A stretch of DNA of 32,000 bases, taken from positions 9,490 through 41,489 of the forward strand of contig JAPZAR010000028.1 of the NCBI GenBank assembly GCA_027460535.1. The letters run 5' to 3'. The translations under genes and the position numbers were made by a program. Of this stretch, positions 1 to 32,000 are shown piece by piece. The stretch's first letter is position 1, and every line of letters starts with the position of its first letter. The stretch is from Candidatus Methanoperedens sp. Its GTDB lineage: Archaea > Halobacteriota > Methanosarcinia > Methanosarcinales > Methanoperedenaceae. The notes under the pieces were generated by a model. It searched no databases. It was not told where the DNA came from and saw only the letters and a program-made list of their open reading frames with translations.

Positions 1-269
1 AACGATAAGCCGCTCGGAACTACTTTGAGTCCTCCGGGACCATCGTAAATGGCTTCAGTTATTTTGGCGCTGCCACTGAGGACTTCATGCAGCGTTATCT
101 TACATTTTTCAAGACCCATCAAAAGACCGAGATTCGCCATACCTATGTCTGCATCAAGCACCAGTGTTTTCTTTCCAAGCAACGCAAGAGCTGTACCAAG
201 GTTCAGCGTAGTCGTAGTCTTACCAGTTCCACCTTTTCCCGAGGCGATTGTGTATACACGTGCCGTCAT
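1..269 (-). CDS. minD: MinD/ParA-family P-loop ATPase, N-terminal part; the gene runs off the left edge
   Basis: The reverse-strand translation from the ATG (cat at 267-269) reads [55 protein letters not shown]... It has the deviant Walker A GKGGTGKT and the DADIGMANL segment typical of MinD. The + strand ORFs 49..288 and 87..293 are antisense shadows of this gene. Confidence 0.8.
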
Positions 270-447
270 GTTTATTCCTTCGACTTAATATAATCCCTAA
301 ATAGTCGTATTATAATTTTATGATGTATATACTCATTATGGGTTTATAACGTTTATTGATAATTAATATATATGATTATGCTCATGATAGTGATATGTAT
401 ATATAGTAGTGGATTAATAATTTAAAGATTACAGGAATGATGAATAT

Positions 448-1305
448 ATGGGCATATCGGAAGATTTCATAAATTATTGCACTCAAACTTTAGAAGTCAA
501 TTTCGGCCAGCTGTCTGCCGAAATAATAAATAAAGTCAAAGCGAAGAAGAGTCTAAACGATACCTCGAACACTGGCGACTTTAAGGAATTTATCGATGTG
601 ATCGAACTGAACCTGAGCGTGCTTTCAGGGAAAAATAAAGCCGCTGAAATCTGTAATACCCTTAGGACAAAGGCTGTGGAGACCACGGGAAGGCAGAAAG
701 CACCTGAGACTACTATAAGCACCGATATCGACAAGGAAATAAGCGCATTCCTGGCGAAGAACACACTCCCATCTGAAAGCGACATTACAGACTATGCAAA
801 ATATCTGACAATGAAGTTTGGCGGCAATGCCAAAAAAGTTGAAAAGGATATCATCGAAAAAGTGAAGAATCATGTCAGGATTGCAATAAGCAGAAAAAAA
901 GTTAACGAAGAAATAGGCAACTTCCTTGTGCGATACTCACAGCCTGAACAAAAAGATATTGACGATTTTGTAAATTATATTCGCTTGTTAAAGCTGAATT
1001 TTCCTGAAAGCGAATTGAGAGAATTCATAGAAAAAGAAAGACTATATCGCAAGTTCCATGGAGATCAAGAAGTTGTGGAAAAACCATCAGAACTCGATCA
1101 ATTCATAGATATTATCAAAACACAGGATAAAAATGACATCAGCAAGGCCATGCAAAAACAGGAGATCAGCTATCTCATTAAAGATGAATCAGGACTTTCA
1201 GATAAACTGGTATCCGAGTTCGTCGAACTCATGACGCCAAACGAAGGTGATATGAAAGATACTCTGGAGAGTCTTGGCCTCAAACATTTGATTAAGAATG
1301 GATGA
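448..1305 (+). CDS. Hypothetical acidic/lysine-rich repeat protein; its C-terminal ~90 aa are paralogous to ORF 1632..2066
   Basis: 285-aa ORF with an ATG start. It has internal modules of about 50 aa (EISAFLAKNTLPSESDITDYAKYL / EIGNFLVRYSQPEQKDIDDFVNYI). Its C-terminus (QEISYLIKD...MTPNEGDMKDTLESLGLKHLIKNG) matches that of the next ORF. I recognise no family. Confidence 0.6.
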   Translation: MGISEDFINYCTQTLEVNFGQLSAEIINKVKAKKSLNDTSNTGDFKEFIDVIELNLSVLSGKNKAAEICNTLRTKAVETTGRQKAPETTISTDIDKEISAFLAKNTLPSESDITDYAKYLTMKFGGNAKKVEKDIIEKVKNHVRIAISRKKVNEEIGNFLVRYSQPEQKDIDDFVNYIRLLKLNFPESELREFIEKERLYRKFHGDQEVVEKPSELDQFIDIIKTQDKNDISKAMQKQEISYLIKDESGLSDKLVSEFVELMTPNEGDMKDTLESLGLKHLIKNG

Positions 1306-1631
1306 GGAAAAGTGAAATGTATATGTTACAACAGAAAATTTTTATGTAAATGTGCCGGCGCTTTACGCATAGCAGCATTCATTGAGTCTGTTGGAACCGC
1401 GGGGGTAATTATCTCTTCCCTCATTTGGTATGAGAGAACGAATATGCTTTTTGAGTTGCCAACTTTTGTAGCAACCGGACATATATCGTTGTGATTCTAA
1501 TAATTACTTAAAGATACACTTGATGGAAGGATTATCAAAATACCCTGGAATGAAGAGCGGTGATAATCCATGGAGAAAAAGAATGAAAACTGGAGAACCC
1601 CTCATAAGCTATGATTTAACAGAGGAAGCAT

Positions 1632-2066
1632 ATGGCTTTAGTAATTAACAATAAATGTGTTTCAAAGATCGATAACCTTAAGAATGAGCTTGCAGGGTTA
1701 AGAAAAGATCTGGCCAAAGAAGACCTTAGGAAGGGAATGACCGAGTTAAAACAGAGCTTCCAGCAAGATGAGAAAAGAAAAAAGATAATAAGGGATAACC
1801 TCTACCGTCAATTCTGCGGAGTCCAGGAAAGAGGGGGAACAAACCCTGGATTCAATAAAGCCATTGATCTCATTAAAGCCAATTACGGGAAGGATGGCGA
1901 AGTGGGCATGACGCACAAACAGGAAATCGGTCATCTGATACACGACGGGTCTGAAATATTGAATGAAACATTATCAGACTTCACCAGTCTTATTACTCCC
2001 GATGAAAAGGACATGAAAGATATGCTGGAAGGACTTGGTCTGAAACACTTGATCAGGAACAAATAA
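1632..2066 (+). CDS. Hypothetical protein, short paralogue of the C-terminal domain of ORF 448..1305
   Basis: 144-aa ORF with a GAGGAAG Shine-Dalgarno-like sequence 4 nt upstream of the ATG. LYRQFCGVQE and QEIGHLIHD...ITPDEKDMKDMLEGLGLKHLIRNK align with LYRKFHGDQE and QEISYLIKD...MTPNEGDMKDTLESLGLKHLIKNG of the upstream ORF. Confidence 0.6.
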   Translation: MALVINNKCVSKIDNLKNELAGLRKDLAKEDLRKGMTELKQSFQQDEKRKKIIRDNLYRQFCGVQERGGTNPGFNKAIDLIKANYGKDGEVGMTHKQEIGHLIHDGSEILNETLSDFTSLITPDEKDMKDMLEGLGLKHLIRNK

Positions 2067-2093
2067 GGAAAAGGAAAAATTAAAAAAAGAGGA

Positions 2094-2798
2094 TTATCCC
2101 GATTGTTTTACCTTGAACAATTGGAATATCCCTAGCACGGATACGGTTATTATTACTGCGATAGCAGAGCGATAGACAACCGCCGGGATCCCGAAAACCG
2201 GATTTACGATAAGACCGCCATAGATCGCATATAAGGCAAAACCAATCCCCGCATATACGAATCTTCTTCCGGCCTTTTCCCCGATTATGGCATTCATTTT
2301 TCCTGACAGGTCAAGGAATGCATATGAGGATATCGCGGCACCGAGAAAGCCCAGACTGTACCTCTCCGCAAGGTCTGCGGCTTTGTAACTTATCCCGATA
2401 TCGTTGTTCGTCAGGTCAAGCCCTACAAATATCATCAACCAGAAATACATTAGGAGCGCACCATAAGGTAACCCGCGAAGCCATCTTTTTTCTTCCTTCC
2501 CGACTGTAATTATATTCAGTCCGAAAGCAAGAAGCACAGCAAAGGAACTTGAGACAAGGAGCAATTTGATGATATCAAATGCCCATGCCGGCTGCCATAC
2601 AAGGAACCGTGGGATATCAGAATATTCGGCCAACCCGTGGAGAAGCCCAAAGGCTGCAAGATATTTAAAGCCGTTCATTAATTCTATATGGCTTACTCTT
2701 TTTTTCCATAAGGTCAGGGCCAAGAACATTACTATGAAGCTTGTCCCGTATATCAAATAAACTGCAAGTTTTACCTGTTCATTATTCCAGTCTACCAT
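2094..2798 (-). CDS. Polytopic integral membrane protein (about 7 hydrophobic segments), function unknown
   Basis: 234-aa ORF with repeated hydrophobic stretches of about 20 aa (LAVYLIYGTSFIVMFLALTLW, YLAAFGLLHGLA, IIKLLLVSSSFAVLLAFGL, ALLMYFWLMIFVGL, and others). It resembles the stand-alone N-terminal 7TM modules of sensor kinases, but this is not verifiable here. Confidence 0.6.
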   Translation of the reverse strand: MVDWNNEQVKLAVYLIYGTSFIVMFLALTLWKKRVSHIELMNGFKYLAAFGLLHGLAEYSDIPRFLVWQPAWAFDIIKLLLVSSSFAVLLAFGLNIITVGKEEKRWLRGLPYGALLMYFWLMIFVGLDLTNNDIGISYKAADLAERYSLGFLGAAISSYAFLDLSGKMNAIIGEKAGRRFVYAGIGFALYAIYGGLIVNPVFGIPAVVYRSAIAVIITVSVLGIFQLFKVKQSG

Positions 2799-2998
2799 TT
2801 AATAGCCTCCGTCTATACCCGTTTTTTTATTGGTTGCAATTATGTGAGCCTCACTATTTAAATGTAACTCATTATTATTAACATAATGATAGCAATTTTC
2901 ATCTTTGTGATTATTCTTTCAATGTTATTTCAATAAAAAAATAGCAACAAGCTGACACTATGGATATATTATCCCGATAACACAATCAGAAAGAAATC

Positions 2999-3028
2999 GG
3001 GGAGTTTCATATTAAAATACAACTCCCC
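2999..3028 (-). terminator. Hairpin just downstream of the TPR gene stop, followed by a T-rich tract on the - strand
   Basis: An 8-bp stem pairs ggggagtt (2999-3006) with aactcccc (3021-3028) around a 14-nt loop. On the - strand it is followed by gaTTTCTTTCTgaTT. It lies 9 nt beyond the stop at 3037-3039. Confidence 0.3.
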
Positions 3029-3036
3029 TGTAGAGT

Positions 3037-4062
3037 TTACATTTGCTTCAATTTATTCCTCGCCAGCGTATGCGCGGGGTCTATATCAAGCACTTTCTCA
3101 AAGCATTTCCTGGCATCATCCCCCCGTCCCAGTTCCTTGAGAGCTATCCCTTTATCATACCATGCTTGTGTGCTCCGTGGATCCATCTCAATGGATTTTT
3201 CAAAAGCCCTGATGGCCTCGTTCCCCTTGTTGAGGCTTTTTAGAACAAAACCTTTTTCATACCAGAGCGCCGGGTTTTTAGGGTTCAGCTCGATCGCTTT
3301 TTCATAAGCATGGAGCGATGTGTCAAATGCTTTAATAGCATCATATTTCATGCCCAGAGCGCGAAGATCGCTTCCTTTTAGACCCCATACTTTACCTTTT
3401 CCGAACCATGCGTTCCAGTTGCCTGGATCAATCTTCAGTGCCCGTTCAAGCAGGGCGAATCCCTCAGCATATTGTTTCTTTGAGCCTACAGCAATGCCTT
3501 TGCGGGCAAGCGCACCTGCATGACCCGGCTCAAGTGCAAGTACTTTTTCATAAGTCGCCAATGCATCAGCATCTTTGCCCAGGCCAGTTAGCATTATTCC
3601 TTTCTCGAACCAAATTTTTGTATTATCCGGCTCTATCTGGAGAAGGCTCTCGTATACGTTCAATAATTCGTTGTCCTTTTTGAGTTCTTTCAATATCAAT
3701 GCTTTCTCAGAAAGCAGCCGAGTATTTCCTGGTTCAGATATGAGTATGTTATCATACGCGGTAAGTGCATCGTCCAGCCTGCCAAGATTCACAAGTACAA
3801 TAGCTTTTTCATGCCAGGCTTTCGTATTGTTTGGGTCAAGTTCAAGAACCTTCTCATAAGCCTCAAGGGCAGGAAGATACTGTTCAAGTGTAAGATGGAT
3901 TGACGCTTTATCATACCACGCTTTAAGGTTACCTGGGTCCATCGCCAGAATATCCGCATAAGCTTCGAGGGCTTTATCATACTTCCCCGAACGCTTATAC
4001 TCATCAGCCTCTTGCAGAAAATCCTTCTTCTCCTTCTTCTTAAAAAATCCGCCTAATTTCAT
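3037..4062 (-). CDS. Tetratricopeptide (TPR) repeat protein
   Basis: 341 aa built of about nine 34-aa repeats with the W/A-Y-x-K-G-x-x-L ... A-L-x-x-Y-E-K-x-L-E-L-D-P-x-N pattern (AWYDKASIHL, AWHEKAIVLV, IWFEKGIMLT, ALWYEKGFVLK, AWYDKGIALK). Confidence 0.9.
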   Translation of the reverse strand: MKLGGFFKKKEKKDFLQEADEYKRSGKYDKALEAYADILAMDPGNLKAWYDKASIHLTLEQYLPALEAYEKVLELDPNNTKAWHEKAIVLVNLGRLDDALTAYDNILISEPGNTRLLSEKALILKELKKDNELLNVYESLLQIEPDNTKIWFEKGIMLTGLGKDADALATYEKVLALEPGHAGALARKGIAVGSKKQYAEGFALLERALKIDPGNWNAWFGKGKVWGLKGSDLRALGMKYDAIKAFDTSLHAYEKAIELNPKNPALWYEKGFVLKSLNKGNEAIRAFEKSIEMDPRSTQAWYDKGIALKELGRGDDARKCFEKVLDIDPAHTLARNKLKQM

Positions 4063-4290
4063 TTGAATACCTCAATCTCAGGATATTTATCCAAATAATA
4101 TCCAGATTTTCATAGTGTTTTTTACAGTATAAATCTTTCTATAGCTGCATCGTGAAAGTTCTCGTTTCCATACTTCAGAAATGAAAAACATAAATGAAAC
4201 AGACAACCATCAATGATATATAGAAGTTCAAACATTACGAAACAGCATTATTCGGAATCATCAAGAGCAGCATGTTTTGGAGGACCTTCG

Positions 4291-6009
4291 ATGCTAAAAG
4301 TAAATAATTTGGTTAAAGATTATGTAATCGACTCAGATACGATCAGAGTGCTGAACGGGATAAGTTTTGATATAAAAGAGGGTGAAATCCTCGGAATCAT
4401 CGGGAGAAGCGGCGGCGGTAAGTCCACGATCTTGAAAGTGCTCCGGGGTATGGAACCATTTTCTGAGGGAAGCTTCGAACTTGACGGATTCACCGTAGGA
4501 CCCGGTGCGTCGCATAATGATATTAAAAAATTACAGCAAATGACGGCCATTCATCTCCAGCGGAATTTCGGGCTATGGCCGGGTGCCACGTACGAGAGTG
4601 TACTGCGAAGGCTCAACGCTCAAAGATGTGGTTATGAGATTTTGCCTGAGAAAGATGCTCCATACTACGATGAATTGTATGAAAAAAGCATGGAGTATCT
4701 AAAGCTTGTCAATCTTGACAAGAAAGCAGAGCATTTTTCAGCGGTTCTGAGCGGGGGAGAGAAACAGAGGCTGCTTATAGCAAGACAACTTGCAGCGAAT
4801 CCCCATCTTCTTCTTCTGGACGAACCCGCGACCATGACATGCCCGGCGACAAAACAGGAAGTTCTCGACTCTATAAAGAACGTGAATGAAAAACTGGGAG
4901 TCAAGACCCTGGTGGTTTCTCATCTTCCCGAAGTACACTCCTATCTTGCCCACAGGGTACTCTGGCTTGAAGAAGGCAGAATAATAGAGGAGGGAAAACC
5001 CGGAGAGGTATTAAAGAAGTTTCTCAAGAAGATGAGACCTGCCGTTCCAATGCCAAAGCGTACATCGGATAAGACAGTAGTAAAGGTCACAGATCTTTCC
5101 AAGCGTTACTGGCTCATCAGGCAGGGTGAAGTGTTAGACCTTGACAGCATCAATCTTGAATTCAAAGAGGGAGAGATGGCCGCCCTCATAGGACCAAGCG
5201 GAGCCGGAAAGACAACCCTACTGCACGCCATGGATGGTCTTATTTATCCGGATGATGGGGAAATTGAATTCCTTGTGGGTGATGAATGGGTTGAAATGTC
5301 CACATATTCACCGAAGAGAATGGAAGTGCGAAGAATTACCAGCATAATGTACCAGGAGTTCGCCTTATCACCCCATTCTACGATAAAACAGCAGCTCGCT
5401 TACAAGTTGGGCGTAAAAGGGCAGAGTGTTGTTGAAGAGTCCAGAAAAAGGGCAAAGGAGCTGGGAATATCGGATAAAGACCTTGATGAATTATACAGGA
5501 TGACTGATATGCCTGAGGAAAACAGCAGGGAGGTACTGGCGAGACTGGGATATACTCCAGCTATACTTGGTGTGCTTTTCCCGAGCTATCCTCTTACCGA
5601 AGTGATTAACTACGCAAAACCGGTCTTTGAAGCGGTTGGTCTGCCGTTGAGTGTTCTTGACGCCAAACCCTATCAGATGAGCGGTGGTGAGAACGTAAGA
5701 GCGGCCCTGGCAATGGCCCTTGCTTCGAAACCTTCCATCCTGCTACTGGATGAGCCTTTTGGCGACCTTGACCCTATAACGCTTCGCGAAGTTGCAAATT
5801 CCCTGAAGAACATCAATAAGACATTCAATACCACCATTATCTTCATCAGCCATCATGTAGATTTCATAAAAGAGGTCGCACAGAGGGCAATTTTGATAGA
5901 TAAAGGGCACATCATCTCGGATGGGGACCCGAAGAAAGTCTGCAATGAGTTTATCGAGGCCAGTAATGCAAAGTACCTGAAAGTCTGCTTTGAAGGCTAT
6001 TCCAGATAA
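4291..6009 (+). CDS. atwA: Tandem-domain ABC ATPase without a membrane domain; probably methyl-coenzyme M reductase system component A2 (AtwA-like)
   Basis: There are two ABC cassettes. The first has GRSGGGKST, LSGGEKQR and LLLLDEP. The second has GPSGAGKTT, MSGGENVR and LLLDEPFGDLDP. The RSG.GKS...LRGME N-terminal pattern fits my recollection of component A2. The start is placed at the internal ATG 4291, preceded by GGAGGA at 4279-4284; the ORF track's start at 4213 is less likely. The ABC ATPase call is secure; the A2 assignment is moderate. Confidence 0.6.
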   Translation: MLKVNNLVKDYVIDSDTIRVLNGISFDIKEGEILGIIGRSGGGKSTILKVLRGMEPFSEGSFELDGFTVGPGASHNDIKKLQQMTAIHLQRNFGLWPGATYESVLRRLNAQRCGYEILPEKDAPYYDELYEKSMEYLKLVNLDKKAEHFSAVLSGGEKQRLLIARQLAANPHLLLLDEPATMTCPATKQEVLDSIKNVNEKLGVKTLVVSHLPEVHSYLAHRVLWLEEGRIIEEGKPGEVLKKFLKKMRPAVPMPKRTSDKTVVKVTDLSKRYWLIRQGEVLDLDSINLEFKEGEMAALIGPSGAGKTTLLHAMDGLIYPDDGEIEFLVGDEWVEMSTYSPKRMEVRRITSIMYQEFALSPHSTIKQQLAYKLGVKGQSVVEESRKRAKELGISDKDLDELYRMTDMPEENSREVLARLGYTPAILGVLFPSYPLTEVINYAKPVFEAVGLPLSVLDAKPYQMSGGENVRAALAMALASKPSILLLDEPFGDLDPITLREVANSLKNINKTFNTTIIFISHHVDFIKEVAQRAILIDKGHIISDGDPKKVCNEFIEASNAKYLKVCFEGYSR

Positions 6010-6047
6010 GATAACTATATGCCAATATAACTACATTTTTCATAAAA

Positions 6048-6953
6048 ATGACAGGTTCTCCCAGAAAATACGCAATATACTTGGCAATAGTATTTTTCCT
6101 GCTGATAATCATAGCTGGGAGCTTATATATGATCATCGGAGGCAAAAACTTCGGCATTTCGGGGAACAGGGTTGAAGTTGTCTATGTCCAAGGTGTTATG
6201 CTGACGGGGAGCGTCCCATCAGGTTTCGGGATCGCAACTTCCGAAGAGATAACAAAAAGCCTGAAAGATGCATCAGAGGATGATGCGGTTAAGGCTATAG
6301 TGATGAGGATAAATAGCCCGGGAGGCTCCCCGGCTGCGGCTGAAGAGATCGTGGCTGCTATGAAAAAAATCAAGAAACCGATAGTCATCTCTATGGGGGA
6401 CGTTGCAGCAAGCGCAGCATATTACATCAGTGTGCCGGCTACCAGGATCATAGCCAATCCGGATACTATCACAGGCAGCATAGGCGTGATCTGGGAATTC
6501 CAGAACAGGTCAAAATTCTATGAAAAAGACGGCACGTCCTTCTATATTGCAAAATCAGGTGAGCTGAAAGATATGGGCGGGGACTGGAGAGGATTGTCGG
6601 ATGAGGAAAAAACGTATGCAGACCAGACCATAGAGGAAGCGTACGGACGTTTTGTTAAAGAGGTTGCACAGGACAGGAACCTTTCCATGAGCAAAGTCAA
6701 GGATCTTGCGGACGGCAGGGTTTACACGGGCGCAAAAGCCAAGGAACTGGGGCTCGTGGACGAATTCGGAAGCCTGGACGATGCTATCGATATCGCCGCA
6801 TCGCTTGGTGGGATAGTAGGCAAGCCAGAAGTTACGTATGCCAATAAGCCCTCTCTGTCGCAGTTGCTGTTCGGAGGGCAAAAGACGGAAATATCCGGAT
6901 TTACAAGCTATTACTATGAGAGCCCTTACGGACGCCTGCTCTCGACATCCTGA
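6048..6953 (+). CDS. sppA: Signal peptide peptidase SppA (36K type, ClpP/crotonase-fold serine protease)
   Basis: N-terminal TM segment (YAIYLAIVFFLLIIIAGSLYMII), then VMRINSPGGSPAAAEEI and GDVAASAAYYIS with GSIGV, all characteristic SppA blocks. Confidence 0.85.
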   Translation: MTGSPRKYAIYLAIVFFLLIIIAGSLYMIIGGKNFGISGNRVEVVYVQGVMLTGSVPSGFGIATSEEITKSLKDASEDDAVKAIVMRINSPGGSPAAAEEIVAAMKKIKKPIVISMGDVAASAAYYISVPATRIIANPDTITGSIGVIWEFQNRSKFYEKDGTSFYIAKSGELKDMGGDWRGLSDEEKTYADQTIEEAYGRFVKEVAQDRNLSMSKVKDLADGRVYTGAKAKELGLVDEFGSLDDAIDIAASLGGIVGKPEVTYANKPSLSQLLFGGQKTEISGFTSYYYESPYGRLLSTS

Positions 6954-6954
6954 A

Positions 6955-7857
6955 CTATTCCTTTCGCGGTCTGGGATAGCGCTTCTTAATTTCCATGACT
7001 TTTTTCTCCAAACCATAAGCTAAGCTATCCACTAATTCGCCTGAGTAATAATCATATCGTGCTGCCAGGGATATCTTGGAGGCAACGGTTCTTGCGATCT
7101 TGCCGCGCTGCCACTTCGGGGCATTATTTATATAGGGGTGCCTGAAAATCACACCGTGCTTTGGAGATGGGGCTTTGCCTTTTAAATGTTTAAAGAGGGC
7201 GCTGTTCGCTCCTATAACCTGAACAGTGCTTGAAGGCATGGAGGCGAGTTTCCCAAGACCGCCAGCAATGCGAATCAATCGGGCTCCAAGAAGATATCCG
7301 GCTATATTCGTAAGATTTGGCGCAAGTTGAGGCATGCTATTCTTCAGATATTTTTCCATAGAAAGGCGGGATTCATACAAACCGAGGAGAGTTGCTGCAA
7401 GACTTTGCATCATCTGCAATTCAGGCTCAACATGCGACCCTTTTATCCCAAGTATATAACGGGCAAGTTCACCGCCCATTAAATCTGTCTCACCGAAGTT
7501 CATAATGTACCATTCTTTCAATCTCTCGCCCAGGACATTTCCGGTCTCATTAATCTCATCTATCGTCTCGATTGCCGCTGAAATCTGCCTATCCCGCGTA
7601 ACGGCCTTGGTTAATTGTTTTTTTACAAGCCCGATGTTGAGTTCGTGAAAAATGTGGTCATATTCTTCATTTGAGGATACGAAGCCGTATTTTAATCCGA
7701 GGTCGCGGAGGTTAGTCCCTGCAACTTTTCCCACCATCATTAACGGTTCTCTTGTAAGGCGGGAGAGGAGCGTTTCGATGTCTTTTTGAAATAGTTCGAC
7801 TCCAGTTATCCCGTTTTCATCTATCGAAAAAATCCCAAACCAGGTTCTTGTTTGCAT
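6955..7857 (-). CDS. nop5: Nop5 (Nop56/58) C/D box sRNP core protein
   Basis: Nop-domain signature: GARLIRIAGGLGKLASMPSSTVQVIGANSALFKHLKGKAPSPKHGVIFRHPYI...KIARTVASKISLAARYDYY. The start is set at ATG 7857 (MQTRTWFGIF). The 42-codon upstream extension in the ORF track (poly-Ile, 7858-7983) is translation of the AT-rich promoter region. Confidence 0.85.
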   Translation of the reverse strand: MQTRTWFGIFSIDENGITGVELFQKDIETLLSRLTREPLMMVGKVAGTNLRDLGLKYGFVSSNEEYDHIFHELNIGLVKKQLTKAVTRDRQISAAIETIDEINETGNVLGERLKEWYIMNFGETDLMGGELARYILGIKGSHVEPELQMMQSLAATLLGLYESRLSMEKYLKNSMPQLAPNLTNIAGYLLGARLIRIAGGLGKLASMPSSTVQVIGANSALFKHLKGKAPSPKHGVIFRHPYINNAPKWQRGKIARTVASKISLAARYDYYSGELVDSLAYGLEKKVMEIKKRYPRPRKE

Positions 7858-8059
7858 GGGGTTATCATTTTCCTGATAATTACGCTTATATATATTACAT
7901 TGCCCGCAAAAGCCCTCCTTACTGATTTTAATCATATAAATTAGCATAATAATTATTATAATAATTGTAATATTATCTTTCAAAAGCTATATATACTCAA
8001 AATAACATTCTAATTATTAATAGAAAGGCAGAAAACGGGATTCCGTTTTTCTGTATGGA

Positions 8060-8386
8060 TTGGTTGTGCGAAAATCAGCAGAGGTGGTATGTCGCTCCCC
8101 ATGCACCATGCTGTGTTATAAAAATGTCCATAGCAAGAAAGCTCATAAAATGAGTAGGTGGATTGGAGAAGATTGGATGTTGGAAACACCGAAAGAAAGA
8201 GTAAAATTGTTAAAAGCTGGAATAGATGGGAAAACTATAGAAAAGCTCTACTTGATATGCAATGGTATCAAAATTGTACACTCCCCCATCCTATTCGATA
8301 TTCTTGAGATAGACATTAAAGAAAATAAAAGGATTGCAACAATCCGGAAACATGCACTTCCCAAAGAGCAGTATGCGGTTTGCTGA
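8060..8386 (+). CDS. Hypothetical protein; start uncertain (TTG at 8060, several internal ATGs)
   Basis: An open frame only, divergent from nop5, with no recognisable motif. Confidence 0.3.
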   Translation: MVVRKSAEVVCRSPCTMLCYKNVHSKKAHKMSRWIGEDWMLETPKERVKLLKAGIDGKTIEKLYLICNGIKIVHSPILFDILEIDIKENKRIATIRKHALPKEQYAVC

Positions 8387-8513
8387 CTCATGCGGCATAA
8401 ATGAGCCGAGGGAATTTTCTCGCGATTACAAAATTTTTGAACCATTTTTTTACCGAAGGAAGAGTATAAATGTTAATATATGAATTACACTTCTTAACGC
8501 ATAAGGAGGTAGC

Positions 8514-8669
8514 ATGTACTTGACTAAAAAAATGGCAGGTTATGTATTGTATGCAGTAGGGATAATAGGCGGTGTGGAAGGGGTAACCAGTGACCCGAAA
8601 AGCATATCGATAAGCGTTGTGGCATTGATAGTCATAATATTCGGAAGCTACCTTCTCGAGAAACAGTAA
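8514..8669 (+). CDS. Small (51 aa) two-helix membrane protein, below the ORF-track cutoff
   Basis: The ATG at 8514 is preceded by the strong SD AAGGAGG (8503-8509). The translation is MYLTKKMAGYVLYAVGIIGGVEGVTSDPKSISISVVALIVIIFGSYLLEKQ*, with two hydrophobic helices. Confidence 0.45.
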   Translation: MYLTKKMAGYVLYAVGIIGGVEGVTSDPKSISISVVALIVIIFGSYLLEKQ

Positions 8670-8800
8670 ATAAAATTAATTTGTTTTTTTAATCATTTTA
8701 TTTTTCCTGTTGCTATTATAGCTTTTTTTTAACAAAGCTTATTGCACATAAAAGTAGTCAAGCCCTATTGAATAATATTTCCCAATAAGAAGGATCAACA

Positions 8801-9373
8801 ATGAACCTGAAAGGCAGTGAAACAGAAAAGAATCTTCTAGCAGCGTTTGCGGGTGAGTCCCAGGCAAGGAACCGCTATACATACTTTGCAAGCACGGCAA
8901 GGAAGGAAGGATTTGAACAGATATCAGCTTTCTTCCTTGAAACTGCGGACAATGAAAAAGAGCATGCAAAGATCTTCTTCAAACACCTCCAGGGAGGCAA
9001 TGTAGAGATAACTGCCATGTATCCTGCGGGGACCATAGGGAAGACGGTGGATAACCTGCTTGCGGCAGCTGAAGGGGAAAAACTGGAATGGGGAACACTT
9101 TATCCCGGGTTTGCAAAGGTCGCAAAGGAAGAGGGATTTCCGAATGTTGCAGATTCATTTACAGAAATCGGGGAAGTAGAGCACTTTCATGAGTGGAGGT
9201 ACAGAGAGCTACTAAAGGTGGTAAAAACGGGTTCTGTATTTAAGAAGAACAGAACAGTTAAATGGCACTGCAGAAACTGCGGCTATATCCACGAGGGTGC
9301 CGAGGCGCCAGAAGAATGTCCTGCCTGCAAACATCCACAGTTGTACTACGAGGTACTGGCTGAGAACTGGTAG
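8801..9373 (+). CDS. rbr: Rubrerythrin (diiron four-helix domain plus C-terminal rubredoxin-like domain)
   Basis: GSETEKNLLAAFAGESQARNRYTYFA, the EKEHA and E..H diiron ligand motifs, and a C-terminal CRNCGY...CPACKHP Cys4 site. Confidence 0.9.
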   Translation: MNLKGSETEKNLLAAFAGESQARNRYTYFASTARKEGFEQISAFFLETADNEKEHAKIFFKHLQGGNVEITAMYPAGTIGKTVDNLLAAAEGEKLEWGTLYPGFAKVAKEEGFPNVADSFTEIGEVEHFHEWRYRELLKVVKTGSVFKKNRTVKWHCRNCGYIHEGAEAPEECPACKHPQLYYEVLAENW

Positions 9374-9380
9374 CTCTTGC

Positions 9381-9809
9381 ATGGGTCATGATGGCGATCT
9401 TGACTGTGATATCACTCTCTGTAAGGCCGTGTGCTGCCGGAACTGTCCGGTTCTTACGGAAAAGGAGTTAGTTGACCTCCTGATTAGTATCAAAAAAGAA
9501 TACGACCTGGAGCTTGATCAACAAAAGTATTTCAGGAAAGCGAAAGGAGAGCATGGGCTCTACTTTGCGATGAAGATGATCAAGGGACAGTGCATCTTTT
9601 TGAATAAGGAGAAACGCTGCCGGATCTACAGATGCCGCCCGAAATTGTGCGAGCTGTATCCGGCTGTTGATTTTGATGCAGTGGACCCAACATGTCCGAA
9701 TATCATAAAGAACAAATTGACCCCAGAGACGCTAACAGTTCTGAAACAGCGCTATGCGGTTGAGATCGATGAGAGGATAAGAAAGGAGCAGACCTTCAGG
9801 TTTATCTGA
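9381..9809 (+). CDS. YkgJ/UPF0153-family Cys-rich (Fe-S or Zn binding) protein
   Basis: The start is set at ATG 9381, 8 nt after the rbr stop. It has an N-terminal C..CC..C cluster (LCKAVCCRNCP) and a C-terminal GQCIFLNKEKRCRIYRCRPKLCELYP, which matches the family pattern C.FL...C.IY..RP..C..YP. Confidence 0.7.
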   Translation: MGHDGDLDCDITLCKAVCCRNCPVLTEKELVDLLISIKKEYDLELDQQKYFRKAKGEHGLYFAMKMIKGQCIFLNKEKRCRIYRCRPKLCELYPAVDFDAVDPTCPNIIKNKLTPETLTVLKQRYAVEIDERIRKEQTFRFI

Positions 9810-9811
9810 CA

Positions 9812-10102
9812 TCAGAGTTCGGTTATCTTGATCGCGTGCACTGGACACTGGGCTTCGCATGCCCTGCAGAAGATGCAGTCCGGCTCTCTCACAGGATCGG
9901 ACTTGCGGGGTGATGCAGGATGTCCGGGGGTATCGACCCATTCGAACACACTCACGGGGCAGACCGAAATGCAGATGCCGTCGCCCTCGCAGCAGTCATG
10001 GTCCAGCGCGACTTGGGTGCCGTGTACGCCAAGCTTTTCAGGAGGCTTCACTTCACCTCTTACCTTGTGGCTGTTGTGTTCGCCCGCAACAGGCTTTTTC
10101 AT
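9812..10102 (-). CDS. fdx: Dicluster ferredoxin of the Sulfolobus-type (7Fe-like)
   Basis: The segment CCEGDGICISVCPVSVFEWVDTPGHPASPRKSDPVREPDCIFCRACEAQCPVHAI closely follows the F.W.DTPGHPAS..K.DP..E..CIFC.AC...CP pattern of crenarchaeal ferredoxins as I recall them. The second cluster motif is the canonical CxxCxxCxxxCP. Confidence 0.85.
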   Translation of the reverse strand: MKKPVAGEHNSHKVRGEVKPPEKLGVHGTQVALDHDCCEGDGICISVCPVSVFEWVDTPGHPASPRKSDPVREPDCIFCRACEAQCPVHAIKITEL

Positions 10103-10329
10103 AAAATCCGGATCTATTGGAATTTTCCCACCTCAAGAAGAAATGGATTTTTGAGCTAATAATAGTTTGGTCATCAGAGGATTTCGTATTTCAAGTTTTG
10201 AAAATCAGCGCATATCCATAGAAATCCGGTTCTTATTGATGTGTCAACGATAAAAATTGAACAAGTTTAAGCCCATGAAAATAGAAACGGGTTGCCCTAT
10301 CAGTAGAGACGTCAACACCAGACCATAAC

Positions 10330-11370
10330 TCAGGGCAATACAAAAAGTCCCTTCGAGGTCTTTATAATTTTAACCTCATCTCCCTGCTCCGCGCTCAGGA
10401 ACTCCGGTCGTTTAATCGTAACGGTCTCATACGTCTCAGGGTCCAGCACCTGGATCGTTGATCTCTCATCTACCACGAGCACTGCAGGGACCGCATCCTC
10501 TCTCCTGCCTAATTTTCGCACATCCATCAGGCTTTCGAAGCTCTCAATGAACCTTCTGCCTGTAACGATATCGACACCGCTCAAATGCTTTCCGCAGCTC
10601 TGTACCTCGATCACCTTATCGTCCGCGTCTATTATGTCCCCCTTCACGAACTCAGGAAGGCGGAGCGCAAATGTGATGCGGTAAAGATCCTCTCCGTTTT
10701 TCTGGCCTACAAGTTTCGGCGATTCAGCGAACCTGCCGCCGAATGCTTCGATTATGGCTCTGCATATCTGTTTTCCGAGCTTTGAGAGCCCCACATAAAG
10801 ATCGATGCCCTCTTCAAGTTTTTCCGTCTTCGCGATAAATGCAAGCCTGTCTCCCTTTTCCTGCGCGCGCGATGCGACATCTTCTGCGATTGCTTGGCAT
10901 TTTTTAAGTTCCTCTTTCGTGGGTATCCTATTGTCCGCCCTTATCTGGACGATCCCTTCAAAATAACCCCCCGATATCCTGCTACATGTATCGCAGGTTT
11001 CCCAGTTTACCCGGACTTCTGCATCCTGTGCATCTTCTATCTGCACTTCCCGGATTTTCGCTCTTCCTTTTATGTTCACGCGGTATCTGGAATAGTCAAG
11101 CTGTTTGGGGGATATTGTGAGCTCAAGGTTCGAAGCCTCTTTATTTACATTGAGATTATCCTTTACAGAATCAATGATCGTCTGCTTCTCATCTTCTTTT
11201 AACGCCCATTTGCCCTTCTTGTAAACAGAACCGCATGTCGGGCATATCCGCACGCTAACGACTTCGGGGCATTCGATCAATTTTTTGTTGCCAATGAAGC
11301 ATTTCCCGCATACATTGTCATGAAAAATATCGGCTTCATTGCCGCATTTCGGGCAGAATAAATTACTCAT
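10330..11370 (-). CDS. NMD3-family protein (archaeal homologue of the 60S export adaptor)
   Basis: N-terminal Cys pairs (CPKCGN...CGKCF, CPTCGS, CDTCSR) are followed by a domain of about 250 aa, with size (346 aa) and layout as in the archaeal NMD3 family. It overlaps the upstream epimerase gene by 8 nt. Confidence 0.65.
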   Translation of the reverse strand: MSNLFCPKCGNEADIFHDNVCGKCFIGNKKLIECPEVVSVRICPTCGSVYKKGKWALKEDEKQTIIDSVKDNLNVNKEASNLELTISPKQLDYSRYRVNIKGRAKIREVQIEDAQDAEVRVNWETCDTCSRISGGYFEGIVQIRADNRIPTKEELKKCQAIAEDVASRAQEKGDRLAFIAKTEKLEEGIDLYVGLSKLGKQICRAIIEAFGGRFAESPKLVGQKNGEDLYRITFALRLPEFVKGDIIDADDKVIEVQSCGKHLSGVDIVTGRRFIESFESLMDVRKLGRREDAVPAVLVVDERSTIQVLDPETYETVTIKRPEFLSAEQGDEVKIIKTSKGLFVLP

Positions 11371-12307
11371 CCTTTAATGAACTCCGAACCGCCTCAACGA
11401 TACTGTTCCTGGAATTGTGGACCGGTTCCCAGCCAAGCTCCTGAATCTTATCTATAGAAAGCACCATGCTTGGAACATCGCCTTTCCATCCTCGCTTCCC
11501 CCCTGTGTAGTGGAATTTGACATTTTTTAAACCCATTTCTTCAACGATTATTTCCCCTATCCCGGTAGCGTTAATGGCATCTGCCGAGCCAACATTAAAA
11601 ATATTTACCATATCGTGAGATTCCTTCACCGCGAATAGCATCGCATCGACACAGTCTGAGACATGGAGATATGATTTTCGCTGCTGACCGTCCCCCAGGA
11701 TTTCAAGGTTGTGAGGATCATCCCTGAGTTTCTTTATAAAATCCACGATTATCCCGTGAGTACCCCGGGGGCCTACGATGTTGGCAAAACGGAAAATCCA
11801 TGCCCTCAATCCAAATGTACCACAAAAAGAAGTTACGAGAGCTTCACAGGCAAGTTTTGATGCGCCGTATAATGATATCGGGATAAGCGGCCCATAAGAT
11901 TCAGGCGTGGGTATAATGCCGGCTTCTCCATACACCGTGGATGTTGAGGTGAACGCGATATTTTTTTGCCCGTTCATTCGCATGGATTCAAGGACGTTAT
12001 ATGTTGCAATTATGTTCTGCTCAAGATGCACCCTGGTATTTTCTGCGCCCAATCTGACATCGGGATTTGCCGCCAGATGAAATATCATATCCGCGCCATC
12101 GATTGCTTTTCTGAGCTTTTCTGGCTCCGTCAGGTCGGCTTTGATGAAGCTGAAATTCCCATTCGAGGTATGAGCATTAAGGAATTCCAGTTTCCCTGAA
12201 CTCAGGTTATCTATAACAGTTACCTTGTTACCCTCTGAAAGCAGTTTGTCCACCAGATTACTTCCTATGAAGCCTGCCCCTCCTGTTACCGCTATATTTC
12301 GTTTCAT
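11363..12307 (-). CDS. NAD-dependent nucleotide-sugar epimerase/dehydratase (extended SDR)
   Basis: Rossmann motif VTGGAGFIGSNLVDKLL, the catalytic YGASK (YxxxK), and a length of 314 aa. Confidence 0.85.
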   Translation of the reverse strand: MKRNIAVTGGAGFIGSNLVDKLLSEGNKVTVIDNLSSGKLEFLNAHTSNGNFSFIKADLTEPEKLRKAIDGADMIFHLAANPDVRLGAENTRVHLEQNIIATYNVLESMRMNGQKNIAFTSTSTVYGEAGIIPTPESYGPLIPISLYGASKLACEALVTSFCGTFGLRAWIFRFANIVGPRGTHGIIVDFIKKLRDDPHNLEILGDGQQRKSYLHVSDCVDAMLFAVKESHDMVNIFNVGSADAINATGIGEIIVEEMGLKNVKFHYTGGKRGWKGDVPSMVLSIDKIQELGWEPVHNSRNSIVEAVRSSLKDE

Positions 12308-12413
12308 AAATATTTCATAAAAATGATTTTATATCATTAGAATTTTTTGCTGAATATAAGATTCCAAGTTGGAGTAGCAACTAATAAAGATTGTGGAAAT
12401 GCACCGCAAAATA

Positions 12414-12950
12414 TTATTTTTGACTCTTTATGCGTTCTGCGCACCCTGAAATGATCGCAGGCACTGCGCCTATCGCCGTACAAGTTTCAAGTGAAACGCC
12501 CCTGGACGTAATATCGAGATGGAACTCTGCCATCTCAAATAATTCCCGCGGAAGTCCCTTATGACCGAGCCCTATCAGGAAAAGGAAGGATTTTCTTTTG
12601 TTAACGTTCTCTGCAATAGTGTGTACATCTGTCTTCTTGCCCGGGGCGGGATGGGATGTTGTAACCACAGGGGAGCCGAACTGAGGCTGGAACCCTTTTT
12701 CCGGAAGATCAAAAACGAAGAACCTGCCCGACCTGAACAACTCTTCAAGATATTTCCCGGAACTGCCTATTGTAGTTTTATCTTTAACGAAACTTACCAG
12801 TTCCTCTGCCGTCATCCTAAATGGATAATCAAAAAGGGCAAGATTGAACCCGAAGGCGTATGCGACCGGAGCAGCTCTGGCAATACTGCGGTAATGAGCC
12901 TCATGAACCTTGATTTTATCGTATGTATTCACGATCCCCAGTGTCAGCAT
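12414..12950 (-). CDS. Putative SPOUT-superfamily methyltransferase-like protein (DUF531-type); tentative
   Basis: The start is set at ATG 12950, 31 nt after the speA stop. The C-terminal FLFLIGLGHKGLP...HLDIT...SLETCTAIGAVPAII resembles the trefoil-knot SAM-binding region of SPOUT enzymes. The assignment rests on pattern memory only. Confidence 0.4.
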   Translation of the reverse strand: MLTLGIVNTYDKIKVHEAHYRSIARAAPVAYAFGFNLALFDYPFRMTAEELVSFVKDKTTIGSSGKYLEELFRSGRFFVFDLPEKGFQPQFGSPVVTTSHPAPGKKTDVHTIAENVNKRKSFLFLIGLGHKGLPRELFEMAEFHLDITSRGVSLETCTAIGAVPAIISGCAERIKSQK

Positions 12951-12981
12951 ATTTCTAAAATTTATAGAAAAGAAGTGCGGA

Positions 12982-14868
12982 TTATATGTCCAGATACGTG
13001 TATCTGTACATAACATCTTTATAATTGTTCAAAATATCCTCTGCATCCGATTTGGATAATTTGTTCTCCCTCAATGCCTGGTTCACCTCGGATTCAAAAG
13101 TGGATAAAAGTGCATTGATATTATATTTGACATAGCCCAGGGTATCGCAATTCCGATCCCCGTTCACGCTTGTCTTGATATGCCACTCACCTTTATCATC
13201 CACTATTATGTGGACTTCATTGGCAGCGCCGAAAAGGTTATGATAGTCCCCGATGGTATCCTGGTATGCGCCAAGCATGAGGACGGCAAGATAATAAGGC
13301 CCGTTATTCAGATCATGAAGTTCAAGTATCTCCTTGACATCCTTCAGATCCACGAACTTGTCAATCTCTCCATCCGAATCGCAAGTAATATCCACAATGG
13401 TCCCGTATTCGGTTGGTTTCTCATGAGCCCTGTTCACAGGAACGACCGGGAACAGTTGCTTTAAGGCCCAGAAATCCGGCATTGACTGGAAGATCGAGAA
13501 ATTGCCAATATATTTTTTGGAAAGGAGTTTATTCAGGTCATCGAAATCATCGGATTTATTCTGTGTTTCCCTGGCAAAGCCTATGGCTTTCTCGCAGATC
13601 TGCCAGAAAAGAAGCTCTCCCTTGGATTTATCCTCAAGTTCAAGCTCACCAAGGTTGAACAGGGAAAGAAGCTCTTCACGATGCTGCAGGGCGTCATGAT
13701 AATACTCAATATAGTTCTTGATGTTTATTTCTCTTAATCCATCGTACAGGTCTTTTATTATGTGCGGCTCATTCCCCACTATTTCGACATTGCCGCCATG
13801 GTTGCCGTTCTTATTCCCCTTAATGTTTATGACAAGTACCGAATGATATGCAGCGATGGCACGCCCGCTTTCTGACAGTATCACGGGATGAGCAACATTT
13901 TCCTCGTCGCATACGTCTTTGAGAGAATAAACCACATTGTTCGCATATTCCTGGATCGTGTAATTCGCACTCGCATCTGAGGAAGTCTTGCTCCCATCAT
14001 AGTCAATCCCCAGACCACCCCCGATATTGAAATATTTGATGTTGATGTGCTTATTCTTAATTTTGGCATACACTCTTGCAGCTTCCTTTACAGCCTTCTG
14101 TATCCTTCGTATCTCGGTTATCTGCGAACCTATGTGGAAATGAAGCATCTGCAGTTGAGGGATCATATCATACTGGGCTATGACCTTTATACAATCAAGC
14201 ATTTCAGTAGTGGTCAGCCCGAATTTTGCAGATTCCCCACCGGATTCTGCCCATTTTCCGCTGCCTTTTGAGTATAATTTTGCCCGGATGCCAATAAGCG
14301 GCTTTACATTCAACTGGTTTGCAAGTTCCAATAATCTTTTTGTTTCGTTGAACTCATCGATCACAATGATAACGTTATTTTTCAATTTGATCGCGTTAAG
14401 TGCGAGTGTAAGATATTCGTCGTCCTTATAACCGTTGCATATCAAAAGGGCTTCAGGGCTCAGATCAAATGATAGCGCAGCGAGAAGCTCTGCTTTTGTT
14501 CCCACTTCCAGACCCATATTGAATTTCTTGCCCGATTTGACGATCTCCTCGATGACTTCTTTTCGCTGGTTCACCTTCATCGGGAATACACCCTGGTATG
14601 AGCTATTGTACTTGAACTCGGAGATCGAATTAGAGAAAGCCCCGTTCAATTCTTTTATCTGTCCCTCGAGAATTTGCGGGAACCTGAGCAATATCGGAAA
14701 TTTGATTTTTTTTGTGGTCAGGCTTTCCACTACGTTTTTTAGATCGACGGTCTCTGCGTCCTTTTTCGTGGGCCTGACAATAAGATTCCCGTTTTTATTA
14801 AAAGAAAAGTATCCGTTTCCCCAGCGCTCTATACCGTACAGATCAATTGCGTCTTCGATTTTCCACAT
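12982..14868 (-). CDS. speA: Biosynthetic arginine decarboxylase, PLP-dependent (SpeA type)
   Basis: 628 aa. N-terminus MWKIEDAIDLYGIERWGNGYFSFNKNGNLIVRP is the typical SpeA start. It has the alanine-racemase-fold blocks (FPMKVN, HFHIGSQI, GGGLGIDYDG, ESGRAI) and a C-terminal beta-barrel domain. Confidence 0.85.
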   Translation of the reverse strand: MWKIEDAIDLYGIERWGNGYFSFNKNGNLIVRPTKKDAETVDLKNVVESLTTKKIKFPILLRFPQILEGQIKELNGAFSNSISEFKYNSSYQGVFPMKVNQRKEVIEEIVKSGKKFNMGLEVGTKAELLAALSFDLSPEALLICNGYKDDEYLTLALNAIKLKNNVIIVIDEFNETKRLLELANQLNVKPLIGIRAKLYSKGSGKWAESGGESAKFGLTTTEMLDCIKVIAQYDMIPQLQMLHFHIGSQITEIRRIQKAVKEAARVYAKIKNKHINIKYFNIGGGLGIDYDGSKTSSDASANYTIQEYANNVVYSLKDVCDEENVAHPVILSESGRAIAAYHSVLVINIKGNKNGNHGGNVEIVGNEPHIIKDLYDGLREINIKNYIEYYHDALQHREELLSLFNLGELELEDKSKGELLFWQICEKAIGFARETQNKSDDFDDLNKLLSKKYIGNFSIFQSMPDFWALKQLFPVVPVNRAHEKPTEYGTIVDITCDSDGEIDKFVDLKDVKEILELHDLNNGPYYLAVLMLGAYQDTIGDYHNLFGAANEVHIIVDDKGEWHIKTSVNGDRNCDTLGYVKYNINALLSTFESEVNQALRENKLSKSDAEDILNNYKDVMYRYTYLDI

Positions 14869-14941
14869 TTAAGTAAATCTCACGTCCTTCAAAACCGAAT
14901 TAAACAATACCTGATTAGGTTTAAAGTTTTCTATCGGATCG

Positions 14942-14976
14942 GCTTTGCACCTAAACCACATTCTGCACCTAAAGTC
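14942..14976. repeat. Two direct copies of the TGCACCTAAA(G) motif between speA and the small-gene cassette
   Basis: gCTTTGCACCTAAAccacattcTGCACCTAAAGTc. The copies lie at 14947-14956 and 14964-14974. The same motif forms the hairpin at 15465-15514. Confidence 0.8.
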
Positions 14977-15176
14977 TATTTTGAGAACTTAACCGGCTTA
15001 TTTGTTTCTGAAGCTCGAAGAATAATCTCATCAAGCATAACGGCGGGAGTTAAGTTGCTGTTGTTCGCTTTCGACACTTCTTCCCATTTATACAGAAGCT
15101 CTTTCATTACTCTGGTGGCAGAGAAACCCCTGTCTAAAGGCAGGGGAGTGAATGTCACACGCTGTTCGTTGCTCAT
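14976..15176 (-). CDS. Small soluble hypothetical protein (66 aa), translationally coupled to the upstream small membrane protein
   Basis: The ATG at 15176 overlaps the stop of the upstream ORF as ATGA. The translation is MSNEQRVTFTPLPLDRGFSATRVMKELLYKWEEV... I recognise no family. Confidence 0.45.
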   Translation of the reverse strand: MSNEQRVTFTPLPLDRGFSATRVMKELLYKWEEVSKANNSNLTPAVMLDEIILRASETNKPVKFSK

Positions 15177-15367
15177 GGTTTTACCTTTTTATTTTTGTAT
15201 AAATAGGCTAATGCGCTTGTCACCCAAGAAATTATCAATCCAACCCCAATTCCCCGAAGGTATATGCTGCTTATAAGATGTCCCATTAAAACGAATATCA
15301 CACTCAGAACTAACTCGAATAATATGAGCGTCGTATCTAACCGTCCCAAAATGCTTTTTCTATCCAT
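15173..15367 (-). CDS. Small two-helix membrane protein (64 aa from ATG 15367; GTG alternative at 15400)
   Basis: The ATG at 15367 is preceded by AAGGTGA with a 5-nt spacer. The translation is MDRKSILGRLDTTLILFELVLSVIFVLMGHLISSIYLRGIGVGLIISWVTSALAYLYKNKKVKP, with two hydrophobic helices and a basic tail. Confidence 0.45.
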   Translation of the reverse strand: MDRKSILGRLDTTLILFELVLSVIFVLMGHLISSIYLRGIGVGLIISWVTSALAYLYKNKKVKP

Positions 15368-15464
15368 GTTTTTCACCTTTTTATCATAATGTTCTGCCAC
15401 TGCTTGAATAGCCCGTCCTTTAGGGTGGGGTTCTTTATTTCCTTTTCAAATTTTGTGCCTTTGA

Positions 15465-15514
15465 GAGCTTTGCACCTAAAGTCGGTCAAAAACGGTACTT
15501 TAGGTGCAAAGCTC
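15465..15514. repeat. Perfect 18-bp inverted repeat (hairpin with a 14-nt loop) containing the TGCACCTAAAG motif
   Basis: gagctttgcacctaaagt (15465-15482) pairs with actttaggtgcaaagctc (15497-15514). It begins 10 nt beyond the DNA ligase stop codon and lies upstream of the small-gene cassette. Confidence 0.85.
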
Positions 15515-15524
15515 ATCGGATCTT

Positions 15525-17189
15525 TCATCGCCCTCTCTGTCCAATGTATACCTGTTCAACCCTCTCTATTGAATCCGCATCATCCGCCGATTTATCGCTT
15601 CTCACATTGACAAGCCTGGGAAAGCGAAGCGCATACCCGGAATCGTAGTTAGGGCTTTTCTGTATTTCCTCAAAAGCCACCTCAAAAACTATCTTCGGCT
15701 CAAAATCCAGATGTATCCCGCTTTCTGAAATCACCAGGTCCATGAATAATTTGGTCAACTCCTCGAGTTGCTCATCCGTTATGCCGGTAGCCACCCGCCC
15801 GATCGAAAGGAACTTGTCCGTATCCGGGTCACGGCATGCCAGTAAATAGGAACCGATAAGTTTTGTTCTTCTCCCTTCTCCCCATTCCCCCCCCACAACC
15901 ACCAGGTCAAGTGTTTCCATAACAGGTTTTAATTTAAGCCAGTTCTTCCCTCTCTTTCCGGGTGAATAAAAGGAATCCGGATTTTTTAGCATTACTCCCT
16001 CATGGCCTGCAGCCAGTGCCTCCTTATAAATAGTTTCCACAACGGATATGTCGTGCGTGGTTTTCTGATCGGCCAGAATGCTTTTATCGCATGTTTCCTC
16101 AAGCCTGAGCCGCCTCTCCTTCAGGGGTTTATCGATAAGACTGTCGCCATTCAAATACATGATATCGAACAGGTTCAAGAAGAGAGGTATCTCAAGTGCA
16201 GTTTCTGAGATATCGTACTTTCGCCTGAAACGTTTCAGGATTTCCTGGAAAGCCATTGGGCGTTTGTCTTTACCAAGAGCTACTGCTTCACCATCAAGAA
16301 TGACCCTTTGTGCAAAAACATTTGATCTTACGGATTTCACGATATCAGGTAGTGAAGACGTTACATTCTCAAGTTTGCGCGAATAGATGACAACACTGGA
16401 GCCGTCCTTGTGGATCTGTACACGCGCCCCGTCGAATTTCCATTCCACTGCCAGCTTCCCCATTTCTTCCACCGCTTCCTTCATGCCGGGTGCTATCTGA
16501 GCAAGCATAACTCTAAGAGGGCGCCCGATCAAGACACCTAGCTTCTCAAGACCAATTTTCCCTTCATTTTTCGCCGTATATGCCACGATCCCAAAATCGT
16601 TTACGATCATGTATCCCCGCTCGACAAGGTCCGCAGGAACCTCAAAGGCTTCTGCGATTGCATTCCTTACGATACCCTCTCCAACCCCGATGCGAAGTTC
16701 TTCTATAGCCAGACGCCCAATGTAGGGTATTTCAACAGGCCCTGAGGCGGCAAGCAGGTACTGGAGGTTCTTTATTTTCGCATCCTGTGACCCTTTTCCC
16801 TGGAGTCGAGCTATGGTCTGAAATCGCATGTATACATCGAGAATCGACAGTTTCTCATGTGAAAAAAAACCAAGATTCTTTTTGCCAGATTCCATTGCTT
16901 TTGCTGCCGCAAGGCCGATATCTCCCGTATCCCTCACGAATTCTTCTATGCGCTTAACAGGGAGGGAGGATATTTTAGATATGGCGGAATATAAAAGGCT
17001 CGGCCCGATACCAAGCTCTTCTTCACTCCAAACAGGGAACACGCGTCCCATGATGAAACGGCTTGAGATCTCAAGTTCATTGTCATCCACTTTCCTTAAA
17101 AAATCCGCAACGATTGAAGTCATTTCAAGCGACCCTGAGATCGACTCGATTTTGCTGCAGACCTCTGCAAATTCCTCAAAGGATGTCAT
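15525..17189 (-). CDS. lig: ATP-dependent DNA ligase
   Basis: 554 aa. The adenylation motif I is [12 protein letters not shown] (KxDG). Further blocks are ILDGEAV, EGVMLK and WLKLK, and the layout has DNA-binding, adenylation and OB domains. Confidence 0.9.
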
Positions 17190-17259
17190 AGAAGATAATT
17201 AGAACCACTCCCGCCGGGAATTGGGGAACCATATGATCGAGTTAAAAAATAGGGTAAAT

Positions 17260-17278
17260 AAAAGGGGTTGGCCCTTTT
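17260..17278 (-). terminator. Short hairpin plus T-run downstream of the cytochrome gene
   Basis: aaaaggg (17260-17266) pairs with ccctttt (17272-17278) around a 5-nt loop. On the - strand it reads AAAAGGGccaacCCCTTTTATTT, 6 nt after the stop at 17284. Confidence 0.3.
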
Positions 17279-17283
17279 ATTCA

Positions 17284-17886
17284 TTACTTGGTCGCATTAG
17301 CAAGTGCTGCTGCGTGAATGGCACCAATATCGGTACCGTGGCAATTTGTGCAGTATTTGCCTCTTGACAGATGTATTACGATAAGGTTACCCAGACTGGG
17401 TTTCAAATTGTCTGGCGGTGCAGCATGGCAATTTTCGCAAACTGCATAGTGACCTGGTCCTTCTCCCTTCTCTACCGTGGGGATCTTTGGTGGGAATCCG
17501 TGGCAAGTGTCACAGTTCAGGTTTACTGTACCAGGTCCTATGTGGATATTGTGGACCTGACTGCCGTGGCAGTTTATACAAAGTTTTCCACCATTGACGT
17601 GGGGAGAGTAATTCTGAGGGTTTACATGGCATAATTCGCATTTGATTGTCGCTACCTGGGAAGTTGTCGGTGCTGTTGAAGTGGCCCCTGCCGATGGGGT
17701 TCCTGTGGATGGTGGTGGTGGTGTTGCAGAAGTTCCTGTCGGAGTTGCAGCCGGCGTCTTTTCAGGCGTCCCTGCCGGCGCCAATTTGGTTGTACCCCCG
17801 AGGATAAAATAACCCCCCGCGGCAACAAGTATCAGGGCAACTATGATCGCAATGTAAATAGGTACCTTCGTCTCTTTATCGTCCAT
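17284..17886 (-). CDS. Membrane-anchored pentaheme c-type cytochrome with a Pro/Thr-rich linker
   Basis: Five CxxCH motifs (CELCH, CINCH, CDTCH, CENCH, CTNCH) lie in the last ~120 aa. The N-terminal TM segment is IYIAIIVALILVAAGGYFIL. The low-complexity linker reads TPEKTPAATPTGTSATPPPPSTGTPSAGATSTAPTTS. Confidence 0.85.
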   Translation of the reverse strand: MDDKETKVPIYIAIIVALILVAAGGYFILGGTTKLAPAGTPEKTPAATPTGTSATPPPPSTGTPSAGATSTAPTTSQVATIKCELCHVNPQNYSPHVNGGKLCINCHGSQVHNIHIGPGTVNLNCDTCHGFPPKIPTVEKGEGPGHYAVCENCHAAPPDNLKPSLGNLIVIHLSRGKYCTNCHGTDIGAIHAAALANATK

Positions 17887-18090
17887 TTAAATATCACCAT
17901 GCTAAATTGGGTTTTATATCTTTTAAATGTTTTGGTTTTACCTGAACCTGAGAAAAGCGCTGTTCAATAACATAGCGAAAGTCCTGAAACTCCATCCTGA
18001 AGGAAGATAACGCTGACATCACTGGGCTTCAAAAAGAGAAATATATAAATAATTAGTATTTTATATTTATATTGTCAGTTTTAACATCGG

Positions 18091-18789
18091 TCATCGGTTA
18101 ATCCTTAGTTTTCCTCCTTCGATCTCATATTCAAGCCAGAGAGTGGGTTTTGATGACAGTCCGACAATTCTTATGTAATTCTTGTCATTTTCCTCTTTGA
18201 TCTCAATGATACCATCAAAAAGTTGTTTTAATGTCGCTATTGTATGATCGTCATGCATGCCAACTTCTATTACAAAAATTCCAAGGGCTCCAGCTGCCTT
18301 GACGCGTCCTGTAAGAACATGCATGAACCTGAAAACGGTCTGGATATTTGAATACATCAATATTCCAGAAAGTGAATTGATATGAAGCTGGATTTTCAGG
18401 AGTTTCTTTTTCATGAGAAAATCCTCAAAAAACTGGCTTATGCGTACTCCTATTCCGGTCAAATCCACGGGACTGCTGGCAAATTTGATGTTTTCAGTTT
18501 CAATGGCAGTCACTCCAATCGATTTTGTAATGCAATCAATAATCCCTATCCTTGATAGCGGAAGTACCATTTTGTTCTCTTTGAACCATTCCAGGATTTG
18601 AGTAGGTGATTCATGAGTTGTTACCGTTATTAATGCATTTTCATTTATCTCCGCACCGTGAAACATTATATTGTACAAGATAATTTCTTTTTGGATCATT
18701 GGCGGACCGACCAGCATGATGTTCGTGCCATTTCTTATGCCTCCAATTGCATTATCCAGTTCTTCAATACCAAGTTTATAATCACTCAT
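18091..18789 (-). CDS. KaiC/RAD55-like RecA-superfamily protein with a degenerate Walker A motif
   Basis: The N-terminus KLGIEELDNAIGGIRNGTNIMLVGPPMIQKE aligns with the G...LD..LGGG...G...L..G.PG.GKT pattern of signal-transduction RecA-like ATPases. Here the P-loop is GPPMIQKE: the second Gly is replaced by Gln, the Lys is retained, and the final Ser/Thr is replaced by Glu. Confidence 0.65.
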   Translation of the reverse strand: MSDYKLGIEELDNAIGGIRNGTNIMLVGPPMIQKEIILYNIMFHGAEINENALITVTTHESPTQILEWFKENKMVLPLSRIGIIDCITKSIGVTAIETENIKFASSPVDLTGIGVRISQFFEDFLMKKKLLKIQLHINSLSGILMYSNIQTVFRFMHVLTGRVKAAGALGIFVIEVGMHDDHTIATLKQLFDGIIEIKEENDKNYIRIVGLSSKPTLWLEYEIEGGKLRINR

Positions 18790-18813
18790 TGTTCCCCCTC
18801 CTAATGGTATGGT

Positions 18814-19677
18814 TTAATCCGATTTTCGCGTTTCATAAACTCTGTTGCGTTCAATGATGTCATAGAAAATCAGTACAATACCAATGATGTTATCTTTGTC
18901 ATCATTGATAGTTGAACCGATAATATCTACGGGTATTTTCATACCTTCCTTTGTTATCAATACCGTATGATCTGCTAGACCGTAAAAAATATCTTCTCGA
19001 ATGGCCTTCGTTACAGGGTTTTCTACCTGTTTGTCAGATTCTTCGCTAATAATATTGAATACGGTTGTCAGAGGTTTACCTGAAGCATCTTCCTGCTTCC
19101 AGCCCGTCAGTGCCTCTGCAATTGGATTCATAAGTCTTATGGTTCCTTCCGGGTCAGTTGCAATCACTGAATCACCTATACTTTGAATTACTGCAACAAG
19201 CCATTGATTGCTCTCTTTCAATCTCCGTTCACTTTCTTTTAATTTCTGTTCCATATAATGTTTGTAGAGGGCAATCTCAATAGTAATCTGTAATTCTCTT
19301 TCTCTGAATGGTTTAATCAAATACCCGAAAGGTTCTGTTAATTTTGCTCGTTCCAGTGTTTTTTCATCAGCGTAAGCTGTGAGGTACACGATCGGGGTGT
19401 CTAAATGGGAGCGTATTTGCTCAGCAGCTTCAATCCCATCCATCTTACCATGTATTACAATATCCATCAGCACCAGATCAGGATTATTTTCTCTCGTCTT
19501 TTTAATAGCCTCTTCTCCTGAAGATACTATTACTGGAACAGTATATCCCATCTTCTTCAATCTTCGTTGTATATCTTCGGCAATAGTAATTTCATCTTCA
19601 ACAACAAGTATCTGTTTTACGGTCTTATCCGATCTTCTTTCTATGCCTTCATCGACAATAATTCCCATCTTTAACAC
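18814..19677 (-). CDS. Response regulator: receiver (REC) domain fused to a PAS domain
   Basis: REC hallmarks are ILVVEDE, DLVLMDI (phospho-acceptor Asp), T..AY and KP. A coiled linker and a PAS domain follow (AVIQSIGDSVIATDPEGTIRLMNPIAEALTGW). Confidence 0.85.
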   Translation of the reverse strand: MLKMGIIVDEGIERRSDKTVKQILVVEDEITIAEDIQRRLKKMGYTVPVIVSSGEEAIKKTRENNPDLVLMDIVIHGKMDGIEAAEQIRSHLDTPIVYLTAYADEKTLERAKLTEPFGYLIKPFRERELQITIEIALYKHYMEQKLKESERRLKESNQWLVAVIQSIGDSVIATDPEGTIRLMNPIAEALTGWKQEDASGKPLTTVFNIISEESDKQVENPVTKAIREDIFYGLADHTVLITKEGMKIPVDIIGSTINDDKDNIIGIVLIFYDIIERNRVYETRKSD

Positions 19678-19698
19678 CCTGTATTTGTATCTCTGGGG

Positions 19699-20751
19699 TC
19701 ATTTTATCCCTCTAAATTTTATTTTAAACTCTGTTCCTTTAATTCGATTAAGATTGATTTCACCGTGAAGTTGATTTTCTGCTAGCGTTGTGACAAGATG
19801 TAAACCCAATGACTCGGTTTTTCTGAAATCCAAATCTTTCGGTATACCAATACCATCATCGCTGACCACGAGTTCAAGCATAGTTTCACCAATCGAGCGA
19901 AATGCTATCTTAATTTCACCGCCGGTGCCTGCTGGAAATGCATATTTTAGAGAATTAGTAACCAGTTCATTAATTATCAATCCGCATGGAGTCGCAAAAT
20001 CAATATCCAATGGAATGTTTTCGATATTCATGTTTAGTGTTATTTTGCTTCCATTAACTTCAAATGTTTGAATAACGTCAGCTATCATATCACTAATGTA
20101 CTCATTGAAGTCGATTTTTGCTAAGTTTTTGGACTGATAAAGTTTTTCATGGACAAGAGCTATCGATAATATTCTGTTCTGGCTTTCTATAAACATATCA
20201 ATCACGTTTTTATCTCTGATGTATTGGGATTGATGTGCTAGTAGACTGGAAACAATCATCAGATTGTTTTTGACACGATGGTGAATCTCCCTCAAAAGTA
20301 TTTCTTTTTCTTTGAGGGACTGAATGATCTGCTCCTGAGCCTGCTTTTGCTCTGTGGCATCTTTAATAACAACAACATATTTCACTTCGCCTTTTATTTT
20401 CACTTTATTATTACTTACAAAGATATCTCTTCGTGATCCGTTTTTTGTTACAATTGCTGCTTCATAAGGCTTACTTATACCTTGTTGGATTTCTTCCCAA
20501 CGCATTCGCATGAACTCATGCTTATCCTCCGGAATGACTTTCATAAACGGTTCACCAATAAGCTCATCCATAGGCCATCCGAGTATTTTTGAAAATGCAA
20601 CATTACCATACTCGAACTTTCCTTCTGTATCAACCACAAATATCCCGTCAACTGATGTTTTAATGATAGTATCAATATAATTGTTTGATTCTTTTAGTTT
20701 TTCTTCAGCCCGCTTGCGCTCTGTAATATCTCTCATGACGGCCAACAGCAT
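19699..20751 (-). CDS. PAS plus HisKA_2/HWE-type histidine kinase; the 3' portion of a frameshifted sensor kinase gene
   Basis: DITERKRAEE linker, a PAS domain, the H-box EIHHRVKNNLMIV (HisKA_2 signature), and HATPase_c blocks (NELVTNSLKYAF, VSDDGIGI, SLGLHLV). The N-terminal Met at 20751 lies inside a PAS-to-PAS linker, and the reading frame stays open upstream to 20817. Confidence 0.8.
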   Translation of the reverse strand: MLLAVMRDITERKRAEEKLKESNNYIDTIIKTSVDGIFVVDTEGKFEYGNVAFSKILGWPMDELIGEPFMKVIPEDKHEFMRMRWEEIQQGISKPYEAAIVTKNGSRRDIFVSNNKVKIKGEVKYVVVIKDATEQKQAQEQIIQSLKEKEILLREIHHRVKNNLMIVSSLLAHQSQYIRDKNVIDMFIESQNRILSIALVHEKLYQSKNLAKIDFNEYISDMIADVIQTFEVNGSKITLNMNIENIPLDIDFATPCGLIINELVTNSLKYAFPAGTGGEIKIAFRSIGETMLELVVSDDGIGIPKDLDFRKTESLGLHLVTTLAENQLHGEINLNRIKGTEFKIKFRGIK

Positions 20752-21712
20752 CCTGGTTCCATAGGTCGGGTCGTGGATCGGTACGGCATAGGTTTTCCAT
20801 CCATAGACGGTTGCCTTTCATGCTGATCATAGCAAATTCCAATTTCCCCTTGTTTCCCCGGCAAATGTTTTCATGGAAGTCGCGCCAAACATCACGGTAT
20901 TCTGGCGCGATAAGATCATATAATGTGGCCCCGATGACTCCTTCACCGTGCTCACATTCGATCATATCCAGTCCGGCCCGGTTAATGGAAACCAGTTTGC
21001 TGTCCGCATCCACGACGGTCACGCATTCTGGTTCTGCTTCGATAATGGCGCACAAATGCTCCTGGCTTGCCAGCAGCGCTTCTTCCGCTCTCTTGCGATC
21101 GGTGATTTCCTTATCCCCGCGCGTGAGGGCTTGGTTCATCACCTGGATTGAGGAAAACGTAAGAATGCCAACCCAGGCGAAGATAACGGTATAGGCTACC
21201 CACTGGGTTATCGTAACGGAATAATTCGGATGCGGCAACAGTCCAGCATTTTCTGCCCCAATCAATCCGCCAACAAGGAGCGAACAGAGCGCGGTGGTTA
21301 TCATCATCCCGCGAATGTCAAACAATAAACCCCCAGTGATGACTACCAACAAGTACATCGCCGTTGTGGGCGCGCGAATGGTACCTATGCTTGCCACGAC
21401 TGCCGTGATCAGGACGAGTCCCATTGTGATCAGTCCAATCCTCGCCAGGCGCACTCTGCCGCGATGCATCCACGAGCGCAGAACCAGGCAAAATGCAAAC
21501 GCCAACACTTCCGCTGCGAACGAAGTAAGAGAACTTTTGCCTCCCAGCAGATCGCCGATTAAGAGAATGGGCACAAGCATCGAAATGTTGGTCAAGGCAG
21601 AATTGAGTAAATTGGCACGAAGCGTCTTGATTTCATCGTCCAGGAACACTGGCGGCGCTAACCAGCGTTTTATATAAAGCATCATCGGATTACCCCATCC
21701 TGACTTTTCCAT
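20705..21712 (-). CDS. Multi-TM sensor module plus PAS domain; the 5' portion of the same frameshifted sensor kinase gene
   Basis: About 190 aa of hydrophobic segments, then DRKRAEEAL and a PAS domain (IIEAEPECVTVVDADSKLVSINRAG...). The frame ends in a non-PAS-like tail, while the -1 frame continues as YAVPIHDPTYGTRMLLAVMRDITERK. Confidence 0.75.
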   Translation of the reverse strand: MEKSGWGNPMMLYIKRWLAPPVFLDDEIKTLRANLLNSALTNISMLVPILLIGDLLGGKSSLTSFAAEVLAFAFCLVLRSWMHRGRVRLARIGLITMGLVLITAVVASIGTIRAPTTAMYLLVVITGGLLFDIRGMMITTALCSLLVGGLIGAENAGLLPHPNYSVTITQWVAYTVIFAWVGILTFSSIQVMNQALTRGDKEITDRKRAEEALLASQEHLCAIIEAEPECVTVVDADSKLVSINRAGLDMIECEHGEGVIGATLYDLIAPEYRDVWRDFHENICRGNKGKLEFAMISMKGNRLWMENLCRTDPRPDLWNQDAVGRHERYYRAQAG

Positions 21713-21846
21713 TACTCAAGTAGTTACATAAACTTTCAGTTATAATTTTCGGTCAAATTTTTAGTTGGGATACAAAATACCTGGAAGGGGTAGAGCTACT
21801 TCAGGACAGAACCCCGCTTGTTATATCCCAGAAAAATTTAAAAAAA

Positions 21847-21860
21847 TTATCCAGAATAAA
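21847..21860 (+). repeat. Copy 1 of the exact 14-mer TTATCCAGAATAAA
   Basis: Identical 14-mers occur at 21847, 21947 and 22231. Copies 1 and 2 are exactly 100 bp apart. Confidence 0.85.
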
Positions 21861-21946
21861 GAGAATTGAAGAGAAGCTGATTGCCGAAAAATGATATCAG
21901 GCTCTTTTCCCTTAGTTACCTTAATACCTTTTATGGACAATTTTCA

Positions 21947-21960
21947 TTATCCAGAATAAA
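21947..21960 (+). repeat. Copy 2 of the exact 14-mer TTATCCAGAATAAA
   Basis: See copy 1. Confidence 0.85.
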
Positions 21961-22018
21961 TACTAAGACAACGATCTATTTTTGTGCACTTAAATCAAAA
22001 AGAATCCTTTTGTTTGAC

Positions 22019-22159
22019 TTAAATTCTTCCGATATTGTATTTTTGTCTTGCTGTCTTGATAACTTCTTTTATTTGTTGGGGAACATGCTCAATACATAGG
22101 CTATTTCCATCAAAGATAAACTCTGCTTCTGCTAGACATTTAATACATTTTAATTTCAT
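22019..22159 (-). CDS. Possible small (46 aa) zinc-ribbon-like protein, below the ORF-track cutoff
   Basis: MKLKCIKCLAEAEFIFDGNSLCIEHVPQQIKEVIKTARQKYNIGRI*, with CxxC...CxxH spacing. It lies in the AT-rich tract about 70 nt downstream (on the - strand) of 14-mer copy 3. There is no convincing SD sequence. Confidence 0.3.
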   Translation of the reverse strand: MKLKCIKCLAEAEFIFDGNSLCIEHVPQQIKEVIKTARQKYNIGRI

Positions 22160-22230
22160 TATCAATCACTAGTTGGTTTCTTTCTACCCTATTGTTATTT
22201 AACCTTTGTATATTGTTTTCTTTTAAAAAT

Positions 22231-22244
22231 TTATCCAGAATAAA
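22231..22244 (+). repeat. Copy 3 of the exact 14-mer TTATCCAGAATAAA
   Basis: Its flank TTTAAAAAT-14mer-AAG resembles that of copy 1 (TTTAAAAAAA-14mer-GAG). Confidence 0.85.
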
Positions 22245-22531
22245 AAGTAAAAACCATAATTTATTTTTCTATAATTATTTTGGTTGCCCTGTAACATTGG
22301 CATCGACATCATTTTTCATTGATTCCCATTTCTTTAATTCCCAGATTAAAATTTTACGGCGCAAGATTTGTTAGGATTAAATAATGGAGAATAAGGAGCT
22401 GGCGATAAAAAAGGGTGATCGAAGGGCTAGAGATAAGTTCGCCAGTCTCAATCTATTATTTGCTGCACAAATACAAGACAGATGTTGTGAAGAATGATGA
22501 CAACTTTAATTTCCCAGGAAATAATCAGAAG

Positions 22532-22616
22532 TGCGAGGGATGGGATTTGAACCCACGAACCCCTTCGGGATTAGCCCCTAAAGCTAACGCCTTTGACCGG
22601 ACTGGGCGACCCTCGC
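22532..22616 (-). tRNA. tRNA-Leu (anticodon UAG), 85 nt, long variable arm, no encoded CCA
   Basis: The - strand reads GCGAGGG TC GCC CAGTCCGGTCAAA GGC G TTAGC TTTAGGG GCTAA TCCCGAAGGGGTTC GTGGG TTCAAAT CCCAT CCCTCGC A. All four stems pair. The anticodon loop is UU-UAG-GG, and the 14-nt variable arm is typical of class II tRNAs. Confidence 0.9.
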
Positions 22617-22723
22617 ATTTTACGCCATAGATTACGTAAGTTTCTTATCAGATAAAGTCCTATTTTTAATCACCTTTTTTCGTGTTATGCGGCCATAAAT
22701 CTTATGTGATATTTCGTGGAAGA

Positions 22724-22762
22724 CCTAAATCCTGCGCCTTGACCGGGCCGGGCGACCTCCGT
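22724..22762 (-). pseudogene. Orphan tRNA-Leu-like 5' half (acceptor 5' strand, D arm, anticodon stem 5' strand and loop) with no 3' half
   Basis: The - strand reads ACGGAGGTCGCCCGGCCCGGTCAAGGCGCAGGATTTAGGTC. It aligns with positions 1-38 of the neighbouring tRNA-Leu (shared TCGCCC, CCGGTCAA, GGCG, TTTAGG). The next bases (TTCCACG) cannot pair with CAGGA. Confidence 0.5.
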
Positions 22763-22827
22763 ACTTTTGCCTATAAATGATTTTTATTGCATAAAGCTTT
22801 GTTTAGCTGCACAATAGGTGGGATAAT

Positions 22828-23265
22828 ATGAAAGGAGTTTACGTTTTAATTCTGAGGCTGGACAACGATACCGATATCCGAACAGGTGGACTAGGAGTGC
22901 TTTGTTTTAAAAAAGGGTATTATGCCTATGTTGGTTCTGCTCTTGGGGCTGGAGGATTCAAGCGTGTAACAAGGCATTTCGATGTAGCTTCGGGGAAAAA
23001 CAGTACAAGAAAATGGCATATCGATTACCTCCTTCCGCACTCGGAGGTAATTTGCGCGGTTTTTTCACCAACTGACGATGCCCTCGAATGCATTGTCGCA
23101 AAAATTTTAGGTGAATTTTCAGGTGCTATACAGGGCTTTGGGTGCAGCGACTGCACATGCGAATCGCATCTTTTTTTTACAGGTGGAAATATAATGGATG
23201 AGGCTTCGCACATCTGCGAAGGTGTCTCTGGAAACGAAAGTATCATTATTTACCCGAACATGTAG
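22828..23265 (+). CDS. GIY-YIG superfamily (DUF123 / Uri-type) putative endonuclease
   Basis: KGVYVLIL...GYYAYVGSALGAGGFKRVTRHF......KWHIDYLL matches the DUF123 pattern G.Y.L......G.Y.YVGSA....Ri.RH....k.hWHIDYL. The SD-like GGTGGG is 5 nt upstream of the start. Confidence 0.7.
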   Translation: MKGVYVLILRLDNDTDIRTGGLGVLCFKKGYYAYVGSALGAGGFKRVTRHFDVASGKNSTRKWHIDYLLPHSEVICAVFSPTDDALECIVAKILGEFSGAIQGFGCSDCTCESHLFFTGGNIMDEASHICEGVSGNESIIIYPNM

Positions 23266-23272
23266 GAAGTAT

Positions 23273-24283
23273 ATGGACATCGGAATCATTGGAGGCTCCG
23301 GATACACGGGCGGAGAGCTTCTTCGCTTGCTGGCAGGGCATCCGGAAGCAAATGTCGTGGCCGTTACATCCCGGAGCAGGAAAGGGCAAAAAGTCAGCGA
23401 TACCCACGCACATCTTCGGAAAATATACGAATTGGATTTCGAAGATCTGAGCGCAGAGGAAGTCGCATCACGCTCCGATATCGTATTTACAGCAGTTCCA
23501 CACGGTACTGCCATGCAGGTCGTCCCTTCGCTGCTTGATGCCGGCGTGAAAGTCATCGATCTTAGCGCAGATTATCGTCTCAAGACATCGGTTTTTGAAA
23601 AGGTCTACAACCTGAAGCATACCGATCCAAGGGTTGCAGTCTATGGCATACCGGAGCTCCATCCCGAAGTGGCAGGGGAAAATTTCATAGCGAACCCGGG
23701 CTGCTACCCAACTGGAGCATCTCTTGCCGCCGCGCCCCTCGCTGATGCCGGACTTATCGAGCGCGCAGTATTCGATTCCAAAAGCGGGATCTCAGGGGCC
23801 GGCGCAGAGCCATCGGAAGTATCTCATTATCCCAACATGGCAGAGAACATCCAGGCTTATAAACTCACATCCCACCGCCATCGCGCCGAGATAGTGCAGG
23901 AACTCTCGCGCCTGGACGGTAATCTTACCAAGATCAGCTTTACTCCCCATGTCATCCCTTCCGTGAGGGGGATCCTTACCACGGCGCACATTTTTGTGAA
24001 GAAGGAATTGAACGATAAAGAAGTGAACGACATTTATTGCAATTTCTATGGGGATAAGCCATTTATCCGGCTGATAAAAGGAATCCCAATGCTGGGAAGC
24101 GTGCGCGGTTCCAATTTTTGCGATATAGGTTTTGAGATAGAAAAAGGCAGTGACAGGATAGTTATTATATCTGCGATAGACAATCTTGTTAAAGGAGCAT
24201 CCGGTCAGGCGATACAGAACATGAACCTGATGTTCGGACTTGATGAAAAGACAGGGCTCTGGACACCGGCCACTGCTCCATGA
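23273..24283 (+). CDS. argC: N-acetyl-gamma-glutamyl-phosphate reductase
   Basis: The start is set at ATG 23273 (MDIGIIGGSGYTGGELLRLL). The active-site block is NPGCYPTG, and the C-terminal block is IDNLVKGASGQAIQNMN. Confidence 0.9.
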   Translation: MDIGIIGGSGYTGGELLRLLAGHPEANVVAVTSRSRKGQKVSDTHAHLRKIYELDFEDLSAEEVASRSDIVFTAVPHGTAMQVVPSLLDAGVKVIDLSADYRLKTSVFEKVYNLKHTDPRVAVYGIPELHPEVAGENFIANPGCYPTGASLAAAPLADAGLIERAVFDSKSGISGAGAEPSEVSHYPNMAENIQAYKLTSHRHRAEIVQELSRLDGNLTKISFTPHVIPSVRGILTTAHIFVKKELNDKEVNDIYCNFYGDKPFIRLIKGIPMLGSVRGSNFCDIGFEIEKGSDRIVIISAIDNLVKGASGQAIQNMNLMFGLDEKTGLWTPATAP

Positions 24284-24290
24284 GGTTAAA

Positions 24291-24761
24291 ATGAAAATAA
24301 GAGATGTAATGAATAAAAACGTGATCTTCTGCAAACCCGATGATCCTGTGAGTACCCTTGCAAAACTCTTCAAAGAGAACCATATCAGCGGTATGCCGGT
24401 CGTCGAAAATGAAAAAGTCGTCGGTATCGTTTCTGAAACTGATCTGCTGAAATTATTCAAAGCCCCAGAATTTTCAGGAGGATTGTGGCTTCCAAGCCCG
24501 CTTGAAGTCATAGAGCTACCCCTGAGGAACCTTGTCAGGCTTGAAGAAATGAAAAAAGCACTCGAGGATGTGAAATTGAAGCATATCCGGAGCATTATGA
24601 AAAAAACGGTTCACTCCATATCTCCCGACGATAGTCTGGAAGAGGCTTCAGGCAAGATGGTCAGGCACAACGTCAACAGGCTGCCAGTCATTGAGAATGG
24701 AAAGCTTGTGGGGATCGTGGCGCGAAGCGATATAATCAGGGGACTCTCATCAGCGGAATAG
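24291..24761 (+). CDS. CBS-domain pair protein
   Basis: The start is set at ATG 24291 (GAGGT SD). Two CBS motifs are present: VMNKNVIFCKPDD...HISGMPVVENEKVVGIVSETDLL and IMKKTVHSISPDD...NVNRLPVIENGKLVGIVARSDII. Confidence 0.85.
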   Translation: MKIRDVMNKNVIFCKPDDPVSTLAKLFKENHISGMPVVENEKVVGIVSETDLLKLFKAPEFSGGLWLPSPLEVIELPLRNLVRLEEMKKALEDVKLKHIRSIMKKTVHSISPDDSLEEASGKMVRHNVNRLPVIENGKLVGIVARSDIIRGLSSAE

Positions 24762-24767
24762 AATCCT

Positions 24768-25943
24768 ATGAAGCTCATCGAAGGCGGAATCTGTGCTGTC
24801 AGGGGTGTGAGGGCAAACGGGATCAAACAGGGAAAGAACGGTCTTGCGATCATCGTTCCTGATGCCAAGAGCCTTTCTACATCTGGCGTTTTCACACGCA
24901 ACAAGGTCATTGCAGCCCCGCTAATTGTCACGCGAGATGCGCTCGCGAAAGGAGAGCTCAAAGGTATTATCGCGAACAGTGGATGTGCCAATGCATTCAC
25001 GGGTGAGAAGGGCATAACCGATGCAAAGTGGATGGCAGGCATACTTGCAAACAAACTGAAATGCAGGCCCGATGAGATCGGAGTGGGGTCAACGGGTGTT
25101 ATAGGACGGTACCTGGACAGGGTATGGATCGAGGAACATCTGGACGAAGTTTATCGAAATCTCAGAGGTGAAGGAGAAGCAAGTAAAGCCGCGGCAAGAG
25201 CCATTATGACCACAGACACAGCGATGAAAGAAATAGCAATAGAGCTGGATAACGGGGTACGTATCGGCGGGATCTCCAAAGGGTCAGGGATGATCGAACC
25301 GAACATGGGTACTATGCTTGCGTTCCTCTATACAGATGCAGTACTATCCAGAGAAGCGCTTGATGAATCCTTAAAAAAAGCAGTTGACAGGAGCTTCAAT
25401 ATGGTAGTGGTGGATGGGGATACGAGTACGAACGACATAGCGATACTGACCGCCACAGGGTACCATGAGATCGAGGAAGAGGAATTCCAGGAGGGGCTTG
25501 ATTTTGTGTGCATGAGCCTTTCCAGGATGATAGCAAGGGATGGGGAAGGCGCGACCAGATTGATAGAGGCAAGGGTCAAGGGCGCGCTGTCTCTGGAAGA
25601 CGCAAAGAAAGCGGCAAAAGCAATCGTACGTTCGCCGCTTGTGAAGACAGCGATATTCGGAAAAGACCCGAACTGGGGAAGGGTCGTGGCCGCTGCAGGC
25701 TATTCAGGCGCAGAGGTCGACCAGGATAAGATATCCCTGAAATTCTCAAATAATAACAGCGAGGCTGTGCTTGTTGATTCGGGCAGGATTATTGAAGGAA
25801 AGCTTGAGGCCCTAAAGAGCATTATGGAAAGCGATGAGATCATTATTGAAGTGGATATAGGTCTTGGGGATTTTGAGGCGATTGCGTGGGGCTGCGACCT
25901 GACATACGATTATGTGAAGATCAATGCGATGTACACGACATAG
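24768..25943 (+). CDS. argJ: Bifunctional ornithine acetyltransferase / N-acetylglutamate synthase
   Basis: NSGCANAFTG, MTTDT, the autoprocessing region GMIEPNMGTMLAFLYTDA, GDTSTND, NWGR, and the C-terminal YVKINAMYTT. Confidence 0.9.
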   Translation: MKLIEGGICAVRGVRANGIKQGKNGLAIIVPDAKSLSTSGVFTRNKVIAAPLIVTRDALAKGELKGIIANSGCANAFTGEKGITDAKWMAGILANKLKCRPDEIGVGSTGVIGRYLDRVWIEEHLDEVYRNLRGEGEASKAAARAIMTTDTAMKEIAIELDNGVRIGGISKGSGMIEPNMGTMLAFLYTDAVLSREALDESLKKAVDRSFNMVVVDGDTSTNDIAILTATGYHEIEEEEFQEGLDFVCMSLSRMIARDGEGATRLIEARVKGALSLEDAKKAAKAIVRSPLVKTAIFGKDPNWGRVVAAAGYSGAEVDQDKISLKFSNNNSEAVLVDSGRIIEGKLEALKSIMESDEIIIEVDIGLGDFEAIAWGCDLTYDYVKINAMYTT

Positions 25944-26166
25944 AAAATAAGGAAATACAAGAATACAAAAATTTCCAAAGGGGAATTATGTCCGGACATT
26001 CATATTTGGGCTTCCGAAGCATCTCGAAGGCGTTGTCAGGAAAATAATGGACACTTTGACCTTGTTTTGAGAACTATATAACATAGGGTAAAAAAACATC
26101 AGGTGAAAAAATTTGGTTCCATGATTGAAAATCAGGTTCCGGGAATTACTACTTTTCCAGCCACGT

Positions 26167-26907
26167 CTATATTTCCTGGATCACAAACCTGCAATGCCGA
26201 TGCCCCGTCCCGCAGCATTCGGTTTCCCTGACGATCCAATCAAGGTTCAGCCGGCTTGAAATAACCCCTTCGATAATCCCTTCATCCATGGAGCACAGCG
26301 TTTTCCCCACATTCGGCATTTTCCCGCAATGATAGCAATTGGTGACCAGAATTACCGGGCTTTGATCATTGATTATCGTCATATTCCCGAGATTATGGGC
26401 TTTCCAGAAAACCGAGAGTTCATTCAAAATCCCTTCGAAATCATCCGATTCAATCACTCTCCCGATCTTGATACCGATGTCTGTTCCCAGCCTTTTCATA
26501 ATTGGCTTCGGGTTAAAACCATAGGCTTCCATACCATATCGGACCGTATGGAAAATATGGTGAATAAGAGAATCGCCATTAAGCCCCGGGAGCGCAATCT
26601 CTTCCAGATGCGAATCATATTGATCTCGCATTGGCTTCTCCGAACAGGCAAAGCATATCGAATTCAACACGAAATATTTTTTGCGCTTATCATTAGGATA
26701 AGTCCTTTCCTGTATCAGGTCTAATTTTTCAAGATCATCCAGGTGCACCGATATGGTGGATTTGGCTTTCCCTGATTCCTCCACAAGGTCGTCAAAAGAA
26801 GTTGTTCCTTTTCCCAGAAGCTCGAGTATCTTTAATTTCACAGGGCTGTCCAGAGCAACTATACCGGAATCGGTAGAATAAATCATAGTATTCTGGTCAT
26901 TACCCAT
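26167..26907 (-). CDS. Transcriptional regulator: N-terminal ArsR-like winged HTH plus C-terminal V4R (4-vinyl-reductase-like) domain
   Basis: The wHTH reads LDSPVKLKILELLGKGTTSFDDLVEESGKAKSTISVHLDDLEKLDLIQ. The C-terminus CYHCG....CSMDEGIIEGVIS...ETECCGTGHRHCRF matches the V4R Cys pattern. Confidence 0.7.
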   Translation of the reverse strand: MGNDQNTMIYSTDSGIVALDSPVKLKILELLGKGTTSFDDLVEESGKAKSTISVHLDDLEKLDLIQERTYPNDKRKKYFVLNSICFACSEKPMRDQYDSHLEEIALPGLNGDSLIHHIFHTVRYGMEAYGFNPKPIMKRLGTDIGIKIGRVIESDDFEGILNELSVFWKAHNLGNMTIINDQSPVILVTNCYHCGKMPNVGKTLCSMDEGIIEGVISSRLNLDWIVRETECCGTGHRHCRFVIQEI

Positions 26908-26986
26908 GTATTTCTAAATAGTCTTGGTAATATAAATAATGTTCGTTTTTGTACGAAACTTTACCTTACTAGGCTATTTCGGCAGG

Positions 26987-28033
26987 TCATTCAAACAATC
27001 GATCCAGCAACCATTCAGGATCGAATTTTACCAGGTCTTTATAACTCTGACCAACTCCAAGGAATAATATCGGTTTGCCTGTTGTGTATGCTATGGAGAT
27101 CGCCGCCCCGCCTTTTGCATCTGCATCCTGTTTTGTAAGGATGCTTCCATTAAATGGCACCGCGCTGTTGAAAAGCTTGGCGCGTTCTACCGCGTCGTTC
27201 CCCGCAACGGCTTCATCCACGAAGATAACAAGATCCGGGCTGTTAACCCTGCAGACCTTCTTCAACTGGTCCATCAGGTTTATGTTGGTGTGCATTCTCC
27301 CCGCAGTGTCCGCAAGCACGACATCTTTGTGTTTTGCCCTGGCATATTGGATCGCATCGTATATTACGGCAGCGGGGTCTGCGCCTTCCTGGTGTTTTAT
27401 TATCTTTATTCCAAGCGCTTCGGCATGCCTTTCGATCTGCTCGATGGCACCTGCGCGAAAAGTATCACCTGCCGCTATAACGATAGAATATCCCTGATCT
27501 TTGAAGCGCTCCGCCATTTTTGCGATAGTCGTAGTTTTACCCGTTCCGTTCACACCCACAAAAACAATGCTCACGGGCTTATTTGATTTTTTGACGAAAG
27601 CATCAAAATCAAAGGATTCTACAGAGATCACTTTTGATATTGCCTTTCTTAAGGCAGTTTCAACGATCTTTCCTGCATCTGAGCCGATCTTTCTCCGCGT
27701 CCCGACCAGTTCGGATTTCACCGAATCCACTATTTTTTCAGCCACAGGGAGCGCAACATCGCTTTCCATGAGAGCCATCTCAAGATCCCAAAGTGGGTCT
27801 TTCAGGCTTTTCTCATCGATGATGAATTCCTGTTCAAATACTGCGGCTTTTATTTTATCTAATACCCCTATCTTTTCAGCTGGCTTGACAGAAATTGCAG
27901 CCTCTGCGGGGGCAACTTTCTCGACCTCAGGTTTCGGGGGTTCCCCTATGATAGCCTCTTTTTCTTTCTCCTTTATTGCGCCCCCAAGGATCTTTTTGAA
28001 GCCGCCAAGCTTTTCTTTGAGCTTATCAAACAT
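26987..28033 (-). CDS. ftsY: Signal recognition particle receptor FtsY
   Basis: SRP-GTPase motifs: GVNGTGKTTTIAKMA (G1), DTFRAGA, ADTAGR (G3), TKQDA (G4). A charged N-terminal A-region precedes them. Confidence 0.9.
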   Translation of the reverse strand: MFDKLKEKLGGFKKILGGAIKEKEKEAIIGEPPKPEVEKVAPAEAAISVKPAEKIGVLDKIKAAVFEQEFIIDEKSLKDPLWDLEMALMESDVALPVAEKIVDSVKSELVGTRRKIGSDAGKIVETALRKAISKVISVESFDFDAFVKKSNKPVSIVFVGVNGTGKTTTIAKMAERFKDQGYSIVIAAGDTFRAGAIEQIERHAEALGIKIIKHQEGADPAAVIYDAIQYARAKHKDVVLADTAGRMHTNINLMDQLKKVCRVNSPDLVIFVDEAVAGNDAVERAKLFNSAVPFNGSILTKQDADAKGGAAISIAYTTGKPILFLGVGQSYKDLVKFDPEWLLDRLFE

Positions 28034-28086
28034 GGTTTGAATTCAAAAAAGTCTCCGCATTAAAAAACGGATTTTTATACAAAATC

Positions 28087-28527
28087 TTATTCAGCACGCA
28101 TTGGCTGCTGGGATTGCTCGTGTTTTTGCGCGATCTTCTCGATATTCTCAAGTTCCTGGCCGAGTCTTGTGAGCGTAGTGTTCAGTTGCTCATTATATTT
28201 CGACAGCTCGTCTTTTCGTTTCTCAAGGAGGACCTTTGCATCATCGACCTTCTTTTCGACGCTCACTCCGGCGCCAATCCCTATCACCACCTTACCGGGA
28301 TTGGTGAGGGTAGCGCTTACAAAAGAACCGAAACCGATAGGAACGAGCGTTTCCTTCCCTGCGGGTTCATCTTTCAAGGCAGCGATAGTGGTCAGTGCGG
28401 TCTCCACTTCTTTCACTGTCAACTGGACCATGTTCATTTGCTGGGCCACGGACTCGGCCTGATACTGGTATTGCTGGTGCTTTGCCCCCAATTCCTGGAG
28501 CTGCTGTGGTGTCAGTTTATCGCTCAT
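28087..28527 (-). CDS. pfdA: Prefoldin alpha subunit
   Basis: 146 aa with a coiled-coil / beta-hairpin / coiled-coil layout (LVPIGFGSFVSATL...VVIGIGAGVSVEK). It sits between LX and ftsY, as in many archaea. Confidence 0.85.
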   Translation of the reverse strand: MSDKLTPQQLQELGAKHQQYQYQAESVAQQMNMVQLTVKEVETALTTIAALKDEPAGKETLVPIGFGSFVSATLTNPGKVVIGIGAGVSVEKKVDDAKVLLEKRKDELSKYNEQLNTTLTRLGQELENIEKIAQKHEQSQQPMRAE

Positions 28528-28702
28528 CCTTAGCCTCTTCCGTTGATTCTATCTTTATCAGACGGCGCTCCAGGCCATGCTCGCTTCCGATCAATGAATA
28601 TGCTTTATCAATGGCATTTTTTTTATTCAAGCTCGCTATCTTTTTGGTAAACCGTTCTTTTCGATCTCCTGCTTTGAAAGTTCCTTTCACTATAAAATTC
28701 AT
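28517..28702 (-). CDS. rplX: Ribosomal protein LX (L18Ae/L20A family)
   Basis: MNFIVKGTFKAGDRKERFTKKIASLNKKNAIDKAYSLIGSEHGLERRLIKIE matches the LX pattern (F.V.G.F..g......F.k......e..A.e..ys..GS.H...R..I.I). ATG 28702 is preferred over 28723 because a TATA-like TTATATAT (- strand, about 28739-28746) would place the transcription start between them. It overlaps pfdA by 11 nt. Confidence 0.75.
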   Translation of the reverse strand: MNFIVKGTFKAGDRKERFTKKIASLNKKNAIDKAYSLIGSEHGLERRLIKIESTEEAKDER

Positions 28703-28773
28703 AATATCACCTGAATTGGGCATGTCTTATACCCTCAAAGATATATAACTACCTTTTTAACGAGACCGTTTCT

Positions 28774-28805
28774 ATTTGTGTTGGTAGTTATCCTAAGATA
28801 CAATA
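28774..28805 (+). repeat. Left copy of an imperfect 32-bp direct repeat flanking the AT-rich island
   Basis: atttgtgTTGGTAGTTATcctAAgATACAATA compared with attcgtaTTGGTAGTTATaagAAtATACAATA at 30125-30156 gives 26/32 identities, including an exact 11-mer and an exact 6-mer. Confidence 0.7.
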
Positions 28806-28919
28806 TATAATTTAAAATATGGGTTGTGGGTAAATTGTAGTACTTTTACCAGTGATTTTATCTTTTCTATCATTGGTCAAATATTTGCACAGCGTACCAT
28901 GCCTTTGAAATCTGGGAAT

Positions 28920-29681
28920 TCAATATTTAATAATTTTACCAAAATTTTTAATTAATTCTTTACAAAGCTTTTCATCAATAGTAATATGCTCAAATTTGTT
29001 TAACATAATTAAAGAAGGAAGTTCTTTTTCAGCAACACTGCCTAACCAATCTGTAATTATCAAATCATCATCATTAATCCTCAATTTTTCCTCAAAATAA
29101 TGTGACGGATAATAATCATCATGTAATACAATTTTACGCTGGGGGCTGATAGTTATACAATAGTAATATAAAAAATCAGGATTTTTTAAACCTTCAAGTT
29201 TCAGTTTTTTAATTTCCTGATTAATGATTTGTTTTGTAACGATTTCTACTTCATCAATTGTTTTTTTAAAATTATTATTAAATTCTAAACTATAATCATT
29301 GCCATGTGCGATTTTCTTATTTCTAAATTCTTGAACTCTTGAAATTATCCTATAGTCTATATAATTGGACTGGAGGAATTTTTTTAAATCTTCTGATGTC
29401 GACCGTTTTGATTTAACAAAATTTCTGGTGAATTCTTCTAAACATCTATAATAATTCATGAATTTTTCAATTTTCGTATTTGATAGTTTAGCGAGCGTAA
29501 ACCAAATTAAAGCTTTTTGAAGTGATGAGTTAGGTTCTATATTTTGTTCTAATATTTTTAAATCATTTTCTAAAAATTTCCATTTTCCTAATCTTAATAG
29601 TTGAAAATCATCACTACTGGTCAATGTCAATCTCAATTGGCGAAACCAAATTTTGGTTTTGCTTCGTAATACCAACGGCAA
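28920..29681 (-). CDS. Hypothetical AT-rich protein with an RN(x4)H HEPN-like motif; probably the C-terminal part of a frameshifted gene
   Basis: The 253-aa frame has no ATG in its first ~75 codons (only TTG at 29681). It overlaps the end of ORF 29614..30105 by 68 nt. It contains ...SRVQEFRNKKIAHGNDYS..., which fits the Rx4-6H HEPN signature. Confidence 0.5.
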   Translation of the reverse strand: MPLVLRSKTKIWFRQLRLTLTSSDDFQLLRLGKWKFLENDLKILEQNIEPNSSLQKALIWFTLAKLSNTKIEKFMNYYRCLEEFTRNFVKSKRSTSEDLKKFLQSNYIDYRIISRVQEFRNKKIAHGNDYSLEFNNNFKKTIDEVEIVTKQIINQEIKKLKLEGLKNPDFLYYYCITISPQRKIVLHDDYYPSHYFEEKLRINDDDLIITDWLGSVAEKELPSLIMLNKFEHITIDEKLCKELIKNFGKIIKY

Positions 29682-30105
29682 TAAATGGCACTAATTCCCC
29701 TAAAATTAAAGTATGAAATGAAAACGTGCGTAGGGCGAATTCTTGAATATATTGAATATCATCTCCAGAAAAGGTTAAATCGTATTTTTTAAGATAATAC
29801 TCTGAATCAAATACAATCTGCGATTCATTAGTCTCGGTATTTACATTTTCATAGAAATATCTATCTAAAACAAAATAAAATTTCAATTCATTATCTTTTA
29901 AATTAGTTATTATATCATTATTTTCTAATATTTCGTGAATAGGATATTTATATATCCTACTTTCTAAATATTTATCTCCCCACAAACTAGTTTTTCTCAT
30001 CGAATCATCCATTTGAAGGTAATTGTTAATGGAACAACATAATATATAAAATGTTATTTTGCCATTTTTGCTTAAAAACCGTGTATAATTCTTGTAATAC
30101 ACCAA
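29614..30105 (-). CDS. Hypothetical AT-rich protein; probably the N-terminal part of the same frameshifted gene
   Basis: The start is TTG at 30105, or the first ATG at 30012 (MDDSMRKTSLWGDKY...). The product is rich in Asn, Tyr, Ile and Lys. I recognise no family. Confidence 0.5.
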   Translation of the reverse strand: MVYYKNYTRFLSKNGKITFYILCCSINNYLQMDDSMRKTSLWGDKYLESRIYKYPIHEILENNDIITNLKDNELKFYFVLDRYFYENVNTETNESQIVFDSEYYLKKYDLTFSGDDIQYIQEFALRTFSFHTLILGELVPFIAVGITKQNQNLVSPIEIDIDQ

Positions 30106-30124
30106 TTTAATGAGATTTACTTCA

Positions 30125-30156
30125 ATTCGTATTGGTAGTTATAAGAATATACAATA
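30125..30156 (+). repeat. Right copy of the imperfect 32-bp direct repeat flanking the AT-rich island
   Basis: See the left copy. It lies 20-51 nt upstream (on the - strand) of the TTG at 30105. Confidence 0.7.
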
Positions 30157-30222
30157 GATCTTAATGGATTGACCTAAAAACTACTTGAAATAAGACTTCC
30201 GTGCAAAAGGTACGGGAAATCT

Positions 30223-30546
30223 ATGAAGTTGTTCAATATAAGGGATCTTTACAGGGAAAAGTACAGGGAATACATAGTGGGCTCAGAAGAGATACAAAAG
30301 CACAGCGTGTATCTTGTTTATGGGGAAGCTCCCGGAGGGGATAAAAGAGAAATGGCTCCCGGTGGCCATGACGAGATTCTTTTTCTTTTGTCAGGGGAAG
30401 CGAGACTTGAGAACAATGACACCAGAATATCCTTGAAAAAAGAAGAGGCAGTTTATATGAACCCTGATGAGACTTTCACTTTTACGGCGCTATCCGACTG
30501 CAAGTATGTTGTGGCAGGGACACATACTGCGCCGCACGAGCATTAA
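30223..30546 (+). CDS. Small cupin-fold protein
   Basis: 107 aa with a beta-rich pattern and a G.HDEI.F.L.G ... single-domain cupin-like motif (APGGHDEILFLLSGEARLE ... AVYMNPDETFTFTA). Confidence 0.55.
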   Translation: MKLFNIRDLYREKYREYIVGSEEIQKHSVYLVYGEAPGGDKREMAPGGHDEILFLLSGEARLENNDTRISLKKEEAVYMNPDETFTFTALSDCKYVVAGTHTAPHEH

Positions 30547-30565
30547 TAGAGTCTTTTTATTTTTC

Positions 30566-31264
30566 ATGAAAGCTATCATCTTTGATATGGACGGCGTGCT
30601 TGTAGATTCCATGGCAGACCATGCCGAGGCATGGAAGCAGGCGCTGGCGACAGTGAAGATAATCATCGACAGGAAAGATATCTACGAGCTTGAGGGTTCG
30701 AACCACATGCAGATAGTTGAATTGGTATTCAGGCATTTCGGTCTGATTCCGACAGAAGAGATTGTGCAAGAACTGAGCAGCAAAAAGGTGGAGATATTCA
30801 ACCGGATAGAGCATGTGAGACCTTTTAAGGGAATAAAAGAACTGCTTCTATCACTGAAATCAAAATACAAGCTCGCCGTGGTTTCAGGCTCCAATGGCAA
30901 GACCGTTCACAGTTTCATGGAAACCTTTTTTCCCGGTATTTTCCAGGTGATCGTGGATGGAGATGAAGTTAAAAAAAGCAAGCCTTCACCAGAGCCATAC
31001 CTCATGGCCGTCGAAAAGCTCGGTTTGGGAAAAGAGCATTGCCTCGTCATCGAGAATTCACCTCTCGGGATACGCTCTGCAAAAAGCGCAGGTCTCAGAT
31101 GCCTCGGGATCCCAACATATCTGGAGAGGGAATACTTGAAGGAAGCCGATGTCATTGTGGAGAACCACAGGGAGCTGGGGAAGTATATACAACTGGAGGA
31201 AGAGCGAGAGGAAGAAGCTGAGGAAGGCGTAAATAAGGAGACCATTACATTAGCATTGGTATAA
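30566..31264 (+). CDS. HAD-superfamily hydrolase (beta-phosphoglucomutase / phosphatase subfamily IA) with an acidic C-terminal tail
   Basis: The start is set at ATG 30566. Motif I is IIFDMDGVLVDS, motif II is AVVSGS, motif III is K.KPSPEPYL, and motif IV is IENSPLGIRSAKSAG. The tail is EEEREEEAEEG. Confidence 0.85.
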   Translation: MKAIIFDMDGVLVDSMADHAEAWKQALATVKIIIDRKDIYELEGSNHMQIVELVFRHFGLIPTEEIVQELSSKKVEIFNRIEHVRPFKGIKELLLSLKSKYKLAVVSGSNGKTVHSFMETFFPGIFQVIVDGDEVKKSKPSPEPYLMAVEKLGLGKEHCLVIENSPLGIRSAKSAGLRCLGIPTYLEREYLKEADVIVENHRELGKYIQLEEEREEEAEEGVNKETITLALV

Positions 31265-31344
31265 TTTTTATTTCTTTGCGTACTTCGAGTTCTAAGTATG
31301 AAAAACAACTAATTTGTGCAAACTGATGCGAACTCAAGCTATCA

Positions 31345-31374
31345 GAGTTCGTACAAGTTCGTATTAGTTCGCTG
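31345..31374 (+). repeat. Three direct AGTTCG(T/C) repeats at exact 10-bp spacing
   Basis: gAGTTCGTAC aAGTTCGTAT tAGTTCGCTG, with AGTTCG at 31346, 31356 and 31366. An inverted copy CGAACT lies at 31329-31334. Confidence 0.75.
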
Positions 31375-31477
31375 TCAATGTTATGTGCTTTTTCATTGTT
31401 TTCTATGAACCACGTTCAGAGAACAAGAATGAAAAAGACCATAAGTACCGGATTTTCGTTCCGGTTTAACAGTGATA

Positions 31478-31560
31478 GAACACGGATTGCACAGATGACA
31501 CGGATACACGCGGATTAAAATTATCTGTGAAAATCCGTCCAATCCGTGTCATCCGTGTTC
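31478..31560. repeat. Palindromic cluster of 9-bp-periodic CACGGAT / ATCCGTG units
   Basis: Left-arm units lie at 31481, 31490, 31499 and 31509 (CACGGAT, CACAGAT, CACGGAT, CGCGGAT; the last is offset by one base). A 17-nt spacer follows. Inverted units lie at 31533, 31542 and 31551 (ATCCGTC, ATCCGTG, ATCCGTG). The outer 10 bp gaacacggat/atccgtgttc pair perfectly. Confidence 0.8.
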
Positions 31561-31870
31561 ACATCAAAAACTGAACCGAAGTGGCGTCAATAGTTAAACG
31601 CAGCAATAAGAATTCAGGAAAAAGAAAACATCATAGGGCGGAGATGTTCTCCCTTAATTCCTGGGAAGGCGCAAATTGACTCCCAGAGTTTGAGGCAGGA
31701 ACTTGCGTGTGAGGGCCTGAAAAGGGGAAAATAAGAAGACCATTTACTGCAAATTACACCCCCAGATGAACTCAGCCAAATGATTCAAAACCTTGATCAC
31801 ATATTTTGACAGTCCGGCGCGCCGATATGAATCCGATGCAGCTACTGTTTCTGAAAATAACAAACCGCAG

Positions 31871-32000
31871 ATGAGCGTACTATTAACACTTTCGGTCAGC
31901 ATTATCTTAACGGCGCTGGGGTTACGACCCCAGACCCCAACGGATGCGCCGCCGCTGGCGGGGTTTAACACGAAATCACCGGTTGCATATTTTCACGATT
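31871..32000 (+). CDS. Possible 5' end of a secreted or membrane protein gene running off the right edge
   Basis: ATG 31871 opens a frame with no stop to the window end. The translation is MSVLLTLSVSIILTALGLRPQTPTDAPPLAGFNTKSPVAYFHD, with a signal-peptide-like N-terminus. It competes with the antisense track ORF 31744..31971, which looks less protein-like. Confidence 0.3.
   Translation, partial: MSVLLTLSVSIILTALGLRPQTPTDAPPLAGFNTKSPVAYFHD

What the first reader, a model, noticed from the sequence alone, without database searches (positions are those of the whole stretch)
28774..30156. AT-rich 1.35-kb island bounded by direct repeats upstream of LX-pfdA-ftsY, carrying a HEPN-motif gene
A segment of extreme AT-richness sits between two imperfect 32-bp direct repeats (28774-28805 and 30125-30156; 26/32 identical, with exact TTGGTAGTTAT and ACAATA cores). 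By hand count, line 29221-29280 has 10/60 G+C, against 36/60 in the pfdA line 28261-28320.

The core GGTAGTTAT also occurs inverted at 28745-28753, next to the LX TATA-like box. The insertion therefore appears to have duplicated part of the LX promoter region.

The island encodes only the two overlapping frames 29614..30105 and 28920..29681, together about 400 aa. The second frame contains EFRNKKIAHG, which matches the Rx4-6H catalytic signature of HEPN RNases (Abi- or Apea-like). As I recall, LX in many archaea is preceded by eIF6, L31e and L39e. Here the island and unrelated + strand genes follow instead.

Foreign composition, flanking repeats and a HEPN-type motif together suggest a small mobile defence or abortive-infection cassette that I cannot place in a known family.
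Basis: partly seen in the sequence, partly recalled or inferred. Interest (0 to 1): 0.7.

Follow-up and report, generated by a model that had tools for sequence, protein, structure and literature searches.

The report
Decayed mobile defence-gene cassette in Methanoperedens
The AT-rich island upstream of the LX gene is a worn-out copy of a small transposon-like cassette, one of a family that carries different antiviral defence genes around Methanoperedens archaeal genomes; here the cargo is a frameshifted gene for a rare HEPN-like putative RNase.

Summary
The island (28762 to about 30194) has GC about 0.25 against about 0.44 around it, and is flanked by a 39-nt imperfect direct repeat.

The two overlapping frames are one gene of about 360-380 aa, broken by a 1-nt insertion. 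Four or more independent assemblies carry the same frameshift. The intact homologue P0001 is 87% identical.

The protein belongs to a very rare family (38 representatives among 1.84 billion proteins). It has an invariant Arg and near-invariant His (R[NHD]xxxHG) in a confidently predicted helical domain. Only sub-threshold matches to HEPN-clan profiles support the HEPN call, so it is plausible but not proven.

The "direct repeats" are not a target duplication or a promoter copy. They are copies of a ~47-nt end sequence found only in Methanoperedens-type genomes: 32 genome loci and dozens of metagenome loci. In 30 of 30 loci the motif separates AT-rich DNA from host DNA. Its last ~25 nt recur inverted at the other island end, with 8-bp target-site duplications. 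The islands (0.24-2.4 kb) hold no transposase. They carry AbiL, a type IV restriction HNH, a retron-type RT, TIR, PDC-S31 and PDC-S33.

In another species a different cargo sits at the same spot before LX. The window copy is decayed: frameshift, degenerate left end, no target duplication.

The parts
28740..28753 (-). Native LX promoter (GGTAGTTATATATC, BRE/TATA-like). It is not part of the island.
   Evidence: The same sequence lies before LX in relatives: L060 AAAAAGGTAGATATATATC, L062 AACAGTAGATATATATC, L063 AACAGTAGTTATATATC.
28762..28808 (-). Full-length right-end motif of the cassette (ATATATTGTATCTTAGGATAACTACCAACACAAATAGAAACGGTCTC). Its last ~25 nt form the terminal inverted repeat.
   Evidence: nhmmer with a model built from 32 Methanoperedens copies gives 39.5 bits over model positions 2-48. 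The GC boundary falls here.
28809..28919 (-). 3' spacer between the stop codon and the right end.
   Evidence: It is unrelated to the 31-nt spacer of the closest homologous element, L001.
28920..30000 (-). Cargo gene: a HEPN-like family protein of about 360 aa, a pseudogene in this genome. The start is ATG at 30000 (or 30012).
   Evidence: Homologues P0001-P0012 are single proteins of 358-410 aa. L001/L002 match at 93% nt over 28919-30029.
29657..29660 (-). Frameshift site: one extra base in an A4 (T4 on the plus strand) run.
   Evidence: DNA alignment with L001. The split gene calls appear in L004, L005, L008 and L012, which come from separate assemblies.
29304..29324 (-). Codons of the R-N-K-K-I-A-H motif (R112 and H118 of the 245-aa C-terminal part).
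   Evidence: R is invariant and H is at least 90% conserved in 33 family members. The motif lies in a helical domain with pLDDT above 90.
30095..30112 (-). Candidate degenerate left terminal inverted repeat (CATTAAATTGGTGTATTA).
   Evidence: It has 5 errors against the left end of L052, CAGTTACAATTGGTGTTGGTA. It is one of only 4 hits at that threshold in both strands of the window, and 2 of the others are the motif copies. This is weak evidence, and no target duplication is present.
30121..30158 (-). Second right-end motif copy in direct orientation, with its end degenerate (model positions 3-40).
   Evidence: nhmmer 26.8 bits. Equivalent internal or upstream copies occur in L001, L035, L052 and L022.
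30159..30194 (.). Junction stretch up to the break with the alternative haplotype.
   Evidence: Contig L011 is 100% identical to the window from 30195 rightwards. Upstream it instead carries a SAM methyltransferase gene coupled to the cupin gene.

Best explanation
The island is a decayed member of a family of small, non-autonomous, transposon-like cassettes specific to Candidatus Methanoperedens.

Structure of a family member:
- A left terminal inverted repeat of about 25 nt (GAGACCGTTWCAATTYGTGTTGGTA).
- One or two AT-rich cargo genes.
- A conserved 47-nt right end whose last ~25 nt are the inverted partner of the left repeat.

How it moves (inferred): a transposase supplied in trans, not identified here, cuts at the ends and inserts the unit with an 8-bp target duplication. 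Extra right-end copies inside or beside elements suggest cargo capture, in which the transposase uses a distal end instead of the proximal one.

Cargo in the window: a member of a rare protein family with an N-terminal beta-rich part, a central helical domain carrying R[NHD]xxxHG, and a small C-terminal alpha/beta part. I infer it is a HEPN-type RNase acting as a single-gene abortive-infection or toxin-like defence effector.

State of this copy: the gene is inactivated by a +1 frameshift, the left end is degenerate, and no target duplication survives. The copy is therefore probably immobile and non-functional.

What is shown: the motif family, its oriented GC boundary, the inverted ends, the target duplications in other copies, the defence cargo, the frameshift, and the absence of the island at this site in relatives.

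What is inferred: the transposase, the capture mechanism, the RNase activity and the defence role.
For: Motif distribution:
- The 22-nt core found 32 genome loci, all Methanoperedens-type MAGs, where about 1 hit is expected by chance.
- A 19-nt end pattern matched 88 metagenome stretches. By my count, about 45 of them carry the near-full-length 47-nt motif at 30 bits or more; the rest are TIR-only or chance matches.
- The consensus spans about 47 nt.

Boundary: in 30 of 30 genome loci the 5' side is more AT-rich than the 3' side (0.33 vs 0.44, Wilcoxon p 2e-9).

Transposon hallmarks:
- Inverted left ends were found 9 times on the island side against 2 spurious hits on the larger control side.
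- 8-bp flank matches were 8, 8, 7, 7, 7, 6, 3 and 1 out of 8 in eight complete elements, summing to 47. The null mean was 24.6 and the maximum 40 in 50,000 trials.
- Further complete elements L113 and L076 show 7/8 matches.
- A 235-nt cargo-less copy has a perfect TTTATTCA duplication (L039).
- No transposase cluster was found inside the elements.

Cargo is defence-type:
- AbiLi and AbiLii, type IV mREase, retron-type RT, PDC-S33, PDC-S31, ThsB-like TIR and PDC-S66 were identified.
- Cargo-side ORFs matched 34 PADLOC families, against 3 for host-side ORFs.

Same site, other cargo: L063 has a DUF2971/PDC-S31 island ending ...ATTGAAACGGTCAC just before the LX promoter. Relatives L060, L061 and L062 have no island there.

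Protein:
- Homologues are 358-410 aa.
- R is invariant and H near-invariant.
- The AF2 model of the C-terminal 245 aa has pLDDT 84 and pTM 0.77, with a helical core.
- Twelve of 33 members hit MauJ. The other sub-threshold hits were mostly HEPN-clan families (RiboL-PSP, MAE_28990, DZIP3, Apea, Swt1); three unrelated families (Isd_H_B_linker, HTH_36, DUF5503) hit one member each.
- hhalign links the family to the 290-aa subgroup at 98.9% probability.
- Family members neighbour RM, TIR and UvrD/PD-(D/E)XK genes.
Against: - The window copy itself lacks a clean left repeat and any target duplication. Its membership therefore rests on the right end, the second motif copy, the composition and the near-identical cargo in L001.
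- No autonomous element or transposase with these ends was found.
- Two of eight complete elements show no target duplication.
- Element ends and duplications were placed partly by eye, with a freedom of plus or minus 1 nt.
- HEPN evidence: no Pfam, NCBIfam or PADLOC hit reaches threshold. Foldseek found nothing significant in PDB or BFVD; the best HEPN hits have TM 0.41-0.50 and E above 1. No PDB sequence match was found.
- Window and L001 share only the ORF, while the spacers are unrelated. Simple vertical descent of one element does not explain this.
Confidence: 0.7

Rival explanations
1. The motif is an attachment or recombination site, and the cargo genes are cassettes moved by a site-specific recombinase. 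This would resemble an integron or tandem att-site integration. The two direct copies in the window would be attL and attR.
For: - Direct copies flank the cargo in the window, L001, L035, L052 and L022.
- The same place before LX holds different cargo in two species.
- L023 and L053 share a host flank but carry different cargo.
- The 5' half of the motif holds a small palindrome, TGTG-N3-CACA, whose centre is flipped in some copies.
Against: - Insertion sites differ between loci and are flanked by variable 8-bp duplications, with inverted (not direct) terminal sequences.
- No integrase gene lies in any of the roughly 120 loci examined.
- The motif lacks the integron attC core sequences by inspection.
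- Host-side flanks are unrelated among loci.
Confidence: 0.12
2. The flanking repeats are degenerate CRISPR repeats, either solitary repeat units or a mini-array. Read in gene orientation, the best copies are 37 nt, start with GTTGCA and end with ATTGAAAC.
For: The sequence resembles archaeal repeat termini. For example, the downstream copy in L001 reads GTTGCACATTGACATAATTACCAACACGAATTGAAAC.
Against: - No locus among 32 genome and 88 metagenome hits shows an array. There are one or two copies per locus, spaced 0.2-2.4 kb apart.
- No Rfam CRISPR-DR match appeared even at E up to 10.
- No tandem array exists in the window.
- Inverted ends and target duplications fit a transposon.
Confidence: 0.03
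3. The protein is not a HEPN RNase or a defence effector. The conserved Arg/His motif would then serve another role, such as binding or regulation, in a helical domain of a different fold.
For: - All profile hits lie below curated cut-offs.
- Foldseek gives no significant match.
- PADLOC has no model for it.
- The ratio of 31 non-synonymous to 19 synonymous codon changes between window and L001 shows weak constraint.
Against: - The motif R[NHD]xxxHG is the canonical HEPN spacing and is the most conserved feature of the family.
- Most sub-threshold hits are HEPN-clan families plus MauJ; the exceptions are three unrelated families hitting one member each.
- HEPN toxins have the highest Foldseek 'prob' values in PDB.
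- The gene travels on a cassette type that otherwise carries defence genes, and it sits in RM/TIR neighbourhoods.
Confidence: 0.3
4. The island is an old resident gene with unusual composition, and the repeats are chance matches or promoter motifs. On this view nothing is mobile.
For: Every contig of this population that spans the LX-proximal junction carries the island (L004-L010). The gene is decaying in place.
Against: - The motif occurs at dozens of unrelated sites, always at a composition boundary.
- Relatives lack the island at this site.
- The nearest homologue lies in a different genomic context, next to H+-PPase and ThiC.
- The motif occurs only twice in 32 kb, so it is not a common promoter element here.
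Confidence: 0.03

Closest known systems
Mobile insertion cassettes (MICs): passenger genes between IS-type inverted repeats with no transposase. Examples are the qnrD and qnrS2 MICs (titles and abstracts listed: PMC3913671, PMC5444012) and MIC231 of Bacillus cereus (from my own knowledge).
   Same: - Short terminal inverted repeats and target-site duplication.
- No transposase inside, and one or two passenger genes.
- Multiple copies at unrelated sites.
- A cargo-less MITE-like form coexists (L039, L076, L069).
   Different: - The host is archaeal and restricted to one lineage.
- The ends are asymmetric: 47 nt conserved at the right end against about 25 nt at the left.
- Passengers are mostly antiviral defence genes rather than resistance genes.
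- The partner transposase or IS is unknown, so the link to an IS family that defines a MIC could not be shown.
MITEs of archaea and bacteria
   Same: Small AT-rich non-autonomous elements with terminal inverted repeats and target duplications. The 235-363-nt copies (L039, L076) fit this description.
   Different: Most copies found here carry complete genes of 0.4-1.7 kb.
HEPN-domain defence and toxin proteins (ApeA, AbiD/F-type Abi_2, HepT of HEPN-MNT, RnlA)
   Same: - A conserved Rx4-6H motif in an all-helical domain.
- A single-gene layout with an extra N-terminal domain, as in ApeA.
- A defence-island context.
   Different: - There is no profile match at threshold to any of these families; HEPN_Apea reaches only E 0.031 in 1 of 33 members, and there is no Abi_2 hit.
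- Structural similarity to HepT and AF_0298 is only TM 0.41-0.50.
- The N- and C-terminal domains have no known relatives.
Integron gene cassettes
   Same: Single promoter-proximal ORFs are followed by a conserved site at the 3' end. Cargo varies at a fixed position.
   Different: - No integrase and no attC cores.
- Inverted terminal repeats and 8-bp duplications are present.
- Insertions are dispersed rather than in one array.

Membership tests
HEPN superfamily | Conserved Rx4-6H motif | tested here: met
   FRNK(K/Q)IAHG in the close family and R[NHD]xxxHG across 33 members. R is invariant and H is at least 90% conserved.
HEPN superfamily | Four-helix up-and-down bundle with the motif between the last core helices | tested here: inconclusive
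   AF2 (pLDDT 84) gives a helical domain with the motif at the end of helix 102-116. Foldseek hits to HepT, AF_0298 and ST0689 have TM 0.41-0.50 and E of 1.2-5.9, which is not significant.
HEPN superfamily | Significant profile match to a HEPN-clan family | tested here: not met
   Only sub-threshold hits were found: MauJ at best 8.8e-6 (27 bits against a 28-bit cut-off), RiboL-PSP 5e-4, MAE_28990 7e-3, Apea 0.031.
HEPN superfamily | Metal-independent RNase activity dependent on the Arg and His | not testable with these tools
   This needs biochemistry on an intact homologue such as P0001.
ApeA / Abi_2 defence families | Match to PADLOC or Pfam models (ApeA_NTD1, HEPN_Apea, Abi_2) | tested here: not met
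   PADLOC gives no hit. Pfam gives no ApeA_NTD1 or Abi_2 hit, and HEPN_Apea reaches E 0.031 in one distant relative only.
Non-autonomous TIR transposon (MIC/MITE) | Terminal inverted repeats | tested here: met
   This is met for the family: L001, L034, L035, L039, L045, L052, L053, L063, L076, L113 and L140. In the window the right end is intact, and the left end is only a 5-error candidate at 30095-30112.
Non-autonomous TIR transposon (MIC/MITE) | Target-site duplication of fixed length | tested here: met
   An 8-bp duplication is present in 6 of 8 complete elements (47/64 matches against a null maximum of 40). L113 and L076 add 7/8 matches. It is not met for the window copy itself.
Non-autonomous TIR transposon (MIC/MITE) | No transposase inside; multiple dispersed copies | tested here: met
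   Cargo ORFs are defence-type or unknown, and none recurs as a transposase. Up to 4 exact-core copies occur per representative genome.
Non-autonomous TIR transposon (MIC/MITE) | A partner autonomous IS with the same ends | tested here: not met
   No such element appeared among roughly 120 loci. Whole genomes and extrachromosomal elements could not be scanned.
Integron cassette | IntI integrase and attC with R''/R' cores | tested here: not met
   No integrase was seen in the loci. The motif lacks RYYYAAC/GTTRRRY cores, by inspection.
CRISPR array | Regularly spaced repeats with ~30-40-nt spacers | tested here: not met
   There are one or two copies per locus, 0.2-2.4 kb apart. No Rfam CRISPR-DR hit was found.

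The most novel reading that the evidence does not exclude
Methanoperedens genomes may host a dedicated shuttle for single-gene immune systems. One family of transposase-less cassettes, defined by an asymmetric 47-nt end, captures and redistributes diverse defence genes. It would do so through end read-through or recombination between end copies, and it repeatedly targets the same intergenic spots, such as just upstream of the LX promoter. The unannotated cargo would then be a catalogue of new archaeal defence genes. That cargo includes this HEPN-like family and the 347-aa RNKVFH protein of L035. The AT-rich cargo pool might be shared with Borg-like extrachromosomal elements.
Probability: 0.35. 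Interest if true: 0.75.

Novelty: new member of a known kind. Interest (0 to 1): 0.55.

Why it matters
Archaeal antiviral defence, and how it spreads, is poorly charted. For Methanoperedens, attention has gone to giant extrachromosomal elements.

A short, easily searchable end sequence that marks defence-gene cassettes gives a practical handle in two ways:
- It allows mining of uncharacterised defence genes by guilt by association.
- It allows mapping of strain-level variation in methane-oxidising archaea.

The work also assigns a testable function (HEPN-type RNase) to a rare orphan protein family.

For this window specifically, the result is more modest. The copy is a pseudogene in a decayed element.

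Tried and rejected
1. CRISPR-repeat reading of the motif. Rejected: no arrays in 120 loci and no Rfam hit.
2. Promoter-duplication reading. Rejected: relatives without the island carry the same LX promoter.
3. Hits to the motif core in viral contigs. They are unrelated coding matches whose flanks are not conserved.
4. RNA element reading. The GTGTTG/CAACAC pairing is lost in the subfamily to which the window copies belong, and no Rfam family matches. I did not build a covariance model.
5. Flanking repeats around more distant family members (L003, L014-L016, L021). None was found within 450 nt, and there were no motif hits.
6. Full-length AF2 model with 12 sequences. Confidence was too low (pLDDT 57). 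I replaced it with a C-terminal model built on 33 sequences.
7. Sequence searches of PDB with three profiles found nothing relevant. BFVD fold search found nothing significant.
8. Search for a strict empty site. The closest relatives have only 75-82% identical PfdA, and synteny upstream of LX is not conserved. The only same-population variant, L011, replaces the cupin-side flank with a methyltransferase gene and is too short to show LX.
9. Search for an autonomous partner element. No recurrent transposase was found inside or next to the ends.
10. Literature searches found nothing describing this motif or cassette family in Methanoperedens. MauJ together with HEPN gave no relevant paper.
Full report
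OBSERVATION. The window comes from a Candidatus Methanoperedens MAG: it is identical to GCA_027460495.1 contig JAPZAT010000003.1 and to several ENA assemblies. GC falls to 0.24-0.28 between 28801 and 30000, against 0.42-0.49 on both sides. A 39-nt imperfect direct repeat (79% identity) lies at 28770-28808 and 30121-30159. Its 11-nt core occurs exactly twice in the 32 kb. The two minus-strand frames and the EFRNKKIAHG string are present. The description is therefore accurate.

ONE GENE, BROKEN. A search of 5.8 billion proteins with the 253-aa frame returned 12 relatives. The nine sequences retrieved in full are single proteins of 358-410 aa that cover both frames; three further hits are shorter (150-282 aa). 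The closest, P0001, is 87% identical. Its DNA (loci L001/L002) matches the window at 93% over 28919-30029 only. Alignment shows one extra base in the T4 run at 29657-29660, plus an in-frame 6-nt duplication. The split gene calls appear in at least four separate assemblies (L004, L005, L008, L012). The frameshift is therefore real and the gene is a pseudogene here. Between window and L001 there are 31 non-synonymous and 19 synonymous codon changes, which indicates weak constraint.

THE PROTEIN. No Pfam, NCBIfam or PADLOC model reaches threshold. An exhaustive profile search of 1.84 billion representatives found only 38 relatives. In an alignment of 33 of them the Arg of the motif is invariant and the His at least 90% conserved. 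The pattern is R[NHD]xxxHG, or R-x5-H in the closest relatives.

A first full-length model was poor (pLDDT 57). A model of the C-terminal 245 aa built on the 33-sequence alignment is good (pLDDT 84, pTM 0.77). It shows a helical domain containing the motif, followed by a small alpha/beta domain. Foldseek found nothing significant in PDB or BFVD. HEPN toxins (HepT, HEPN-MNT, AF_0298, ST0689) recur with the highest 'prob' values, at TM 0.41-0.50.

When every member was scanned against Pfam, the sub-threshold hits were MauJ (12 of 33, best 8.8e-6) and five HEPN-clan families, plus three unrelated families hitting one member each. hhalign ties the 290-aa subgroup that gives the best such hits to the window family at 98.9% probability. 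I rate HEPN as likely, at about 0.6-0.7, but the membership criterion of a significant profile match was not met.

Genomic context is defence-like:
- L001 has type III RM-like genes and a UvrD/PD-(D/E)XK protein.
- L003 has SNase, an Eco57I-type RM and TIR_2.
- L021 has a CAP12-type TIR protein.

THE REPEATS ARE A LINEAGE-WIDE ELEMENT END. L001 also has repeats on both sides of the gene, and they are homologous to the window's. Read in gene orientation they look like a CRISPR repeat (GTTGCA...ATTGAAAC), so I tested that idea. A 22-nt degenerate core scanned against one genome per species gave 32 loci. All were Methanoperedens/Methanoperedenaceae-type MAGs, against about one hit expected by chance. 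None was an array. Rfam gave no CRISPR-DR match.

The copies share about 47 nt: (A/T)TGTGTTGCACATTAGGATAACTACCAACACGAATTGAAACGGTC(T/A)C. A subfamily has the 5' half GATATTGTATCTT, and the window copies belong to it. A model of these copies scores the window copy at 28762-28808 at 39.5 bits (full length) and the copy at 30121-30158 at 26.8 bits (end missing). It scores nothing else in the window.

The motif is an oriented boundary. In 30 of 30 loci the 600 nt on its 5' side are more AT-rich than the 3' side (0.33 vs 0.44, p 2e-9). An AT-rich ORF usually ends 10-165 nt before it. The nearest ORF is co-oriented in 26 of 40 loci.

TRANSPOSON HALLMARKS. The last ~25 nt of the motif recur inverted at the far side of the AT-rich segment (GAGACCGTTWCAATTYGTGTTGGTA). 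There were 9 such hits on the island side against 2 spurious hits on the larger control side.

The 8 nt outside the two ends match as follows:

| Locus | Match | Sequences |
|---|---|---|
| L039 | 8/8 | TTTATTCA |
| L034 | 8/8 | GCTTGAAG |
| L053 | 7/8 | |
| L001 | 7/8 | |
| L052 | 7/8 | |
| L063 | 6/8 | |

L035 and L045 show no duplication. The sum of 47/64 exceeds all 50,000 random trials that allowed plus or minus 1 nt slack (mean 24.6, maximum 40).

A metagenome scan with a 19-nt end pattern matched 88 stretches. By my count about 45 of them carry the near-full-length 47-nt motif at 30 bits or more. It also yielded more complete elements, including L113 (7/8) and the 363-nt L076. Elements measure 0.24-2.4 kb. 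None contains a transposase, and no recurrent transposase lies beside the ends.

Cargo differs from locus to locus and is defence-type:
- AbiLi plus RloB/AbiLii.
- A type IV restriction HNH enzyme.
- A retron-type reverse transcriptase.
- A STAND NTPase with TPR repeats.
- PDC-S33 (RelA/SpoT-like), PDC-S31 (DUF2971), a ThsB-like TIR protein and PDC-S66.

Nearest ORFs on the cargo side matched 34 PADLOC families. Nearest ORFs on the host side matched 3.

THE LX SITE. PfdA homologues from other Methanoperedens (69-82% identity) show that the region upstream of LX is not syntenic between species. It holds trp genes in L061, an ArsB-type transporter in L062, and another gene in L060. None has the HEPN-like gene there.

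The LX promoter is conserved in these island-free relatives: AAAAAGGTAGATATATATC in L060 and AACAGTAGATATATATC in L062.

In L063 an AT-rich island (GC 0.23-0.31) with a DUF2971/PDC-S31 gene lies between the transporter gene and LX. It is bounded by a left inverted repeat and by ...ATTGAAACGGTCAC just upstream of the LX promoter. This is the same arrangement and orientation as in the window, but with different cargo. The spot is thus a recurrent insertion point.

STATE OF THE WINDOW COPY. The right end is intact, with flank GTTAAAAA. I found no matching duplication. The only left-end candidate is a 5-error match at 30095-30112. It is one of four hits at that threshold in the window, two of which are the motif copies themselves.

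The upstream "direct repeat" (30121-30158) is a second right-end copy lying just outside that candidate. Similar extra right-end copies upstream of the cargo occur in L001, L035, L052 and L022. This suggests cargo capture by use of a distal end, or tandem or nested insertions.

A short contig from the same sample series (L011) is 100% identical to the window from 30195 rightwards. Upstream it carries a SAM methyltransferase gene translationally coupled to the cupin gene. The cupin-side junction therefore coincides with a haplotype break, which may reflect an adjacent deletion.

One observation remains unexplained. Window and L001 share the ORF at 93% identity (third codon positions 7% diverged), yet their spacers to the motif copies are unrelated.

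MECHANISM AND RIVALS. Best reading (0.7): a decayed, non-autonomous TIR cassette of MIC/MITE type, whose cargo is a frameshifted HEPN-like defence gene. A transposase encoded elsewhere would have mobilised the family in trans.

A site-specific recombination cassette (0.12) would explain the direct copies and the reuse of the LX site. It does not explain the variable 8-bp duplications, the inverted ends or the lack of an integrase. The CRISPR-repeat and resident-gene readings are effectively excluded. Whether the protein is truly a HEPN RNase remains open, with the alternative at about 0.3.

COMPARISON AND NOVELTY. The kind of element is known from bacteria: mobile insertion cassettes and MITEs (and my own knowledge of MIC231). 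Defence genes riding on mobile elements are commonplace. My searches found no description of this motif or cassette family in Methanoperedens, and no characterisation of the protein family. I therefore file the island as a new member of a known kind. The family-level pattern, one asymmetric end shuttling many different defence genes in an archaeal lineage, is the more interesting possibility.

Noticed in passing
window 21713-22616: An AT-rich stretch (GC 0.29-0.36) lies directly 3' of tRNA-Leu (22531-22616, minus strand). It holds only tiny ORFs, including a 48-aa Cys-rich one at 22019..22165. It may be the remnant of an element integrated at the tRNA.
   Followed up: no
L011:1-1088 versus window 30195: This is an alternative haplotype in the same sample series. 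A 246-aa SAM methyltransferase, preceded by a 106-aa ORF, is translationally coupled to the cupin gene. The contig is 100% identical to the window from 30195 rightwards, and no motif copy is present.
   Followed up: partly
L003:262-11658: On a 230-kb JGI contig the HEPN-like family member P0010 sits in a ~10.6-kb island lying between separate CbiG_C and CbiG_N genes. The island also holds SNase, an Eco57I-type RM enzyme and a TIR_2 protein. No motif copy occurs there.
   Followed up: partly
window 28809-28919 and 30001-30120 versus L001: The cargo ORF is 93% identical between window and L001, with third codon positions only 7% diverged. The spacers between the ORF and the motif copies are nevertheless unrelated in sequence and length. 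This implies the ORF moved between different element backbones, or that the spacers turned over rapidly.
   Followed up: partly
L029, L046, L052 motif copies: The 5' half of the motif contains the palindrome TGTG-TTG-CACA. Its central TTG is flipped to CAA in L029 and L052; L046 also carries CAA but its left TGTG arm is not conserved (TTTTCAACACA). This may reflect a symmetric protein-binding site.
   Followed up: no
L035:1700-2743 and L032 278-aa ORF: Two other cassette cargo proteins have no Pfam or PADLOC match but also carry RN-type motifs (RNKVFH and RNKIHD). They may be further unrecognised HEPN-like effectors.
   Followed up: no
L040 and L043: Two contigs of the same MAG (LFW-280_3_2) carry related copies of one cargo end: 82% identity over 174 nt, including the 3' end of a gene. 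This is consistent with more than one copy of one cassette per genome.
   Followed up: no
window 18091-20751: A moderately AT-rich block (GC 0.34-0.39) encodes a KaiC-like ATPase (DUF7504), a response regulator with a PAS domain, and a PAS/HisKA_2 histidine kinase. It appears to be an ordinary signalling cluster, and no motif copies occur there.
   Followed up: no
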